From Eubacteriales bacterium (GTDB taxonomy: Bacteria > Bacillota > Clostridia > Oscillospirales > CAG-272), in contig JAZSEC010000013.1 of NCBI GenBank assembly GCA_045531485.1, positions 4,510 through 68,509 of the forward strand: a stretch of DNA of 64,000 bases, given 5' to 3'. This document shows positions 1-64,000 of the stretch, piece by piece (position 1 is the stretch's first letter; each line of letters begins with the position of its first letter). Both the position numbers and the translations under genes were made by a program. Under the pieces are notes generated by a model. The model was not told where the DNA came from. It was given only the letters and a program-made list of their open reading frames with translations, and searched no databases.

Positions 1-1163
1 GAAGTAAAATCCAGTTTGTATTCGTTAGATAGATAATTAGAGACAAATATATATCGATTAAGAATTGATTTATAATAATGACTTCCTGTTGCAAAGAAAA
101 CTTCATCAAACTCTTTTTTATCGATATTAATATTCTCCCAAAAAACAGGATAATATGTACAGCGTTCTATATCAGATGCAATTTTCCCAGTATTGATTGT
201 ATCAAAGATATCTAATGAACAATCATGTATAACAGAAAATCCCCAGAATAGCCCTTCAAATAATAATGTATTATCTGCAAATGAAGCATTATCAGAAATA
301 AAATGATTTTTTATCGAATATAGCTTTTCGATAATTTTCTCAAAAAAGCTAAGAACCTCTGTAGGATCTTGCTTAGCAACCTTTATCAAATAATAATTAT
401 TTATTACGTCTGATTTTGAGTTTGCTCCAGCATAGCTTTGAATAGGTACATACCTCAAAGACAACACGGTGCGAACACGAGATAAAATGTAATTAATCTT
501 ATCTCTTTCTTGAATGTTTTGTTTTCTTCTAGGCATCAAGATTTCCTGGCACTTCTTAAGAAATTCCGGATTTTGTTCCAAATAATCTTTAAAAGCATGA
601 ACTAAAGGATCATTGATATATGCTGCACGTTCAATCTCTTGGGGTTTTAATGCAACAATGCCCGAATTGTACCTCGTAAATATTTCTTTCTTCACCTTAT
701 CCTCTTGTGACGGAGTAAGGGCGGGCTCATTTACAATGCTAAATTGCAAAATTCGAATCTTTGTATTTTTAAAATTCTCTTTAATTTCTTCTGGTAGTTC
801 TGCAAAACGTTTTCCACTCAATGAAGACAAGGACTTTAGTCCAACTTCATTAAGCGACAACGAATTCTCTAGAAATTTTTTTATAGTTTCATATCTCTGA
901 CGCCCATCAATAACTTCATTTTTCGTACCATCATCAAATAATACAATAGGGGGGATCTCAGTCCCAAGAAGAATACTCTCAATAAAATATGTTGCTTTCT
1001 CTTCATCCCAAACATATTTCCTTTGAAAATATGGAGCGTAATCAATTCTATTCGCATATCTTGCATTTAAAAATGTATGTGCTATGGATTTAACGGAATT
1101 TTCTATTTTAAGATGAGTTTTAAAAATTTCTATAATATCGGAACAATCCAATTCAATACTCAT
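1..1163 (-). CDS. DUF262 (GmrSD / ParB-like nuclease N-terminal domain) protein; 3' end lies beyond the window edge
   Basis: Absent from the supplied ORF track because there is no stop in the window. ATG at 1163-1161 is preceded by GGAGA (rc of 1171-1175). Manual translation is open for 387 codons to position 1: MSIELDCSDIIEIF...APYFQRKYVWDEEKATYFIESILLGTEIPPIVLFDDGTKNEVIDGRQRYETI... This matches the DUF262 QR..W and DGxQR signatures. Confidence 0.8.
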   Translation of the reverse strand, partial: MSIELDCSDIIEIFKTHLKIENSVKSIAHTFLNARYANRIDYAPYFQRKYVWDEEKATYFIESILLGTEIPPIVLFDDGTKNEVIDGRQRYETIKKFLENSLSLNEVGLKSLSSLSGKRFAELPEEIKENFKNTKIRILQFSIVNEPALTPSQEDKVKKEIFTRYNSGIVALKPQEIERAAYINDPLVHAFKDYLEQNPEFLKKCQEILMPRRKQNIQERDKINYILSRVRTVLSLRYVPIQSYAGANSKSDVINNYYLIKVAKQDPTEVLSFFEKIIEKLYSIKNHFISDNASFADNTLLFEGLFWGFSVIHDCSLDIFDTINTGKIASDIERCTYYPVFWENINIDKKEFDEVFFATGSHYYKSILNRYIFVSNYLSNEYKLDFT

Positions 1164-1175
1164 ATATTTATCTCC

Positions 1176-2702
1176 TTAATTTATTTTGATTCTACTGGGA
1201 AATTTCTTATCACTAAATTGTGATTCGTTTTTGTTAACAACAGACCCTTGGAAAAAGAATTCATTGTTGTAGTTCATCCGCTGTTTAACCAATCCGTCTA
1301 AAGCAAAACGAAATGTATACTGCCAGCTTGGGTTTGAAAAAGCCTTTGGAAGCTGGTGAATTGCAGGTAACCAATCATATATATATCTACATTCATCAAA
1401 TACAATCAAATCCGTAAACATTCTTGTTTGCTTTGCTTTATAGGTTAATCTCATAGCATTTTCAGTACAATAGTGCATAGGGTATGATAGTTGATTTATT
1501 ACCGAATCAAAAAACAACATTTTATTAGGCTTGTCCAAAAATTGATACATATTACATGCATTGTCGAAAAATGAGAGAGTATCATTCAAGCTATAATTAA
1601 TATCAAGTTCTAAATTACGAATGTCATAGGATTTTTGCAAGCATGAAAGAAGTACTCTAGCTTCCGTAGAATAGAGCGAACCTCCTATCTCGGCTTCTAA
1701 TTTATCACATCGCGAAAGCCCTTTGAAGTCAGCGTTTTTTTGCGACAACAAGGCATTAAGTGCAAAAAATTTCAGTAACGTATTATTCTTAATGGTATTT
1801 ACATCAATGAAATCATATCGCTTGTTTCTTATCGGTGTAGTGGGAGATATGTAATTCAAAAAAGGAGAATTGCAAAATCTCAATAGAGGAACTGTTATTG
1901 AAGCGGAATTGCATATCATAGCAGTAATAAATTCACCATAATAGGTTTCCAAATTCTCACTTATGGTCTTCTTATAAGATTCATAATTACCTGTAAGAGA
2001 TATCTTCCCCCCCATGTCAACAGCACAAACAGAAGGATTCTCTTTGATATAAAAATACCGTGTAATGATATCTATATACTCTTCACGTAATTGAAGATTA
2101 GTTGAATCGATATCAGAAAAATTAGATATAAGCACTCCCGGAGATTCAAGTCGATGATTCTTGAACAAAGCGGAAATGCAACGCAAAGCATGCTTATCTG
2201 AAATCAAAGCGGCACAGGCATCAATATAAACAATATCAAACTTTTTAGGAGTAGATTCGAAAAAATTTTCTATTGAAGTCTTCACAATTTTAGGTTGCAT
2301 AAAATCGGAAGAATCAATGGATTGCAGTGCTTGAAGATATGTATTTTGATGATTTTCAAATGCCCAAATGTTTTGTGGCAATACCCCTAAAGATACGAAT
2401 TCTTTGAAATCATTTTCGGGTTCTGGACCAGATAAATAACAAACCGATAGCTCAGCAGGACTTTTAATACCAACTTTTTCAATGTGCATTTGCTCCCAAG
2501 CTTGAATGTATTTTAAATCTATTTTCTTAGCCTCTGTTTGCTCATGTGATTCTTCTATATCAAGAAAGTAATCATATAAATCCCTAACATAAGAACGTCT
2601 AACACAACAAGCATTTGAACGATTGGTTGTTAAATAATCAATTGCAGTTTTTATAACTGAATGTCTAACTTTGTTTTTGGAATCTTGTGTGTAAATTCCC
2701 AT
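1176..2702 (-). CDS. hypothetical 508-aa protein; N-terminal half has weak Rossmann / SAM-methyltransferase-like strand pattern
   Basis: ORF track. RBS AAGGAGA lies upstream of the ATG. The stop at 1176-1178 is 12 nt before the DUF262 ATG, with the DUF262 RBS in between. Segments VCYLSG...WAFENH...FDIVYIDACAAL...GVLISNF resemble MTase motifs I/II/IV, but there is no GxGxG or DPPY. No family recognised. Confidence 0.65.
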   Translation of the reverse strand: MGIYTQDSKNKVRHSVIKTAIDYLTTNRSNACCVRRSYVRDLYDYFLDIEESHEQTEAKKIDLKYIQAWEQMHIEKVGIKSPAELSVCYLSGPEPENDFKEFVSLGVLPQNIWAFENHQNTYLQALQSIDSSDFMQPKIVKTSIENFFESTPKKFDIVYIDACAALISDKHALRCISALFKNHRLESPGVLISNFSDIDSTNLQLREEYIDIITRYFYIKENPSVCAVDMGGKISLTGNYESYKKTISENLETYYGEFITAMICNSASITVPLLRFCNSPFLNYISPTTPIRNKRYDFIDVNTIKNNTLLKFFALNALLSQKNADFKGLSRCDKLEAEIGGSLYSTEARVLLSCLQKSYDIRNLELDINYSLNDTLSFFDNACNMYQFLDKPNKMLFFDSVINQLSYPMHYCTENAMRLTYKAKQTRMFTDLIVFDECRYIYDWLPAIHQLPKAFSNPSWQYTFRFALDGLVKQRMNYNNEFFFQGSVVNKNESQFSDKKFPSRIKIN

Positions 2703-2732
2703 TATTTTTTCTCCTTATTATCAGTTTTGAAA

Positions 2733-2741
2733 ATTATATCA
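2733..2741 (-). promoter_or_regulatory. extended -10 element (TGATATAAT) upstream of the 508-aa/DUF262 operon
   Basis: The reverse complement of 2733-2741 reads TGATATAAT, about 30 nt upstream of the ATG at 2702. No good -35 was seen. Confidence 0.35.
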
Positions 2742-3050
2742 TAAACGAATCCACCTAGGGCTATGCAAACCATAGAATCTGCCTTTGAAAATATTAGAAT
2801 CCAAAGCATCCTTTTTTAATCCAGGAAATTATATTTTCGTAATCATTTACAAGGAGAGATCGTTCATTTTAATATTATACCGGTTTGTTTGACAAAATTC
2901 TTCAAATTATGCAAGATTTTTTTATTTTATTAAAAAGGACTAATTGGAAATGATGCGATAAGTTGTGATTGCTGGGAAAATACAATAAGATAATTAAAGA
3001 ATGTACCTAAAAAAACTTTTCTGTCATAAAAAATATCTTTATCTATGTTT

Positions 3051-3701
3051 TTAAAATCTAATTTGCAGTTCTATTAATTCTTCCATAGCGCAACCTAATA
3101 CTCTTGCAATACGATAAATAGTTTCGGCGTTTGCTTTGTTAATATCCTTATTTCTCTGTTCGTACATTTGAATCGAGCGAAGGCTTACATCTGACATCTT
3201 TGCAAGTTCTGCCTGGGTTATGCCGTATGCAGTACGAATACGCTTTAAGTTTGTTTCGGGAAAATACTCCAACATTCGCTCATTTATTACATCTATGAAC
3301 TTTGATATATCAGCTTCATGCAACGTATAATACATCTGTTCAAGCTCGCTAAAGGAAACGACCTTAAAAATATCGCTATACTTTCTTGAAGTATACCAAT
3401 GATAATAAGCAAGCACCCAGCCTATCCAATATTCCTTTGACCTACCAAAGTTCTCTGTAGGCTCTATTTCGAGTACTTTACCCATTGTTTCAAAAACAAC
3501 TTCTCTTGCTATTTCAATGCCACTTTTACCTGAAACGTATTTGGGTTCGCCCTTCTCCATTTTCTTTGATACAGAGCTTACCAAAAACATCTTTACAAAG
3601 TTCTCGCCAGAAATACCACAGGTATTTATAGCATAATCAAAGGCTTCACCGAGTGCTGCCTGAGCGTTATTTAGATATATTTCTTGGTATGCGCGGATCA
3701 T
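3051..3701 (-). CDS. DUF3791-like N-terminal domain fused to a C-terminal XRE-family helix-turn-helix
   Basis: ORF track. The C-terminus LKRIRTAYGITQAELAKMSDVSLRSIQMYEQRNKDINKANAETIYRIARVLGC is a classic XRE HTH. The N-terminal EYWIGWVLAYYHWY region is typical of DUF3791. It overlaps the upstream DUF3990 gene by 35 nt. Confidence 0.8.
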   Translation of the reverse strand: MIRAYQEIYLNNAQAALGEAFDYAINTCGISGENFVKMFLVSSVSKKMEKGEPKYVSGKSGIEIAREVVFETMGKVLEIEPTENFGRSKEYWIGWVLAYYHWYTSRKYSDIFKVVSFSELEQMYYTLHEADISKFIDVINERMLEYFPETNLKRIRTAYGITQAELAKMSDVSLRSIQMYEQRNKDINKANAETIYRIARVLGCAMEELIELQIRF

Positions 3702-4359
3702 CGTTTTTAATACCTCCTCTGATTATATCTTGAATATATAGACCGTCGCCCTCTTCCTCGAGCATTTCAAGATACAGCCTATTAGCTTCATCGTCACGGG
3801 ATTTTCTAAGCACATAAAATTCTTCTTTTTCTGCAACTTCAAATCCTTCAAACTTTAAGCGAGAGAACGCAAACTGCGATTTTATTACAATCTGCTCGCC
3901 AAGCTTACCAAGCTTCATAGCCCTTGCAAGCTGTTCTACCGATATTCCGTTGTTAAGGAAGCTTTCCGCATAATCGAAATAAGAATCGTCGGCACGGTAG
4001 CCGGTAATTATATCAAAAGCATTTACGTTAATACTAAAATTATCAATAAGATATTGCTTTGCCCTTCTTGCTACAGGAGTTTTTATCGAGAAAAGACGAT
4101 GCTCTACAAGAACGGTTATCCAATTAAGAATAGTGTACTCGGGGCTGTTCAAGTTTAATATTCTCATATACTCGGTATCTAATGTATACTTATTGGCAAA
4201 GCCGTTACGAAGCGAGGATACTGCCCATTCCTTCGCAAGGCCTTCACTCTCTGTACCATAAAAGCCAAGTCCAAAGTCGTTGTTTTTCTTACCTTCTCCA
4301 AAGGTAGGAACTTCAACTATTTTTTCTGATCCGTGATATATAGTAATTATCTTCTCCAT
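3667..4359 (-). CDS. DUF3990 domain protein
   Basis: ORF track. Motifs IYHGS, FGLGFYGT and GYRADDSYF are characteristic of DUF3990. RBS GGAGG lies upstream of the ATG at 4359. Confidence 0.8.
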   Translation of the reverse strand: MEKIITIYHGSEKIVEVPTFGEGKKNNDFGLGFYGTESEGLAKEWAVSSLRNGFANKYTLDTEYMRILNLNSPEYTILNWITVLVEHRLFSIKTPVARRAKQYLIDNFSINVNAFDIITGYRADDSYFDYAESFLNNGISVEQLARAMKLGKLGEQIVIKSQFAFSRLKFEGFEVAEKEEFYVLRKSRDDEANRLYLEMLEEEGDGLYIQDIIRGGIKNDDPRIPRNISK

Positions 4360-4390
4360 TTGTTAATACCTCCATTCTTTATAAATATTA

Positions 4391-4406
4391 TATCACCATA
4401 GTGATA
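4391..4406. promoter_or_regulatory. operator-like palindrome TATCAC-N4-GTGATA (site 1)
   Basis: tatcaccatagtgata is a perfect 6+6 inverted repeat in the 5' UTR of the DUF3990 operon. Confidence 0.5.
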
Positions 4407-4444
4407 GTTTGTCAATATGTTTTAAAAAGAAACTATTGATTTTA

Positions 4445-4460
4445 TATCACTGTGGTGATA
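4445..4460. promoter_or_regulatory. operator-like palindrome TATCAC-N4-GTGATA (site 2)
   Basis: tatcactgtggtgata has the same half-sites as site 1 and sits 54 bp away (centre to centre), immediately downstream of the putative -10. Confidence 0.5.
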
Positions 4461-4463
4461 TTT

Positions 4464-4491
4464 TTTATAATCATCTTCTGCAAATTGTCAA
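4464..4491 (-). promoter_or_regulatory. putative sigma-A promoter for the DUF3990/HTH operon
   Basis: On the minus strand: TTGACA (rc of 4486-4491), a 16-nt spacer, then TATAAA (rc of 4464-4469). The -35 lies inside the left arm of the 25-bp inverted repeat. Confidence 0.4.
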
Positions 4492-4599
4492 GGGTGTATT
4501 CGAAGAAAATAAGACTGAAAACTAAAAGCTAGCCGACATCATTATCTTTTTTTCTGACATCTTACTTTAATTGTCCTTGACAATTTGCAGAAGATGATT
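4469..4599. repeat. 25-bp perfect inverted repeat (4469-4493 / 4575-4599) flanking an 81-bp spacer
   Basis: aatcatcttctgcaaattgtcaagg is exactly the reverse complement of ccttgacaatttgcagaagatgatt. Both arms were checked base by base. Confidence 0.95.
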
Positions 4600-4766
4600 T
4601 TTTCTTTTGTTGAGTTTTTTGAGGAAAAAGTTAATTAGCTAAATAAGATTACCCAATAGTTCCTTTTTTATCACAATGCTAAAATGCTACACTGACAATG
4701 AAGCTGTTCGATCGTTAAAAATACTGCACTTCCGGTCAGTGCAAATACTGAAGAAAGGAGGGCTAC

Positions 4767-4943
4767 GTGCCAAAGAAGGAACTGAATAGTAATAAGCTTT
4801 TTGCTGCCCTAAAGCTTATTGAGCAACTAAACCACGATGGTTATTTGCCGGCGTATATATTCAAAAATATCCTCAACGAATACGCAGACAAAATTGATAT
4901 ATCCAAATTTACCATAAAAGAAACAGAAAAGAAAGGAGAATAA
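4767..4943 (+). CDS. small 58-aa ORF immediately upstream of the recombinase (possible accessory or TnpW-like factor)
   Basis: Not in the ORF track. GTG at 4767 follows AAGGAGGG. Product: MPKKELNSNKLFAALKLIEQLNHDGYLPAYIFKNILNEYADKIDISKFTIKETEKKGE. The TAA at 4941-4943 is 1 nt before the recombinase GTG. Confidence 0.45.
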   Translation: MPKKELNSNKLFAALKLIEQLNHDGYLPAYIFKNILNEYADKIDISKFTIKETEKKGE

Positions 4944-4944
4944 A

Positions 4945-6705
4945 GTGTACTCATACGCACAAGATCTTTTTCGAGAAAAAAGAAAAGTTGTAATTTATGC
5001 CCGTGTATCAACTGAACACGAAGCACAGCTCTCTGCCCTTGAAAATCAGATTGATTGGTACAAACCTATTTTAGATGCCCACCCTGAATGGGAGCTTGTC
5101 GGAACGTACATAGACGAAGGTATTACCGGAACGTCGGCCGAAAAGCGTGAGCAATTTATGAGAATGATTGCTGATGCTAAAGAGCATAAGTTCGATCTGA
5201 TCATCACAAGAGAGGTTTCAAGATTTGCAAGAAACACCGTAGATACCCTACAATATACTCGTGAGCTTCGCCGTATTGGAGTTGAGGTTTTCTTCCTTAA
5301 TGATAATATAAAAACCTTTGACGGTGATGGCGAGTTAAGACTTACCATTATGGCGACACTTGCCCAGGATGAAAGCCGCAAGACTTCTATCAGAGTAAAA
5401 AGTGGTCAGCAAACCTCTATGGAAAAAGGCGTGGTGTACGGCAACGGCAACATTCTTGGATATAAACGTGTTGGAAAAGAAATGGTCATAGACCCCGAAC
5501 AAGCCAAAACAGTGCGATTGATTTATGATTTATACCTCCAAGGCTACGGAATAATGAAAATAAAACACGAACTGGAGGCTAAAGGAATAAAGACGTCCAC
5601 AGGCAAAGAAAGATGGGCGGCTACGGTTATTTCAAATGTTCTAAAAAACACTTTTTACTATGGTGTAATGACTTATCATAAAGAGTACGTTCCAGACTAT
5701 CTTACTCAAAAGAAAATTAAGAATAAAGGAACTCTTGAACTGACGCAGACCATTGGAAAACACGAACCAATAGTTACTAAGGAAGAGTATGATAAAGTTC
5801 AAGAAATTCTAAGTAAGAGAACCAGAATTATCAAAGATAAAACACGAGAAAGAAGATTGCAAGGAGTAAATACCCCCTCGCATCCCTGGAGCAAACTGCT
5901 TCATTGTTACTGTGGACACAGCTTTAATCGCCAACATTATTCTCAAAAAGGGAGACGACAAGTATATACTTACATATGCAACAGGAAAAGAATGGAGGGA
6001 TCTATAAAAACAAGAACAAAGAAGGGATTACCTATAGATGACGTTTGCATGTCTCCTACTTTAAGCGAAGCAAGGCTCGAAATGATGGCGATGTATATTT
6101 TTGAAAATTACATTACGAAAAGAGACGTCATTGCTAAATTAGCAAAAGAAATCCTTGCCCAGCATATAAACGATAAACCTGATATGCCGGACCAAGAAGA
6201 TTTAATACGCTCTCTAGAAAACGAGCTACAAAAAATAGAAAAGCGATTTGACGTGTTAATTGAACTGCGTGCTGATGGTGAAATCGATAAAACAATCTTT
6301 CGAAAAAAGACAAGCGAGTTAGAAGAGAAAAAAGGAGAAATTAACAAAAATCTTGCTACTCTTAAAAATTCATCTAACAGCAACTCACGAGTTGATCTTA
6401 CAAAAAAGCTAAAGCAGTTGAATGAAATAATAGATTCGTCGATAGAGATCGAGAAGAACAAACAAATTCCAACTAGCGTGCTTGAGTGTTTTATTAGCAA
6501 AATAATTGTTTGCCCGGGTCACTTGGAATGGCATCTAAGAACCGGTACAGAAATCACGAAGGATGATGACAAAACCAAGCCCATTAAGTTAGCTGAATTT
6601 AAGATAAATCGCGAATTTGCTATCAATTTTTTATCTCAGAATTCAGGTGCTCATCACTTCAAATTTTCATGCTGGAAAGACGAAAAAATAGAAATTTATA
6701 TATAA
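4945..6705 (+). CDS. large serine recombinase (resolvase N-terminal domain + recombinase domain + zinc ribbon + coiled coil, TnpX-like)
   Basis: VVIYARVSTEHEAQLSALENQ contains the catalytic Ser motif. ITREVSRFARN and LAQDESRKTSIRVK are also present. Cys cluster CYCGHSF...YICNRK and a long C-terminal coiled-coil-like region follow. Confidence 0.9.
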   Translation: MYSYAQDLFREKRKVVIYARVSTEHEAQLSALENQIDWYKPILDAHPEWELVGTYIDEGITGTSAEKREQFMRMIADAKEHKFDLIITREVSRFARNTVDTLQYTRELRRIGVEVFFLNDNIKTFDGDGELRLTIMATLAQDESRKTSIRVKSGQQTSMEKGVVYGNGNILGYKRVGKEMVIDPEQAKTVRLIYDLYLQGYGIMKIKHELEAKGIKTSTGKERWAATVISNVLKNTFYYGVMTYHKEYVPDYLTQKKIKNKGTLELTQTIGKHEPIVTKEEYDKVQEILSKRTRIIKDKTRERRLQGVNTPSHPWSKLLHCYCGHSFNRQHYSQKGRRQVYTYICNRKRMEGSIKTRTKKGLPIDDVCMSPTLSEARLEMMAMYIFENYITKRDVIAKLAKEILAQHINDKPDMPDQEDLIRSLENELQKIEKRFDVLIELRADGEIDKTIFRKKTSELEEKKGEINKNLATLKNSSNSNSRVDLTKKLKQLNEIIDSSIEIEKNKQIPTSVLECFISKIIVCPGHLEWHLRTGTEITKDDDKTKPIKLAEFKINREFAINFLSQNSGAHHFKFSCWKDEKIEIYI

Positions 6706-7047
6706 ATATTATATATTTATATATAAAAATCGACGTCCAAATATAATAGCGAGGCAGGCTGCACTTAAGAACTAATTTAAGGCATTTTTGCAAAAAAATG
6801 CACCGCGAGCCCGCTGTGAGTTTAGTTTAGCACAAGCTAAACGGCTCGCAGGCTCAGGCTGCTCTCAAATAAGAGTGGAAATCGCCTAAAAACACCAGTT
6901 TTTGCGAACTACGGTTGTCAAAATATCGCTTCTAACGCTTATATAATATAATTGAAGTCATTCGACTAACAGAATATTATTGATAGCAATGGAACGAAAA
7001 AATGACGGCTATATAAAAACCCATTCTTAATAGAATAATTTTTTTAA

Positions 7048-7078
7048 GCCCTCGGCGTAAAAAACGAGGGCTTTTTTT
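7048..7078 (+). terminator. rho-independent terminator-like hairpin
   Basis: gccctcg...cgagggc stem followed by a T7 run. Confidence 0.55.
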
Positions 7079-7194
7079 ATTTATAAGCGTGACAGATAAT
7101 TATATTTTTTGCCTTTCGAGAACGGATCGTATCGCTTTAGCAAAAAACAATATGATAAACAATATTTTTCCTTGATTTACGAAACACAGAAAAA

Positions 7195-7218
7195 CCACCG
7201 CGGTGTTACCCGTGGTGG
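7195..7218 (-). terminator. hairpin ccaccgcgg-tgttac-ccgtggtgg (copy 1), flanked by A/T runs
   Basis: 9-bp stem with one G-U pair. T-runs are present on both strands. It lies just downstream of the RHS relic stop. Confidence 0.5.
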
Positions 7219-7241
7219 CCTTTTTAATATAAAATTGTAAA

Positions 7242-7529
7242 TCAGTTAGTAATTATTGGCTGTTCAGCAACGATCTGGCTACCGTTAAGATAATATGTAT
7301 GAGTAACCTCGTCAACCGTCTTGCTTGTTCTTATACCATTGTCATCATAGGTAAAGGACATTTCCTTGGTAGCTGTTTCTGCTTCAACAAGTCTGCGACC
7401 TTCCCATGCAAAGGTGTAAGCGCTTCCATTATAATATGAAAGAGGATTGCCTATCTCGTCATATGTGATGGTTGTGCCGTTATAGCTTGTCAGCAGATCG
7501 CCCCACTGGGAATCGGAAAAAGCTTGTCC
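7242..7529 (-). pseudogene. RHS / YD-repeat core fragment without a start codon (relic)
   Basis: Manual translation of 95 codons: GQAFSDSQWGDLLTSYNGTTITYDEIGNPLSYYNGSAYTFAWEGRRLVEAETATKEMSFTYDDNGIRTSKTVDEVTHTYYLNGSQIVAEQPIITN*. These are typical YD repeats. An in-frame TGA lies directly upstream at 7530-7532. Confidence 0.7.
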
Positions 7530-7532
7530 TCA

Positions 7533-7556
7533 CCACCACGGTGTTACCCGTGGTGG
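7533..7556 (-). terminator. hairpin ccaccacgg-tgttac-ccgtggtgg (copy 2) downstream of the immunity gene
   Basis: Perfect 9-bp stem, near-identical to the copy at 7195-7218. Confidence 0.5.
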
Positions 7557-7593
7557 CTTTTGTTATAAAATAATTAATTATAGTGCCATACAT

Positions 7594-8013
7594 TTATTTC
7601 TCGGTTCCAATAGCATTGTCATATATAAACCTAAGTATCCAAAACAATGAATAAAAAACTAATACATATACCCATAGTTTCGAGTTTGGATATAGTGTAA
7701 AAGACACACAAGAAAGGCACAAGGTGACGATAACCACAACAAAATGAACATAAGATAGAATCGCTATAGTTCTATATTTTCTTTCATACCATTCTTTGAA
7801 TAAAGGAATCCACAACAATCTCTCAACCAATGTCCAGTTGCCTTTATAGTGTTTGTGCGCTCTCTTCCAGCTTTTACCATGACCATATCTTCTTGGGTAT
7901 GCTCGAGCTATGATAACCATTCTAGCATGCCAATCTGTCAAAAATAGTGGACAAATAACTCCTATTATCATTGTTACATAAAATATGGCATACATATTTT
8001 CAATAGTGTTCAT
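7594..8013 (-). CDS. putative multi-pass membrane immunity protein for the upstream RHS toxin
   Basis: 139 aa with about 4 hydrophobic segments. It starts 4 nt after the toxin stop. No recognised family. Confidence 0.6.
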   Translation of the reverse strand: MNTIENMYAIFYVTMIIGVICPLFLTDWHARMVIIARAYPRRYGHGKSWKRAHKHYKGNWTLVERLLWIPLFKEWYERKYRTIAILSYVHFVVVIVTLCLSCVSFTLYPNSKLWVYVLVFYSLFWILRFIYDNAIGTEK

Positions 8014-8017
8014 ATTT

Positions 8018-9334
8018 TCACCTCACTGGTTGATTTAATAAATGAACCACAGACTCTGTAACAGAAGGAATTGCGGCTTTAATAATACTTGAAATGGCCT
8101 TTAAGCCATCTCTCACTGCCTGCGTATTAATTTGAGAGAAGTAATATGACAAGTTTCTTCCTCCAGATGAAACCATTCTCCAAAATGAATTAGAAACGTG
8201 TTTAGAAGCAGAACCCGGTCCTCCAATTATTCCTGATGCTACCCCCATAAGAGTGCCATTTAAAGCTGCCAAAAAATATGCACCTTCTGCAACTTCCTTG
8301 GTCGATAAAACATCCTCTATGTGTACATTTAGCATGCTGCTTCCACCTCCAATAACAGCATTAACGGCTATTTGTCCAATAATTCCAACACCAGAGGCAG
8401 CTAATCCTCCGCTTATCGCACCACCTACAACAGAAACCCCCACTTTAGCCCAAAATTCTTCGAGGGTTGTTAAAGCAAAATCTTCATCGGATAATTGCGA
8501 AACAACAGAACTCACAAATCCCATAACAGCTCCAATGCCTGCGCCAATTAATATATTCCAAAATTCCCCATTACCATCAACTCTCATAACAGGGTTATTA
8601 TCACAGTAAGCATAAAGGTTCTTATCTGTGAGAGCCGTAGGGCTTGCCGCTATGACATCTGCGTGATCGGGACTGATAAACCTACAAATCTTAGCATCAT
8701 AATACCTTGACTGAAGATAGTACATACCGAGGTCGGTGTCGTAGTAATAACCTCTGTATCTGAAGGGATTGTAGGCTAATTCTCTCGTTCCATCTATAGT
8801 ATACCATATTTCTGATAGCATTTCAAGAGAATTATACACATATTCTTCAGAAAAACCGTTACCGTAGTTAATTTTCTTGAGTTTGCCATTGTTTGGATAA
8901 TACTCATAGGTGGCAAGGGTGCGATCGCCATTGCTTATTCCTGACTCCTCGTTGTACGTATTATAGCTTATAGTATACTCGGTAGAGTCTGTTGTTATTT
9001 TCTCTAAAAGATTACTATCATTGTAAGAATAGTCCACGTCAGAGCTTGTATAAGTTATCTTCTGATCAGTGGTATATGTATACGAACCGGGGCTAACCTT
9101 TTCAAGCCTGCCCATTTCGTCATATGTATATATCACAGCAGAATGATCGGAATAACCGATGAGCTCAAGCTGACCGTTATTAGCATTATATACGTAAGAG
9201 GTTTGATTACGTAAAGAGTCTATAGAATAATCCAAGGCTCCGAATATCTTAGAATTATCATCGGTAATATAGTAATAGTTTTTCCCGATGTATTCCTCTA
9301 ATGTTTTCATCATAGTGATTGCAAGAACAAACAC
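8018..9334 (-). CDS. 5'-truncated RHS/YD-repeat polymorphic toxin with a glycine-zipper-rich C-terminal domain
   Basis: YD repeats (YTYDEMGRL, YSYNDSNLL). RHS core end YRGYYYDTDLGMYYLQSRYYDAKICRFISPD...NLYAYCDNNPVMRVDGNG, followed by a ~190-aa Gly/Ala/Val-rich tail (GAGIGAVMGF, VGGAISGGLAASGVGIIGQ). Only 438 aa. The frame opens right after an upstream TAA. Confidence 0.85.
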   Translation of the reverse strand: MFVLAITMMKTLEEYIGKNYYYITDDNSKIFGALDYSIDSLRNQTSYVYNANNGQLELIGYSDHSAVIYTYDEMGRLEKVSPGSYTYTTDQKITYTSSDVDYSYNDSNLLEKITTDSTEYTISYNTYNEESGISNGDRTLATYEYYPNNGKLKKINYGNGFSEEYVYNSLEMLSEIWYTIDGTRELAYNPFRYRGYYYDTDLGMYYLQSRYYDAKICRFISPDHADVIAASPTALTDKNLYAYCDNNPVMRVDGNGEFWNILIGAGIGAVMGFVSSVVSQLSDEDFALTTLEEFWAKVGVSVVGGAISGGLAASGVGIIGQIAVNAVIGGGSSMLNVHIEDVLSTKEVAEGAYFLAALNGTLMGVASGIIGGPGSASKHVSNSFWRMVSSGGRNLSYYFSQINTQAVRDGLKAISSIIKAAIPSVTESVVHLLNQPVR

Positions 9335-9817
9335 TCCTTAACCTAAGTCGGACAAAAAAATAATTATTCTAGCATAAAACAATAGACCCTTGTTCGAGGT
9401 GACTCGGATGAGGGTATTTTTGTACTTATTTCTGCTCCTCACCTTACCTCGTTACCTCTCGGAAAGGCTCGGTTCCTATCCCTCGGTATTGGCATAAGGG
9501 CAATAAAAAAAGGCTGTAAACAGCTTGGGACAAATGCCCAATTAGTGCCGACAAAACTGCCACAGCACACAGAAAATGCCACAAAAACGCCACTTAACAA
9601 CCATTTCCATATAATTATTCCCTTTCATTGCAATAACGTACTCAAAAACGTATTGAATTTTGTGTTTTCTGAAAAGCACTACGTATTACCTCAAGCCACA
9701 CACATTAAATCCGACTAAGCGTTGCCACTTTTGGTACTACTATTATCGCTGTTATTGATGGTGGCAATCCTATGAGTTGGAAAATAATTGGATTTGTATT
9801 TTTGAGGCTGATTGGGG

Positions 9818-9846
9818 TTGAAAGTCAGGAAAAAGTGTGCTAATAT
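9818..9846 (+). promoter_or_regulatory. putative sigma-A promoter for the LRR lipoprotein gene
   Basis: TTGAAA (9818-9823), 17-nt spacer, TAATAT (9841-9846), with TG at -15/-14. Confidence 0.4.
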
Positions 9847-9935
9847 TATATTATGGAAGGATAAATAATCTAGGCTTTTATTAAGCCAGGCAGTATTATG
9901 TGCAATTCCCTACTACACAAGGAGAAAAAGCAATT

Positions 9936-12900
9936 ATGAAAAAAACAGCTCTTGTATTGGTGATTTTTATCTGCGTTTTATCGCTGACGTCATGCTTTTT
10001 AGAGGACGTTTTAGGCGGTATGGGATTTTTACCGCCAAGCTCAGACGATACGCATACTCATAGCTTCGGTGAATGGGTGACGGTAAAGGAGCCCACAAAG
10101 ACCGAAGATGGACTCAGGGAGAGAAGCTGTGAGTGTGGAGAAACCGAGCAAGAGGTCATTGACGCCTTGGGCGGTACTACAGACGATACGCCGGACGACA
10201 AGCCCGGCGAGGACAAGCCTGGGGAGGACAAGCCCGGCGAGGACAAGCCGACAGATCCCCCTGTACCAGACGAGCCACACTCTCATAGCTTCGGCGAATG
10301 GGTGACGGCAAGGGAGTCCAACTGCACGGAGGAGGGGCTTATGGAGAGAGTCTGCCAGTGCGGTGAGAAGGAGGAAAAGGTTATCGAGGCCAGTGGCCAC
10401 GATTATCAAGGCATTTTCTGCACACTGTGTCAGGGCAACAGAGCCACCGACGAGCTGGCATTTACTCTTAACGAGGATAATGAAAGCTATACCGTATCGG
10501 GCATCGGAGAATATTCCGGCAGTGAGCTGATCATTCCCGACAGTCATAATGGCAAGCCTGTTACCAGGGTTGGATATCACGCATTCAAGGACTGTGCCAC
10601 CATAGAAAAGGTAACTATTCCCCACAGCGTGCTTGAGATCGCCTTCGGTGCCTTCAGATCCTGCGGCTCCTTAACAAGCGTTAGCCTTTCGAACGGTGTA
10701 GAGAAAATAGACACAAATGCGTTTTACGAATGTCGCTCGCTGACCGAGATCACAATACCCGACAGCCTGCTTTATTTAGGTGAAGGAGCGATCGAAAACT
10801 GCGACAAGCTGACAAGAGTTGTTATCGGAAAAGGTCTTGAGGATATTAAGGTCAGCAATTTCGACGGATGTCCCTCTCTTCTTTCCATAGAGGTATCAAA
10901 GGATAACATCCATTATAAGTCCCAAGACGGAAACCTTTACAGCAAGGGTGGCGAGCTGCTTATTAAATACGCCATAGGCAAAGGAGCAACCTCCTTTACA
11001 ATTCCGAGCGGCGTTACCACCATATACCACGCGGCCTTTGAAAATTGCGACAATCTTACCGAAGTGGTGATTCCCGAGGGCGTAATCACCCTGGGAGAGA
11101 GATCCTTCTGCGACTGCGACTCGCTCACCGAGATAGTAATCCCGAACAGTGTATCTAATATCGGCAGATATGCATTTGCATATTCCTCTCTGCTTGCAAG
11201 CGTTACTATGGGAGGCGGTGTGACAGTCATCAACTCCTACGCCTTTGCCTTCTGTGACTCGCTGACAAGCATAGTCATGCCCGACACTGTAAGGAACCTT
11301 GGCACCGGTGCTTTTCAGGGCTGTGGAAAGCTCAAGAGCGTCAAGCTTTCAAGCGGATTGACCAGTATTTATGACAGTGCCTTTGCAAATTGCAGCTCGC
11401 TTGTGGATATAGAGATCCCCGAGAGCATTAAATTTATCGGAGATTATTCCTTTGGTGGCTGCACGTCGCTTAGTAGCATCGCTCTTCACAGCGGTGTATC
11501 GAAAATCGGAAAAGAGGCGTTCATCGGATGTACCTCACTTACAAGTGTGGAGCTGGATGTCGGCGGAAATCTGTCATATATCGGCAAGAGTGCCTTCAGC
11601 GGCTGTTCTCTGCTTTCGGACATAAAGATCCCCGACGCCCTGGCTTATCTTGGCGACTATGCCTTCAAGGGCTGTAATTCGCTTACCTATTCCGAGGCCT
11701 CCAATGCAGAATATATAGGAAATGATGACAATCCCTATATTATTCTGATGAGAGTGAAGGACAACGATCCTACCGGCTGCATCATAAGCTCTGACATTAA
11801 ATTTATACACAGCGATGCATTTTCCGGCTGCTCTACACTAACAAGCATCTCCCTCACAAACAATAAATCGCTGATAAGCATAGGCAGCTCTGCCTTCTAT
11901 AACTGTACATCGCTGAGGGAGATCAATCTTTACAGCTGTCCGATAAAGGAGATCGGAGGTAATGCATTCAAGGGCTGCAGCTCACTGCAAACCCTGAAAA
12001 TTCCCGACTGTATAGAAACCATCGGCAGCAATGCCTTTGTCGGATGTCCCGTTCAGAGTATCACCATTCCCGCCAAGATCATACCTATGCTGGAGAAGGA
12101 TGATCTGAGAGAGGCAACCATTACCAGTGGAGATGGCATTGAAAACTATGCCTTCGAGGGATGCTGGAGGCTCAGATACGTAACCATTTATAGCGGTCTT
12201 TCTTATATAGGAGATAGGGCCTTTGCTAATTGCACCATGCTCCTCAGCATATCGATCGGTGAGGGCGTGGAGATAATGGGCAGCGAAGTATTTTTAGGCT
12301 GCAATACATTAAATATCGTCCACGTTCCCGACAGCTTGATCAGCATCGGTAAAGACGCATTTAAGGACTGTTCCAACATAGAATACACTGTGTATAACGA
12401 TGCCAAGTATTTAGGCAACCAGAATAACCACTACGTATTATTGGTAAAGCATTCCGACCTGAAGTCTACCTCTTATACCATAGACACCGACACGAATATC
12501 ATCTATTATGAAGCGTTTAAAAACAAAAGCTCGTTGATTGACGTAACCATCGGCGACAGTGTAAGAACTATATGTGACAGTGCCTTCGAAAGATGCCGCT
12601 CGATGGAAAGTGTAACTATCGGTAACGGCGTGACCTACATTGGTGAAAACGCATTTGTTGATTGTAACTCATTAAAGAGCGTAACGCTGGGCAAGAGCGT
12701 AACAGATATCGGCCCCTATGCATTTGGGGAGTGCCGTATTGAAAGCATTCTGCTGCCCGAAAGTCTTAAAACAATAGGCTCTTACGCATTCTTCAATTGT
12801 CGTTTGACCGAAATATACATTCCGGAGGGAGTAATCAGCATTGGAGCAGGTGCATTCAGAGAGTGCTCCGATCTGGAAAAGATAACCGTATCGGAAAATA

Positions 12901-13676
12901 ATAAAAACTACAAGTCTGTTGACAGAAATCTTTACACGAAGGACGGCAAGGTGCTTATTCAATATGCTATAGGATACTCCGATGACTATGGAAACGCCTT
13001 TACCGTACCCAATGGTGTTACCAGAATAGAGGAGTGGGCATTCAGCTTTTGTTACCTGAAGGAGATAATATTGCCCGACAGTTTAGAGAGTATTGGCGAC
13101 AGTGCCTTCGTGCACTGTATGCTTTTAACGAGCATAGAGATTCCCGACGGTGTGACGACCATCGGTAACAGTGCCTTCTCAAAATGTTCGGATCTTATCA
13201 CCATATCACTTCCCGATACAATAACAAGCATAGGCATCAGAGTCTTCGATAATTGCCATTCGCTTGAATATACCGAGTATAAGGGAGGATATTATCTAGG
13301 AAACCGGGGCAATCCTTATTTAGTATTGGTTAAGATCGCCTCTCAGGATATCACCTCCTTCGAAATACACGAGGACACAAAAGCTATATGTGATGCCTTC
13401 AGTAATTGCAAGTCCTTGGAGAGTATAATAATACCCGACGGTGTAGTTTATATTGGCGAGCGAGCATTTTACGGAGCCAAGCTAATGGAAAAAATCATTA
13501 TTCCCGATAGCGTGATCGGCATTGGCCCTGAGGCGTTTAGCTACTGCGAGCTGCTGACAATTTACTGCGAGGCTGAGAGTATGCCAAGCGGATTTGACGC
13601 AGACTGGAATCTATACAACAAATATTCAAACAGCCTGAGCTACTGTCCCGTTGTGTGGGGATACGAGGGCGAATAA
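9936..13676 (+). CDS. large surface lipoprotein with BspA-type leucine-rich repeats
   Basis: Start refined to MKKTALVLVIFICVLSLTSC (lipobox; RBS AAGGAGA). Two H.HSFGEW...C.CGE modules and a PGEDK x3 repeat (15-bp DNA repeats, 10197-10250). These are followed by more than 30 repeats of the type IPDSVTSIGxxAFxxCxSLTSI. Confidence 0.85.
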   Translation: MKKTALVLVIFICVLSLTSCFLEDVLGGMGFLPPSSDDTHTHSFGEWVTVKEPTKTEDGLRERSCECGETEQEVIDALGGTTDDTPDDKPGEDKPGEDKPGEDKPTDPPVPDEPHSHSFGEWVTARESNCTEEGLMERVCQCGEKEEKVIEASGHDYQGIFCTLCQGNRATDELAFTLNEDNESYTVSGIGEYSGSELIIPDSHNGKPVTRVGYHAFKDCATIEKVTIPHSVLEIAFGAFRSCGSLTSVSLSNGVEKIDTNAFYECRSLTEITIPDSLLYLGEGAIENCDKLTRVVIGKGLEDIKVSNFDGCPSLLSIEVSKDNIHYKSQDGNLYSKGGELLIKYAIGKGATSFTIPSGVTTIYHAAFENCDNLTEVVIPEGVITLGERSFCDCDSLTEIVIPNSVSNIGRYAFAYSSLLASVTMGGGVTVINSYAFAFCDSLTSIVMPDTVRNLGTGAFQGCGKLKSVKLSSGLTSIYDSAFANCSSLVDIEIPESIKFIGDYSFGGCTSLSSIALHSGVSKIGKEAFIGCTSLTSVELDVGGNLSYIGKSAFSGCSLLSDIKIPDALAYLGDYAFKGCNSLTYSEASNAEYIGNDDNPYIILMRVKDNDPTGCIISSDIKFIHSDAFSGCSTLTSISLTNNKSLISIGSSAFYNCTSLREINLYSCPIKEIGGNAFKGCSSLQTLKIPDCIETIGSNAFVGCPVQSITIPAKIIPMLEKDDLREATITSGDGIENYAFEGCWRLRYVTIYSGLSYIGDRAFANCTMLLSISIGEGVEIMGSEVFLGCNTLNIVHVPDSLISIGKDAFKDCSNIEYTVYNDAKYLGNQNNHYVLLVKHSDLKSTSYTIDTDTNIIYYEAFKNKSSLIDVTIGDSVRTICDSAFERCRSMESVTIGNGVTYIGENAFVDCNSLKSVTLGKSVTDIGPYAFGECRIESILLPESLKTIGSYAFFNCRLTEIYIPEGVISIGAGAFRECSDLEKITVSENNKNYKSVDRNLYTKDGKVLIQYAIGYSDDYGNAFTVPNGVTRIEEWAFSFCYLKEIILPDSLESIGDSAFVHCMLLTSIEIPDGVTTIGNSAFSKCSDLITISLPDTITSIGIRVFDNCHSLEYTEYKGGYYLGNRGNPYLVLVKIASQDITSFEIHEDTKAICDAFSNCKSLESIIIPDGVVYIGERAFYGAKLMEKIIIPDSVIGIGPEAFSYCELLTIYCEAESMPSGFDADWNLYNKYSNSLSYCPVVWGYEGE

Positions 13677-13751
13677 CCTATTGTAACAGTATATTAACAT
13701 TATTAGTATATAATGGTATAATAGTGTATTATCAAGCACAAGGAGATAGTT

Positions 13752-14969
13752 ATGTCCAAGGAAGCGGTATTAAACAGATTATATAACGTAAAAAGGATCC
13801 GTCAAAACTACGAAAGACACGAGAAGCAGCAGGAGAAGTTTTACTCTGCCGCCAGAGCCGAGCAAAAGAAGATCAAGGAGCATTTCGAAAAGAAGGCTAC
13901 CGAGGTCGATAAGAGCGTCGAGGCATACTGCAGTGGCAAATGCAGCAAAACGCGTATTCCCTATATTATTATCAACCTAATCGTCTGCATTACCGTGATC
14001 GTTGGTACACTGTCCTTCCTTCAGCCCGTCTTTTCCCCGGGTGCTGAGCACGCGATGGAGGCCTACGACAAGGCGGTGGAGAATGACAACTTCTTTATCG
14101 CAAGATACATAAAGGACAACTACAAGAAAGCCTATGGAAAGGATGAGTATGGCGAATTCCTTACCCCTGAGGATAAGCTTCCCGAGGCACAGGCAGAATA
14201 TGAAAATATCCGCTATGGAGAGGTTTACGTCTGTCTTATCGGTGTTGCACTGCTATTCTTCGTGATTTCTGTAATCGTGGTGGCCTCCCTGGCCGAGATG
14301 AAGTATGTAGGACTTGTGCCATTTATCGGTGTGGTGACGCCAATATACAATCTGGTTATGGTCGTCATCTTCTTCATTGAAGCGACGAAGGCCGTCGGCT
14401 TCTTTAACGCACTTATCGGCGGACTCGTAAGCATTGTAGCTGCTATTCCCTTCATCTTCTTTGCGGGATATTCCTACGTCCTGCCTATTATTGCAATCCT
14501 TATCAGCTCCATTATCACCAGCGTTATCTGCAGCAAGGCCTGCACCAAGGTCTATGAGGAAGCGAAGAAGAGCGATCCCAAGGTGCTACAGATGTATAAG
14601 GAAAAGAAGGAGCTGCTTCGCAAGAGCAAGGACAACGCCACAGCCGCCTACAACAAGATTATGGAGGGCAGCAAGTCGAATCCCTATGACAGTGAATTCT
14701 TTGCTATCAAGGAGAACTATCTGACTAGCGGAAACGAGCTGTACGATATTATCTGGGCACTGGAGAACGACTACGCAACTACCATTGTGGAGGCGAGAAA
14801 GTTCCTCGATCAGAGAAGAAGAGATGCACAGACTCAGAAGCTGCTTGAGAGAAATGCAAAGAACATAGCCGATCTTGCCCAGGCGGAGTACAAGAACGCG
14901 GAGGCCACCAGAGCCCTCGCCAACAGACCCGTCGAGGTTAAGGTAACTGTTGAGGAATATTATTTATAA
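13752..14969 (+). CDS. hypothetical membrane protein with N- and C-terminal charged/coiled regions
   Basis: ORF track. Several hydrophobic helices in the middle. No family recognised. Confidence 0.65.
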   Translation: MSKEAVLNRLYNVKRIRQNYERHEKQQEKFYSAARAEQKKIKEHFEKKATEVDKSVEAYCSGKCSKTRIPYIIINLIVCITVIVGTLSFLQPVFSPGAEHAMEAYDKAVENDNFFIARYIKDNYKKAYGKDEYGEFLTPEDKLPEAQAEYENIRYGEVYVCLIGVALLFFVISVIVVASLAEMKYVGLVPFIGVVTPIYNLVMVVIFFIEATKAVGFFNALIGGLVSIVAAIPFIFFAGYSYVLPIIAILISSIITSVICSKACTKVYEEAKKSDPKVLQMYKEKKELLRKSKDNATAAYNKIMEGSKSNPYDSEFFAIKENYLTSGNELYDIIWALENDYATTIVEARKFLDQRRRDAQTQKLLERNAKNIADLAQAEYKNAEATRALANRPVEVKVTVEEYYL

Positions 14970-14980
14970 TCAAACAAAAA

Positions 14981-15010
14981 TGCGACTCCACTTGGAGTCG
15001 CATTTCTTTT
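14981..15010. terminator. bidirectional terminator between convergent genes
   Basis: gcgactcc-actt-ggagtcgc hairpin flanked by an A-run and a T-rich tract. Confidence 0.6.
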
Positions 15011-15011
15011 A

Positions 15012-16190
15012 TTATTCGGCAATATAAACGTCGCCGTCGGTGAGTCTGGCCCCCGAGATGAAGCTAGCACCGTGAACGCTTAGCTCACCTCTGTCAGCGG
15101 TTATCTCGCCACGGAAGGTGATGACCACCAGGTCGCCAACCTTAAGACCTACGTAATCGATATAGCGGCTGACGTAGGGACTGTCGGTCAGTACCTTAAA
15201 GGTCAAGCCGTCACGCTCACTGACGCAGAGGACGGTGTCGTTGATAAGAATATATCCGTCGCCGATCTCGGTAACCACACCTGCAAGGCTGCTCTCATAC
15301 TGCTCTGCCTCGGTGGGCGAGGAGCTTGACATAGCGTAATCAATAATGCGGCCGGCCGCGTCCGAGCCGATGAAATAGGTGCAGGAATAGTCGAATGCGT
15401 TGGTCCATATATATCCGCTTTCGTACACGCAAAGCACACGCTTATATACGCCGAGCGACTCGGAGGTGAAGGTAAAGCTGAGATGACCTCCCATGGGAGA
15501 GTCGGTTGTAAACGGAGCATCCGAGCAGTCAAGAAGCGTCTGCCTTATAAAAGCATCCGAGCTAAGAGCATAATATTTCTCGCTATTTCCCTCCGAGGCG
15601 GTAGAAAATTTAGACAGAGTCAGACTGCCGTCAAGACCGTACGCCTCCATAAGCTGACCGAGGGTGGCAGGCGAAGCTTGGTCGGAGGCAAAATAAACGT
15701 AATACCTACCGTCAATGCCCAAGGCGATCATACGGCCTGTGTCCACGTCCTTTATTTCGCTGACCTCCGCAGATTCGGTGCAGATCGTTCCCATATCGTC
15801 CTTGCCGCTTACGGTGATGCTACCAAGGTCGGCAGAAAGAAGCTGCTCGGATATCTCGCTGCCGCGGGCGTAATATTTCACACCGTTATAGCTGATCTGA
15901 GGATATTTCTCGCTTGGGGTCTTGTACTCCCAGGGATAGATTATCGCCATCTCGGTGGAGGTTATGGCAGAGGCCTTATAATGACGCTCGATGCCGCCTA
16001 TAATAACCTTATCACCCGAGTTGAATATGGGAAGCAGACTTCCGACAGCAATGAAAACGACCAAAAGACAAGCCGCGGCGGAAAGCCATTTTATCGCCCT
16101 TCCCCTTGCCGATCTGCCTCTACCCATGGCGTCGTGGACAAGCTCGTCGTCAATATTTCCCATGGCGTTGATTATTCTTGGATCACTCAT
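15012..16190 (-). CDS. putative anti-sigma factor (single TM segment, large extracytoplasmic domain)
   Basis: 4-nt overlap with the upstream sigma factor gene. The N-terminal cytoplasmic segment is followed by TM WLSAAACLLVVFIAVGSLLPIF. Confidence 0.55.
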   Translation of the reverse strand: MSDPRIINAMGNIDDELVHDAMGRGRSARGRAIKWLSAAACLLVVFIAVGSLLPIFNSGDKVIIGGIERHYKASAITSTEMAIIYPWEYKTPSEKYPQISYNGVKYYARGSEISEQLLSADLGSITVSGKDDMGTICTESAEVSEIKDVDTGRMIALGIDGRYYVYFASDQASPATLGQLMEAYGLDGSLTLSKFSTASEGNSEKYYALSSDAFIRQTLLDCSDAPFTTDSPMGGHLSFTFTSESLGVYKRVLCVYESGYIWTNAFDYSCTYFIGSDAAGRIIDYAMSSSSPTEAEQYESSLAGVVTEIGDGYILINDTVLCVSERDGLTFKVLTDSPYVSRYIDYVGLKVGDLVVITFRGEITADRGELSVHGASFISGARLTDGDVYIAE

Positions 16191-16738
16191 ATTTCAATGC
16201 CCTCCTTAAGTAGATGCTCTTTTAACCTTTGGCGAGTGCGGTAAAGCATACTTTTCACCCTGCTCTCGCTGAAGGAATAGCGACTCGCTATACTACCGAC
16301 CGAGTCGAAAAAGAAGTATTTTCTGATAAACACACGACGTGCGTCAACGCTCTCTGTACGGAGAAAATCGCTGATTGCTCGGGAAATATCCCCATCGCTG
16401 ACGCCCTCCCTGATGCTGTCGTCGGGAAGAATGTCGGCAAGCTCGTCGATGGAGATAAGCGTCGCTCTGCGTTTCTGCCTGGTCATAGCCTCCAGCCGCT
16501 TGAGCGACAGATTTCGTGCCACCTTTGACAGAAAGGCAGGAAAACGCACGGGTCTGGCAGGTGGGATCGCATTCCAAAGTCCAAGGTAGGTATCGTTTTC
16601 ACACTCCTGGGAGTCGGGATGATTGCCTAGGATATTGAAGGCTATGCCGTAGCAAAGCCTGCCGTACTTTGCCTTAGTTTCGGATATAGCCGCCTCGTCG
16701 CGAGCAAAATACAGATCTATTATTCTTTCGTCATCCAT
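16187..16738 (-). CDS. ECF-type sigma-70 family RNA polymerase sigma factor
   Basis: 183 aa. Region 2-like DLYFARDEAAISETKAKYGRLCYGIAFNIL...D and a region 4-like C-terminus SRVKSMLYRTRQRLKEHL. Confidence 0.85.
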   Translation of the reverse strand: MDDERIIDLYFARDEAAISETKAKYGRLCYGIAFNILGNHPDSQECENDTYLGLWNAIPPARPVRFPAFLSKVARNLSLKRLEAMTRQKRRATLISIDELADILPDDSIREGVSDGDISRAISDFLRTESVDARRVFIRKYFFFDSVGSIASRYSFSESRVKSMLYRTRQRLKEHLLKEGIEI

Positions 16739-16825
16739 AGAAGATACCTCCTTTCTTCACCTATTATGTACGTTTTTTTCGCATACGGTTGCAGAGTTTT
16801 TGATTTTTTTTACATTTTAAAAGAA

Positions 16826-16851
16826 AGAGCACCGATGGGATACGGTGCTCT
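16826..16851 (-). terminator. rho-independent terminator downstream of the O-antigen ligase-like gene
   Basis: agagcaccg...cggtgctct stem with a T-rich tract on the minus strand. Confidence 0.6.
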
Positions 16852-16880
16852 TATTATTATAAAGGAAGGCTATCCGGGGG

Positions 16881-18362
16881 TCAAGCCGCAGTCTGCTCAA
16901 TGGTAGGTCTTTCCGAGCCGAATTCCATAACGGTAAGTGCCATGGAATAGAAGAACACGGGAGCCACGTTGAAGAAATGACAGTCAAGAAGGCTCATACC
17001 GAGAAGAGTGACAATGGAGATAGCGATGAAGGTATTGGTAACGGTGGGCTTCTTAAAGAAGAAACGAATGGTTTCAATCCTGTGATAGCTGTACGCCAGC
17101 ATACCAACTGCACCACAGGCCGCGAGAAGCTGTACTACCGTATTGTGCCAACGGGGCGGGAAGAAGGAGCTGAAGGCCTCCACGTCGGAGAACTCAGGCA
17201 TACTGCCTGCCGCGGGATAGAAGGTCTGGCCGAAGATGGGATTATCAAGGAATACCTTAAGGCCCGCCTTGTAAAGATTGAATCGGCCGGAATCATTGAA
17301 GCTGATAGAGCCATCGTTGCCCTCGGCAATATCGGGAACGGCGTTGAACAGCTCGATGATCTCCTTATGGAAGAGAATAGCCGCAATACCGACGAAGCCG
17401 ATAAGTGCAAGGGTGGTAAGGTGGAACTCCTTCTTATTTCTTGCCTTAATGAAGGTGTAGATATAGGATACGGCAAAGGCGAACGCACCGCCAACCATAG
17501 AGCCTCTGGAGCAGCTGAGAATAACAGCCGCGAAGAGGAAGCAGCCGAGAATGGTGTACATAAAGTTATGCTTCTTCTTGCAGGCAAGATAGAAGGCGAA
17601 GGGGATGGACATGCTGATGATAGCACCGATATTGTTATAGCATCCCCAGCCGGAGTAGATCCTGCCACGGAGGATGGTGCCGTCGACGATAACGTCCTCG
17701 GCAATATAGATCCAGCCTACCTCAAGGGCTACGACAACGCCCATAATTACGCCGAACCAGGCGAAATAATCAACGTTGAATTTATCCCATCTTATAGTCG
17801 CACTAAAGAGAAAATAGAGTAAAAACAGCGACATAAACTGGATAAATGCAAACAAAAGATTACCTTTTACATACTCAAGGTACTTATCCGAGCCAATTCC
17901 GGACAGCATATATGAGCCGCCAAGTGCAAGCATACTGGCGGTGAAGAAGCGTTTCATGGTGAAGAGCTTCTTAAAGCCCATATTCTTATCGGTGGCAATT
18001 CTGGTAAGAATGATAACTACGGCAATCACGGCAATTATACCTATGTAAATGCCCGACGCACCGTAGAACAGACCCTGATCGCTCTTGCCGGGGTTATTTT
18101 TGATAGAGGGTGCGACGTACGCCAGAATAAACAGGGGCATATAAGTGGAGAAATCATCTCCGAAAAGGCCCACGTATGCGGCGTAAAGAATAATTATGGT
18201 ATAAAGAACCAGCTCCAGCGAGAATATGAACGCCAGAACGGTGAGTGCACCCATAATTGCTATACCCAAGGGTGAGCACATGATCCCGTTGATCCTCTTG
18301 ATAACGGGGGAGGTTTCTCTTATAGTGGTGAGATTGGGTTTAACCTTTTCTGCAGTAGCCAC
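16881..18362 (-). CDS. O-antigen ligase/polymerase (Wzy_C)-like polytopic membrane protein
   Basis: At least 10 hydrophobic segments and a SCSRGSMVGGAFAF loop typical of the family. Start moved to the GTG at 18362 (GGAGA 6-7 nt upstream). The track start at 18413 is a TTG without an RBS. Confidence 0.65.
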   Translation of the reverse strand: MATAEKVKPNLTTIRETSPVIKRINGIMCSPLGIAIMGALTVLAFIFSLELVLYTIIILYAAYVGLFGDDFSTYMPLFILAYVAPSIKNNPGKSDQGLFYGASGIYIGIIAVIAVVIILTRIATDKNMGFKKLFTMKRFFTASMLALGGSYMLSGIGSDKYLEYVKGNLLFAFIQFMSLFLLYFLFSATIRWDKFNVDYFAWFGVIMGVVVALEVGWIYIAEDVIVDGTILRGRIYSGWGCYNNIGAIISMSIPFAFYLACKKKHNFMYTILGCFLFAAVILSCSRGSMVGGAFAFAVSYIYTFIKARNKKEFHLTTLALIGFVGIAAILFHKEIIELFNAVPDIAEGNDGSISFNDSGRFNLYKAGLKVFLDNPIFGQTFYPAAGSMPEFSDVEAFSSFFPPRWHNTVVQLLAACGAVGMLAYSYHRIETIRFFFKKPTVTNTFIAISIVTLLGMSLLDCHFFNVAPVFFYSMALTVMEFGSERPTIEQTAA

Positions 18363-18527
18363 AGCATATCTCCTTGTAAAGTTTAGTAAAAAAGCTTTGC
18401 CATAAATCGACAACTATATTATCTAACTTTTCAGCCGAAAAGTCAATAGCTTTAACGTTTATTTATTTTATTTAATAAATTGCTCGGGCGTTATGGTGAG
18501 ATTTGCCCGATAAATCAGCTGAAGAAA

Positions 18528-20798
18528 TCATTTTTCCCTTCTATAGAGAGCAGGAATTTCCCCCAGGGCCTGCTCTACGTAGCGTGGCAGGCGTCTTGCA
18601 TACATACGAGTCTTTTTATCGTTGCTGCCCTGGACTCTGGTGAGAATGGCAGAGCGAAGCTCCTCCTCGCTCTCATTTTCGATAGGACGTATGTCCGAAA
18701 TCTCGACCGTGATGGGCTCGGAGCCTACCTTCACTCTTATTTCCTCGTGCAAAACGTCGCGGAAAATGATATACATTTCCCTCTCGGCAGGGAGAAGTCC
18801 CTTACTGTCGGTGGGAGGAGTGATTTTAAGACGCAGGGTGCTTCCCTGCTCCTCAAGATCAAAGCTTGTTATACAGTATTTGCCGTCAAGGTATGCCTTA
18901 GTTTCGCCGTCATCCTCGTATAGCTCATAGTGGCCGTTTCCACGCCAGATATGTATTTCAAGAGGCTGATCGAGAGAGAGGTCGTTGGTTCGGTCGTCGC
19001 GGTACATGGGAATGATCGCTCCCGCAGGTGCGAGAACGGGAATGGAGTCTATATCGCGGAACAGATCCACCATCATATCACCCTCGTAGACTCTGCCGTT
19101 AAAGATATCCGTCCAGCGACCCTCGGGAAGCCAGACTCTCGTCCTAGCAAGGTTAAGTCGCTTATCCATCGGGGTGGTGACGGGACATACCATAAGCTGA
19201 CCGCCAAAGATATACTGATTGATCTGCTCGTATGCCTCGGCTTCAATATATCTGTAATACATAGGCATACAGATCGGCTCGCCCTCGGTGTGAGTACGGT
19301 AATTTGCACTGTAGAGATAGGGAATCAGCTTATGCCTCAGGCGAAGGAAATCCTCCGCCACCCTTTCCACCGCGTAGCTACGCTTCCAGGGCTCCTTGCC
19401 CATAAAGTCGGAGTTAGAGGAATGGAGTCGGTTGATGGGAGAGAACACGCCGTACTGAAGCCAGCGAAGGTAAAGCTCGTCATCCTGGATGCCGTGCATG
19501 TGGCCGCCTATATCGTGGCTCCACCAGGTATAACCCGAGTTTGCGGCAGAATTAGTGAAATATGGCTGAAAATCAAGGCTCGCCCAGGTACAGTATGTGT
19601 CGCCCGAGAAGCCCAGGGGATAACGGTGACTGCCAAGACCTGCATAGCGGGAGAGAATAAGCGGACGTCTGTCGCCTCTACCCGAGTCCAGCGTATGATA
19701 GTGATTAAGTGCCCAGAGGGGATCAAGACCCTTGATAGCCGTTTTGGTTCCCTGCTGCCAGTCGATCCACCAGAAATCAACGCCCTCATCCTCCATAGGA
19801 TTATGAAGCACCTCAAAATATGCCTTCATAAACTTCGGATCTGTGCAATCAAAGGGAATTGTCTGCTTCGTCGAGGGATCAATACCCATTTTTTCACACA
19901 TTTCGGCATAGCCGTCCTCAAAAAAGCGGACGCCCTGAGATGGATGGACGTTAAGAGTAACCTTAAAGCCGCTGTCGTGAAGCCAGTCGAGCAGCTGACG
20001 GTGATCGGGGAAAAGCTCGGTATTCCAGCTGTAACCCGTCCAACCGGGGAGAATGGTATTGAAAAGCACCTCCTCGGGACATTTTGCCCTGCCCGGCCTT
20101 GCATCCTTGCCAAAGCGATCAATTACGTCTGTCCAATGCCAATCCATATCAATGGTGGCAACGGTTATGGGAATCTCCAGGTCAATGAATTTCTGCATCA
20201 GGGAGCGATACTCCTCCTGGGTGTAGGCACGGTAACGGCTCCACCAGTTGCCGAGAGCAAATTTCGGGATAAGCGGCACCTCGCCCGTCAGCCTAAAGAA
20301 ATCGCGAAGCTGACCTAAGTAATCCTTGCCGTAGGCGAACCAATAGCGGTCGGTGCAGGCAGGACGGGGTGAGATAGTACCGTCGGGCTTAATGAGAAGG
20401 CTCTTCGAATCATCCAAAACCGAGGAGCCAAATCTTGATATAATACCGGGCTCAAGCTTGGTTTTTCCGTTAACTCGGTCGAGGGTGCGTGCGGTTCCGG
20501 GAAGCCTGCCCTCTCCAAAATTCTTCGTGTAGACGTGAGGAGGCCAGTTAGCATAGACTACCCTTCCGTCGGATTTTTTTACCTTGAAGCAGGCACGTGC
20601 GGTCTGCACCTCCACGTATTTTTCATCCTCGGTGAGCTTGTATTCCACCCGGCAGAAATCCCTGTTCTGCACGGTCTGTGTGGGCAGATCTGTAAAGAGG
20701 CTGCCACCTGCGATATCGGTATTTGCCGCCGTTTCGGTACGGAGAAGTCGGTCGGTTATAAGAGATATTCGGAGATAATCGTTCTGATAGATGATCAT
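18528..20798 (-). CDS. glycoside hydrolase family 31 (alpha-xylosidase/alpha-glucosidase-like)
   Basis: VATIDMDWHW, GVDFWWIDWQQG and WSHDIGGH motifs. 756 aa. Confidence 0.88.
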   Translation of the reverse strand: MIIYQNDYLRISLITDRLLRTETAANTDIAGGSLFTDLPTQTVQNRDFCRVEYKLTEDEKYVEVQTARACFKVKKSDGRVVYANWPPHVYTKNFGEGRLPGTARTLDRVNGKTKLEPGIISRFGSSVLDDSKSLLIKPDGTISPRPACTDRYWFAYGKDYLGQLRDFFRLTGEVPLIPKFALGNWWSRYRAYTQEEYRSLMQKFIDLEIPITVATIDMDWHWTDVIDRFGKDARPGRAKCPEEVLFNTILPGWTGYSWNTELFPDHRQLLDWLHDSGFKVTLNVHPSQGVRFFEDGYAEMCEKMGIDPSTKQTIPFDCTDPKFMKAYFEVLHNPMEDEGVDFWWIDWQQGTKTAIKGLDPLWALNHYHTLDSGRGDRRPLILSRYAGLGSHRYPLGFSGDTYCTWASLDFQPYFTNSAANSGYTWWSHDIGGHMHGIQDDELYLRWLQYGVFSPINRLHSSNSDFMGKEPWKRSYAVERVAEDFLRLRHKLIPYLYSANYRTHTEGEPICMPMYYRYIEAEAYEQINQYIFGGQLMVCPVTTPMDKRLNLARTRVWLPEGRWTDIFNGRVYEGDMMVDLFRDIDSIPVLAPAGAIIPMYRDDRTNDLSLDQPLEIHIWRGNGHYELYEDDGETKAYLDGKYCITSFDLEEQGSTLRLKITPPTDSKGLLPAEREMYIIFRDVLHEEIRVKVGSEPITVEISDIRPIENESEEELRSAILTRVQGSNDKKTRMYARRLPRYVEQALGEIPALYRREK

Positions 20799-20861
20799 AG
20801 CCGCCTCCTTAAGATTATGTTTGTTTTATTTTAACATAATATAAAGGCAAAGTCAAGAAAA

Positions 20862-20886
20862 AACCGCAGTCACATAGACTGCGGTT
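20862..20886 (-). terminator. rho-independent terminator
   Basis: aaccgcagtc-acata-gactgcggtt followed by a T-run on the minus strand. Confidence 0.65.
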
Positions 20887-20898
20887 GGTATAATTGTT

Positions 20899-22227
20899 TT
20901 ATTCCGTCGGTTCAAAGAACTTAATATCGTAATTAATATTCTGGAAGGTCCGCGTTCCATTTACGGGGGCATAGGCTCTTACCATAACCTTTATTTCAGA
21001 GAGGACGCCGTCCTTGTAGGTGACGTTTATTCTTACAGAAACAATATCCTCATGATTGGGATAATCCTCACCAATGTAAATCTCCATAAGATAGGTGTTA
21101 GGGTTGGACTCGGATCTCTGCACGTCACACACAAGCTTCTCGTTAAACGCACTGGCAGTTAAGGAATTGTATACGTTAACACGCTCTGCCGTGTCGGTGC
21201 TATAGGTGGTTGTGTTTTCTGTCTTTTTGACTCCCTCCGAATAGGTGGTTTCTTTTCTCTCATCATTAGCTATAACGATTTTTTTGCTGTAAAAGCCTTT
21301 TTCATTCGTGCCATAGCTGATTATGTCATATTCCTTGAGCGAAAAGTGCATGTTATTATAGGAAAAGCTGTTTTCTCTTTTTATGCTGGCTCCGCTGTGC
21401 GACAGTGAAAGCTTATCTAACAGATCGCTGCCGACCTTATAGATCATGCCAACGTCAGCACAGTCCTTATATCCCTCAAGATCCACGTCATCAACAGTGG
21501 TGGAATTGAGGCCGCTGAAGCTTGAGATCGAGGTAGCAGAGGGGGTATACTCATCGGCATATTGGCTATTTTCGCCGGCTTCAAAGACGTAATCAACCCT
21601 GCTCTCCCAGCTTGAATAATCCGTTTTAACTTTTATTGTGATGCACGCAGACGCAACGTCGTAGCCCGGCGTAAAAGCACCGAAGGTAGTTCCCATCTCT
21701 TTTGCGGTAGTCCTGTCAAGGATGTTGATTTTTACCGTTATGTAGTCACCCTCCCGAGTATATGACAGGTCCTTTCTGTATACGGTAGTTGAGCCGAGGA
21801 GAGTAGTGATAAATCTTTGTTTATTTTCCTCCGTTACCCGGGACTTAAGACGGATATCGGTGCTGCCGCGAATTACGTTGCGGTACATATATTCCTCGTT
21901 GTACCCTTCGGTCTGAATTACACTGTAATCCAAGGAGTCGTTTTCGTAATCATAATCGTATATCGCTTTAAGCTGGGCGGCAGAGGCGTTGCCACCGTTC
22001 CTGCCCATAACATCCTCGGTTACGGTCTCTGTAAATGTAATCTCACCGTCCTCAACCATTCCGTTAACAGTCAATTCACTCGCGAAGGAGAAGGAATCTG
22101 CATCCTGTAAAATCTTGTCAAGCTTATTCAGCAGGTTAACAGCACGCTGCTCGCTGCAGGAGGTCATAGCAAGGATCATCACGAGGATAACGGATAAAGT
22201 CAACAAAACGGTTATTATTCTTTTCAT
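20899..22227 (-). CDS. lipoprotein of unknown function (paralog of 22304..23686)
   Basis: Signal peptide and lipobox LAMTSC. Shares blocks (STTVDDVDLEGY, VYVFEA, SSWES) with the neighbouring gene. Confidence 0.75.
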   Translation of the reverse strand: MKRIITVLLTLSVILVMILAMTSCSEQRAVNLLNKLDKILQDADSFSFASELTVNGMVEDGEITFTETVTEDVMGRNGGNASAAQLKAIYDYDYENDSLDYSVIQTEGYNEEYMYRNVIRGSTDIRLKSRVTEENKQRFITTLLGSTTVYRKDLSYTREGDYITVKINILDRTTAKEMGTTFGAFTPGYDVASACITIKVKTDYSSWESRVDYVFEAGENSQYADEYTPSATSISSFSGLNSTTVDDVDLEGYKDCADVGMIYKVGSDLLDKLSLSHSGASIKRENSFSYNNMHFSLKEYDIISYGTNEKGFYSKKIVIANDERKETTYSEGVKKTENTTTYSTDTAERVNVYNSLTASAFNEKLVCDVQRSESNPNTYLMEIYIGEDYPNHEDIVSVRINVTYKDGVLSEIKVMVRAYAPVNGTRTFQNINYDIKFFEPTE

Positions 22228-22303
22228 ACAGTTGCTCCTTTCTTCTGCTTTTATTATACTGTAAAACCTTTGTCCTTAAGAAAGATATAACAAAACAAAG
22301 ATA

Positions 22304-23686
22304 TTAATCGGCAAATTCGGTATTTACCTTGGAAATGAGGATATAACCGCTGGTATCACCCTTCTTCCAGCATCGGATAACGGTGTTGACGGTATCGATC
22401 TCGTTGTTCACCAATGTCACAGTTACGGTGATAGATCCCTCGTTGAAGCTGTAGTCCTCCAAGGAATACTGCCCTGCCATCGCCTCGGTCATAAAAACGT
22501 CGAAGGTGTAGACCGTCTCACCGTTTTCGCCCGCCGATTTCTTCACGCTCTTGACCATGAGAGGATTATATCCGCCGAGGGTGAATATCATATTGACATA
22601 GCGTCGCTCTGCATCATCGGTGGAGGGAGTGGGCACGCCGTTTTCCTTCCTTATGCCGTTCATATAGCTGATGGGATAATATCTATCATTTATATGATGA
22701 TAACCGGTGTGATAAAAGCTACCGTTCCTTATTCCAAACTCAACGTCGTCGGTTTCGGTTCCCTGCATAACGGTACCCTTATAGGATATGATGTGTGTAA
22801 TATCAATATAGGCTCTGCCGTGAGGCTCAAGGGTCTTATTCATCAGGTCGTTAGAAACCTTATTCATGATATTCACGCTGTCAATGAGGGTGTAGCCGTC
22901 AAGATCGATGTCATCAACCGTGGTTGAGCCGAGGCTGGTGTAAGTGAGCTTCGATGAAACGACGGGCATATAGAAGAAGCCGTCGGGAAATTCGTAGTCC
23001 GGGATTGCCTCAAATACGTAGACTGCCTCGCTGGTCCAGGAGGAAAAATCCTCCTTTACGGTAACGATGATGCTGGCAGACTTTACGTAATAGCCGGGGG
23101 TCATTGAGATAACGTCCATACTCATACGGTTTACCGACTCCTCGTCAAGCTCGGTAATTGTGACCACCCAGGAGCCGTCCTCAGCCTTAGTAGATCTGAG
23201 GGTGCTGCGTGGAATACGTGTATCGGTGTATTTTTCTTCGTTATAAATGTTTATTTCCGCGGGAGTTACGATGGATTTGAATTTGCTTTTAAAGCTACCG
23301 GTTTCCACACTGCGAAACATGTGTCCTTCGGTGTATCCCTCCACGTGAGTCATGGAATAATCGTACTCGTCGATATCGTAATCCACGCTATAGCTCATCT
23401 CGGAGATAAGAGTTGCTCGCTTTGAGTTCTTGTTCATCGCTCGCTCAGACGTGGTGGAGGTATAGACGATGGGAGATATGGCCGACATACCGTACACCTT
23501 TGTTTCGGCAGACAGGGTATATGAGCTTGACTCAAGGAGAATTGTATCGATTTTATCAAGGATCACACCTGCACGGGTCTTTTCACCGAGCATCCACAGC
23601 GGCATATTTTCGCTGCAGGAGGCAAGGGTGGGAAGCAGCAGTGTGAGAATGATCAGGACGATCAATAATTTAGCGGTGTTTTTCAT
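22304..23686 (-). CDS. lipoprotein of unknown function (paralog of 20899..22227)
   Basis: Signal peptide and lipobox TLASC. Collinear similarity to the downstream gene. Confidence 0.75.
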   Translation of the reverse strand: MKNTAKLLIVLIILTLLLPTLASCSENMPLWMLGEKTRAGVILDKIDTILLESSSYTLSAETKVYGMSAISPIVYTSTTSERAMNKNSKRATLISEMSYSVDYDIDEYDYSMTHVEGYTEGHMFRSVETGSFKSKFKSIVTPAEINIYNEEKYTDTRIPRSTLRSTKAEDGSWVVTITELDEESVNRMSMDVISMTPGYYVKSASIIVTVKEDFSSWTSEAVYVFEAIPDYEFPDGFFYMPVVSSKLTYTSLGSTTVDDIDLDGYTLIDSVNIMNKVSNDLMNKTLEPHGRAYIDITHIISYKGTVMQGTETDDVEFGIRNGSFYHTGYHHINDRYYPISYMNGIRKENGVPTPSTDDAERRYVNMIFTLGGYNPLMVKSVKKSAGENGETVYTFDVFMTEAMAGQYSLEDYSFNEGSITVTVTLVNNEIDTVNTVIRCWKKGDTSGYILISKVNTEFAD

Positions 23687-23761
23687 ATACGTTCTCCTTT
23701 TCTTATTTGATTTTATTATATCATAGACGGTTTTTTTATGTCAATATATTTTACGCAAAAA

Positions 23762-23785
23762 AGCCGCGACGTAAAGGTCGCGGCT
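23762..23785 (-). terminator. rho-independent terminator
   Basis: agccgcgac-gtaaag-gtcgcggct with a T-run on the minus strand. Confidence 0.65.
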
Positions 23786-23801
23786 ATAATGCTTTTTAAG
23801 A

Positions 23802-24497
23802 TTAATTCTCTGCCTTTTTTAACTCGTCGCGGTAGACGAGGTAGGCGTAAATCGTCATAGGAATAATAGAGCCGACAACAAGCATCAGCATTACGATAAG
23901 AGCGATGCTGCCCGAAAGAAGCAGGCCGCAGATTGCGGTTAAAAATCCGCAAATCACCATAACGTACCCCGAAAATCTGTTACATTTCGACCAGGTGACG
24001 TCATTAAATCTGGTCCAGGGGAGGCGGAAGCCTACGGTAGAATTGCTCTTGGATTTCGGTATGATATTTCCAAGGACGATAAAGGATATACCCATGATCA
24101 CCGTTACTATCTTAATAACGTCGATCTGCGGAGCATTGGCAGAATTGATCTGGGAGAAGGACATATAAAGGAAGAGAAAATTCAGAATCAGGAACATCAC
24201 CGAAATAGAGGTGAAGGTCACCGCCATAACCTTAAGGTTTGCCTTTGCCTCGGCTCTCTCCTTATCGTCATCCGAGTCAAGCTTCTTACGATAAGAATGG
24301 TCGCAGAGTAGCCAGATGCCGTCCATCACCAGCATAATTACAGGCATGATAAGAAGCTCGTATTTCGAGCCCCAACGGTCAGCCGTGCCGTCAAATCCGA
24401 AATGCACAGGAACCTCGCTCGGAAATGCTGAAATCACCGCCAAAGTGCCAAAAAGTGCCATTAAAAGTAAAGCAAGGTTTACAATTTTAATCTTCAT
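23802..24497 (-). CDS. DUF1648 + SdpI-family membrane protein
   Basis: Start refined to MKIKIVNLALL (RBS GGAGG). VPVHFGFDGTADRWGSK matches DUF1648. The C-terminal NSTVGFRLPWTRFNDVTW region is SdpI-like. Confidence 0.8.
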   Translation of the reverse strand: MKIKIVNLALLLMALFGTLAVISAFPSEVPVHFGFDGTADRWGSKYELLIMPVIMLVMDGIWLLCDHSYRKKLDSDDDKERAEAKANLKVMAVTFTSISVMFLILNFLFLYMSFSQINSANAPQIDVIKIVTVIMGISFIVLGNIIPKSKSNSTVGFRLPWTRFNDVTWSKCNRFSGYVMVICGFLTAICGLLLSGSIALIVMLMLVVGSIIPMTIYAYLVYRDELKKAEN

Positions 24498-24771
24498 TTC
24501 TCTTTCCTCCAAATTGCTTAGCCCACAGGATAATCTCCTCAAACACCGAGGTATTTATCTCGTAGTAAATAAAATTCTTCTCTCTGTACTCTATAACAAG
24601 GTCGGCCTCACGAAGCAGCCTAAGATGGTAGGACAGTGCGGCAGGCGTTATACCAAGACGCTCGGCGATCTCACCCGCCGAAAGTCTGCCGCCACGAAGC
24701 ATCTCGAGTACGTCCCTTCGTTGCTTATCCGACAGCACCTTGAAAATATTAAATTCGCTCATTTTCGTCAC
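24487..24771 (-). CDS. ArsR/SmtB-family (SdpR-like) transcriptional repressor
   Basis: FKVLSDKQRRDVLEMLRGGRLSAGEIAERLGITPAALSYHLRLLREADLV winged-helix motif. It overlaps the sdpI-like start. Confidence 0.85.
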   Translation of the reverse strand: MTKMSEFNIFKVLSDKQRRDVLEMLRGGRLSAGEIAERLGITPAALSYHLRLLREADLVIEYREKNFIYYEINTSVFEEIILWAKQFGGKRNED

Positions 24772-24851
24772 CTATTTAAAATTTTCTTTAAATAGATTAT
24801 ACATTATTTGCTATGAATTGTCAAGAGGTATTTAAAATTATTTTTAAATAG

Positions 24852-24880
24852 TTGAAATAGATCGGATTTTGTGATATAAT
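24852..24880 (+). promoter_or_regulatory. sigma-A promoter with extended -10
   Basis: TTGAAA (24852-24857), 17 nt, TGATATAAT ending at 24880. Confidence 0.55.
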
Positions 24881-24920
24881 CTTGATAGTCAATAAAAATT
24901 CCTCTCAAAAGGAGAAAAAT

Positions 24921-26294
24921 ATGAAAAAGATTTTTGCATTTTTGCTTATTCTCTGTCTTTGTCTGCCTATGGTGGGCTGCAGCACATCAAAATCCACCAT
25001 CAACGGTGTGAAGCTTAAGGATTACTCCATCGTCTATTCCGCAGAGGATCACGACTACTCCATGCGTGCTGCCGAGTATATTCAACGTCAGATCAAGGAG
25101 AAAACCGGCCTTCAGCTGCCAATTGTCGAGGACAGCGAGCCTACAAAGACAAATTATGAGATAGTTGTGGGTGAGACCGAGCGTGAGGTGTCAAAGAATC
25201 TGGATGCAGAAACAGAGGGGCTTCAGTTCGCAATTTTCGCAAACGACAGCCAGATCGCCCTTGAGGGTGACTACTTTATCATAGCGGCGGCGGCATATTT
25301 CTTTATCGAGGTATACGTTCCCGAGAATAACTTTGATGCAGAGATACCCAAAGAGGTTAAGATACATAATCCAATAGTTAAGGAAGCAAAGAACTTTATT
25401 ATGCTTATCGGCGACGGTATGGGCGAGTATCAAACAAGGATGTTCGAGTATATCGAGAACGATATTGAGTACGGCGACGGCGAGGATCTCTTCTACGGCT
25501 CGCTTCTTCCCTACAAGGCCTATTCCAGAACCGAGTCGCTTTCGGGTGTTACCGACAGTGCGGCAGGCGGAACCGCTCTTTCCTGCGGCATTAAGACCTA
25601 TAACGAATATATCGGCCGTGACGCAGAGCTAAATGACGTGCAAAATCTGCCTGAGCTGGCTGCCGGCAAGGGCATGGCTACTGCAGTAATGTCCACCGAG
25701 ATCAAGACGGGTGCAACACCTGCAGCCTTCTCTGCCCATGCAGATAGCAGAAACGGTACGGCGGCGATCCTTAACAGTCAGCTTACCTCCAAGACAGAAT
25801 ATGGACTTATCGTAGAGTGCAGCATCGGCAACGATAATTACTCCGCCAAGGAGGTGCCTGAGATGGAGGATGCGATAGTAGACGTACTTAAGACCGTAAG
25901 TCAGAACGAGAACGGCTTCTTCCTTATGTTCGAGGAGGCATACATTGACAAGCACTGTCATAAGAACTATCTGGACAAAACCTTTAACGCTATGGTAAGA
26001 TTTAACCAGGCTATCGGTGTGTTTATGGAATTTGCCTTCTATAACCCCGAAACCTTTATCCTTATCACCGCAGATCACGAAACAGGCGACCTTCGTCCCA
26101 ATGATGAGGGTGTCCTTGAGTATCATATTACTGAGCACAGTGCACATCCCGTGCCCGTATTCGTATACGGACATAAGGCAGAGTTGTTTGACGGCAAGGA
26201 GATCGAGAACATTCAGATCGCCCACACCATCGCAAGCTTTATGGGTGAGTACAGCTTCGGCGACCAGAGCGTATACACCTACCTCGGCAAGTGA
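24921..26294 (+). CDS. alkaline phosphatase family lipoprotein
   Basis: Start refined to MKKIFAFLLILCLCLPMVGC (RBS GGAGA). LIGDGMG and the TDSAAGGTALSCG active-site Ser motif. Confidence 0.85.
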   Translation: MKKIFAFLLILCLCLPMVGCSTSKSTINGVKLKDYSIVYSAEDHDYSMRAAEYIQRQIKEKTGLQLPIVEDSEPTKTNYEIVVGETEREVSKNLDAETEGLQFAIFANDSQIALEGDYFIIAAAAYFFIEVYVPENNFDAEIPKEVKIHNPIVKEAKNFIMLIGDGMGEYQTRMFEYIENDIEYGDGEDLFYGSLLPYKAYSRTESLSGVTDSAAGGTALSCGIKTYNEYIGRDAELNDVQNLPELAAGKGMATAVMSTEIKTGATPAAFSAHADSRNGTAAILNSQLTSKTEYGLIVECSIGNDNYSAKEVPEMEDAIVDVLKTVSQNENGFFLMFEEAYIDKHCHKNYLDKTFNAMVRFNQAIGVFMEFAFYNPETFILITADHETGDLRPNDEGVLEYHITEHSAHPVPVFVYGHKAELFDGKEIENIQIAHTIASFMGEYSFGDQSVYTYLGK

Positions 26295-26340
26295 TATACC
26301 TTATCTGAAAGATCAAAAAGCACAGCTTAATAAATGAAAA

Positions 26341-26367
26341 CGGCGACCATTTTGGTCGCCGTTTTTT
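26341..26367. terminator. bidirectional terminator
   Basis: cggcgacc-atttt-ggtcgccg flanked by A4 and T6. Confidence 0.7.
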
Positions 26368-26393
26368 GTCATTTTGTAAATATTAGTTGTCTT

Positions 26394-26618
26394 TCAGCCT
26401 ACTTTTGCCTCAAGATAGCGGCAAACGTCGCCTACGGTTTCAAACTTGACGAATTCTAAAAATTTAAAGCCAAAGGCATCCTCGATCTCCATAGACATCA
26501 TCATAAGTGCCAGAGAATCGAAGCCGAGATCGTCAATAAGACGGGTGCTTTCTGTAACGGTGGACATATCCACGTCGGGAAGGACTCTTCCGAGAACAAC
26601 CTTTAATTTTTCAAGCAT
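26394..26618 (-). CDS. acyl/peptidyl carrier protein (non-housekeeping type)
   Basis: 74 aa with the DDLGFDSLALMMM phosphopantetheine attachment motif. The ATG is 1 nt after the upstream stop. Confidence 0.8.
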   Translation of the reverse strand: MLEKLKVVLGRVLPDVDMSTVTESTRLIDDLGFDSLALMMMSMEIEDAFGFKFLEFVKFETVGDVCRYLEAKVG

Positions 26619-26619
26619 A

Positions 26620-27744
26620 TTAATCTCCTATCTTTTTAATATACGCACGTCTACGCTTATGCTGACGGGCGTCAAAGTATTTCCACTGTGCCTGAACGGC
26701 GGTATTGGTTTCAAGATTCAGATTCGTTTCACAGCTGTCCACCCTGCCGCTCTCAAGGATCTCAAGAATACCGTTGATCAGTATTGCATTAATGCCCGCC
26801 ATCTGATATTCGGGGCGTACGGCAACTAAGCCGAGGTCGATAACACGCGGCTTTTTCACCAGGGAAAGCAGCTTAATTAACGCAAAAGGAGTAAGACGTC
26901 CCCCACTTTTTTTGACCGCGTCGCCAATTCCGGGGAAGCAAAGGCCGAAGCCGACCACCCTGTCGTTCTCGTCGCAGATGAAGATGGCGTACTCCTTATT
27001 GACGATCATCATGAACTGATTTATTAGCTCATCCTGAGCGTCCTTAGGTATCTCAACGGTGCCGTAGAGATGCTTATAGCACTCGGCAAGGCAATCGAAG
27101 AAGCCGTCACGGTATTTTTCGATATATTTCTTCTTCGACATCTTGGTGCTTGCAATATGTAATTTGTTAAGTTCAAGTGCTCTTTCTGCCACGCGGGAGA
27201 GCATCTGATTTCTCTTTTCGGGTTTTTTCAGCTGATATTCAAGCCAGTCAACGTCCTTTTCGTAGCCAAGACGCTCAATAAGTCTGCCGTAATACTCGTA
27301 GTTATACTGCTCCTCGAAGGTGGAATTTTCCTCGAAGCCCTCTACCAGAAGTCCCTCTCGGTCAAGATCGGTGTAGCCGAGCGGCCCGCAGATCTCATTC
27401 ATACCAAGGCTAACGCACCATCTTTCCACCGCGGAAAACAGCTCACGGGCGACCTCAATATCCTCGATACAGTCGAATCGGGTAAAGCGGATCTGTCTTG
27501 TATTATGGCTTCGGTTATATTCCTTCTGCAAAATTCCCTGGATACGTCCCACCGTAATTCCGCCACGCAGGGCAATATAGAACACCGCGTCGGCATCCTT
27601 GGTCTTACCGCCGGAGCGAAGCAGCCTTTTCTCATCGGAGTAAAGCGGAGGCACGAAATAGGGACAATCCTTATAAAGACGGAGAGGAAGCTCTATAAAT
27701 TCCTTAATATCCCTCTCGGTCCTTACCTCTCTGATTTCAAGCAT
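26620..27744 (-). CDS. GNAT-like acyltransferase family protein (~374 aa)
   Basis: Start refined to MLEIREVRTERDIKEFIELPLRLYKDCPYFVPPLYSDE. The C-terminal LGLVAVRPEYQMAGINAIL region resembles the GNAT acyl-CoA-binding motif A. Confidence 0.6.
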   Translation of the reverse strand: MLEIREVRTERDIKEFIELPLRLYKDCPYFVPPLYSDEKRLLRSGGKTKDADAVFYIALRGGITVGRIQGILQKEYNRSHNTRQIRFTRFDCIEDIEVARELFSAVERWCVSLGMNEICGPLGYTDLDREGLLVEGFEENSTFEEQYNYEYYGRLIERLGYEKDVDWLEYQLKKPEKRNQMLSRVAERALELNKLHIASTKMSKKKYIEKYRDGFFDCLAECYKHLYGTVEIPKDAQDELINQFMMIVNKEYAIFICDENDRVVGFGLCFPGIGDAVKKSGGRLTPFALIKLLSLVKKPRVIDLGLVAVRPEYQMAGINAILINGILEILESGRVDSCETNLNLETNTAVQAQWKYFDARQHKRRRAYIKKIGD

Positions 27745-27757
27745 ACTGCCACCCTGC

Positions 27758-28657
27758 CTATTCAAGAGGCTCGTCGTCGCGGCGAAGGAATGCAAGGCCG
27801 TAGCCTGCAAGCCAGGGGCCGTTATGGCTGCCGCTGACAGGTGACATAATTACCGACTCGTGATTGGTCTGTATACCAACCTTAGCCTCGATCTCACGAA
27901 GGGTCGCAATAAGCGATGGGCCGGTATATACATGCCAGAGTACGTAGTCCTCGGGCGAGCGGTCACCGATGGTTTCCTTAATTATCTCGCAGGTGCGAAG
28001 CAAAGCCTTCTTCTGTGTGCGGACGCTCTCAAGAGGCACGCACTCGCCCGCCTTATTAAAGGTAAGAACGGGACAGAAGTTAAGTATCTGACCCATAAGT
28101 GCCTTGCCACCCTTAAGTCTGCCGTTGTAAATAAGATAATCAAGCTTGCCGTCAACACCGACAAAGAGCTGATGATCCATAAGCCACTGAGTTTCCTTCA
28201 GGATCTGCTCGCTTGACATTCCCTGTGCGGCAAATTCTGCAGCCTTGATGGCGAGGAAGCCCTCGTTAAAGCTGGTGATCTTGGTATCCACGACGTGAAT
28301 CTTTATTCTGTCCTCATAGTCCTTTGCCACAAGGCAGATCTTGTTATACGTACCGCCAAGGTAGGCAGAGATGGCGTATACGATAACCTCATCGTAGCCA
28401 TCGGCTATGGCAGACTCGAAGCAGTTCATAATGTCCTCGGTATCGGGCATAGCGGTGGAGGGCAGATTTTTCTTCGGATCCTCCAGGGTTTCAAGATACT
28501 GATAGAATGCCACGGGGTCAAGATCCAGACCCTCCTTATACTCCTTGCCACCGTAGATAACGTGAACGCGGAGGATGTCGATGCCAAGCTGCTTATATCT
28601 CTCGGGAGCGTAGTCGATACAGCCGGTGGACGTGCAGACAATTTTAATTTTACTCAT
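27758..28657 (-). CDS. DegV family fatty-acid-binding protein
   Basis: MSKIKIVCTSTGCIDY... is a typical DegV N-terminus and length. Confidence 0.88.
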   Translation of the reverse strand: MSKIKIVCTSTGCIDYAPERYKQLGIDILRVHVIYGGKEYKEGLDLDPVAFYQYLETLEDPKKNLPSTAMPDTEDIMNCFESAIADGYDEVIVYAISAYLGGTYNKICLVAKDYEDRIKIHVVDTKITSFNEGFLAIKAAEFAAQGMSSEQILKETQWLMDHQLFVGVDGKLDYLIYNGRLKGGKALMGQILNFCPVLTFNKAGECVPLESVRTQKKALLRTCEIIKETIGDRSPEDYVLWHVYTGPSLIATLREIEAKVGIQTNHESVIMSPVSGSHNGPWLAGYGLAFLRRDDEPLE

Positions 28658-28668
28658 GTTTTATCTCC

Positions 28669-29649
28669 TTAAATCCTGTTCATTTCCTTGTCGAATACGG
28701 CCTTATTCGCCGCCATATTCATAAGCATACCTGCGATGGATACCACCGCCTTCTCACCTGCGTTGCCGCGAGCCTTGATAACAGGCTTTGTAACGCCGAG
28801 AATAATACCGCCACCCAGCGAGCCGATGTCGTAGATGCTCATAAGATGAAGTCCCAGCTTCATTATCTCCTCGCTTCCAGTACGGTGAGCATATTTCATA
28901 ACGTCGGTGATGATCCTGGTGGCAGTGCCCTCGGTAACCTTCATGACCTGATTACCTGCAAAGCCGTCACAGACCAGCACGTCGCATTCGCCGGAGAGAG
29001 CACGGTTGCCCTCAATATTGCCGACAAAATTAAGGCTCTCATCGGCAGATAGAATGGGATAGGTTTCCTTAACCAGCTTATTGCCCTTAGAGGATTCGGA
29101 GCCGTTAGACAGAAGTCCGACCTTCGGGCTTTCAATAGCGTAGGTGGTTTTCATAAACTCAGAGCCAAGGCGGGCAAAGTGATGAAGCATAGCAGATGTG
29201 CAGTCGATGGTTGCACCCGTGTCCACAAGGCAGGTAAAGCCTCCGTTCTCAGCGGGGAGTACAGCAGCAAGTGCAGGACGCACCCTTACGCTACCGGACA
29301 GATAACGCATAGCACCGGTAAGCAGCACGCCGGTGTTACCCGAGGTGATGATGCCGAACAGATCCTCCCTCTCCGAGAGTGCCGAAAGTCCCTTCAGCAT
29401 AGAGGACTCGGTTTTGTTGAATATGGCATCGGCGGGCGAATCGTAATTAGTGATCTCAAGGGGTGCATCGAGTATCTCTACCCTATCCATCGGCATATTG
29501 AGCGAGGCACACTCATCGGCGATAAGCTCTGCATCACCAACCAGGAGAAGTGAAAGCTCATCATATTTTTTAAGTGCCAGATCGGCACCCTTTATCATAG
29601 CCGAGGGACCCTTGTCGCCGCCCTTGGTATCTATAACAATTTTAATCAT
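28669..29649 (-). CDS. plsX: phosphate acyltransferase PlsX
   Basis: MIKIVIDTKGGDKGP...GNTGVLL...VCDGFAGNQVMK motifs. Confidence 0.92.
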   Translation of the reverse strand: MIKIVIDTKGGDKGPSAMIKGADLALKKYDELSLLLVGDAELIADECASLNMPMDRVEILDAPLEITNYDSPADAIFNKTESSMLKGLSALSEREDLFGIITSGNTGVLLTGAMRYLSGSVRVRPALAAVLPAENGGFTCLVDTGATIDCTSAMLHHFARLGSEFMKTTYAIESPKVGLLSNGSESSKGNKLVKETYPILSADESLNFVGNIEGNRALSGECDVLVCDGFAGNQVMKVTEGTATRIITDVMKYAHRTGSEEIMKLGLHLMSIYDIGSLGGGIILGVTKPVIKARGNAGEKAVVSIAGMLMNMAANKAVFDKEMNRI

Positions 29650-29728
29650 ATCTTCTGACCGTTCCTTTCGTTTTTGGTCGTTTTTTCACATTTTTGTGGG
29701 TACGTATAGGCGTTTTTATTACCGCGGA

Positions 29729-31363
29729 CTATTCGATAGCGATAAGATAATCGTACACCTCCTGGCCGCCCTCGTATACCGTAAGCTCAAGCTCCGGGTA
29801 TTGCTCACCTATGCGGTCGGTAAGGCTGACACGTCTGTCAGCGTCCACATCTGCACCGACGAATAGGGTTATCAGCTCGCAGAAATCGGTATCTATTTCC
29901 GAGAGCATATCCATAACCGCGTCCTCTGCACCGCCAGATACGGCAAGGATACTACCACCGCTGATGGCTATGTAATCACCCTGGTGAATTTCTCTGCCAT
30001 CAATGGTAACGTCACGAACGGCACGGGTAATCTCACCGTCGGCAACACTGTCAGCGGCAGTCTTGGCAGCCAAAATGATAGAATCTATATCGGTCATAGT
30101 CGGGTTGATAAGCGAGAGTGCCGCATATCCCTGCATAAGATTCTTAGTAGGAATAACATGTATCCTTGCACCCTCGTATACCGATGCCGCCTGCTCTGCC
30201 GCAAGAAGAATATTCTTGTTATTAGGAAGGACAAGGATATGCTCTGCCGAGCAGGAGTCAAATGCATCAATAAAATCCTTAGTAGAGGGGTTAGCACTCT
30301 GACCGCCGTTTATTATCACGTCAACTCCCATATCCGAGAAGAGTGCGGAAAGTCCCTCGCCTGTGGCAACGGCAGTGACGGCGATACGCTTTTTCGCCTT
30401 TTTCTTTTTCTCCACGCTCTCGGAATGTCCAAGGGACATATTCTCTATCTTAAGGGTGAGAAATTCACCGTATTTCTGCATTCTGTCAAGAATCAGGCCG
30501 GGTGTGAAGGTATGAACGTGTACCTTGATAATATCATCCTGCTTATAGGCTACCACGCTCTCACCCGAAAGCTCACTTAAGTCGGCGAGAATAGTAGCAA
30601 TATTGAAGGTGTCGGGATCTACCTTGGCTGTTGTAAGTCTAAGAAGAAATTCGGTGCAATAGCCGAACTCAAGAATACTATCACGGGTGAAGCGATCGAT
30701 ATCAACGCCTACCCTGCTCTCCGCCGTGGGAGTAAGCGAGGGCGTAGCCTCGCCTTTCAGGGCCGCGTACATACCCTCGGCAATAAAGAGATAGCCTGCT
30801 CCGCCCGAATCCACAACCTCTGCCTCGGCAAGTGCGGGCAGAAGCTCGGGTGTACGCTGAAGCGAGCGACGTGCCTCCTCGACGTGAAGCCTCATAAAAT
30901 CCTCGACGGTAGAGTCATCGGTCATATTGGCGATGGCGTACTCCGTGCTTTCTCTGAATACGGTGAGAATAGTTCCCTCAGTGGGATTCTGTACCGAGGC
31001 GTAGGATGTTTTTATGCCGTTTTTATATGCATCGGCAAGCTCGCTTATGCCTACCGACTCGTAATCCTTAAGAAAATCGTTGATTCCCGCAAAGATCTGG
31101 GAGAGGATCACTCCCGAATTGCCTCTGGCAGACAGAAGCACCGCACGGGCAAAGCTGCGGGAAACCTGGCCTATACTATCGATATCGGCATTAAGTGCGG
31201 CAAGACCGCCCTCCACCGTGCTGAACATATTCGTACCCGTATCACCGTCGGCAACGGGAAAGACGTTTAGTGAATTTAGCTCTCCTATATGCTCGGAGAG
31301 GACGGCTGCACCGCCCGAGAGCATCTCTCTGAAGCGTTTGCCGTTTATGGTCTGTGTGCTCAT
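29729..31363 (-). CDS. yloV: DAK2 domain fusion protein YloV
   Basis: FPVADGDTGTNM Dak2 motif. 544 aa with a DegV-like C-terminal half. Confidence 0.88.
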   Translation of the reverse strand: MSTQTINGKRFREMLSGGAAVLSEHIGELNSLNVFPVADGDTGTNMFSTVEGGLAALNADIDSIGQVSRSFARAVLLSARGNSGVILSQIFAGINDFLKDYESVGISELADAYKNGIKTSYASVQNPTEGTILTVFRESTEYAIANMTDDSTVEDFMRLHVEEARRSLQRTPELLPALAEAEVVDSGGAGYLFIAEGMYAALKGEATPSLTPTAESRVGVDIDRFTRDSILEFGYCTEFLLRLTTAKVDPDTFNIATILADLSELSGESVVAYKQDDIIKVHVHTFTPGLILDRMQKYGEFLTLKIENMSLGHSESVEKKKKAKKRIAVTAVATGEGLSALFSDMGVDVIINGGQSANPSTKDFIDAFDSCSAEHILVLPNNKNILLAAEQAASVYEGARIHVIPTKNLMQGYAALSLINPTMTDIDSIILAAKTAADSVADGEITRAVRDVTIDGREIHQGDYIAISGGSILAVSGGAEDAVMDMLSEIDTDFCELITLFVGADVDADRRVSLTDRIGEQYPELELTVYEGGQEVYDYLIAIE

Positions 31364-31500
31364 TTAGTCCTCCGTGACGGATTAAAAATATTAACCCATT
31401 ATTTAAATATAGTTCATTATATATTTAAAATTACAACTGAAGTTCAATTTAATATCAATTTTTGTTGAAAAAAGGGGATAGACTATTTGAAAAACAAAAA

Positions 31501-31523
31501 GCACCGACCAATTAGGTCGGTGC
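31501..31523 (-). terminator. rho-independent terminator after the histidine kinase gene
   Basis: gcaccgacc-aatta-ggtcggtgc with a T-run on the minus strand. Confidence 0.65.
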
Positions 31524-31611
31524 TCAGGTGAGATAATTTTTTCACTCTTATATTGTATTTTTACCGCCTTATTAATCAAAGGCGTTCTGTTAAAGCCGGC
31601 ACTGCCTTCGG

Positions 31612-32712
31612 TTATTCCTTAAGGCTGACGGTGAATACCGAGCCGCCGCCCTCTCTGTCCGAAACCTCGATCCTACCACCGCAGAGAAGTATTATCCTCC
31701 TGGCAAGTGGCAGACCAAGGCCATGACCCTTCTGCTCACGGGAGTTGTCGTGCTGGTAGAATTTATCGAAAATACGCTTTTTCGCATCGTCGGGAATACC
31801 GGGGCCACAGTCCTCTACGGTGAAGGTGATAATTCCACCATCCTTGATAAGAATAAGCTTAACTATACCGCCCTCGGGACTGAATTTAATGGCGTTGCTG
31901 ATAAGGTTGTCCCACACGTGTCGCATCAGCCCCTCGTTGCCGTAGTATTTTATGCTGTCAAGCTCTACGTCAAACTCAACATTCTTCTCTATCCACATAG
32001 GCTCAAGGCCAAGGAGCGATTCTCTTATCTGCTCGTCAAGAAGGTATAGCTTCTGATTGGTTTCTATGGTCTGATTCTCAAGCTTGGAGAGGAGGAGAAT
32101 GTTACCTACCAGGCTGCCAAGACGGTCGGTGTTATAAAGGATCTTCTCCACGTATTGCTGCTGATCCTCGGTAAGATTATCTCCACCCTGAAGGAGAGTG
32201 GAATAGCCCTCGATGGCGGCGATAGGTGTCTTGAACTCGTGAGAAACGTTGGAGGTAAAGTCCCTCTGAAGCATCTCGGTGGTGCCAAGCTCGTGTGCCA
32301 TCAGGTTAAAGCCGGTGTAGACCTCGCCTATCTCCTTAGAGTGACTGTGATCCGCAAGACGAACGTCAAAATCACCATCGGCGACCTTATCCATAGCATC
32401 ACGCAGCTCCTTTATAGGCTTGAATATCCACTTAGAAACCAAAAGTGAGAAGCCCAGTGCTACCACCATGCTTACAAGACTGACCTCGAAAATAAGATCC
32501 ACGTCGGTAAACTCAACGCCCCATGCTCTCAGCAGCTCGGAGATGCCGTAGCCCGCCCATATACCAATAAAAAGGCCCGTAGCTACAACGATAAACAGTC
32601 GCCACTTAAGGCTGAAGCCCTCTCGCTTCTGCTGTCTTATCTGGTCAAAGGCCTCTCTTACCTTAAGGTAATAGCTGCTTTTTTCCTCGTTTTGCTGATT
32701 TCTCTGGCTCAT
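31612..32712 (-). CDS. sensor histidine kinase (TM-HAMP-HisKA-HATPase)
   Basis: H-box SHEFKTPIAAI. N and G boxes NLISNAIKF and GHGLGL. Confidence 0.9.
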   Translation of the reverse strand: MSQRNQQNEEKSSYYLKVREAFDQIRQQKREGFSLKWRLFIVVATGLFIGIWAGYGISELLRAWGVEFTDVDLIFEVSLVSMVVALGFSLLVSKWIFKPIKELRDAMDKVADGDFDVRLADHSHSKEIGEVYTGFNLMAHELGTTEMLQRDFTSNVSHEFKTPIAAIEGYSTLLQGGDNLTEDQQQYVEKILYNTDRLGSLVGNILLLSKLENQTIETNQKLYLLDEQIRESLLGLEPMWIEKNVEFDVELDSIKYYGNEGLMRHVWDNLISNAIKFSPEGGIVKLILIKDGGIITFTVEDCGPGIPDDAKKRIFDKFYQHDNSREQKGHGLGLPLARRIILLCGGRIEVSDREGGGSVFTVSLKE

Positions 32713-33380
32713 AGCTTTATCACCTTATAGCCAACGCCACGCATAGTAACTATCTTAAAGTCCTTCGAGTCACGGAAGCGATCACGAAGCCTGCCGATAT
32801 GTACGTCGACGGTGTGAGTATCGCTCTCGTTATCGTAGCCCCAGATATCGTCCATAAGCTGATGACGGGTGAATATCTTGCCGGGAGATGCCGCCATTTT
32901 ATAGAGCAGCATAAACTCCTTCTGCGGCAGAATAAAGCTCTCGCCCTCGGTGGTGACGGTAAGCGAATCTATCTCCATAACCGTGTTGCCGATGGTCTGA
33001 CGTCTTTCGCTTATCATCTGAGCACGGCGAAGCAGAGCCTGAACACGCAGAACCATCTCGTTGACGTTAATGGGCTTTACCATATAATCGTCGGTGCCTG
33101 CCAGAAAGCCGCGTCGCATATCGTCAAAGCTGTCCTTGGCGGTGATCATAAGCACGGGAGTAGTGTTACCCGCCTCACGAAGCGAACGGACAAGCTCGTA
33201 GCCGTCCACCTTCGGCATCATAATATCGGATATGATTATGTCAAAATAGTCGGAGTCGATTGCATTAAGTGCCTCACGGCCGTTGGCTACGCCCTTTACA
33301 AAATAGCCGTTTTTCGTCAGGACGTGGGAAAAGAGCTGCCTCAGCTCACGGTCGTCCTCGGCAATAAGTATTTTTAGCAT
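32709..33380 (-). CDS. OmpR-family response regulator
   Basis: Receiver domain ILIAEDD...DIIISDIMMPKVDG plus a winged-helix C-terminus TVRGVGYKV. 4-nt overlap with the kinase gene. Confidence 0.92.
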   Translation of the reverse strand: MLKILIAEDDRELRQLFSHVLTKNGYFVKGVANGREALNAIDSDYFDIIISDIMMPKVDGYELVRSLREAGNTTPVLMITAKDSFDDMRRGFLAGTDDYMVKPINVNEMVLRVQALLRRAQMISERRQTIGNTVMEIDSLTVTTEGESFILPQKEFMLLYKMAASPGKIFTRHQLMDDIWGYDNESDTHTVDVHIGRLRDRFRDSKDFKIVTMRGVGYKVIKL

Positions 33381-33497
33381 TGGATTCCCTCTCTTAGAAT
33401 TTACTGTACATTTATATATATTTTAAACCCTTAAGGAAAAAATGTCAACAAATGTTTTATCAACTTTTGTTTAAGATACCGTAAACAATATAAAAAT

Positions 33498-33522
33498 GCC
33501 CCTCGGCAATAAGCCGAGGGGC
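33498..33522 (-). terminator. rho-independent terminator after the giant lipoprotein gene
   Basis: gcccctcgg-caataag-ccgaggggc with a T-run on the minus strand. Confidence 0.7.
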
Positions 33523-33560
33523 TGTGATTATGCTTTAAAAATTATTCAATTTACTATCAA

Positions 33561-36500
33561 TTAGTAAGCTACGTTGATAGCACCGATATAACCGTTGGCT
33601 GTGCAGGTGAGAGTGCAAACGCCGTCGACGATCTCGATGGTGAAGATCTCTGCATCCTGGTATGTCTTAGCAGTAACGGAGGCACCCTCAGCTACGCTAA
33701 GAGTGATGATAGTGCCTGCGTTGATCTGTACCCAGCCACTGCCGTTGTCAGCGAACTTGCCGCTTGTAGCATCAACGGTAAGACCCTCGTATACACCAAC
33801 AGAGCCCTCGATCTTCGTGCCGTTTGTAGCAGAGAGATCAATGGTGGTAGCCTCGTCGTAAACTATGGGATAATTTACTGTGATAGCACCAACGTAGCCG
33901 TTAGCTGTACAGGTAAGAGTGCAAACGCCTTCGACGATCTCAATGGTGAAGATCTCTGCGTTCTGGTATGTTTTAGCAGAAACCTCAGCTCCATCAAGCA
34001 CGTTAAGCTTGATTACGGTGCCTGCGTTGATCTGTACCCAGCCGGAGCCATTGTCAGCGAACTTACCGTTTGTAGCGTCGATCTCAAGACCCTCGTAATT
34101 AGCGGTAGAGCCCTCAACCTTCAAGCCGTTGGTAGCGGAAAGATCGATAGTGGTATTCTCCTCGAATACTACGGGGTAAACGACGGAGATGGAATAGAAG
34201 TAGTTGTTGCCTTCTGTATGAGAGATAGTGATAACGCAATCGGACCACGCTTCATAGTTGAAGAATTCATCGGTAATGCCCTTATAAACAAGCTCGCCGT
34301 CGCCAAGGTTGTAGGAGGTGTATCCGTTGTAGCCGTGAACGGTTACTATCGCACCCTTTCTTACTGCGAAGGAGAAGGAGCCGTTCTTGATCTGGGAGTT
34401 GTTGCCGCCGTTATCGCCGATGGTAATGCCGGAGAAGTCAACAACAGAATCCTTGTAGTTACCCTCGGAGCCGAAGGTGATCTCGGTGTTTTCCTCAACG
34501 TATACGGGAAGGTCGACCTCAATGTAGGTGATATAGGACTTGTTCCAAGCGGGCTCTGCCTCGGTACCAACGTTAACTGCCTCGATAATAACTGTAGCGG
34601 GGTAAGTAGCGTTGATCACGTACTGTGCCTTGTCGTTCATTTCAACGGGCACGCCGTCAACGAGAACGAGAAGCTGACCGTAGTTGGTGTCAAAGCCCTG
34701 AATGGTAACGGTTGCAAGAGCGGGACAGATGAAGATGATCTGAGAATCAGAACCAAGCTGTGCACCGCCGGAGTGAGTCTTGCAGGTACCGGAAACGGAC
34801 ATGCTGGGAATGGACTCGAGAATGCCTGTTACGTCACCCTCTATGGTAGAGCCGCCGAAAACGTACTTACCTTCGCCTAGAGGACACTCAACGAAGATCT
34901 TGCAGAGATAGTTGTTCTCAAGACCCTCGTAAACAACCGTGCAATCCTCGAAGAACATTACGGACTGTGTTTCATTGTAAGTGATATCGTCCTGTTTGCC
35001 CTCTGCATAAATCTTAAAGGAAGCGTACTGGGTGTTGGCGTAAGGAATAACGGTTATAACAGTACCGGCCTTAATCTTGAAGGAGATGGTACCGGTGATC
35101 TGGATCTCGCCACCGTTGTGTCTTACGGAGCCCTCAATGGTAACCTTGGGGTTATTCTGAACAGACTCAAGTCCTTCTACGGTAGTGAAGTCAAGAACGG
35201 TGTCCTTGGTGATCGCAGGATCTGCATTGGGATCCTCGTAGATTACGGTAACGCTGGCAGTCTTGCCACCGAAGGAAATTACAACCACGTACTCACCTGC
35301 AGCGGTGTTAACAACTGCGGAGGAGTCAACGATGTAATCGGTGATCTCGATAACAGAGTTATCGGAGTAGGTAGCCTTAACAACAAGACCCTCAAGAGAG
35401 AGCTCGTCGCCTACGTTGTAGTTGGTATTCATGCCCGAAGCCTTGATCTCGGATAGATCGGGAGCTGCGGGAGCTTCTTCATCGGGATTAATGATGATCT
35501 GATAGATGTAGAGGTCGCCGGTGGAAAGAAGGACTACCTCGGTTTCCTCAGTGTAGTACTGAGAAAGAGTGGTGGAGCTTGCGGTAGCTACGCCGTTAAG
35601 AGTGAAGTAGTTGTAGTTAGGATAGGTGATAACGGTAACCTCGGTGCCTGCGGGAACGGTGAACTTAATGAAAGCACCGGCCTTCATGTTAAGAGAGTTA
35701 GCGTTAGAGTTCCATGCAACCTTGCCGTTCTCTGCACTGATGAGAAGGCCTGCCCACTCGAGAGTGGAGCCGGATGCGATGGTGGTATTGATATCGAAGG
35801 TGTTGGAAGTGCCGCTGGTGCCAACGGTCTGATCGAAGTAGTAGTAGGTTCTGTCATCCTCTACGATCTCGGTAACTGCGGGATCCCAGGGATCAAGCCA
35901 GCTTACACCACGGTTGATCTTGCCGAAAATGGTAGCGATGTCGATATAAAGAGCAGCCTCCTCAGCGGTGAGCATCTTCATACCTGCAACGGGCTCGGTG
36001 ATAGCACCTGCACCGGTGTTGTTATACTCTACGAACTGAACGGTGTCGTCGGTGGGATGAATGCCGTTCATAGAGATGTATCTCTTATTCTTGTTCTCGG
36101 AGGAAACGTAGCCGTCAAGGGAGATGTGGCCACCGAGCTCGGACTCGATGATCGCAACTGCTGCATAAGCACCCCAGGTACGACCAATGGCGGTCTTGCC
36201 CTCCATGATGCCCTCGTCAGCGGTGAACTTACACTGATAGAAGATAGCACCGTAGGTGATCGCATCGGATGCACCCTTGTTAGAGCCCTTGAAGGCGGTA
36301 AGGTAGCCTGCAGTGCCGGAGGTGTTCTTAACGGTGTCGATCACGTGGATGGTACAGCCCTTGAAGAGAGTGGTATTGTTAGTACCGAAGATGAAGTCGG
36401 TGTAGCCCGAGATAAATACGTTCTCGAAGTACTGACGACCTGTGAAGAGCTCGAGGGTATCCTGGATACCGAGGAGCTTAGAGTTTCTCATAATGAATCT

Positions 36501-38693
36501 GTCAGCCTGAACAAGAAGTGCAAGGCCTCTCTCGATGCCGAGATTTGCCTCATCCATTCTCTCCTGGCTGTTCCAGTAGTTGGAAATGGTGAGATCCTCG
36601 ATCACACAATTAACCGCACTGTCTCTGATAGCAACGGTAGCAGTGGAGTCGGTGGTATGAACGAAGCCGCCTGCATCTCTGAGACCGAAGAGAGAATCCC
36701 ATTCGATAATGGTCTTATCAGCACCCTCACCGCAGATCTTAAGGTTAGGAATGGTGATCTCAAGCTTTTCGTTGTAAAGACCCTCGCGGATAAGGATCTC
36801 CTTGGGAGTACCTGCGTCTGCCTTAGCAAGGAAGTCGAGAGCCTGCTGAATGGTGCTGAAGCAGTAGTATTCACCGGAAAGGGCACCTCTGGCACCCTCG
36901 TAATTAGGATCAACGAGAGTAAGGATGACGCCATCCTCGTTGGGAGCAGGAGTTACGTCTGTTACGTGAACGTCGATGGTAGCAGAAACTCTGCTTTCGC
37001 CAAATACGTAAGAGATGGTGATGGTCTTAGCACCTGCGGTGGAAAGATCAACCTCGCTCATCTCGTATGCAGAGCCAACGTTGAAGGTCTTCTTGCTATC
37101 AGCGAGAATGCCGTTTACAAGCACGGAAAGACCGGAGAGATCAAGGGTATCGCCTACGCTGTAGACTTCCTTGAAGCTGTAGTTGAAGTAAACGCCGTTG
37201 CCTGCAGCAGACTGGCCGTTCTGCTTAATAGCATCGAGGCCAAGGGTAACGCTTTCGGGCATATAAACGTTTATAGCTACGGTGATGGGAGTATATTCCT
37301 TATACTTAATGGTAATAGGGTAAGTACCGGAAACCGCAAGATTAACCGCGGAGGTATCGATAATTACGTCAGAGAGAGCGAGGGGCTCGGTCTTGCCGTT
37401 CTTATAGGTAGCGTTAAGCTTGAGTCCGGAGGTATCAAGCTTTTGGCCGCAGAGGTAATCTACGTTGCCTGCGGAAACGAGCTCAAAGCCGTTTTCATCA
37501 GACTTTTCAACGATGCAGGAAAGATCAAGAGCATAGATGTCCTGAGTACCGCCGTTCTTACCGCGTCCGATGGTCCATTCACCTGCGGTAACGTCAACGG
37601 TGATTTTTACAAGAGGGCTGCCCTCATCGGTTCCTGCGAACTCGATGTCATAAACTGTTCCGTCGGGAGCAGTAACGGTTACGAACTGAGTAGCTGCACC
37701 GCTGGAGCCGTTCTGGATAATGAAGGAAAGCTTACCTGTACCGGGAACGTCAACCTTGATAGCATTGCCGTTAGAACCGAACTTTACAGAACGGATGTAC
37801 TCGGTTACAAGACCGGTGTCGGGATCGGTGAACTTCTTGGTTCTGTTTCTGATCTCGGTATTTGCAACGATAACGAACTTGCCGGAGAAGAGATCGGTCT
37901 CCTGCTTGCCTGCCTCGAACTCGTCGCCTACAACAAGGCTATAGGTAACTCTCTCGAGATTCTCGGGGAGCTCATCCTTGCCGCAGATGTCACATGCATA
38001 GTCGCTGTCTGCGTCTACACACTCGGAGATAACCTGGCCGCAATAGCCACAAGCGTGGCTGCCGGTTGCTTCCTTGTGTTCACCCATTTCGGTGCCGCAA
38101 ACGTCGCACTTATGGTTGGTGTCAGCGTCTTCACACTCGGAGAGAGCAACACCGCAGTAGCCACAGTTATGGCTGCCGTCTGCTGCCTTATGCTCACCAA
38201 CATCGGTGCCGCAAACGTCACACTTGTGATTCTTATCAGTGTCCTCACACTCGGTGAGAGCCGCACCACAGATAGAGCAGCTGTGAGAATCAGCCGCTAC
38301 GTTGTGATCAGAAAGCTTCTTGCCACAAACCTTACAGTTGTGAGAGTTAGCCTCTGCCTCACACTCGGAGAGCTTCTTGCCGCAAACAGAGCATTCGTGG
38401 CTGCCGTCTGCTGCCGCACAATCGGAAAGCTTTTCTTCGCAAAGGTCACAGCTGTGATCTTTGTTTTCGTCCTTGTGCTCGCAAGTGGGATCATCGGGGG
38501 TGTCGTTGTTCTCAAGTTCTGCCTGACATTTGTCGCAGATGTAGTCGCCGTTTTCATCAACGTGCTCTTCGCAGGGCTTATCGCCGCCGATCAGATCGCC
38601 AAGGCCCGGGATCTTACCAAGAAGATCGCAGGAGGAAAGAGCGAAGATGGATACAACGAGCATAACTACTAAGAGAAGTGCCGTTTTTTTCAT
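33561..38693 (-). CDS. ~1710-aa multidomain surface lipoprotein containing a CE8 pectin methylesterase domain
   Basis: Start refined to MKKTALLLVVMLVVSIFALSSC (RBS AAGGAGA). About 11 CxxC knuckles at the N-terminus. Ig-like domains. CE8 signatures IQDTLELF, YTDFIFG and IGRTWG. Two near-identical ~92-aa C-terminal repeats. Confidence 0.85.
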   Translation of the reverse strand: MKKTALLLVVMLVVSIFALSSCDLLGKIPGLGDLIGGDKPCEEHVDENGDYICDKCQAELENNDTPDDPTCEHKDENKDHSCDLCEEKLSDCAAADGSHECSVCGKKLSECEAEANSHNCKVCGKKLSDHNVAADSHSCSICGAALTECEDTDKNHKCDVCGTDVGEHKAADGSHNCGYCGVALSECEDADTNHKCDVCGTEMGEHKEATGSHACGYCGQVISECVDADSDYACDICGKDELPENLERVTYSLVVGDEFEAGKQETDLFSGKFVIVANTEIRNRTKKFTDPDTGLVTEYIRSVKFGSNGNAIKVDVPGTGKLSFIIQNGSSGAATQFVTVTAPDGTVYDIEFAGTDEGSPLVKITVDVTAGEWTIGRGKNGGTQDIYALDLSCIVEKSDENGFELVSAGNVDYLCGQKLDTSGLKLNATYKNGKTEPLALSDVIIDTSAVNLAVSGTYPITIKYKEYTPITVAINVYMPESVTLGLDAIKQNGQSAAGNGVYFNYSFKEVYSVGDTLDLSGLSVLVNGILADSKKTFNVGSAYEMSEVDLSTAGAKTITISYVFGESRVSATIDVHVTDVTPAPNEDGVILTLVDPNYEGARGALSGEYYCFSTIQQALDFLAKADAGTPKEILIREGLYNEKLEITIPNLKICGEGADKTIIEWDSLFGLRDAGGFVHTTDSTATVAIRDSAVNCVIEDLTISNYWNSQERMDEANLGIERGLALLVQADRFIMRNSKLLGIQDTLELFTGRQYFENVFISGYTDFIFGTNNTTLFKGCTIHVIDTVKNTSGTAGYLTAFKGSNKGASDAITYGAIFYQCKFTADEGIMEGKTAIGRTWGAYAAVAIIESELGGHISLDGYVSSENKNKRYISMNGIHPTDDTVQFVEYNNTGAGAITEPVAGMKMLTAEEAALYIDIATIFGKINRGVSWLDPWDPAVTEIVEDDRTYYYFDQTVGTSGTSNTFDINTTIASGSTLEWAGLLISAENGKVAWNSNANSLNMKAGAFIKFTVPAGTEVTVITYPNYNYFTLNGVATASSTTLSQYYTEETEVVLLSTGDLYIYQIIINPDEEAPAAPDLSEIKASGMNTNYNVGDELSLEGLVVKATYSDNSVIEITDYIVDSSAVVNTAAGEYVVVISFGGKTASVTVIYEDPNADPAITKDTVLDFTTVEGLESVQNNPKVTIEGSVRHNGGEIQITGTISFKIKAGTVITVIPYANTQYASFKIYAEGKQDDITYNETQSVMFFEDCTVVYEGLENNYLCKIFVECPLGEGKYVFGGSTIEGDVTGILESIPSMSVSGTCKTHSGGAQLGSDSQIIFICPALATVTIQGFDTNYGQLLVLVDGVPVEMNDKAQYVINATYPATVIIEAVNVGTEAEPAWNKSYITYIEVDLPVYVEENTEITFGSEGNYKDSVVDFSGITIGDNGGNNSQIKNGSFSFAVRKGAIVTVHGYNGYTSYNLGDGELVYKGITDEFFNYEAWSDCVITISHTEGNNYFYSISVVYPVVFEENTTIDLSATNGLKVEGSTANYEGLEIDATNGKFADNGSGWVQINAGTVIKLNVLDGAEVSAKTYQNAEIFTIEIVEGVCTLTCTANGYVGAITVNYPIVYDEATTIDLSATNGTKIEGSVGVYEGLTVDATSGKFADNGSGWVQINAGTIITLSVAEGASVTAKTYQDAEIFTIEIVDGVCTLTCTANGYIGAINVAY

Positions 38694-38831
38694 GATTTTT
38701 CTCCTTTTTTTGTTATATGTAAATTTGCGTTTACATTTAAAGTGAAAATTTGATGTTTTGCTAGGATTGTAAAGCCTCATCCGTCAGCCTGCGGCTGCCA
38801 CCTTCCCCAACGGGGAAGGCTTGTAATAGGC

Positions 38832-39216
38832 AGTGCAGATCGGATAAAGTCGGGTAAATTCAGAGAGATGTGTTACTTCTTGGGTCGCCGGGCGTAGTTA
38901 CCTACGTCAAGACACAAGAAGGAGTGCAGATCGCCAAAGGCAAATAAATTCGGATGAGATGTGCTGCTTCTTGGGTCGCCGAGCGTAGTTACCTACGTCA
39001 AGGCACAAGAAGGAGTGCAGATCGCCAAAGGCAAATAAATTCAGATGAGATGTGTTACTTCTTGGGTCGCCGGGCGTAGTTACCTACGTCAAGACACAAG
39101 AAGGAGTGCAGATAGGATAAAGTCGGGTAAATTCAGAGAGATGTGCTGCTTCTTGGGTCGCCGGGCGTAGTTACCTACGTCAAGACACAAGAAGGAGTGC
39201 AGATCGCCGAATTTTA
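38832..39216. repeat. tandem array of 4 x 91-bp units plus a 21-bp partial unit
   Basis: Units at 38832-38922, 38923-39013, 39014-39104 and 39105-39195, with a partial unit at 39196-39216. Each carries the core gtcgccg(g/a)gcgtagttacctacgtcaag(a/g)ca flanked by cttcttg / caagaag. Confidence 0.95.
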
Positions 39217-41244
39217 GGCTCCCTGGGATGTACCGGTGATTTCGAAGGAAAGCTCCGTAAACTCAACTACGGTGCCACGGTTTGCGAACATACCAACGTA
39301 CATGTACTCGGTATCTCTGGCAAGGAGGTCGAAATCGTAGTGGGTGGTGGATACGGTCTTGTCACCCGAGGTTACGGTAACGGTGATGGACTGGCCAACA
39401 CGCTCGATAGACATGGTATAAACGTCGCCAACTGCATAGAAGTCACCGAATGCCTGACCCTTACCAAGACTTGCGTTCTCTCTTAAGAAGAGTGCGTTTG
39501 TGGTATTGTCGCTGTTGCAGAGGATACCTGCGGTAACGTAGTTGGACTTGATGGATGCGTCCTTGATGGGAAGGTAAACGTCATCACGAAGCATAAGGCC
39601 GAAGCCTGCCTGCTGGGTAGAGCCGGTATTAAGAATAGTAGCGGTTACGCTGATCTTGAAGTTCTTATCAGCCGAAACCTGAGTGAAGAGGAAGGCAAAG
39701 CCATCAGAGGAGGAGGAGAACTTACCCTTATTGCTGCCGCTGTCAAGATGCTGACCAACCTTGAAGGAGCCGTCCTCCTGCTCGGTAGCGTAGTAGCCGT
39801 TGGTAATAGAGCCGTCATCCTTGATTGCTGCGGGATCTCCGCCAGTGTCACCGAAGGCGGTGCCGTACCAGCCCTCTGTGGTTACGCTGAACTGAGGCTG
39901 ACTGCCAAACTCGGAGAGATTGGGTGCCTTGTAATCAGAGAATACGTAGGAGGGATTAACCACCAGGTCTGCCTCGGTGGGTGCAGTGATATCGGCAAGA
40001 ACGTATCTGCCGATGCCGTCGATCTTAGCAAGCTCGCATGCCAGGTTGTAAGCCACGAACTTAGCACCGTAGATATTAAGGTGGGTCTTGTCAACCGAAT
40101 CCCAGTTGGGAACTACGGTGGTGCCGTCGGTGTCAAGCATACCGACGCTGACTGCGTGATAAAGCTTAATGGACTCATAGCCCTTAGAGGAGTACTCTGC
40201 CTTAGTAATGGCGGTAAGGTCTACTACGGGAACGTTTACCGCTGTACCGAGGTCGATAATAGCCTGGGCGTAGTTACCTGTAGCGGTATTGTGACCCTCG
40301 TTGCCAGAGTAGTCGTCAGAGGTCTTTGCTCTAACTATGGGAGTACAGAGAATAGGTGTTGCACCGCATTCCTCTGCAAGCTTGATATAATAATTGTAGA
40401 GATAGTAGCCGAAGGATGTGGGATCGGTGTAATCCTTAGATGCATCGGTAAATCTCGCTGCATCGTCGCTCTTTTCATCATTATGACCGAAGCCGATAAT
40501 GAGATAATCACCTGCCTTAAGGCTGGTCTTAAGAGTCTGGTAATTGTCCTCCTCGATAAAGCTCTTGGAGCTTCTGCCGGAGAGAGCCAGGTTAACTACG
40601 GTTGCCTTGGAATCAAGATAATTTCCAAGCTGGGTGCCATAGCCGTATCTGGGATAATAGTATCCGTCCTGGAAGGAGCATACGGTAGAGTCACCTACGA
40701 GATATATCTTTGTTTCTGTAAGCACTTCGGGCTCCTCCTTATAATCGGGGTCTTTTTCACCGCACTCGCACTTGCCGTCTACGAACACGTGGGTGTGGGG
40801 AGGCACGTAGTTGGGATCCTCTTCACCGCACTCGCACTTGCCGTCTACGAACACGTGGGTGTGGGGAGGCACGTAGTTGGGATCCTCTTCGCCGCACTCG
40901 CACTTGCCGTCTACAAACACGTGGGTGTGGGGAGGTACGTAATTGGGATCCTCTTCACCGCACTCGCACTTGCCGTCTACAAACACGTGGGTGTGGGGAG
41001 GTACGTAATTGGGATCCTCTTCGCCGCACTCGCACTTGCCGTCTACGAAGCTGTGAGTATGCTCGGGCTTCTCGCCATCATCGGGCTTTTCGCCATCGTC
41101 GGGAGTCTCACCGTCGTCGGGAGTCTCGCCATCGCCAACGCCGGGAAGGTTAAGTCCGGGGATCTTAGCGATAAGATCGCAGGATGCCAGAGTGAAAATT
41201 GAAAGAATAAGAAGTAATGCGATTATTACAACTCTTTTTTTCAT
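39214..41244 (-). CDS. SGNH/GDSL hydrolase lipoprotein (CE12 rhamnogalacturonan acetylesterase-like) with a C-terminal beta-sandwich-like domain
   Basis: Lipobox TLASC. Five 22-aa repeats PPHTHVFVDGKCECGEEDPNYV. IYLVGDSTV (block I Ser), GHNDEK and DKTHLN (block V). Confidence 0.8.
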   Translation of the reverse strand: MKKRVVIIALLLILSIFTLASCDLIAKIPGLNLPGVGDGETPDDGETPDDGEKPDDGEKPEHTHSFVDGKCECGEEDPNYVPPHTHVFVDGKCECGEEDPNYVPPHTHVFVDGKCECGEEDPNYVPPHTHVFVDGKCECGEEDPNYVPPHTHVFVDGKCECGEKDPDYKEEPEVLTETKIYLVGDSTVCSFQDGYYYPRYGYGTQLGNYLDSKATVVNLALSGRSSKSFIEEDNYQTLKTSLKAGDYLIIGFGHNDEKSDDAARFTDASKDYTDPTSFGYYLYNYYIKLAEECGATPILCTPIVRAKTSDDYSGNEGHNTATGNYAQAIIDLGTAVNVPVVDLTAITKAEYSSKGYESIKLYHAVSVGMLDTDGTTVVPNWDSVDKTHLNIYGAKFVAYNLACELAKIDGIGRYVLADITAPTEADLVVNPSYVFSDYKAPNLSEFGSQPQFSVTTEGWYGTAFGDTGGDPAAIKDDGSITNGYYATEQEDGSFKVGQHLDSGSNKGKFSSSSDGFAFLFTQVSADKNFKISVTATILNTGSTQQAGFGLMLRDDVYLPIKDASIKSNYVTAGILCNSDNTTNALFLRENASLGKGQAFGDFYAVGDVYTMSIERVGQSITVTVTSGDKTVSTTHYDFDLLARDTEYMYVGMFANRGTVVEFTELSFEITGTSQGA
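40745..41075. repeat. 5 x 66-bp in-frame tandem repeat inside the esterase gene
   Basis: cgcactcgca recurs at 40761, 40827, 40893, 40959 and 41025 (period 66 bp). Confidence 0.9.
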
Positions 41245-41442
41245 GTCCTATCTCCTTTGAAGAAATTTTGATTACGAACTCATTATAACATAATATACAA
41301 AAGATTTCAATATGATTATTTACTTTTGTAAAATATATACAAATATTTTCATTTAAAATGACAACATGAAAATCAAGTGAATATTTTTCATGATCAAAAA
41401 AACGATATTTTACCTACATAAATATCAAAATAACAATAAAAA

Positions 41443-41466
41443 ATCGGCAGAGGTAAATCTGCCGAT
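41443..41466 (-). terminator. rho-independent terminator
   Basis: atcggcaga-ggtaaa-tctgccgat flanked by A5 and T4. Confidence 0.65.
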
Positions 41467-41487
41467 TTTGATGTTTCTTTATTTATC

Positions 41488-42510
41488 TTATGCAAAGTTG
41501 GGAAGCACGACGAACTGAAGAACGCAGTATGCCGCATAAAGACCCAGCAGGCTGATGCCCTGCCATCTCGAAAGCTTGCCCTTGATGATAGTGGGAATGG
41601 TCATAATGCCCATTGCGATAAACACAAGAGGAAGGTCAAAGACGAGAGATGCGTTCATACCCATGAAGGTTGCTTCGGAGGGAACCTGGAAGGGACTGAT
41701 GGTGATAGCCGCACCGGATACGAGAACCAGGTTGAAGATGTTAGCACCGATAATGTTACCGAGAGAAAGTGCACCGTGACCCTTCATAAGAGAGGTGATG
41801 GCGGTTACAAGCTCGGGAAGGCTGGTGCCGAGAGCAACGATGGTAAGAGAAATAATGGTCTGAGGTACGTTAAGCTTCTCTGCGATAATGATAGCATTGC
41901 TTACAAGAAGGTCTGCACCTACTGCAATAACCGCCGCAGAAACGATAAGCATTACGATATCCTTGATAAGACCCGCAATGGGGTTCTTTTCGGGAACCTC
42001 GGGCTCCTCGAGAGTCTCTACCTCCTCATGCTCATCCTCTACGGGATTTTTCTTCATATTAACAACGTTGATGATCATGTAGCAAACGAAGCCGCAAAGA
42101 AGAATGATGCCCATCCAAAGATCAAATCTACCGAATACGTATGCATTAAATACGTAGAACCCTGCTGCACCGAAGAAGAAGCATACGGGGAAGATGAGCG
42201 ACTTTCTGTCTGCCTTGGCAGGCTTGATGGCGATGGTGAGTGCCGCGATAAGAGAGGTGTTACAGATGATGGAGCCTATGGCATTACCGTATGCCATAGC
42301 ACCGCTTCCGCTTGCCGCACCGATGGCGGAGGTCATTACCTCGGGGAGAGTGGTACCGATGGAAACGACGGTTGCACCGATAAGAAGCTCGGGGAGCTTA
42401 AAGCGTTTTGCAATACCTGTCGCTGCATCAACGAACCAGTCGCCGCCCTTGATGAGCAGGATGAAGCCGAACACCAGAAGATAGGCGAAATCGGGAATGA
42501 AATCAAACAT
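41488..42510 (-). CDS. CaCA-family cation/Ca2+ (Na+/Ca2+) antiporter, YrbG-like
   Basis: Start refined to MFDFIPDFAYLL (RBS AAGGAGA). Two alpha-repeats GATVVSIGTTLPE and VALGTSLPE. Confidence 0.85.
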   Translation of the reverse strand: MFDFIPDFAYLLVFGFILLIKGGDWFVDAATGIAKRFKLPELLIGATVVSIGTTLPEVMTSAIGAASGSGAMAYGNAIGSIICNTSLIAALTIAIKPAKADRKSLIFPVCFFFGAAGFYVFNAYVFGRFDLWMGIILLCGFVCYMIINVVNMKKNPVEDEHEEVETLEEPEVPEKNPIAGLIKDIVMLIVSAAVIAVGADLLVSNAIIIAEKLNVPQTIISLTIVALGTSLPELVTAITSLMKGHGALSLGNIIGANIFNLVLVSGAAITISPFQVPSEATFMGMNASLVFDLPLVFIAMGIMTIPTIIKGKLSRWQGISLLGLYAAYCVLQFVVLPNFA

Positions 42511-42535
42511 TTTTGTTTCTCCTTTTATATCAATT

Positions 42536-43138
42536 TTAAATAAACGAGGTAATAAAGATCTCAAGACCGATAAAGATCAGTATCGAGCCGCCGAAGATTG
42601 CGGATTTACCGGCAAGTGCCGTACCGAATTTCTTACCCAGGTGGATGCCCGCAAAGCAGATGCCGAAGGTGACAGCCGCAATAAGCAGAGCACATACAAC
42701 TGCCTGAGCGGTAACGTAATCCGAGATGGTAAAGCCAACCGACAGTGCGTCGATGGAGGTGGCTATTCCCTGCACCAGAAGTGCCGAGAGTCCAAGCCTC
42801 TTAGGTACGGGACACTCGGTGCCGCCGTCCTTATGACATTTATATTCCTTGATTCCCTCAAAGAGCATCTTGCCTCCGATAAAGCCAAGAAGTCCAAGTG
42901 CTATCCAGGGGATGAATTTTTCGAAAATTGAGAATGCGGTGGCGATGGAGTGAACGCAGAACCAGCCTATAAGAGGCATAAGTCCCTGGAACAAACCGAA
43001 AATACCCGCAACGCCAAGAGCCTTTTCCTCAGACATATCCGGCTCGTTCAGTCCGTTGGCCAGCGAAACGGAGAAGGCATCCATGGCAAGTCCTATGCCG
43101 ATAAGTAGGCTATTAAAGAAAAAGAGAAAATTAAACAT
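42536..43138 (-). CDS. mntP: manganese efflux pump MntP
   Basis: GIGLAMDAFSVSLANG and ATSIDALSVGF motifs. 200 aa. Confidence 0.88.
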   Translation of the reverse strand: MFNFLFFFNSLLIGIGLAMDAFSVSLANGLNEPDMSEEKALGVAGIFGLFQGLMPLIGWFCVHSIATAFSIFEKFIPWIALGLLGFIGGKMLFEGIKEYKCHKDGGTECPVPKRLGLSALLVQGIATSIDALSVGFTISDYVTAQAVVCALLIAAVTFGICFAGIHLGKKFGTALAGKSAIFGGSILIFIGLEIFITSFI

Positions 43139-43149
43139 AGCTACTCGTT

Positions 43150-43310
43150 ACTCCAATAAAAAAAGTATGACCGCGTGGCCATACCCGAATACACCGAGGG
43201 TTCATGTAAGCTCACGCAATACATGAGTCTCGCAATTTAATTCAAGCCAGACCGAAGGTCAGGATGTTGACTTGACACGCATAACGCTCGCTACTCCCTC
43301 ACACAGACAG
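43150..43310 (-). promoter_or_regulatory. yybP-ykoY Mn2+ riboswitch with terminator expression platform
   Basis: The minus-sense RNA contains GGGAGUAGC, GUCAACAU and UGCGAGAC. It is followed by the hairpin gtatggccacgcggtcatac and a T7 run (43159-43184 on the plus strand), directly upstream of mntP. Confidence 0.72.
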
Positions 43311-43311
43311 T

Positions 43312-43340
43312 AGTATATCATAAAGGAAGAGCTTTGTCAA
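43312..43340 (-). promoter_or_regulatory. sigma-A promoter driving the riboswitch-mntP transcript
   Basis: TTGACA (rc of 43335-43340), 17 nt, TATACT (rc of 43312-43317). Confidence 0.55.
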
Positions 43341-43371
43341 GACTTTCTTAACCAATTCTTTACCAAAGAGA

Positions 43372-43392
43372 AAGGACGGCTGAGCCGTCCTT
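43372..43392 (-). terminator. terminator after queA
   Basis: aaggacggc-tga-gccgtcctt followed by a T-rich tract on the minus strand. Confidence 0.55.
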
Positions 43393-43395
43393 CTA

Positions 43396-44472
43396 TTATT
43401 TAATGAACATAGCATCTCCAAAGGAGAAGAAGCGATATTTTTCCTTTACGGCGACGTCATAGGCGTTCATCACCTTATCGCGACCTGCCAAAGCCGAGAT
43501 AAGCATGATCAGGGTGCTTTCGGGCAGGTGAAAATTGGTAATGAGGGCGTCGATCGCCTTGAATTTGTAGCCCGGATAGATGAAGATCGCGGTTTCGGCA
43601 TTCATAGGATGAAGCTTACCGTCGGGAGTTGAAGCACTCTCAAGCACACGGCAGGAGGTGGTACCGACGGCAATTATTCTGCCTCCGGCTGCTCTTCTGC
43701 GGTTTATCTCCTCGGCAACCTCGGGAGAAATATGGAAGTACTCGCCGTGCATCTGATGCTCCTCTATCCTTTCCACCTTCACGGGACGGAAGGTGCCAAG
43801 GCCGACGTGAAGAGTGACCTCACCGTAGCCAACGCCCTTTGCCCTGATCCTCTCTAGCAACTCGTCGGTGAAATGCAGACCGGCTGTGGGAGCGGCAGCA
43901 GAGCCCTCCTCCTTCGCATAGACGGTCTGGTAGTCGTCCTTATTCTCAAGCTTCTTCGTAATATAGGGAGGCAGAGGCATATTGCCGATAACGTCAAGCA
44001 CCTCGTAGATATTCTTATATTTCTCGGTATCGTATTCGAATTTTACCGTACGGTTGCCACCCTCGACGATGGAGGTGACAGTGGCACGGAGTATGCCGGC
44101 AAAATCAAAGGATGCACCAACCTTGGCACGCTTACCGGGGCGGACAAGGGTCTCCCATTCGCCGTTTTCAAGCATACGCAAAAGCAGAAGCTCCATATCG
44201 CCACCCGTCTTTTCGGTCTTGCCAAGCAAACGTGCGGGAATTACCTTAGAGGAGTTGACCACCAGCATATCCTCGGGATTTAGGTAGTCGATTATATCTC
44301 TGAATATCTTATGCTCCACCCTGCCGCTCTCACGGTCTAGCACCATAAGTCGACAGCCGTCACGCACGTCGCTGGGCGACTGAGCAATAAGCTCCTCGGG
44401 CAGATCGTAATAAAAATCCTCGGTGGCAAGATCGGTCGCCACACGGTCGTTTAAAATAAGGTCCTTATCCAT
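43396..44472 (-). CDS. queA: S-adenosylmethionine:tRNA ribosyltransferase-isomerase
   Basis: [23 protein letters not shown] and [10 protein letters not shown] motifs. Confidence 0.93.
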
Positions 44473-44570
44473 TTTATCCCTTCTTCAAATCAAGTCATAT
44501 AATATTAGCAGCCATTATTATACACGAAACGAAGAGATAAATCAAGACGTGAAAGGATTTTTACTTAAAA

Positions 44571-45455
44571 ATGAGCAAGAAAAGAGTTTTTTCGGGGGCG
44601 GCAACCGCTCTGGTAACACCGTTTTCGGACGGTGAGATAGATTACAGGACGCTGGGCGAGCTGATAGAATGGCAGATCGGTGAAGGAATCGACGCACTGG
44701 TAATAGGAGGCACGACGGCAGAGGCGGCAACGCTGACCGATGACGAAAGATACAAGCTATACAGCTTTGCCAAGGGGAAGATCGCAGGACGCACCAAGCT
44801 GATTCTAGGCACCGGGACCAACGATACAAGGGTCGCCCTGAAGCATACGAAATTTGCCGAGAGGCTGGGCTGTGACGGTGTGCTGGTGGTGACGCCCTAC
44901 TACAACAAGGGAACCGAGGAGGGAGTGGAAAAACACTATCTTACGCTGGCAGAATCGGTAGATTTGCCAATAATTGTTTACAATGTGCCATCAAGAACGG
45001 GCGTAAACCTTGGAATCGGACTTCTCGAAAGGTTGGCTAAGCATCAGAATATTGTTGGAATCAAGGAGGCCTCCGACTCTACCGACAGGCTGGTAAATCT
45101 TGCCTCTTTCGGCAATGAGCTGACCATTTACGCAGGTAACGACAGCCAGATATACCCTACCCTCGCCCTTGGAGGAATGGGAGTGATCTCGGTTATGTCG
45201 AATATTCTGCCAAGAGAGGTAGGTCGACTTTGCAGCAGTTATTTTGATGGGCGGCGTGAGGAGGCACTTTCGCTTCAGCTAAGGCTTTTGCCTATGATAC
45301 GCTCCTTATTCCTTGAAACCAACCCTTCACCAGTTAAATATGCAATGAGCCTGATGGGACTGTGTAAAAGCGAGGTCCGCCTGCCCTTATCCGAGCCGCG
45401 AGAAAGCACGAGAGCTGAGCTTAGAAGGCAGCTGGATTCAATTAATAAGGAATAA
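44571..45455 (+). CDS. dapA: 4-hydroxy-tetrahydrodipicolinate synthase
   Basis: GAATALVTPF, GGTTAEAATL and the YNVPSRTG motif. Confidence 0.93.
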   Translation: MSKKRVFSGAATALVTPFSDGEIDYRTLGELIEWQIGEGIDALVIGGTTAEAATLTDDERYKLYSFAKGKIAGRTKLILGTGTNDTRVALKHTKFAERLGCDGVLVVTPYYNKGTEEGVEKHYLTLAESVDLPIIVYNVPSRTGVNLGIGLLERLAKHQNIVGIKEASDSTDRLVNLASFGNELTIYAGNDSQIYPTLALGGMGVISVMSNILPREVGRLCSSYFDGRREEALSLQLRLLPMIRSLFLETNPSPVKYAMSLMGLCKSEVRLPLSEPRESTRAELRRQLDSINKE

Positions 45456-45460
45456 AAAAA

Positions 45461-45485
45461 TCCCCGATTATTCGGGGACTTTTTT
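45461..45485. terminator. bidirectional terminator between dapA and the MATE gene
   Basis: tccccga-ttat-tcgggga flanked by A7 and T6. Confidence 0.65.
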
Positions 45486-45509
45486 GTGTGAAAAATCGTC
45501 AGTGGATAA

Positions 45510-46844
45510 TCAATAATTATACTGCTTTCGCTTGAAAACGAGGAAGAACGTGGTCACCATAGCAGACAAAAGCTCAGCAAGGATTATGGACATCCACACA
45601 CCGTCGAGCTGCAATATCTCGGGTAGCAAAAGCACGGCAAGTGTTTGAAAAACGAGGGTACGTAGGAAGGAAATTATTGCCGACACGCCTCCGTTATTCA
45701 GCGAGGTGAAGAAGGCAGAGCCAAAGATATTGTACCCTGCAATAAGATAAGAAAAGGCGTAAATTATGAATCCGCGAAGGGTGATATTATAGAGATCAGC
45801 GTCATATCCAACGAAAAGACGGCAGAGCGGAGCTGCCAGTAAAAGTGCTACCAGAAGCATTGCACCTCCCACCAGAAAGACGATATTTATGCTCTTTTTT
45901 CTAAGGTTCTTCAGCTCATCGGTATTACCTGCTCCGTAATGGAAGCTGACGATAGGGCCTGCACCGATAACGAAGCCGATAAAGATGGCGACAAAGATAA
46001 ACGCCACGTACATGATAGCACCGTAGGCGGCAACGCCATCCTCACCTGCAAAGCGGAGAAGCTGGTAATTGTATAAAATGGTAACGACGGACGCCGAAAT
46101 ATTGCTCATCAGCTCGGAGGAGCCGTTAACCGACGCATTAAGAAGCACACGCCAATATGCCTTGGTCCGTGTAAACTTAATTGAGGCAGTGTTTTTAGAC
46201 AAAAAGTACACAACGGGGATAAGACCGCCTACCGCCTGGCTTATGGCGGTGGCAATGGCGGCACCCGCAAGGCCCATGTCAAGCACGGCAATAAAGAGTG
46301 CGTCAAGGACCATATTGGTAACACCAGCGATCACCGTGACGGCAAGACCCAACTTAGGCTTTTCTGCGGTGATAAAAAGGTTCTGGAAGGTGTTTTGAAG
46401 CATAAAGAATGGCAAGCCCACAAGCACCGTACGTGCATAAAGCACCGCATAGTGAAGCATATCGCCCTCAGCACCGAGAAGAACTGCCACCTGCTCGGCA
46501 AAGGCGATACCTAGGATCGCAAGAATGCTGCCCATTACGGCGGTGGAAATTATGATAAAGGTGAAATACTCGTTTGCCTTATCCTTTTCACCAAGGCCAA
46601 GGGTCTTGGCAACAATGGCGGTGCCGCCCGTACCGAGCATAAAGCCGAAGCCACCCAGGATCATTATAAGAGGATAAATGAGATTTATTGCCGCGAAGGG
46701 TATTTTTCCAACAAAGTTGGAAACGAAAAGACCGTCTACCACGCCGTAGATAGACGTGAATATCATCATAACCACCGACGGAATGACGAATCTGATAAGT
46801 CTTCGGTAGCTGAAATGGTCGGAAAGCTGTATTTGCTCCTTCAT
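45510..46844 (-). CDS. MATE family efflux transporter
   Basis: 444 aa, 12 predicted TM segments. The N-terminus LIRFVIPSVVMMIFTSIYGVVDGLFVSNFVG is typical of MATE. Confidence 0.88.
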   Translation of the reverse strand: MKEQIQLSDHFSYRRLIRFVIPSVVMMIFTSIYGVVDGLFVSNFVGKIPFAAINLIYPLIMILGGFGFMLGTGGTAIVAKTLGLGEKDKANEYFTFIIISTAVMGSILAILGIAFAEQVAVLLGAEGDMLHYAVLYARTVLVGLPFFMLQNTFQNLFITAEKPKLGLAVTVIAGVTNMVLDALFIAVLDMGLAGAAIATAISQAVGGLIPVVYFLSKNTASIKFTRTKAYWRVLLNASVNGSSELMSNISASVVTILYNYQLLRFAGEDGVAAYGAIMYVAFIFVAIFIGFVIGAGPIVSFHYGAGNTDELKNLRKKSINIVFLVGGAMLLVALLLAAPLCRLFVGYDADLYNITLRGFIIYAFSYLIAGYNIFGSAFFTSLNNGGVSAIISFLRTLVFQTLAVLLLPEILQLDGVWMSIILAELLSAMVTTFFLVFKRKQYNY

Positions 46845-47047
46845 TTTTATCCTCCTTTTTCCTTTATTTTACATACCAGAGTATTTTAACACATTATAAT
46901 TTAAATGTCAACCGCCAAGGTTTTAAATAATAGACAAAAAAGATATAAATAATATTTTATTTTTGTTCAATTTAGTAGTTGACTTTTGTCGGATTTAGGA
47001 GTACAATATCTAACTGTTGAAAAAAAGAATTAAAGAAGGACAATCAA

Positions 47048-48424
47048 ATGGAAACACTTTTATCGCTTTCTATCGCACTTATCGCAGGACTTCTGCTCTC
47101 CAGAATCACGAAGAAGCTTGACCTGCCTGCCGTCACCGCATATCTTGTAGCAGGTATTTTAGTTGGCCCCTGCTGTATTGGTGCTCTCGGAATCGAGGGT
47201 ATTGGATTTAATAACCAAGACTACGTTGATTCATTCTCTATCGTATGTGATGTTGCTCTCGGATTTATTGCTTTTTCTATTGGAAACGAGTTCAGACTTA
47301 ATCAGCTCAAGAAAATCGGCCGTCAAGCAACTATCGTAGGTATTCTTCAGGCTGTAATCACCACCCTCGTAGTTGACGCTGCACTTATTGGACTTCATTT
47401 TGCAATTCCGAGCTTCCTCAGCATTGAGGCGGCGATCATTCTCGGTGCTATAGCATCTGCCACCGCACCTGCGGCAACGCTGATGGTAGTAAGACAGTAT
47501 AAGGCAAAGGGTCCCGTCACAGATATGCTGCTGCCAGTTGTTGCACTGGATGATGCGGTCGGTCTCGTAATATTTGCCATTTCCTTTGGCGTTGCTAAGG
47601 CTCTTAACGCAGGCACGATCAACATAATTTCAGTTATCGTAGAACCTCTTATTGAGATCGTGGCATCTCTGCTGCTGGGCTCTCTGATGGGTTTAGTCTT
47701 CCATATCTGCGAGAGATTCTTCCACTCCAACTCCAAGCGCATCTCGGTTTCCATAGGCTTTGTTCTTCTGACTATCGCGCTGTCTCAAATGAAGTTTGAG
47801 GTTGCAGGAATACACATAGGCTACTCTTCGCTACTCACCGCTATGATGCTCGGTACTATCTTCTGCAACATCTGTGACTTTTCCGAGGAGCTTATGGAAA
47901 GGGTTGATAAATGGACTGCTCCCCTGTTCGTGCTCTTCTTCGTTTTGTCCGGTGCGGAGCTTGATCTGAAAAAGGTATTTTCGGATCCGCTTATCATTAT
48001 TATAGGTATTGTTTACATAATCTTCCGTTGCGTCGGTAAGTACACTGGCGCGTACACCAGTGCAAAGATCTCAAAGTGCGACGATAATATCGTAAAATAT
48101 CTCGGCATTACCCTATTCCCCCAGGCGGGTGTTGCCCTCGGTATGGCTATGAAGGCAGAAGAGTTTGGCGAGATTGGCAAAATGGTTTCAACCATCACCC
48201 TCTTTGCCGTGCTTATCTACGAGATTGTCGGTCCCGCACTCACCAAGGAGGCTCTGCTCAAGGCGGGTGACATTGATCCCGAGAAGAGAAGAAGTGCCCG
48301 TCACGCTCATGTGGAAAATATGCCCGAGCATAAGAAGGAAAGACATATGCGCCGTACCGCAATAAAGGAAGAAATAAAGAAGCTTATCCGCACGACAAAA
48401 ATCAATCACGACGAAGAAAAGTAA
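47048..48424 (+). CDS. cation:proton antiporter (CPA family) with a charged C-terminal tail
   Basis: Polytopic membrane protein. LPAVTAYLVAGILVGP is a Na+/H+-exchanger-like N-terminus. Confidence 0.8.
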   Translation: METLLSLSIALIAGLLLSRITKKLDLPAVTAYLVAGILVGPCCIGALGIEGIGFNNQDYVDSFSIVCDVALGFIAFSIGNEFRLNQLKKIGRQATIVGILQAVITTLVVDAALIGLHFAIPSFLSIEAAIILGAIASATAPAATLMVVRQYKAKGPVTDMLLPVVALDDAVGLVIFAISFGVAKALNAGTINIISVIVEPLIEIVASLLLGSLMGLVFHICERFFHSNSKRISVSIGFVLLTIALSQMKFEVAGIHIGYSSLLTAMMLGTIFCNICDFSEELMERVDKWTAPLFVLFFVLSGAELDLKKVFSDPLIIIIGIVYIIFRCVGKYTGAYTSAKISKCDDNIVKYLGITLFPQAGVALGMAMKAEEFGEIGKMVSTITLFAVLIYEIVGPALTKEALLKAGDIDPEKRRSARHAHVENMPEHKKERHMRRTAIKEEIKKLIRTTKINHDEEK

Positions 48425-48432
48425 ACAAAGAG

Positions 48433-48470
48433 ATCCCTCGGTGTCCGAAAGGATGCCGAGGGATGTTTTT
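48433..48470 (+). terminator. rho-independent terminator
   Basis: atccctcgg...ccgagggat stem followed by T5. Confidence 0.65.
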
Positions 48471-48484
48471 ATTAAGTTAAGATA

Positions 48485-49681
48485 TTATTTTCCGCCATTT
48501 CCCGCAAGCTTTGCGGCAGCCTCGGCACGCTCGGCACAGATCTGCTTCCATGAGGGAATGGTGGTAAGCAGTCTTGCAAAGTCCGAAAGGACGGTGGGAA
48601 TATCGATATTCTGAGGGCAGGCGTGGACGCAGGCACCGCAGGAAATGCAGGCGGTGGGTCGCTTATCCTCAGGCATAAACTCTATCTTGGAGGCACTGTT
48701 CACACCGGGAGCATAGCGAAGATCGTTGTACACCTCGATAAGCATTGGAATATTAAGCTCCATGGGACAGCCGTCGGTACAGTAGCGGCAGGCTGTACAG
48801 GGGATATTGCTCTTAAGACTCTCAGCAATGGCATAGAGGGTGTCGATCTCTGCGTCGTTTAAGGGCTTATCCTCCGAGAAGGTTCTGATATTGTCCTCAA
48901 GCTGCTCGCCATTGGACATTCCGCTTAAAATAACACCCATATTAGGCAATGTCATCAACCAACGGAAGCACCAGGACGCAACGCTCTCGTCGGGACGAAG
49001 GCTCTTAAGATGCTCCTTTGCCGAGTCGGGCAGCTTATCAACCAGCTTACCGCCGCGGACGGGCTCCATTACCCACACGGGTATGCCCCATTCTGCAAGG
49101 AGGTCGCACTTTTCCTTTGCCCTCTGGAGCGTCCAGTCCAGGTAATTCAGCTGAATCTGGCAGAACTCCATCTTATCACCGGCTGCATCAAGAAATTCGC
49201 GAAGATTCTCGGGCAGACCGTGGGTGGAGAAGCCGAGATGCTTTATTCTGCCAAGTCGCTTTTGCTCCACAAAGTAGTCGATAATACCCCAACGGGGATC
49301 GAGATAGGTGGCAATAGAGCTTTCGCTTATGTTATGTAAAAGATAGAAATCAAAGTAGTCAACACCGCACTTCTTAAGCTGCTCCTCAAAGATAGCGGCA
49401 GGATCGTAGGAGTCAAGCACCTGGTGACCCGGATACTTGGTAGCCAGATAGTAGCTGTCACGGGGGTACTTGGAAAGCAGCTTACCGGTCACAAGCTCGG
49501 AGTTACCGCCATGGTAGGGATAGGCGGTGTCAAAGTAGTTGATGCCTGCCTCCATAGCTCTGTCTATCATTCGCTCGGCGTGGGCAACATCGATCTGATC
49601 GTCCTTACCCAGCGTGGGCAGTCGCATAGCACCGAAGCCTAAGAGAGAGAGCTTCTTTCCCTGAAAATCTACGTATTTCAT
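48485..49681 (-). CDS. aldo/keto reductase with C-terminal 4Fe-4S ferredoxin-type domain
   Basis: Start refined to MKYVDFQGKKLSLLGFGAMRLP (RBS GGAGG). CTACRYCTDGCP and CISCGACVHACP clusters. Confidence 0.85.
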   Translation of the reverse strand: MKYVDFQGKKLSLLGFGAMRLPTLGKDDQIDVAHAERMIDRAMEAGINYFDTAYPYHGGNSELVTGKLLSKYPRDSYYLATKYPGHQVLDSYDPAAIFEEQLKKCGVDYFDFYLLHNISESSIATYLDPRWGIIDYFVEQKRLGRIKHLGFSTHGLPENLREFLDAAGDKMEFCQIQLNYLDWTLQRAKEKCDLLAEWGIPVWVMEPVRGGKLVDKLPDSAKEHLKSLRPDESVASWCFRWLMTLPNMGVILSGMSNGEQLEDNIRTFSEDKPLNDAEIDTLYAIAESLKSNIPCTACRYCTDGCPMELNIPMLIEVYNDLRYAPGVNSASKIEFMPEDKRPTACISCGACVHACPQNIDIPTVLSDFARLLTTIPSWKQICAERAEAAAKLAGNGGK

Positions 49682-49747
49682 AAATAACCTCCAATTTTTG
49701 TTAATTAGATTATAAACTAAAGATGAGGATATGTCAAGAAAAAAGTT

Positions 49748-49771
49748 AGAGCCGCAGAAAGCTGCGGCTCT
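49748..49771 (-). terminator. terminator after groEL
   Basis: agagccgcag-aaag-ctgcggctct followed by a T-rich tract on the minus strand. Confidence 0.65.
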
Positions 49772-49902
49772 ATTTAAAAAATTGTTTTTCAAGAGTTGCT
49801 CAAAAGTAACGTCAGATTTTGGTGAGAGGAGTCGTTTGTGACCCAAGGCATAGTTACGACGAGAGTTCAGCAAACGGCGTCAATCACCAAATATGGCATT
49901 GC

Positions 49903-51600
<1,698 letters not shown>

Positions 51601-51610
51601 TTACTTCAAG

Positions 51611-51800
51611 ACAAGCGATCCGATGCAATTCGCAAAATTTTGATGAAGTGCGAGCAACGGTTGTCGCCGGGCGTAGTCACCTACGTCAAATCAAGTAATC
51701 CGATGCGATTCGCAAAATTTTGATGAAGTGCGAGGAACGGTTGTCGCCGGGCGTAGTCACCTACGTCAAGACAAGCGATCCGAAGCAATTCGCAAAATTT
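51611..51800. repeat. 2 x 80-bp tandem units plus a 30-bp partial unit in the groES-groEL spacer
   Basis: Units at 51611-51690 and 51691-51770 (6 mismatches in 80), with a partial unit at 51771-51800. Core gtcgccgggcgtagtcacctacgtcaa. Confidence 0.95.
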
Positions 51801-52083
51801 ATTCTATAATGGCGAGAATGTCGGATTGAGATACGATAGAATATTCCTCTCCGTCAAGCTTAACCTCGGTGCCGCTGTACTTGCCAACGATTACCTTGTC
51901 GCCAACCTTAACGGTCATCTTGATCTCCTTGCCGTCAACGAGTCCGCCGGGTCCTACTGCCACAACCTCGGACATCTGAGGCTTTTCCTTTGCACTGCCG
52001 GTGAGAAGAATGCCGCTCTTGGTGGTTTCCTCTGCAACTGCAGCCTTTAATACAACCTTGTCAAACAAAGGCTTAATAGTCAT
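51799..52083 (-). CDS. groES: co-chaperonin GroES
   Basis: Start refined to MTIKPLFDKVVLK (94 aa, RBS GGAGA). The track N-terminal extension covers the CIRCE/promoter region. Confidence 0.95.
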   Translation of the reverse strand: MTIKPLFDKVVLKAAVAEETTKSGILLTGSAKEKPQMSEVVAVGPGGLVDGKEIKMTVKVGDKVIVGKYSGTEVKLDGEEYSIVSQSDILAIIE

Positions 52084-52106
52084 TTTAGTTTCTCCTTTTA
52101 GTGTTT

Positions 52107-52133
52107 TTAGCACTCGAACAGTTGGAGTGCTAA
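52107..52133. promoter_or_regulatory. CIRCE operator (HrcA binding site)
   Basis: TTAGCACTC-N9-GAGTGCTAA, a perfect match to the consensus. Confidence 0.92.
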
Positions 52134-52147
52134 CGCTTACAGCATAT

Positions 52148-52176
52148 ATTTTAACCCATACGCTATAAAAAGTCAA
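52148..52176 (-). promoter_or_regulatory. sigma-A promoter of groESL
   Basis: TTGACT (rc of 52171-52176), 17 nt, TAAAAT (rc of 52148-52153), just upstream of CIRCE. Confidence 0.55.
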
Positions 52177-52213
52177 TAGTTTTCTTTGTTTTTAATAAAA
52201 TATTTAAATTTCT

Positions 52214-52951
52214 CTAACAAAGCTCATGTCTCAGGATCTGTATGATCTTCTTCTCCTCCCTGGACACCTTTACCTGTGTAAGACCGAGGAGCTTCGCGGT
52301 TTCGGTCTGGGATAGGTCGCGGAAGTATCGAAGGATTATGAGTCTACGCTGAGCCTCGGGCAGCTTTTCTATCGCCATACGCAGAGCGAATCGGTCAAAC
52401 TGTCGCATCTCGGCATCCTCGTCACAGATGGTGCTGCCAAGGGTGGTGCTATCGTCGTCGTCATAGGCCGCCTCATCCAGCGATCGAACGGGCGATGCGG
52501 AAAAGAGAGCCGAGGCGGCGTCCTCACGAGAAATGCCGACAGCGGCGGCAACCGAGGAAATATCTGCATCCTCACCCGCGGAGAGCCTACGCTCACGCTC
52601 GGCACAGAGGAGGGCGGATAGCCGCTTTTCCTCCCTGGAAACCTTAATTATTCCGTCATCGCGAAGGAAGCGGCGGATCTCACCGAATATAAGCGGTACC
52701 GCATAGGTAGAAAAGGCACAGCCATGGGAGAAGTCAAAGGTTTTCATAGCCTTTACAAGACCGAGAGTTCCGCTTTCCACCAGGTCGCTCATATCTGCTC
52801 CCCGTCCGCTGAAGCGTCCCGCAATGCTGTATACTAAGGGTGCGTTAAGCTCGGCAAGTCGCTCGCCTGCGTACTCGTCACCCTGACGATAGGCATGGAG
52901 AAGCGATAGATTTTCGTCATAGGGGGATCGTTTTTCTTCTTTAGCTTTCAT
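52214..52951 (-). CDS. sigF: sporulation sigma factor SigF
   Basis: Sigma-70 regions 2-4 and the IIKVSR motif. It is the last gene of a spoIIAA-spoIIAB-sigF arrangement. Confidence 0.9.
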   Translation of the reverse strand: MKAKEEKRSPYDENLSLLHAYRQGDEYAGERLAELNAPLVYSIAGRFSGRGADMSDLVESGTLGLVKAMKTFDFSHGCAFSTYAVPLIFGEIRRFLRDDGIIKVSREEKRLSALLCAERERRLSAGEDADISSVAAAVGISREDAASALFSASPVRSLDEAAYDDDDSTTLGSTICDEDAEMRQFDRFALRMAIEKLPEAQRRLIILRYFRDLSQTETAKLLGLTQVKVSREEKKIIQILRHELC

Positions 52952-52964
52952 TTTTGTCCTTCGG

Positions 52965-53420
52965 TCAGGGCCTTAGATTTTTCCTCATAAGGACAACAGT
53001 TCCCTCACCGACCGTAGAATCAACCTTAAGATAGTCGGTGAAGCTCTCCATTACGAGAAAGCCCATTCCACATCTCTCCGTAGGCTCACCGGTGGTAAAG
53101 CTGGGTCTTCTGGCGGCTTCAGGATCCTTGATGCCGCAGCCACTGTCACGGATCTCAACGGTAACCTCACGGCTGTCATAGAGCCTTACGGATATGTATA
53201 TCTGCCCCGGATCGTCTGCGGGATAGCCGCGATAGGCGTGGACGATACAGTTTGTAACCGCCTCGCTGACGGCACATCTAAGGTCGCCAAGCTCCTCTAC
53301 CGTAGGGTCAAGCGATGCCACAAAGGCCGATACGACCGACCTGGCGACCGACTCGTTTATGCTGATCGCAGGCAGGCGAAGCTGTAGCTCGTTTATCTTT
53401 TTCTTCATATTTTTGACCAT
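52965..53420 (-). CDS. spoIIAB: anti-sigma F factor (serine kinase) SpoIIAB
   Basis: AVSEAVTNCIVHAY and the GMGF HATPase motifs. Confidence 0.9.
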   Translation of the reverse strand: MVKNMKKKINELQLRLPAISINESVARSVVSAFVASLDPTVEELGDLRCAVSEAVTNCIVHAYRGYPADDPGQIYISVRLYDSREVTVEIRDSGCGIKDPEAARRPSFTTGEPTERCGMGFLVMESFTDYLKVDSTVGEGTVVLMRKNLRP

Positions 53421-53429
53421 TCCTTTTCT

Positions 53430-53762
53430 TTACTTTAAAGCTTCGTTTAATATGGAAAGATTCGGTATCCGACGGATGCCGGACAGACGGATCAGCTTCA
53501 TAAGAGTCGGTGATAGGCCGTCTAGCAGCACCTCGCCGCCGATAAGAGATGCCTTCTCTACCCTGCCCATTATCAGACCAAGTCCTGAGCTGTCCATAAA
53601 GCTGACACCCGAGAAATCCAGGATCAGCCGACGGGGTCGCAGCTCAAAAAGCCTGGCGTCTATCCTCTCACGGATGAGCCGTGCCGAGTGGTGATCAATA
53701 TCGCAGCCAATAACAGCCACAAGACCGTCATCCATCTCCCTAAAAATTACGTCCTTTTGCAT
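53430..53762 (-). CDS. spoIIAA: anti-sigma F factor antagonist SpoIIAA (STAS domain)
   Basis: 110 aa. DFSGVSFMDSSGLG contains the phosphorylatable Ser motif. Confidence 0.9.
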   Translation of the reverse strand: MQKDVIFREMDDGLVAVIGCDIDHHSARLIRERIDARLFELRPRRLILDFSGVSFMDSSGLGLIMGRVEKASLIGGEVLLDGLSPTLMKLIRLSGIRRIPNLSILNEALK

Positions 53763-53884
53763 TTCCTTACTCCCTTTTCTTTTTTTGACAGGACAATTCT
53801 ATCACATAGAAGAAGAAAAAACTGTCGCATGGTGACAGAGTGAAATTTTTTCTTTCAGCCCACTATTTACCCAGTGAAAAAAAG

Positions 53885-54370
53885 CTATATTAAAGAAAGC
53901 CGTCTTGCAATATTATGCTTTACCGCCCCCTTTCGTTCCTTGTATATCCTCTCGGGCAGGATCCACAGCTCGCTTGAGGAATAGCCGCGGTTGCTTCCGA
54001 TATCCGAGATGAAATCACGGGCGTCGCGACTTCCCGCAATCTCGGTGGCGGCGTTCAGAATTCGATAGTTTAAAAAACGGTATTCCATTATCACGTTGTA
54101 GGGTGCGGCACGCTCGCTGATCACCCTGTCGCGACGCGGATAGTCGGCACAGAGGAGTCGGATCAGCTTATCAATAGGCTCGGGTATGGATGAATTGTTT
54201 TCCTCCCTGTTACCAGAGGAGATTGCGGATTTTTCCTTAAATTTTTCGTCTTTTGTCGAATTTTTGCCTATACGGTGGTTCGATTTTGTGTTTTGGGGAT
54301 CGGGGGAGCTGATCCCAACTGTCGCAGAATGCTCCGCCTTAGAATGAGGCGTCAAGTGTTTATCATGCAT
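53885..54370 (-). CDS. hypothetical protein; the C-terminal part is vaguely like small phage-type (ArpU / sigma region-4-like) regulators
   Basis: ORF track. Low-complexity N-terminus. C-terminus LPERIYKERKGAVKHNIARRL. Family not recognised with confidence. Confidence 0.45.
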   Translation of the reverse strand: MHDKHLTPHSKAEHSATVGISSPDPQNTKSNHRIGKNSTKDEKFKEKSAISSGNREENNSSIPEPIDKLIRLLCADYPRRDRVISERAAPYNVIMEYRFLNYRILNAATEIAGSRDARDFISDIGSNRGYSSSELWILPERIYKERKGAVKHNIARRLSLI

Positions 54371-54660
54371 CTTACTTCCTCCAGCTCGGCACGTAGCTCC
54401 TCAAGGGCAAGCTTCAGCCTTGCCAGGTTTTCAAGTGCCTCGTTAGCCTCGGCAACAGTGGCCTCAAGCTCGGGTATCCACCTCTCGGGCGACTGCTCTG
54501 CCCAGGTGGGAATCATCTCAATCAGCAAATTATGTACGGATAGCATTTCCTCCTGCTCCCTTACCTTTGCGGATATTTGAAGCATATCTCGGTGTATTTC
54601 AAGGGGGGTTCGATACAGCCTCGGTGCCATGCCCTCGGCTGTGTTCAGACATGAATACAT
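54352..54660 (-). CDS. hypothetical 102-aa helical protein
   Basis: Start refined to MYSCLNTAEG (RBS AAGGAAG). The C-terminal half looks like a coiled coil. 19-nt overlap with the downstream gene. Confidence 0.45.
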   Translation of the reverse strand: MYSCLNTAEGMAPRLYRTPLEIHRDMLQISAKVREQEEMLSVHNLLIEMIPTWAEQSPERWIPELEATVAEANEALENLARLKLALEELRAELEEVRCMINT

Positions 54661-54972
54661 TTTTTCTTCCTTTCTTAGTTTGTCACCTGAAGTGTTAATT
54701 TTAGTCGAGTGCAACAAGGGGCTTGTTGCTCAGTGCGTGACAATTATAGCACAGCATTTGTAACTTGTCAAGTGACATTTTTGAGATTTTTTCAAAAAAA
54801 CTATTGCATATTACGTGACAATATGTTATAATTAGGCAGAATGTGTCGAGAGAGAAAATACGAGGCAGAATTACGCGACTTTTTAGCGTGGAAAACAGGC
54901 TTTTACGGTAATTTTCGGTTGTATTTTCACCTGTCGGAACATAATAATCTATTTTTGGCAAAGAGGAATGGT

Positions 54973-55602
54973 ATGTTAAACGAGAAGATCAAAGAGCTAC
55001 GAAAAGAAAAGGGTCTGTCACTTGAGCAGTTAGCCGATATGATCGGCACCAGCAGACAGACTGTGCATAGATATGAAACAGGTGCGATATCGAATATCCC
55101 AAGCGAGAAGGTAGAGGCATTGGCAAGAGCCTTAGACACTACGCCCGCACGGCTTATGGGCTGGGAGGAGAAGATTCCTTCCTTTAATAATAATAGAACT
55201 GTTACTACCGCGGCGAAAAAGAGAAAGCTGCCCATACTGGGCAACGTTGCCTGCGGTGAGCCTATCTTCGCCACCGAGCAGCAGGGCTACTACGTAGAAG
55301 CCTGCAGTGAGATAACCGCCGACTTCTGCCTCAGGGCAAGGGGCGACAGTATGGTAAACGCACGCATTTTCGACGGCGATCTGCTCTTTGTCCGTCAGCA
55401 GGATAGCGTAGATGACGGCGATATTGCCGTGGTGCTTATCGACGACGAGGCAACCGTAAAGCGTGTTTACTTCAACCGTGAGGACGGCATCCTAACCCTT
55501 ATGCCCGAGAATCCCACCTACAAGCCAATGCGTTACTTCGGTAGCCAGCTAGATCGCATTCGTATCCTCGGCAAGGTTGTAAGCGGACAGTATAAAATTT
55601 AA
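54973..55602 (+). CDS. XRE-HTH + S24 peptidase repressor (CI/LexA-like)
   Basis: Start refined to MLNEKIKELRKEKGLSLEQLADMIGTSRQTVHRYETG. The C-terminal GDSM...VKR is an S24 Ser/Lys dyad context. Confidence 0.85.
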   Translation: MLNEKIKELRKEKGLSLEQLADMIGTSRQTVHRYETGAISNIPSEKVEALARALDTTPARLMGWEEKIPSFNNNRTVTTAAKKRKLPILGNVACGEPIFATEQQGYYVEACSEITADFCLRARGDSMVNARIFDGDLLFVRQQDSVDDGDIAVVLIDDEATVKRVYFNREDGILTLMPENPTYKPMRYFGSQLDRIRILGKVVSGQYKI

Positions 55603-55736
55603 ATCGGGAGTTTTAATTTTAAATACATAATGTGAAATTCAGAATTATAAAAAATGGCGATTTTGTAATGTTAAGTTGGCAAAATCGCTGTTTTTATGAA
55701 ATTTTGCGGCGAAAAATAAATATTTAGCGAGAAAAA

Positions 55737-55764
55737 ATCCGCCTTACCAAAATGGAAGGCGGAT
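55737..55764 (-). terminator. terminator (stronger on the minus strand) in the convergent intergenic region
   Basis: atccgcctt...aaggcggat with T6 on the minus strand. Confidence 0.6.
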
Positions 55765-55907
55765 TTAAACATATAGTGAGGCTATAGGATAAGAGTGGAA
55801 AAATCGTTCAAGACAAGGCAAAGCAAGCGATTGAGGTGAAGCCGTAGTAACCTACGGCGATCCGATTGAGTCGAAGCTTTAACGCAGTATTGGGCGATTT
55901 TTGCCTC

Positions 55908-56714
55908 TTAGCCGGGTTGTTTGCCAAAGTACGCCTGAATACCTCCATCAACGTAGAGGATCTGACCGTTTACAAAATCAGATGCTGTGGATGCGAGGAA
56001 TACAGCGGGACCTGCGAGATCCTCGGGGTTGCCCCAACGGCCTGCGGGAGTCTTGGTATCGGTGATGAAGCTGTCGAAGGGATGCTTGCTACCGTCTGCC
56101 TGGGGCTCGCGAAGGGGTGCGGTCTGGGGAGTAGCAATATAGCCGGGGCCAATGCCGTTGCACTGAATGTTGTACTGGCCATACTCACTTGCAATATTTC
56201 TGGTAAGCATCTTAAGGCCGCCCTTTGCAGAAGCGTAAGCGGATACGGTCTCACGGGCGAACTCACTCATCATAGAGCAGATGTTGATGATCTTACCCGA
56301 TCTCTGCTTGATCATGGAAGGAAGAACCGCCTTAGAAACGATGAAGGGAGCGTTAAGGTCAACGTCGATAACCTGACGGAACTCGGACGCCTTCATCTCA
56401 ATCATGGGAATACGCTTGATGATACCTGCGTTGTTTACGAGAATGTCGATTACGCCGACCTCCTTCTCGATCTTGGCAACGAGCTCGTTTACTGCATCCT
56501 CGTCGGTAACGTCGCAAACGTAACCCTTGGCATCAATGCCCTCTGCAGCGTAGCTGGCAAGACCGCGATCTACGAACTCCTGCTTAATGTCGTTGAAAAC
56601 GATGGTCGCACCTGCAGCAGCAAGACCCTTTGCAATAGCGAAGCCGATGCCGTAGGACGCACCTGTGATGAGAGCAACCTTGCCCTCAAGGTTGAAGATC
56701 TGTGTGTTGGACAT
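55908..56714 (-). CDS. kduD: SDR oxidoreductase, KduD / gluconate 5-dehydrogenase-like
   Basis: TGASYGIG, NNAG and YxxxK (YASAKGG) motifs. Adjacent to kduI. Confidence 0.82.
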   Translation of the reverse strand: MSNTQIFNLEGKVALITGASYGIGFAIAKGLAAAGATIVFNDIKQEFVDRGLASYAAEGIDAKGYVCDVTDEDAVNELVAKIEKEVGVIDILVNNAGIIKRIPMIEMKASEFRQVIDVDLNAPFIVSKAVLPSMIKQRSGKIINICSMMSEFARETVSAYASAKGGLKMLTRNIASEYGQYNIQCNGIGPGYIATPQTAPLREPQADGSKHPFDSFITDTKTPAGRWGNPEDLAGPAVFLASTASDFVNGQILYVDGGIQAYFGKQPG

Positions 56715-56754
56715 AGTATATGTTCTCCTTTGATAAATATTTTAAAAAATAAGA

Positions 56755-57585
56755 TTAACGAAGATCCTTGGTTAAGATATGGTCCATATCGGTGAATTCC
56801 TGGTTTTCGCCGCACATAGCCCAGATGAAGGAATAGTTCTTAGTTCCGACGCCCGAGTGGATAGACCAGGAGGGAGAGATAACCGCCTCCTCGTTATGCA
56901 TTACGATATGTCGGGTCTCACGAGGCTCGCCCATCATGTGGAATACGGCGTCGTTGTCGCCCATATCGAGATAGAGATAAACCTCCATACGTCTGTCGTG
57001 GGTGTGGGAGGGCATAGTGTTCCAGTTAGAGCCAACGTCAAGCTGGGTAAGACCCATAGCAAGCTGGCAGGAGCTCATAACCTCGGGGTGAATGTACTGG
57101 TTGATAACTCTCTTGTTACAATCCTCAACCGATCCGCAGGGAACCTTACGAGCCTTGGTAATATCTATCTTAACGATAGGATACTCGGTATGTGCGGGAC
57201 AGGAGGTGCAATAGAACTTAGCAGGATTCTCAGGATCGTCGCTGCGGAAGGAGATCACCTTATTACCTCTGCCGATATAGATGCCGTCACGGGGATTCAT
57301 ATTATAATCGACACCGTCAACGGTGATAACGCCTGCACCGCCGATATTGATACAGCCAAGCTCGCGTCGCTCAAGGAAGTAGTTAGCCGCAAGCTCTTTT
57401 CCCGCCTCGAGAGTAAGGGTCTTATGAACAGGCTTCATACCGATAACTATGATTCTGTCAATGTGGCTATATACCATCTTGATATCGTCCTCGGGGAAGA
57501 GGCCTGAAATATGGAACTCCTCTCTGAGTCTGTCGGTGGTATAGAATTTCACGTCCTTTGCATTTGCTGCATCTCTGACTTCCAT
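56755..57585 (-). CDS. kduI: 5-dehydro-4-deoxy-D-glucuronate isomerase
   Basis: 276 aa. Cupin His cluster MPSHTHDRRMEVYLY, typical of KduI. Confidence 0.9.
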   Translation of the reverse strand: MEVRDAANAKDVKFYTTDRLREEFHISGLFPEDDIKMVYSHIDRIIVIGMKPVHKTLTLEAGKELAANYFLERRELGCINIGGAGVITVDGVDYNMNPRDGIYIGRGNKVISFRSDDPENPAKFYCTSCPAHTEYPIVKIDITKARKVPCGSVEDCNKRVINQYIHPEVMSSCQLAMGLTQLDVGSNWNTMPSHTHDRRMEVYLYLDMGDNDAVFHMMGEPRETRHIVMHNEEAVISPSWSIHSGVGTKNYSFIWAMCGENQEFTDMDHILTKDLR

Positions 57586-57723
57586 TATGTATCTCCTTTT
57601 TATATAAATTATCTAAATTTCATTTCTGTGGCCATTTCTCCACAATACAATTTTAACATACATTCGCAGTAAAATCAAGCAAATTTTACTAAATAAATAA
57701 TATATTTATATTTGTGAATTATA

Positions 57724-57752
57724 TTGACAAACAAAAAAGATTGTGTTAAAAT
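57724..57752 (+). promoter_or_regulatory. sigma-A promoter of the valS leader
   Basis: TTGACA (57724-57729), 17 nt, TAAAAT (57747-57752), with an upstream TG. Confidence 0.6.
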
Positions 57753-57759
57753 ACATTTA

Positions 57760-58013
57760 TTATAGGTTTTACCTCTTCGGGAGGAGTAGCGTGTTATTTG
57801 CCACAAGAGAGTGTGCGGTTGGTGCGAGCATACGGAGATGCACGTGAAGGTAGCCCGAAGTATCCCCGGAAGAACGGCGTTTTAGCTTATTAGAACCGGG
57901 CGGTGAGCACCGTTATCTGCGTTAATGAGGCAGAGCATTTCTCTGCAAATTTGGGTGGTACCACGGAGTCTTTTCGTCCCAAGCGACAGCTTTTCGTCGC
58001 TTGGGATTTTTTT
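57760..58013 (+). promoter_or_regulatory. T-box riboswitch leader (tRNA-Val)
   Basis: Stem I base cttcggg/cccgaag, AGUA and GAA S-turn elements, and AGAGA. T-box aaatttgggtggtaccacgg (57947-57966). Terminator tcccaagcgac...gtcgcttggga plus T7 (57977-58013). Confidence 0.85.
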
Positions 58014-58043
58014 ATTGATAAATTACCGAAAGGAAGAAACAAA

Positions 58044-60671
58044 ATGAAAGAACTTGCAAAAAACTACAATCCTGCCGAGTTTGAGGATAGGATATACGAA
58101 AATTGGTGCGAGAAGGGTTATTTCAAGCCCGATTCGGACGATAAGAAGCCAAGCTTCTCTATCGTAATTCCTCCGCCTAACGTAACCGGTCAGCTTCACA
58201 TGGGTCACGCTCTTGACGAAACGCTCCAGGACATTCTGGTTCGTACCAAGAGAATGCAGGGCTACTCTACCCTTTGGGTTCCCGGCACAGACCACGCGGG
58301 AATTGCAACACAGATAAAGGTTGAGGAAAGACTCAGAGTTGACGAGGGTCTGTCCCGCTATGATCTCGGCCGTGAGAAATTTCTCGATCGCGTTTGGGCG
58401 TGGAAGGATTCCTACGAGGCACGCATCACCGGTCAGCTTAAAAAGCTCGGTGCATCCTGCGACTGGTCAAGACAGCGTTTTACTATGGACGAGGGCTGCT
58501 CCAGAGCAGTACGCGAGGTGTTCGTAAACCTTTACAACAAGGGACTTATCTACCGCGGACACAGAATTATTAACTGGTGTCCCAGATGCCTTACCGCCCT
58601 CTCGGACGCGGAGGTTGAATATAAGGATCAGCCCGGCTTCTTCTGGCATATCAAGTACCCCATAAAGGGCGAGGACGGCTACGTTGAGATAGCTACCACA
58701 AGACCCGAAACTATGTTCGGTGACACCGCCGTTGCGGTAAATCCCGAGGACGAAAATACAAAGCATCTTATCGGCAAGACCCTTATTCTGCCCATCGTTG
58801 GCAGAGAGATACCCGTGATCGCTGACGATTACGTTGAGATCGGCTTCGGTACCGGCTGCGTTAAGATCACTCCTGCACACGACCCCAACGACTTCCTGGT
58901 TGGTCAAAGACACGAGCTTGAGCAGATCAAGGTTATGAATGACGATGCTACTATGAACGCATACGCAGGCAAGTACGAGGGTATGGACAGATACGCCTGC
59001 CGTAAGGCACTGGTTGCAGATCTGGAAAGTGAGGGTTATCTTGTTAAGACCGAGCCTCACGACCACAACGTAGGTACCTGCTACCGTTGTGGCACTACCG
59101 TTGAGCCTCTCACCAGCGACCAGTGGTTCGTTAAGATGAAGCCTCTGGCAAAGCCTGCCATCGAGGCGGTTGAGAACGGATCTGTTCGCTTCGTTCCCGA
59201 GAGATTCTCCAAGAACTACTTCAACTGGATGAACAACATCCTTGACTGGTGTATTTCCCGTCAGCTCTGGTGGGGACACCGCATTCCTGCCTTCTACTGT
59301 GACGAGTGCGGTCACATGGAGGTTTCCAAGACCGATATCGACACCTGTCCCAAGTGTGGCGGCAAGGTAAGACAGGAGGAGGACGTGCTTGACACCTGGT
59401 TCTCCTCTGCCCTCTGGCCCTTCTCTACTCTGGGCTGGCCCGACGTTACCGAGGATCTTAAGAGATATTATCCCACCGACACCCTTGTTACCGGTTATGA
59501 TATTATCACCTTCTGGGTATCGAGAATGATCTTCTCCGGCCTTGAGCACATGGATGAGAAACCCTTCTCTACCGTATTTATTCACGGTCTGGTACGTGAC
59601 GCACAGGGCAGAAAGATGTCCAAGTCGCTTGGCAACGGCATTGATCCCCTTAAGGTTATCGAGGAGTACGGTGCTGACGCACTGAGATTTGCCCTGGCTA
59701 CCGGTAATGCACCCGGCAACGATATGAGATTCTCCGACGAGAGAATTGAGGCTGCCAGAAACTTTGCAAACAAGCTCTGGAACGCATCCAGATTCGTGCT
59801 TATGAACCTTACCGAGAGCGACGAGGAGCTGCTTGCTCCTGCCGATGAGAGCGATCTTACCATCGAGGACAAGTGGATACTCTCCAAGTTCAACAGCCTT
59901 GCAAAGAGCGTAAACGACAATATTGCAAACTACGAGGTTGGCGTTGCACTGGCGGAGATCTATTCCTTCACCTGGGACACCTTCTGCGACTGGTATATCG
60001 AGATGGCGAAGAGCCGTATCTTCGAGGGCGGTGCCGCTGCACTTACAGCGAAGAGAACCCTCGTTCGCGTTCTGTCAGGTATTCTCGGCCTGCTTCATCC
60101 CTATATGCCCTTCATCACCGAGGAAATTTACCAAGCTATTCCTCACAGCTGCGAGTCTATTATGATCAGCGAGTATCCTAAGTTTGACTCCTCTCTCGTT
60201 TACACCGAGGCTGAGATCTCTGTTGAGAGAATTATCTCCTGCATTACCGCTATCAGAACACGCAGAGCCGAGATGAACGTTCCCCCCTCGAAGAAGGCAA
60301 AGCTCTACGTTGTTACCAAGTATGAGGAAAGCTTCAGAAACGCATCCAAGATCCTTGAGAAGCTGGCAAGTGCATCCGAGGTTATCCTTACCGACAGCTA
60401 TGAGTCGGACGATGCGGTTATGATCGCAACCGACGCAGGACGTATGTACATTCCTCTTGCTGAGGTTATCGACTTTGAGAAGGAGAGAGCAAGACTCACC
60501 GCCGAGATGAAGAAGAATGACGGCGAGATCGAGCGAATCGAAAGAAAGCTTGCTAACGAGGGCTTCGTAGCCAAGGCACCTGCCGCGGTTATTGAGGGTG
60601 AGAAGGCAAAGCTTCAGAAGTATCTCGAGGTACGCGAGTCGCTTACTGTTGCTCTCGCTAAGCTTAACTGA
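58044..60671 (+). CDS. valS: valine--tRNA ligase
   Basis: Start refined to [23 protein letters not shown] (HIGH) and KMSKS motifs. 875 aa. Confidence 0.97.
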
Positions 60672-60727
60672 TAAAAGCAAAAATTAAAGGTCGGGCAGAT
60701 AAAATGCCCGACCTGAATGGAGTAAAA

Positions 60728-61618
60728 ATGATAGAAATGTCCAAAAAACTCGAGGACGTGGTGGTGTTTTCCGGTCAATACGAGGATTCGGAGGAGAATA
60801 GCAGAGTCGCTATTCCCGATGGAATAGTGGAGATCGGCGAGAATGCCTTCAGGGACTTTACCCATCTTACCGAGGTGATCCTGCCACGCTCTGTAAAGAA
60901 GATCTCCGCCTGTGCCTTCGCAGGATGTATGAATCTCAGACGAGTGCAGATGGAGTACGGAATTGAGGAGATCGGTGACGAGGCATTCTCCTCCTGCTCA
61001 TCTCTTACAAGCATCAATATGCCTGACTCGGTCAAGAGGATCGGCGAGGGCTGCTTTGAGGCGTGTGCAAGTCTTAGTCAGATCAAGCTGTCCGAGTCGA
61101 TCATTATGATCGGTGCGGGTGCCTTTGCCTTCTGCTTTAACCTTAACGACGTGACTATTCCCGACAGCTGTGTGCTGGTGGAATTTAATGCATTTTCCGG
61201 CTGTTTTTCGCTGGAGGGAGTAAAGCTTTCCTGCAACATGGAGCTGATCGACGAATCCACCTTTGAGGGCTGCAGATCACTGAAATACGTCGATATGCCA
61301 ACTAAACTTTTCAAAATCGGTCGCAGAGCCTTCAGGGGCTGCACCTCGCTTGCCGGAATTATTCTGCCGGTCAGCACTGCGGTTATCGGCTTTGACGCCT
61401 TCGCAGGCTGTAGCTCGCTTAAGAGGATCGCGATCCCGAAGGGACTTCGCGAGATAGAGGACGGCGACGCCTTCGGTGGCTGTGACTCGCTTGATGAAAT
61501 TTCCTTTGGCGGAAGCCGTGAGGGATGGGAATCCATTCTCCGCGGACGCAGTCTTACCGTGCAGAGATCGGATCTTACTATCGGTGTGCCGAAGGTAAGC
61601 TTTATGAATCTGGAATAA
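60728..61618 (+). CDS. BspA-type leucine-rich repeat protein without a signal peptide
   Basis: Repeats of the IPDxVxxIGxxAFxxCxSL type. Start moved to the ATG at 60728 (GGAG upstream), because 60704 lies within the stem-loop after valS. Confidence 0.72.
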   Translation: MIEMSKKLEDVVVFSGQYEDSEENSRVAIPDGIVEIGENAFRDFTHLTEVILPRSVKKISACAFAGCMNLRRVQMEYGIEEIGDEAFSSCSSLTSINMPDSVKRIGEGCFEACASLSQIKLSESIIMIGAGAFAFCFNLNDVTIPDSCVLVEFNAFSGCFSLEGVKLSCNMELIDESTFEGCRSLKYVDMPTKLFKIGRRAFRGCTSLAGIILPVSTAVIGFDAFAGCSSLKRIAIPKGLREIEDGDAFGGCDSLDEISFGGSREGWESILRGRSLTVQRSDLTIGVPKVSFMNLE

Positions 61619-61637
61619 TAATCTTATGAGGTAGATT

Positions 61638-62303
61638 ATGATAAAAAAATACAAGTGCCTGGTGCTTGATCACGACGACACCGTGGTTGACAGCTCGGCA
61701 TCTATACACTACCCCTCCTTCGTGGAATATCTGAAGATCGCAAGGCCTCACCTTGCTGACAAATATAGCCTGGAGGAGTATTTTGAGAAGAATTTTCATC
61801 CCGGTATCCTAGAGCTTTTTACCGAGGAGATAGGTCTTAACGAAAAGGAGCTTGCCGAGGAGGAGGAGTTCTGGCGTGAGTACGTGAAAAATCATATTCC
61901 GAACGCCTACCCCGGTATGAAGGAGATCATCGCCGACTTTAAGGCAGGCGGTGGCATCGTAGCTGTGGATTCCCACTCTGTTACCGAAAATATAATCCGC
62001 GACTACAAGGCAAACGGTCTGCCCGAGCCGGATATTATCTACGGCTGGGACATTCCCAAGGAGATGAGAAAGCCTGCACCCGGAACACTGCTCGACCTTA
62101 TGAAAAGGTATTCGCTGAGTGCCGATGAGATACTGGTGGTAGACGATCTGAAGCCGGGATATGATATGGCTCGCGGAGCGGGTGTTGACATCGCGGCGGC
62201 AGGATGGGCTCATAACGTGCCCGAGATTGCATCCTTTATGAGGGAAAACTGTGAGTATTTCTGCAAAAGCGTTGAGGAGCTTCGTAAAATTTTGTTTGAT
62301 TGA
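61638..62303 (+). CDS. HAD-superfamily hydrolase
   Basis: Motif I VLDHDDTVVDS and motif IV VVDDLKPGYDMA. Confidence 0.82.
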   Translation: MIKKYKCLVLDHDDTVVDSSASIHYPSFVEYLKIARPHLADKYSLEEYFEKNFHPGILELFTEEIGLNEKELAEEEEFWREYVKNHIPNAYPGMKEIIADFKAGGGIVAVDSHSVTENIIRDYKANGLPEPDIIYGWDIPKEMRKPAPGTLLDLMKRYSLSADEILVVDDLKPGYDMARGAGVDIAAAGWAHNVPEIASFMRENCEYFCKSVEELRKILFD

Positions 62304-62420
62304 TCAATTTCAGGGCTGTCAGTGTGAGAAATCTAAGACAGCCCTTCCCTTTTTGTGATAATGTCACAGAAAAAATCTTCCCTTCATGCTATAATATGGC
62401 AAAAAGAAAGGAGTTTTTTT

Positions 62421-63470
62421 ATGAAAAAGATAGTTTCTATTTTAATTATGATATGCCTTTTAACCGTTTTTGTGGGCTGTAATCCCGATTTCAGCCTTGG
62501 CGACGGTAAAAATGACGGCGAAATCAGCGGTATTGTGGGTGAAAACGGTGAAAGCGAAGGTGAAAATAACACCGACGTGGGAAATGGCGGTGAAACCGAG
62601 GACGAAAATACCGAAAATGATAATGAAGGCCCTGCCAATAGTGGAGAAAGCAACACTAATTACGGCGACAATACCACCGAGGGTGGCGGAAACGACGCAA
62701 ATTCGGGTGACAATACCACCGAGGGTGGCGAAAACGATGGAATTTCGGGCGACAATACCACCGAGGGTGGCGAAAATAATGGAATTTCGGGCGACAACAC
62801 CACCGAGGGTGGCGAAAACAGCGGAAATTCGGGCGATAACACCTCTGAGGGTGGCGGAAACGGCGGAATTTCGGGCGATAACACCACCGAGGGTGGCGAA
62901 AACGATGGAATTTCGGGTGACAATACCATCGAGGGTGGCGAAAATAGCGGAAATTCGGGTGACAACACCACCGAGGGTGGCGGAAACGGCGGAATTTCGG
63001 GCGATAACACCACCGAGGAGCAAAAGCCCGTGTACGTGGTGGGTAATGCCATTGGAAATCTATTCCGTAGTATAACCCTGGAAAAGAATGGCGGCGGTAC
63101 GGTCAGCCCCGACGATTATCGCGGCAAGATCGTTATTGTAAATATATGGGCGACCTGGTGTCCGCCTTGTAAGGCAGAGCTGCCCGACTTCGACCGTATT
63201 GCAAAAGAGTATGCAGACGATGTGGTTATAATTGCCGCCCACGACAGCTACGGCAGAGAGAATGCACCCGCATATATACAGACCAACCTGCCCGATAGTA
63301 GCATAATCTTCGCCTATGATTCGGTTTACGGCGACGCCTTCAATGCGGCGGGTGGCACAAAATACGTGCCGAGAACTGCTATCCTTGACCGTAACGGCGT
63401 TATCATCTACGCCCAGGACGGCCTTATGACCTACGAGCAGCTGAAGTCGATTATTGAGAGAGCGATCTGA
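62421..63470 (+). CDS. TlpA/ResA-like thioredoxin-fold lipoprotein with a long Gly/Asn/Thr/Glu repeat linker
   Basis: Start refined to MKKIVSILIMICLLTVFVGC. WATWCPPCKAELP active site. Confidence 0.85.
   Translation: MKKIVSILIMICLLTVFVGCNPDFSLGDGKNDGEISGIVGENGESEGENNTDVGNGGETEDENTENDNEGPANSGESNTNYGDNTTEGGGNDANSGDNTTEGGENDGISGDNTTEGGENNGISGDNTTEGGENSGNSGDNTSEGGGNGGISGDNTTEGGENDGISGDNTIEGGENSGNSGDNTTEGGGNGGISGDNTTEEQKPVYVVGNAIGNLFRSITLEKNGGGTVSPDDYRGKIVIVNIWATWCPPCKAELPDFDRIAKEYADDVVIIAAHDSYGRENAPAYIQTNLPDSSIIFAYDSVYGDAFNAAGGTKYVPRTAILDRNGVIIYAQDGLMTYEQLKSIIERAI
62664..63020. repeat. 8.5 x 42-bp in-frame tandem repeat (GDNTTEGGENxGxS)
   Basis: Read directly: ggcgacaataccaccgagggtggcg... recurs every 42 bp. 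Confidence 0.9.
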
Positions 63471-63536
63471 TGCTAATTTAAGGAAGGCGATACCGACCTT
63501 AGTGTAAGTTTAGATCTGCTCCAGTATTTTCCCGAT

Positions 63537-63570
63537 AAAAAAGCCTCTCCGCTTCGGAGAGGCTTTTTTA
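63537..63570. terminator. bidirectional terminator
   Basis: agcctctcc-gcttc-ggagaggct flanked by A5 and T6. Confidence 0.7.
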
Positions 63571-63622
63571 TGTATTTATGGTATTTTTCAAAGAAAAAGT
63601 GCTTGTTTTCCCTGAATTTTAT

Positions 63623-64000
63623 TTACTTTTCAGGATCAGACATATCCTCGGCATTGGCGTTATCCTCCGAGGAGGCATCACCCTTGCTGTCGGTTGCACC
63701 GTTGTTATCGGCATCGGGCGTGGGAGCAACACTGCCATCCCCCACGGGAGCATCAGGGGTGGAAGCTTTTCCGCCGTCACCCTCATGGGAGGGATAGTTA
63801 TCGCCCGACATATTACCTTCACCCTTACCGTCGCCAACGTCGATAGTTCCGTCACCGTCAACATCAACGCCACCCTCAATCTCGGGGGCTACGGTTTCAC
63901 CGAATTTACCGAAATCAATAGAGCAATCGCCACGCTCACTGCCCATGATCATACTGTAGGAAACGTGGGTGATCCTGCCCTTAGCGTCAAAGCGAATGGT
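63623..64000 (-). CDS. C-terminal part of a protein with an acidic Gly/Asp-rich tail (5' end outside window)
   Basis: The frame stays open upstream of the track Met to position 64000 (TIRFDAKGRITHVSYS...). No family recognised. Confidence 0.5.
   Translation of the reverse strand, partial: TIRFDAKGRITHVSYSMIMGSERGDCSIDFGKFGETVAPEIEGGVDVDGDGTIDVGDGKGEGNMSGDNYPSHEGDGGKASTPDAPVGDGSVAPTPDADNNGATDSKGDASSEDNANAEDMSDPEK

Follow-up and report, generated by a model that had tools for sequence, protein, structure and literature searches.

One end of the window (the whole 64,000-nucleotide stretch of Eubacteriales DNA analysed here) carries two adjacent minus-strand genes, one for a 508-aa protein and one for a DUF262 protein, which together look like an undescribed variant of the DUF262-based systems of host/mobile-element conflict. 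The 508-aa protein is predicted from its modelled structure to have a class I SAM-methyltransferase fold in which the cofactor positions are conserved, and its downstream partner, judging from the sequences of full-length relatives, joins two NsnA-like units (each a ParB-DUF262 NTPase with a helical ParBDB) in one chain that has no DUF1524/HNH domain. As the best of the explanations we weighed, and tentatively, we propose that the genes form a co-transcribed, horizontally mobile two-gene cassette without a nuclease domain. By analogy with DpdA/DpdB, it may act as a conflict module that needs no nuclease: catalysis would lie with the methyltransferase-fold enzyme, and the double DUF262 protein would serve as its NTP-gated, DNA-engaging partner. 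The coordinates are collected in Table 1.

Table 1. Features of the gene pair and its upstream region (positions in the window)
Feature	Position	Strand	Basis
Double-DUF262 gene, 5' half (codons 1-387): unit 1, ParB-DUF262 + ParBDB (NsnA-like)	1..1163	-	open frame, Pfam, PADLOC, relatives
ParB-DUF262 core of unit 1 (residues 38-182)	618..1052	-	Pfam match coordinates
FTRYN motif, unit 1	666-680	-	translation
DGRQR motif, unit 1	894-908	-	translation
QRKYVW motif, unit 1	1008-1025	-	translation
Intergenic gap; RBS GGAG at 1172-1175 (AAGGAG overlaps the upstream stop), 8 nt before ATG	1164..1175	-	sequence
508-aa protein gene, unannotated family	1176..2702	-	ORF list
508-aa protein domains: N-terminal helical, 1-80; class I methyltransferase-like Rossmann, ~81-240; family-specific C-terminal, 241-508			AlphaFold model
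Methyltransferase-like domain	1983..2462	-	model secondary structure, family conservation
Strand 4, F155-D-I-V-Y-I-D161-A-C163	2214-2240	-	model secondary structure
Strand 2, I112-W-A-F-E116; position given for E116	2355-2357	-	model secondary structure
Strand 1 and loop, V87-C-Y-L-S-G92-P-E-P-E-N-D-F99	2406-2444	-	model secondary structure
RBS AAGGAG, 8 nt before the 508-aa ATG	2711..2716	-	sequence
Promoter-like TTGTCA-18-TAAAAT in the 348-nt upstream spacer, 10/12 matches; weak evidence	2866..2895	-	promoter scan

The DUF262 gene is cut by the window edge, so that the window holds its first half and the second half is known from relatives. On the minus strand, 387 codons run without a stop from the ATG at 1163 to position 1, and the frame was missing from the ORF track because the ORF tool drops frames that run off an end. 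The initial annotation had nevertheless read it as a DUF262 protein, and Pfam bears this out with a GmrSD_N/DUF262 match (E=5e-23, residues 38-182) that spans the QRKYVW (47-52), DGRQR (86-90) and FTRYN (162-166) motifs of the translation, the motif definitions being those of the ParB-DUF262 literature (PMC12065111). Among defence models (PADLOC v2.0.0, PADLOC-DB 2023, hits reported at E<=0.1), the fragment matched NsnA at 8e-33 and PD-T4-2_A at 2e-15. Its full-length relatives are proteins of 776 aa, one (L066) with 93% identity to the window product over 387 aa and another (L001) with 85%, and each chain contains two GmrSD_N/NsnA stretches (Pfam, PADLOC); a full-length relative matched NsnA at 6e-58 over two stretches and PD-T4-2_A at up to 1e-21. 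The QR, DGxQR and FxxxN motifs are intact in both DUF262 units and invariant in 15-24 homologues. From this homology, the complete window gene is expected to have 776 codons. Where a C-terminal DUF1524/HNH nuclease or an ATPase had been anticipated, a second DUF262 unit takes up that part of the full-length relatives, and neither domain was found in the 776-aa relatives with 93% and 85% identity. The earlier analogy with the type IV enzymes GmrSD, BrxU and SspE therefore fails, because the nuclease domain that defines them is absent from the C-terminus of these relatives. A profile of the 776-aa family gave nothing at E<=1 against PDB sequences.

The two genes are tightly coupled, as had been suggested from their spacing. 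The TAA of the 508-aa frame lies at 1176-1178 and the DUF262 ATG at 1161-1163, which leaves the 12-nt gap, with its RBS, that the initial annotation described; a gap of -4 to +32 nt and a purine-rich RBS recur in 22/22 intact relatives. The partner is adjacent, with at least 41% identity (41-93%), in 33 of the 34 assessable Firmicutes loci, and pairwise distances of the two proteins correlate closely (r=0.96, Mantel 0/2000), the DUF262 partner being the more conserved (mean distance 0.49 vs 0.53 for the 508-aa protein). Both frames are real genes by the measures of sequence evolution, with hundreds of homologues and dN/dS of 0.05-0.07 against two relatives, indicating strong purifying selection, and about 8/35 loci carry disrupted copies. 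One 775-aa protein (P0158) that might have served as a Rosetta-stone fusion of the two families proved to be a deletion chimera, in which residue ~270 of the first protein is joined to ~185 of the second.

Beyond the pair, the 508-aa protein belongs to a widespread family and is not the orphan it was taken for: we found 609 matches in 90% clusters, and 468 clusters at 50% identity from many phyla. An exact-sequence look-up of the window protein returned no record, and no Pfam, NCBIfam or PADLOC model matched it. One distant member is named 'class I SAM-dependent methyltransferase' by PGAP and has no Pfam match, and distant members, like P0158, had no PADLOC matches. No DUF262 gene lies within 6 kb of these distant members, and no recurrent neighbour of theirs was found, which is why we regard the 508-aa enzyme as the core of the pair and the DUF262 protein as accessory. 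Upstream of the pair, promoter-like sites were not more numerous than in shuffled sequence.

An initial hint of a Rossmann or methyltransferase-like pattern with non-canonical motifs in the 508-aa protein agrees with both AlphaFold and Foldseek. The model (pLDDT 89.4, pTM 0.91) retrieved class I methyltransferase-fold enzymes in all of the top 50 PDB matches, including one spermidine synthase, at Foldseek probabilities of 0.96-1.00; the best local fits were the RsmD-like 2esr_A (rmsd 3.0 A over 116 columns) and 2ift_A. Most of these neighbours methylate small molecules or RNA rather than DNA, and the top viral matches (BFVD) are mostly methyltransferases and capping enzymes. In class I methyltransferases, a Gly after strand 1, an acid ending strand 2, which contacts the ribose, and an Asp ending strand 4 normally hold the cofactor. 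Across 98 representatives of the family (median identity 27%), conservation reaches 98% at G92, 100% at P95, 98% at D98, 100% at N111, 94% at E116 and 100% at both F155 and D161, so that strand 2 ends in an acid (E116) and strand 4 in an Asp (D161), as in the class. The loop after strand 1 reads S-G92-P-E-P-x-N-D and departs from canonical motif I (E/DxGxGxG); after strand 4, D161-A-C163 (D-A/F-C/T-G-P in the family) departs from canonical motif IV, (D/N)PP(Y/F) or PC. The DAPC motif of m5C RNA methyltransferases suggested C163 as a catalytic nucleophile, a candidate we rejected since this residue is Cys in 76% of the family and Thr in 20%.

The protein thus resembles class I methyltransferases (RsmD-like, cap guanine-N7 and small-molecule O/N/C-) in its predicted seven-stranded Rossmann-type fold, whose strand order and helices agree with the class, and in the conserved Gly, acid and Asp positions; unlike them, it has no methyltransferase sequence match in Pfam or the PDB, its cofactor loop is SGPEPxND beside a non-canonical motif IV, and a C-terminal region of ~270 residues has no structural match. 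A profile of the family found only insignificant BamE matches in the PDB, and hhalign of the 98-member alignment gave probabilities below 1% against RlmCD-like, N6_N4, HsdM and D12 methyltransferases; with no significant profile similarity to these DNA and RNA methyltransferases, sequence-level homology was rejected, and the fold assignment is therefore one made from structure prediction. In the full model, the C-terminal region packs on the Rossmann domain as one compact body. Modelled alone (238-508), it was predicted with poor confidence (pLDDT 65, falling below 50 over the last 100 residues) and found no Foldseek match at E<3, so that we discarded the idea of an independent known domain; no nuclease fold was identified in it, and no DNA target-recognition domain was recognised.

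The surroundings of the pair are AT-rich and marked by mobile elements, as first noted. GC content is 0.32-0.34 across the pair vs 0.45-0.52 beyond about 10 kb, and the window neighbours are a DUF3990 and HTH pair and a large serine recombinase (Pfam). Flanking genes differ between loci, and DNA homology to the closest relatives (blastn vs L066, L001 and L003) begins 26-41 nt before the 508-aa ATG, at window positions 2728-2743; because the flanks differ and homology starts at the RBS, the cassette appears to move as a unit. Across loci, the flanks hold serine recombinases, TnpV, RhuM, T4SS genes and AlwI, DpnII, D12, N6_N4 and type III RM genes, with integrases and transposases also nearby, and the 776-aa gene is followed in relatives by TnpV, RhuM or unrelated genes. 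Distant members of the 508-aa family adjoin Gabija-like pairs, type I RM, a RADAR-like deaminase and a KAP NTPase. It is from this context that the label of a defence module is inferred; the pair may instead serve modification or anti-restriction for a mobile element.

None of the DUF262 systems compared accounts for the pair. PADLOC and full-text literature searches, the latter finding no description of a tandem or double DUF262 or of DUF262 with a methyltransferase, agree with the initial annotation, which recognised no described system in the pair, and it fits none of GmrSD, SspE, Menshen, PD-T4-2 and Dazbog. Menshen (NsnABC) comes closest in the partner, each unit of which matches NsnA in its ParB-DUF262 and helical ParBDB, in the QR/DGxQR/FxxxN motifs and in lacking DUF1524; however, the NsnA-like unit is doubled in one chain here, its partner gene lies upstream and encodes a methyltransferase fold, neither an NsnB ABC ATPase/DUF3696 nor an NsnC nuclease effector lies beside it, and the 508-aa protein matched no Nsn model in PADLOC. 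GmrSD, BrxU, SspE and TgvAB share the N-terminal DUF262 NTPase module with DGxQR, whereas the 776-aa relatives have no DUF1524 His-Me nuclease anywhere in the chain, in contrast to GmrSD, BrxU and SspE. SspE models match only ~27 residues (39-68) of the DUF262 product, at E of about 1e-4, and no ssp (sspABCD) genes occur in the loci examined. PD-T4-2 is likewise a two-gene DUF262 system without DUF1524, and its PD-T4-2_A component is matched at 2e-15 to 1e-21; its partner is a HEPN protein (PMC10952713), whereas the 508-aa protein has no HEPN or PD-T4-2_B match (PADLOC, Pfam). For Dazbog, no DzbA or DzbB model reached E<=0.1 with either protein or with relatives (PADLOC). The nearest parallel in architecture and logic, and by analogy only, is DpdA with DpdB in 7-deazaguanine DNA modification (PMC10164549, PMC12839542), alongside DndB in Dnd systems, where a DNA-modifying enzyme is joined by a nuclease-less, dimeric ParB-fold DGQQR NTPase with a helical C-terminal domain, and where the NTPase is dispensable in some clusters, as in the partner-less members of the 508-aa family. 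Yet the 508-aa enzyme has a SAM-methyltransferase fold, unlike the TGT-like transglycosylase of Dpd or the sulfur machinery of Dnd; the pair lacks attached restriction genes (DpdD-K, DndFGH), and PADLOC matches at E<=0.1 included neither a Dpd model, DpdB among them, nor a DndB model.

In the mechanism that we tentatively favour, the tandem DUF262 would form a covalent pseudo-dimer that binds NTP and engages DNA, like the dimeric BrxU, SspE, DpdB and NsnA; BrxU and SspE act as dimers, and in TgvAB two DUF262 units can be jointly required. This protein may direct or license the methyltransferase-fold enzyme, the putative catalytic core, which would move a SAM-derived group to DNA or to a nucleotide. 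The module would then act in host/mobile-element conflict by modification rather than HNH cleavage, and would either write and read a self mark or protectively modify its carrier element. Several observations weigh against this proposal: the SGPEP loop and D-A-C motif are non-canonical, small-molecule and RNA methyltransferases rather than DNA methyltransferases dominate among the structural neighbours, profile comparisons with DNA and RNA methyltransferases gave nothing significant, no DNA target-recognition domain was recognised, the C-terminal region lacks a structural match, the double DUF262 protein has its closest sequence match in the Menshen sensor NsnA rather than in DpdB or DndB, only half of the partner gene lies in the window, and no restriction component is attached that would explain protection by modification alone.

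It is also conceivable, though on balance unlikely, that the pair is a sensor and effector of the Menshen or PD-T4-2 type, in which the double DUF262 protein senses invader DNA (hypermodified bases, for example) and NTP hydrolysis switches on the 508-aa protein as an effector, which would modify RNA, nucleotides or protein in a toxic or phage-directed way and so give direct or abortive immunity. NsnA, followed by PD-T4-2_A, is indeed the best profile match of the partner, both for the fragment and at full length, and every characterised DUF262 system uses its DUF262 part to sense for or regulate a separate effector; the defence-island-like setting, the RNA and small-molecule methyltransferases among the structural neighbours, and the frequency of disrupted loci, as is common for costly defence genes, point the same way. 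However, the 508-aa family is widespread without a DUF262 sensor, which would be unusual for a toxin under regulation, searches with Pfam, PADLOC, NCBIfam and Foldseek yielded no known toxin or nuclease fold, and we know of no precedent for a methyltransferase-fold effector among DUF262 systems.

A role in the upkeep or counter-defence of mobile elements seems rather improbable: an orphan modification enzyme and a ParB-like DNA loader would shield an integrative element from the restriction of its recipient, or serve its maintenance or regulation. Large serine recombinases are the commonest neighbours (8/148 neighbouring ORFs), among the TnpV, integrases, transposases and T4SS genes nearby, some distant members sit on conjugative and mobilisable plasmids, and the pair lacks a restriction partner, while orphan methyltransferases are recognised anti-restriction cargo of conjugative elements. 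Yet this DUF262 subfamily has so far been tied to defence or modification-restriction systems, the Lachnospiraceae copies lie on the chromosome, flanked by housekeeping genes and RhuM, where no element is obvious, and phage and plasmid collections contain almost no copies of the pair, with no match in the former, three distant protein matches and no DNA match in the latter, and 3 contigs in IMG/VR.

We consider it distinctly improbable that the role of effector falls to the DUF262 protein, working as a nickase of the ParB/Srx type or by depleting NTP, with the 508-aa protein as regulator, specificity subunit or antidote in a type IV-like restriction without HNH. Members of the ParB/Srx superfamily reportedly act as nucleases and NTPases, and a role as effectors that degrade nucleotides has been proposed for them; catalytic-type motifs are kept in both units, and the DUF262 protein is better conserved than the 508-aa protein; but cleavage by GmrSD, BrxU, SspE and TgvAB needs the DUF1524 His-Me domain that the 776-aa relatives lack, DpdB, equally nuclease-less in architecture, has no endonuclease activity, and the enzyme-like invariant residues of the methyltransferase-fold protein argue against a pure regulator. 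That the genes are chance neighbours, or an artefact or pseudogene, is scarcely credible: the window shows only half of the partner gene and some relatives are disrupted, but the 33 adjacent loci with their short gaps, the congruent distances and dN/dS of about 0.06 contradict it.

DUF262 is a recurring sensor module of bacterial immunity, found in GmrSD, BrxU, SspE, TgvAB, Menshen, PD-T4-2 and Dazbog, and the biochemically characterised cases (GmrSD, BrxU, SspE and TgvAB) act with a nuclease. If its function is borne out, a strictly conserved pair without a recognisable nuclease, in which the only enzyme-like partner of the double DUF262 protein is a divergent methyltransferase-fold protein, would mean that DUF262 modules can drive another output. 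A bolder reading, which we hold to be unlikely, is that the 508-aa proteins are widespread, unrecognised methyltransferase-fold enzymes of host/mobile-element conflict, which in Firmicutes would have taken on a single-chain double ParB-DUF262 NTPase to make up a new nuclease-free immune system, where one protein would write a SAM-derived mark and the NTP-gated partner would read or enforce it on DNA; such a system would share the self/invader logic of BREX or Dpd and would need only two genes. Because the cassette is small (about 3.9 kb), the hypothesis is directly testable by cloning. The single-chain double DUF262, as a natural pseudo-dimer, could help to dissect how NTP gates DNA engagement, and a family of about 470 clusters, which no Pfam, NCBIfam or PADLOC model covers, would through the pair be placed in a functional context for the first time.

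Our analyses show a conserved two-gene operon in which a predicted methyltransferase-fold protein of 508 aa is paired with a double DUF262 protein that lacks a nuclease but keeps its NTP-binding motifs intact; the operon is mobile cargo and lies where restriction-modification (RM) and recombinase genes are plentiful. The DUF262 gene is cut by the window edge. Its minus-strand frame opens with the ATG at 1163 and runs through 387 stop-free codons to position 1; it is missing from the ORF track because the ORF lister skips ORFs running off an end. As the initial annotation had proposed, the product is a DUF262 protein, matching Pfam GmrSD_N (DUF262) over residues 38-182 (E=5e-23) and carrying all three motifs defined for the domain (PMC12065111). 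In every relative looked at, a protein of about 776 aa is encoded directly after the homologue of the 508-aa gene; the closest relative (locus L066) is 93% identical over the window's 387 residues and likewise has a 12-nt gap. The full-length relatives contain two stretches resembling GmrSD_N or NsnA, the sensor of the Menshen system (NsnABC), at roughly 10-340 and 430-700. A domain search found no DUF1524/HNH, ATPase or any other recognisable domain in them, and no solved structure matched the family by sequence at E<=1. Since these relatives have only two DUF262-type stretches and lack DUF1524/HNH, the nuclease anticipated past the window edge gives way to a second DUF262 unit. The 776-aa protein is a tandem of two ParB-DUF262 plus ParBDB units. 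Because the characterised DUF262/ParB-fold proteins BrxU (PMC10952713) and DpdB (PMC10164549, PMC12839542) are dimers, GmrSD and SspE have dimer grooves according to the Menshen study (PMC12065111), and TgvAB requires two DUF262 proteins, we infer that the tandem chain may form a single-chain pseudo-dimer.

The tight coupling initially suggested for the two genes holds across genomes. On the minus strand, the TAA of the 508-aa gene (1176-1178) is followed by 12 nt that include GGAG (1172-1175) as ribosome-binding site (RBS), and then by the partner's ATG. The 776-aa partner directly follows the first gene in 33 of 34 assessable loci (at least 41% identity to the 508-aa protein), the first gene being truncated in the sole exception; the count leaves out two more loci whose sequence ends within the first gene. 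A purine-rich RBS accompanies intergenic gaps of -4 to +32 nt in 22 intact pairs, pairwise distances in the two families are strongly correlated (r=0.96; Mantel 0/2000), and dN/dS is 0.05-0.07 for each gene. Against its closest relatives, the window's DNA is homologous only from a point 26-41 nt before the first ATG onwards, and the flanking genes vary from locus to locus, so the two genes travel as a cassette. In about 8 of roughly 35 Firmicutes loci (L019, L023, L026, L032, L034, L036, L038, L045), one or both genes are frameshifted, split or truncated, which could reflect frequent module decay or MAG assembly errors. Cultured strains with a full-length pair include Schaedlerella arabinosiphila DSM 106076 and Catonella morbi ATCC 51271. 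The homologue P0158, considered as a functional fusion of the two proteins, is a deletion chimera and uninformative on function. A pair 79% identical to the window's Clostridia-type copy lies on a 2-kb contig (L013, JAFTNB010000126.1) of an 'Alphaproteobacteria' MAG from roe-deer caecum, a contig that is probably mis-binned.

The 508-aa protein matches no Pfam, NCBIfam or PADLOC model. Contrary to what had first been supposed, it is no orphan: it has 609 homologues in 90% clusters, nearly all of about 505 aa, and a profile search gave 468 clusters at 50% identity. When one genome per species was scanned, 51 loci of this family turned up, in Clostridia, Paenibacillus, Alpha- and Gammaproteobacteria, Bacteroidota, Planctomycetota, Myxococcota, Melainabacteria and Campylobacterota. 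When a confident AlphaFold model based on 35 homologues (pLDDT 89.4, pTM 0.91) was compared with the PDB by Foldseek, each of the best 50 matches proved to be of the class I methyltransferase fold: 49 are SAM-dependent methyltransferases and the other is a spermidine synthase (probability 0.96-1.00, E ~1e-4). Locally, the RsmD-like proteins 2esr_A (rmsd 3.0 Å, 116 columns) and 2ift_A fit best, and a viral structure library returned mostly methyltransferases and capping-enzyme methyltransferase domains. Among 98 diverse aligned representatives (median identity 27%), the most conserved positions fall where methyltransferases hold their cofactor. The canonical GxGxG and (D/N)PP(Y/F) motifs are missing, in agreement with the initial annotation, and the family has no significant sequence-level match to methyltransferases; one distant homologue is labelled 'class I SAM-dependent methyltransferase' in RefSeq. 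By its model, the 508-aa protein has the class I methyltransferase fold but not the canonical motifs. No nuclease fold was recognised in the protein. Its C-terminal region, modelled separately, folded poorly and had no structural match, and in the full model it looks like an extension peculiar to the family, packed on the Rossmann domain. C163 was rejected as an obligatory nucleophile, being Thr in 20% of family members.

Features of the two proteins and of the window (nucleotide positions unless residues are named)
Feature	Position	Strand	Basis or remark
508-aa ORF	1176-2702	minus	ORF listing
508-aa protein, N-terminal helical region	residues 1-80		AlphaFold model
508-aa protein, beta-alpha domain strands	residues 87-90, 112-115, 138-140, 155-161, 185-196, 227-230, 233-236		AlphaFold model
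508-aa protein, C-terminal region	beta-hairpin, residues 417-436		AlphaFold model; mostly helical
Conserved, loop after strand 1	G92, P93, P95, N97, D98		98-representative alignment
Conserved, strand 2 and its acidic end	N111, W113, E116		98-representative alignment
Conserved, strand 4	F155, D156, Y159, D161		98-representative alignment; D161 100%
Conserved, C-terminal region	Y255, D390, R418, Y421, K424, D431, D436, R439, R465, D469		98-representative alignment
DUF262 motifs, window product	QRKYVW, residues 47-52; DGRQR, residues 86-90; FTRYN, residues 162-166	minus	translation
776-aa proteins, unit 1 invariant motifs	Q47-R48...W52; D86-G-R-Q-R90; F162...N166
776-aa proteins, unit 2 invariant motifs	Q443-R444; D484-G-Q-Q-R488; F569...N573
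HTH_3 protein	3051-3701	minus	35-nt overlap with DUF3990 gene
DUF3990 protein	3667-4359	minus
Sigma-70 consensus with TG extension	4415->4387		DUF3990 promoter region, 4387-4461
ATATCACNNNGTGATA repeats	4390-4417, 4434-4461		near-palindromic
25-nt inverted repeat AATCATCTTCTGCAAATTGTCAAGG	4469-4493/4575-4599		perfect; 81-nt spacer
Large serine recombinase, 586 aa	4945-6705		neighbour of pair
39-nt hairpin element ACCACCGCGGTGTTACCCGTGGTGG	7194-7232, 7532-7570		followed by T-rich stretch
139-aa hydrophobic ORF	7594-8013	minus
438-aa RHS-like ORF	8018-9334	minus	motif RYYDAKICRFISPD, judged from sequence
T-box leader	57764-57984	plus	101 bits, above gathering score
922-aa ORF	57903-60671		predicted GTG start

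GC content is 0.32-0.34 at the pair and 0.45-0.52 beyond about 10 kb. Because it steps from ~0.37 to ~0.51 at about 9500-10000, the stretch from window position 1 to ~9500 resembles the end of an island gained by horizontal transfer; the serine recombinase gene lies near this boundary. The neighbouring DUF3990 and HTH_3 genes, initially described as a TA-like pair, have PADLOC matches to PDC-M42A/B, a candidate system (3e-39 and 7e-12). Upstream of them, a perfect extended sigma-70 consensus sits between near-palindromic repeats that are likely to be an autoregulatory operator, and the inverted repeat between this operon and the recombinase gene could be where a recombinase or a regulator acts. 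Two 87% identical copies of a GC-rich hairpin, 338 nt apart in AT-rich surroundings, are possible terminators, or else a small repeat element. The 438-aa ORF, with YD/RHS-like repeats and an RHS-core-like motif, is followed by a hydrophobic ORF, and together they look like a polymorphic-toxin C-terminal fragment with its immunity gene. Far from the pair, a T-box leader overlaps the predicted start of the 922-aa ORF, which is presumably an aminoacyl-tRNA synthetase gene whose true start probably lies further downstream.

Large serine recombinases (8) lead the families among 148 ORFs flanking the pair, ahead of ABC-transporter ATPases (5) and of TnpV, RhuM and AlwI restriction enzymes (3 each); D12 methylases, N6_N4 methylases, YhcG/DUF1016 nucleases, integrases and transposases follow (2 each), and then DpnII, a C5 methylase and T4SS proteins (one each). 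Directly upstream, single loci have a type III-like RM system (L004), D12 plus AlwI genes (L029) or a T4SS coupling protein gene (L016), and Lachnospiraceae have the cassette flanked by an rlmCD-like gene on one side and RhuM on the other. No phage in the collection carries the pair, it is almost missing from plasmids, and IMG/VR has only three contigs with it. Around family members of ~30% identity from other phyla, neither a DUF262 gene within 6 kb nor a recurrent neighbour was found; their neighbours include Gabija-like OLD/UvrD pairs, type I RM, a RADAR-like adenosine-deaminase protein, a KAP NTPase and an Lhr-type helicase. Some distant members are longer: a 976-aa protein of a Myxococcales MAG (L056:216-3143) has an extra part without Pfam match, and P0190, P0193 and P0198 are fused to a MYND zinc finger, TPR repeats or an N-terminal poly-gamma-glutamate hydrolase domain. 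In Novipirellula (L037:11-7638), a same-strand run with ORFs of 377, 446, 706 (a DEAD/Lhr-type helicase with WH_Lhr) and 418 aa has a partner-less distant homologue at its end, and may be a different multi-gene system using this enzyme family.

We tentatively favour, at somewhat less than an even chance, a modification-type function for the pair. The methyltransferase-fold enzyme would be the catalytic core, since it is widespread without the partner, and the double DUF262 protein would assist it as an NTP-gated, DNA-engaging accessory, directing or licensing it. Such a pairing has its nearest parallel in DpdA/DpdB of 7-deazaguanine DNA modification: DpdB, a ParB-fold DGQQR ATPase that forms homodimers, has a helical C-terminal domain but lacks a nuclease motif; DpdA-DNA stimulates its ATPase activity, and it is required for base exchange yet dispensable in some clusters (PMC10164549, PMC12839542). 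DndB is a second ParB-type protein attached to a DNA-modification pathway. Against modification count the non-canonical cofactor motifs, structural neighbours that are mostly RNA and small-molecule rather than DNA methyltransferases, the failure to find a DNA-recognition domain or a restriction arm attached to the pair, and a partner nearest by sequence to NsnA. This last similarity would suit a sensor-effector pair like Menshen or PD-T4-2 (DUF262 plus HEPN) with the 508-aa protein as effector, which we consider unlikely. The pair itself belongs to neither system, since NsnB and NsnC are missing, as is a HEPN partner. Less probable still is that the pair is anti-restriction or housekeeping cargo of a mobile element, a reading that fits the recombinase-rich surroundings. 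The DUF262 protein itself as effector, through nicking or NTP depletion, would draw on its intact NTP-binding motifs but is improbable for a protein with no recognisable nuclease domain. That two genes so closely coupled are functionally unlinked can hardly be entertained.

The pair also falls outside GmrSD/BrxU/SspE, whose DUF1524 it lacks, and it matches neither the Dazbog nor the Dpd models. The earlier impression that no described system corresponds to it stands: a screen with PADLOC v2.0.0, which covers systems named up to that release, placed it in none, and full-text literature searches brought up neither tandem DUF262 proteins nor a DUF262 protein paired with a methyltransferase-like one. 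The observation is real and better supported than could be known from the window, even though two of the initial expectations were wrong. We propose the pair as a candidate for a hitherto undescribed variant among DUF262-based conflict systems, in which the partner comes from a widespread enzyme family without prior characterisation.

Follow-up and report, generated by a model that had tools for sequence, protein, structure and literature searches.

REP, REPIN, ERIC and Correia repeats are known mainly from Proteobacteria, and both their spread and their role for the host are debated. ERIC, the Correia elements of Neisseria, bcr1-18 of the Bacillus cereus group and the Rickettsia palindromic elements (RPEs) are imperfect palindromes of 100–160 bp that are co-transcribed with their neighbours; some such repeats are processed by RNase III or stabilize mRNAs, RNA genes can accommodate RPEs and STRRs, and cyanobacterial STRRs lengthen P12 of RNase P RNA. 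To our knowledge, the ERIC, Correia, bcr, RPE and STRR repeats have conserved termini, often with target-site duplications, and occur in both orientations, and we know of no report that any of them is anchored at stop codons or shares an invariant tip with a GNRA-type cap. The attC sites are imperfect hairpins of 57–141 nt in which structure is conserved above sequence and the non-coding, complementary strand is the better or active folder. REPINs form long hairpins with compensatory changes, occur in tandem clusters and persist for a long time in a lineage (PMC3116915). According to PMC12306157, citing Liang et al., many E. coli REPs lie no more than 15 nt from a stop codon and there lower translation.

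The 64,000-nucleotide stretch of DNA analysed here (the window) carries a 91-bp tandem repeat, array 1, directly behind an esterase gene. Array 1 consists of four copies of a hairpin element of about 80 nt that belongs to a large dispersed family of uncultured gut Clostridia, and seven copies of the element lie at three loci of the window (Table 1).

Table 1 Features of the element and its surroundings in the window (positions of the window; strand as annotated).
Feature	Position	Strand	Remarks
Promoter-like site and RBS region of the CE8 giant gene	38694–38769	-	promoter-like site at 38723–38695
Dispersed repeat of another kind beside array 1	38770–38830	.	hairpin CCTTCCCC-aac-GGGGAAGG plus GGATGAGG arm
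Array 1	38832–39213	-	four 91-bp units plus partial unit from 39196; from TRF, core positions, unit comparison and folds
Array 1 unit			rod-shaped imperfect hairpin of about 78 nt plus 13-nt linker, type A or B
Apical hairpin, unit 1	38891–38908	.	plus strand GGCGTAG-TTAC-CTACGTC; mRNA sense GACGUAG-GUAA-CUACGCC
Apical hairpins, other array 1 units	38982–38999, 39073–39090, 39164–39181		first base A, not G, at 38982–38999
Esterase stop codon (TAA)	39214–39216	-	GDSL/CE12-like esterase gene 39214–41244; first element directly behind
Array 2	51602–51800	-	groES-groEL spacer; 2.5 units of 80 bp, sub-type 1; starts at groES stop 51799–51801
Array 2 apical hairpins	51670–51687, 51750–51767		third unit (about 51590–51640) without apex
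Copy 7, single element, sub-type 2b	55795–55907	-	core 55817–55880; apex GCCGTAG-TAAC-CTACGGC

Architecture and origin of the array behind the esterase gene

The initial annotation described the segment 38832–39216 as four exact 91-bp units plus a 21-nt partial unit abutting the stop codon of a CE12-like esterase, each unit having a conserved half that folds as nested helices and a variable half of two types in the order A-B-B-A, and all of these points stand. TRF reports a period of 91 with 3.9 copies and 90% matches (score 583) at 38855–39208, and the 30-nt core GTCGCCGGGCGTAGTTACCTACGTCAAGAC recurs at 38884, 38975, 39066 and 39157, a spacing of exactly 91 nt, with 0 matches across 100 dinucleotide shuffles. 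The units start at 38832, 38923, 39014 and 39105, while the partial unit (39196–39216) runs into the TTA that adjoins the right end of the array, the stop codon with which a 676-aa minus-strand ORF containing GDSL lipase domains ends; a 1739-aa minus-strand ORF with Pectinesterase and Big_3 domains lies downstream. Identity between units is 45–47/47 in the conserved 47-nt half. The variable 44-nt half is 41/44 identical between units 1 and 4 and again between units 2 and 3, as against 25–28/44 between types A and B, and a second polymorphism in the outer stem (GTGTTAC versus GTGCTGC) sets units 1 and 3 apart from units 2 and 4. Because the linker groups the units as 1+4 versus 2+3 and the outer stem as 1+3 versus 2+4, the four units are mosaics, a pattern compatible with recombination between them. 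RNAfold recovers both helices, CUUCUUG/CAAGAAG and (GG)CGUAG-UUAC-CUACG(UC), in every unit, and on either strand the array is more stably folded than its shuffles (z −4.2 for minus and −5.0 for plus).

The likely start codon of the CE8 giant gene is at 38691–38693 and not at the ATG at 38780 of the mechanical ORF list, as judged by comparison with orthologues and by the RBS aaaggagaaaaatcATG; with the start at 38693, the spacer that holds the array is about 520 nt long. The dispersed repeat of another kind that lies next to array 1 gives this spacer a BIME-like mosaic make-up. Further copies of that repeat (38770–38830) adjoin elements in L001 and L208, and the orthologous spacer of both L129 and L130 contains it too; its word depth in metagenome and metatranscriptome contigs is 130–205 versus less than 10 for its flanks. 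In-frame coding tandem repeats are found in the esterase gene (66 bp x 4.7, 40742–41049), in the CE8 gene (114 bp x 2.2, Cys-rich, 38006–38261) and near the end of the window (42 bp x 8.5, 62664–63018).

The gene order MntP, Na/Ca exchanger, GDSL esterase and CE8 giant gene is kept in relatives at 60–78% protein identity, the closest esterase relatives being 72–78% identical. At least nine of these syntenic relatives (L131, L132, L135 and L173–L178) have an esterase-to-CE8 spacer of 51–67 nt that holds no element. The spacer of L133 contains one degenerate copy with a decayed apex, and that of L129 and L130 a remnant comprising the first ~25 nt of the element, after which another repeat begins. 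In every case the relatives' esterase has the same last residues (…QGA) and its stop codon at the same place, from which it follows that the element was added directly behind an existing stop codon, and the empty spacers in at least nine relatives mark array 1 as a recent lineage-specific insertion with tandem amplification. Empty and filled orthologous sites are too diverged for target-site duplications to be defined. A route of array growth is indicated by L040 (about 1–400), in which the upstream ORF runs on into the first element because no stop codon precedes it, while the second copy consists of the gene's last codons, the stop codon and the element, so that the duplication unit includes the gene end; this arrangement points to unequal recombination or slippage.

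The two other loci of the window carry the same kind of element behind different genes. TRF finds an 80-bp repeat at 51602–51800 in the spacer between groES and groEL, both on the minus strand, which has only the ~30-nt core in common with array 1. Most groES-groEL transcripts of related organisms in metatranscriptomes lack this array, and no database record was found for the window's exact GroES protein. Copy 7 was detected by a covariance model of the core and adjoining stem (27.4 bits, E 1.5e-6) and abuts the stop codon of a minus-strand SDR-type gene (55908–56714); downstream of it in mRNA sense lie a separate intrinsic-terminator-like hairpin and a T-run at about 55735–55770. The window also holds a T-box leader on the plus strand (57764–57984, Rfam 101 bits), upstream of a 922-aa ORF at 57903–60671, and has no tRNA or tmRNA.

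A dispersed family with an invariant hairpin tip

Searching for the unit in the genome and its relatives and analysing covariation on all copies had been proposed in the initial annotation. The core is present at three loci of the window and in more than 160 elements of related metagenome-assembled genomes (MAGs) from many species, so that a tie of the unit to the pectin-esterase spacer is not upheld. In a scan with one genome per species, an exact 24-mer of the core occurs in 10 Eubacteriales/Clostridia gut MAGs. A looser pattern and an exact 22-mer add many more; the 22-mer occurs in at least 118 stretches, and the matches listed all belong to Eubacteriales, Clostridia, Oscillospiraceae or 'Ruminococcus' MAGs from the guts of ruminants and other animals, often with several contigs per MAG. 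When grouped, the matches listed amount to at least 166 sites, comprising 142 single elements, 22 pairs, 1 triplet and 1 quadruplet, the last being that of the window. The three loci per 64 kb suggest, by extrapolation and not by count, a number of loci per genome of the order of one hundred. No copy of the 18-mer apex is found in IMG/VR, and a scan of JGI metagenomes with window-specific patterns gives no match.

Judged by Rfam 15 and the searchable literature, the family is uncatalogued. In agreement with the initial annotation, which recognized no named repeat or RNA family, a scan of Rfam 15 at the gathering score (window and 37 loci) and at E<=10 (both arrays) yields no family for the element; the sole weak match beside array 1 is to msiK (E 0.7) and is unrelated. 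Literature searches with core sequence strings or for such repeats in Clostridia return nothing specific. Set against the consensus sequences known to us of hammerhead, twister, pistol, hatchet and hairpin ribozymes, K-turns, group II domain V, CIRCE, the ssoA CS-6 motif and the pMV158 nick site, the core has no convincing match.

The common module of the family, read on the plus strand of the window, is the 18-nt GGCGTAG-TTAC-CTACGTC. On its 5′ side stand four bases (GCCG, CGAA, CGCA, GACA or others) and on its 3′ side AA or GA, closed mostly by a C-G pair, so that the invariant apex is set off by a 4-nt/2-nt internal loop. Outside the apex module the sequence varies among copies while the two sides pair, giving an imperfect rod of about 80–120 nt with 35–45 bp. 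Sub-types are distinguished by their arms: array 1 has a sub-type of its own, and the others are sub-type 1 (AAAUUUUGAUGAAGUGCGAGG...AAUUCGCAAAAUU), which includes array 2, sub-type 2 (CAAGACAAGGCGCACC...GAGGAGCAACGCCGUAUUG), which includes copy 7, and sub-type 3 (GAUUUUGAGCAGAAAUU...UUAUGCCAAAAU). The only close relative found for the array 1 sub-type is the degenerate copy at the orthologous site in L133. Of 62 distinct copies, 59 have an apical loop of GUAA, GUGA, GGAA, GCAA or GAAA on the mRNA strand, compatible with GNRA, positions 1 and 4 having been fixed by the search pattern.

Covariation was assessed on an ungapped alignment of 65 elements anchored on the invariant core only. The eight pairs adjoining the core are paired in 65% of cases versus 38% with a slid partner, and the stem adjoining the core has 133 double-sided changes, a number that none of 500 shuffles reaches (63 ± 7 in shuffles, 33–92 in slid controls). 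Sub-type 2 has compensatory changes in 9 of 21 predicted pairs along with conserved junction nucleotides. Orthologous genes of different species keep the element with compensated differences (L008/L117, L041/L051/L066, L064/L101 and L030/L082), and of two elements behind a YebC-family gene in L227 (about 5350–5620) one has an apex with three compensated pair changes and an unchanged loop (GCAAUAG-GUAA-CUAUUGC).

Two further copies lie inside known RNAs. The class A RNase P RNA of L004 (3796–4345) is 550 nt long versus ~370 and has about 155 extra nt, including an element, in the terminal loop of P12, and the T-box leader of L048 (3095–3438) carries in its stem III loop a 126-nt insert that is a type 2 element. 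Both host RNAs carry the GGCGUAG orientation, opposite to that found in mRNAs.

Stop-codon anchoring, transcription and strand asymmetry

The position of the element relative to genes was determined for 138 elements away from locus edges among the matches listed, counting ORFs of at least 80 codons with a stop within 75 nt before the hairpin. An opposite-strand ORF ends before the apical hairpin in 101 of the 138, at a median distance of 38 nt (5–95% range 31–57 nt). The mirror arrangement is seen for 27 elements, 24 of which also have the first arrangement, leaving 3 exclusive cases, and at convergent gene pairs the element abuts the antisense gene in 11 of 11. The upstream mRNA thus reads stop codon, AAAUUUUG..., GACGUAG-GUAA-CUACGCC, and on. 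In folds from 20 nt upstream, pairing across the hairpin involves the first base of the stop codon in 31% of cases, the second in 55% and bases from the third on in 67–76%; rod pairing sets in at base 2 or 3 of that stop codon, and in about half of the folds the far end is also paired with the final two or three codons of the gene. The stop codon is TAA in 79% of the genes that precede an element versus 64% in the same loci (p 0.001), an excess to which the TAA preference of highly expressed genes could contribute. The upstream genes are mostly housekeeping genes, among them groES, groEL, rplL, rplO, RNase Y, YebC and Asn/Asp-tRNA ligase (aaRS), and further PGK, PurH, HisH and PcrA.

The elements sit inside transcripts, between operon genes or between stop codon and terminator. 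Within array 1 and array 2 no terminator-like site and no plus-strand promoter-like site is predicted, array 2 lies inside the groES-groEL operon, and copy 7 is followed by a separate terminator; the element itself was therefore rejected as an intrinsic terminator. In strandless Logan contigs of metatranscriptomes, where the best word share of any run with the window genome is 0.12, the 3′ end of the esterase is joined to the last unit and the 5′ region of CE8 to the first unit. Contigs of this strandless kind from bovine gut metatranscriptomes show the apex next to a wide variety of flanks, its depth exceeding that of the neighbouring gene. In such contigs too, a copy behind an intrinsic terminator in L005 has no RNA contig, and rplL upstream of it is at thousands-fold depth. 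Array 1 most likely lies within the transcript of the flanking minus-strand genes, as 3′UTR of the esterase or as intercistronic RNA. Of the view in the initial annotation that the array belongs to a read-through or 5′ UTR RNA, membership in a transcript is retained, given the joining contigs and the lack of a predicted terminator or plus-strand promoter; the link as 5′ UTR to the downstream gene falls away, as position and the onset of pairing both link the family to the stop codon that precedes it.

The initial annotation had not remarked that the best-folding strand is the plus strand, antisense to the genes. Across the family, RNAfold prefers the strand opposite the mRNA in 59 of 63 elements (mean −43.5 versus −35.5 kcal/mol), and with DNA parameters the z values of the three window elements are −3.8, −4.5 and −2.5 for the plus strand, as against −1.3, −2.3 and −2.0 for the minus strand. 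The asymmetry is also seen in an energy-free test on 168 distinct elements, in which one arm was aligned with the reverse complement of the other. In this arm-to-arm alignment G.U-type mismatches number 338 on the non-mRNA strand versus 206 on the mRNA strand (p 2e-8; counted per element, 100 versus 35), and purine-purine mismatches on the non-mRNA strand 803 versus 104 pyrimidine-pyrimidine. In these mismatch counts the asymmetry appears with arm-to-arm alignment only, G.U versus A.C being 51 versus 43 on the ungapped alignment. By our reasoning the usual mutational strand biases predict the opposite asymmetry, and the observed one therefore looks selected. It can be read in several ways: template-strand DNA or antisense RNA can be the active form, a strong purine-rich hairpin can be tolerated in structural RNAs and not directly behind a stop codon, or the A.C and pyrimidine mismatches can serve a purpose in the mRNA form.

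Alternative explanations and comparison with known systems

Array 1 is probably a local amplification of a REP/REPIN/BIME-like dispersed hairpin element that is carried in 3′UTRs. Such a family would spread at the DNA level by way of an enzyme, by analogy with REP, BIME and REPIN elements, for which the invariant apex would be the recognition site, and slippage or unequal recombination would lengthen its arrays. Within the mRNA, the rod may act as a stable 3′ hairpin that blocks 3′-to-5′ exonucleases or offers an RNase III site, and, starting at the stop codon, it may slow termination in the manner of E. coli REPs no more than 15 nt from the stop. An unsystematic look at the window and the 8-kb loci revealed no mobilising enzyme or RAYT. 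Besides this, several observations stand against the REP/REPIN-like reading: the conserved part is the tip of the hairpin, the mRNA carries the poorer-folding strand, the copies in RNase P RNA and the T-box leader have the opposite orientation, and the strict polarity and stop-codon anchoring go beyond the analogy. It is possible, though we hold it doubtful, that the active form is instead single-stranded DNA of the template (plus) strand, a folded site for an HUH/Y1-type transposase or recombinase comparable to REP-RAYT, the ends of IS200/IS605 or the bottom strand of integron attC, with transcription in 3′UTRs being incidental. Such a site would account for the better folding of the plus strand with both RNA and DNA parameters and for the concentration on it of G.T and purine-purine mismatches, the most stable mismatches in DNA, and it agrees with the presence/absence polymorphism at orthologous sites, with the L005 copy that has no RNA contigs behind its terminator, and with attC, which likewise starts at the stop of the preceding ORF and whose folded strand is complementary to the coding strand. 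Yet neither integrase nor transposase was seen in the same unsystematic look at the window and the 8-kb loci, the hosts are core housekeeping genes in normal operons and not cassettes, the conserved module is apical where the R/L boxes of attC are basal, and orientation follows the gene and not an obvious replication rule, as the 11 of 11 convergent pairs illustrate; the G-N-R-A pattern of the loop in mRNA sense, seen in 59 of 62 copies, argues in the same direction, as a weak test with positions 1 and 4 fixed by the pattern. The family could also represent a new sort of polar element, a capped-hairpin module placed at stop codons and RNA hairpin tips by a termination-coupled mechanism or an ssDNA enzyme and read by a clade-specific protein. 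We consider this unlikely; if true, it would mean genome-wide 3′-end control of housekeeping mRNAs or a mobile DNA that targets the ends of ORFs.

The strand asymmetry and the plus-type orientation of both embedded copies, together with the conserved junction nucleotides and covarying helices of sub-type 2, would suit independent plus-strand non-coding RNAs, in which one or more units form a purine-rich, G.U-rich rod with an apex read by a clade-specific protein. Neither array has a plus-strand promoter-like site upstream and the groES-groEL spacer is too short to contain one, such RNAs would hardly account for the close link with the upstream stop codon, and the isolated L005 copy is at zero RNA contig depth, all of which makes them improbable. 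The place of array 1 between two same-strand pectin-related genes, and its significant fold, at first sight recommend a cis-regulatory RNA (riboswitch, attenuator or 5′UTR structure) for the CE8 gene or the pectin operon. This view, and with it the idea of the array as a regulator of these pectin genes, is contradicted by the empty 51–67-nt spacers of the syntenic relatives, by the same element behind unrelated housekeeping genes, by the lack of an Rfam match and by the position of the CE8 promoter-like site downstream of the array, and we rate it as very improbable; we infer that the element is not a dedicated regulator of the pectin-esterase genes. The regular period and the alternation of a conserved with a variable half also bring to mind a CRISPR array, a type III antitoxin (ToxI-like) repeat or a neutral duplication confined to the locus, the last of which the initial annotation had set against its own proposal. 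Locus-confined duplication is excluded by the dispersal of the core over hundreds of loci and by the pairing of the flanks. The 'spacers' of the array pair with each other across the 'repeat' and recur as A-B-B-A, unlike CRISPR spacers, periods of 80–170 nt are unlike those of ToxI-type repeats, and the adjacent genes are an esterase and a pectinesterase with no cas or toxN-like gene among them; as a group, these three readings have next to no probability.

The REP/REPIN/BIME-like reading, which we prefer, and the alternatives to it bear on abundant but uncultured gut and rumen Clostridia, the hosts of the family. The invariant 18-nt tip is the expected handle for a binding protein or enzyme, the near-absolute orientation and stop-codon anchoring direct attention to targeting of ORF ends or to a role in termination or 3′-end stability, and the strand asymmetry separates RNA-level from DNA-level models. 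In practical terms, the elements break short-read assemblies and inflate intergenic spacers, lengthen the RNase P RNA and T-box leaders of some MAGs and can mislead gene callers (as in L040), and array length may serve as a strain marker.

By analogy, the family appears to work like a REP/REPIN/BIME-type element without being a member of that family. In common with these it consists of hairpin-forming extragenic repeats of about 100 nt that are present in many copies per genome and kept across the species of a lineage. It shares with REPINs the compensatory changes in the hairpin and the tandem clusters, whose units are nearly identical, and as in BIMEs the element forms mosaics with other small repeats. 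In contrast, a REPIN is made of two inverted REPs with a GTAG-type head that form the stem, whereas the present element has one conserved apical hairpin with variable arms; REPINs lie dispersed through extragenic space, whereas this element keeps a fixed orientation to the upstream gene, its rod starting at the stop codon; and, unlike REPIN/RAYT systems, it has no known RAYT and its host clade is Clostridia. MITEs differ in that their terminal repeats are conserved, whereas here it is the hairpin tip. As in RPEs and STRRs, members of the family are found inside RNA genes, namely in P12 of RNase P RNA and in stem III of a T-box leader. A start at the stop of the preceding ORF, or overlapping it, is common to the element and to attC sites, including the Vibrio VCRs, as is the better folding of the strand complementary to the coding strand. 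The boxes R′′/L′′ and L′/R′ of attC (RYYYAAC...GTTRRRY) are basal and its tip is variable, whereas here the tip is conserved and the base variable, and attC sites separate promoterless cassettes beside intI, whereas the present elements stand in housekeeping operons and form arrays without ORFs.
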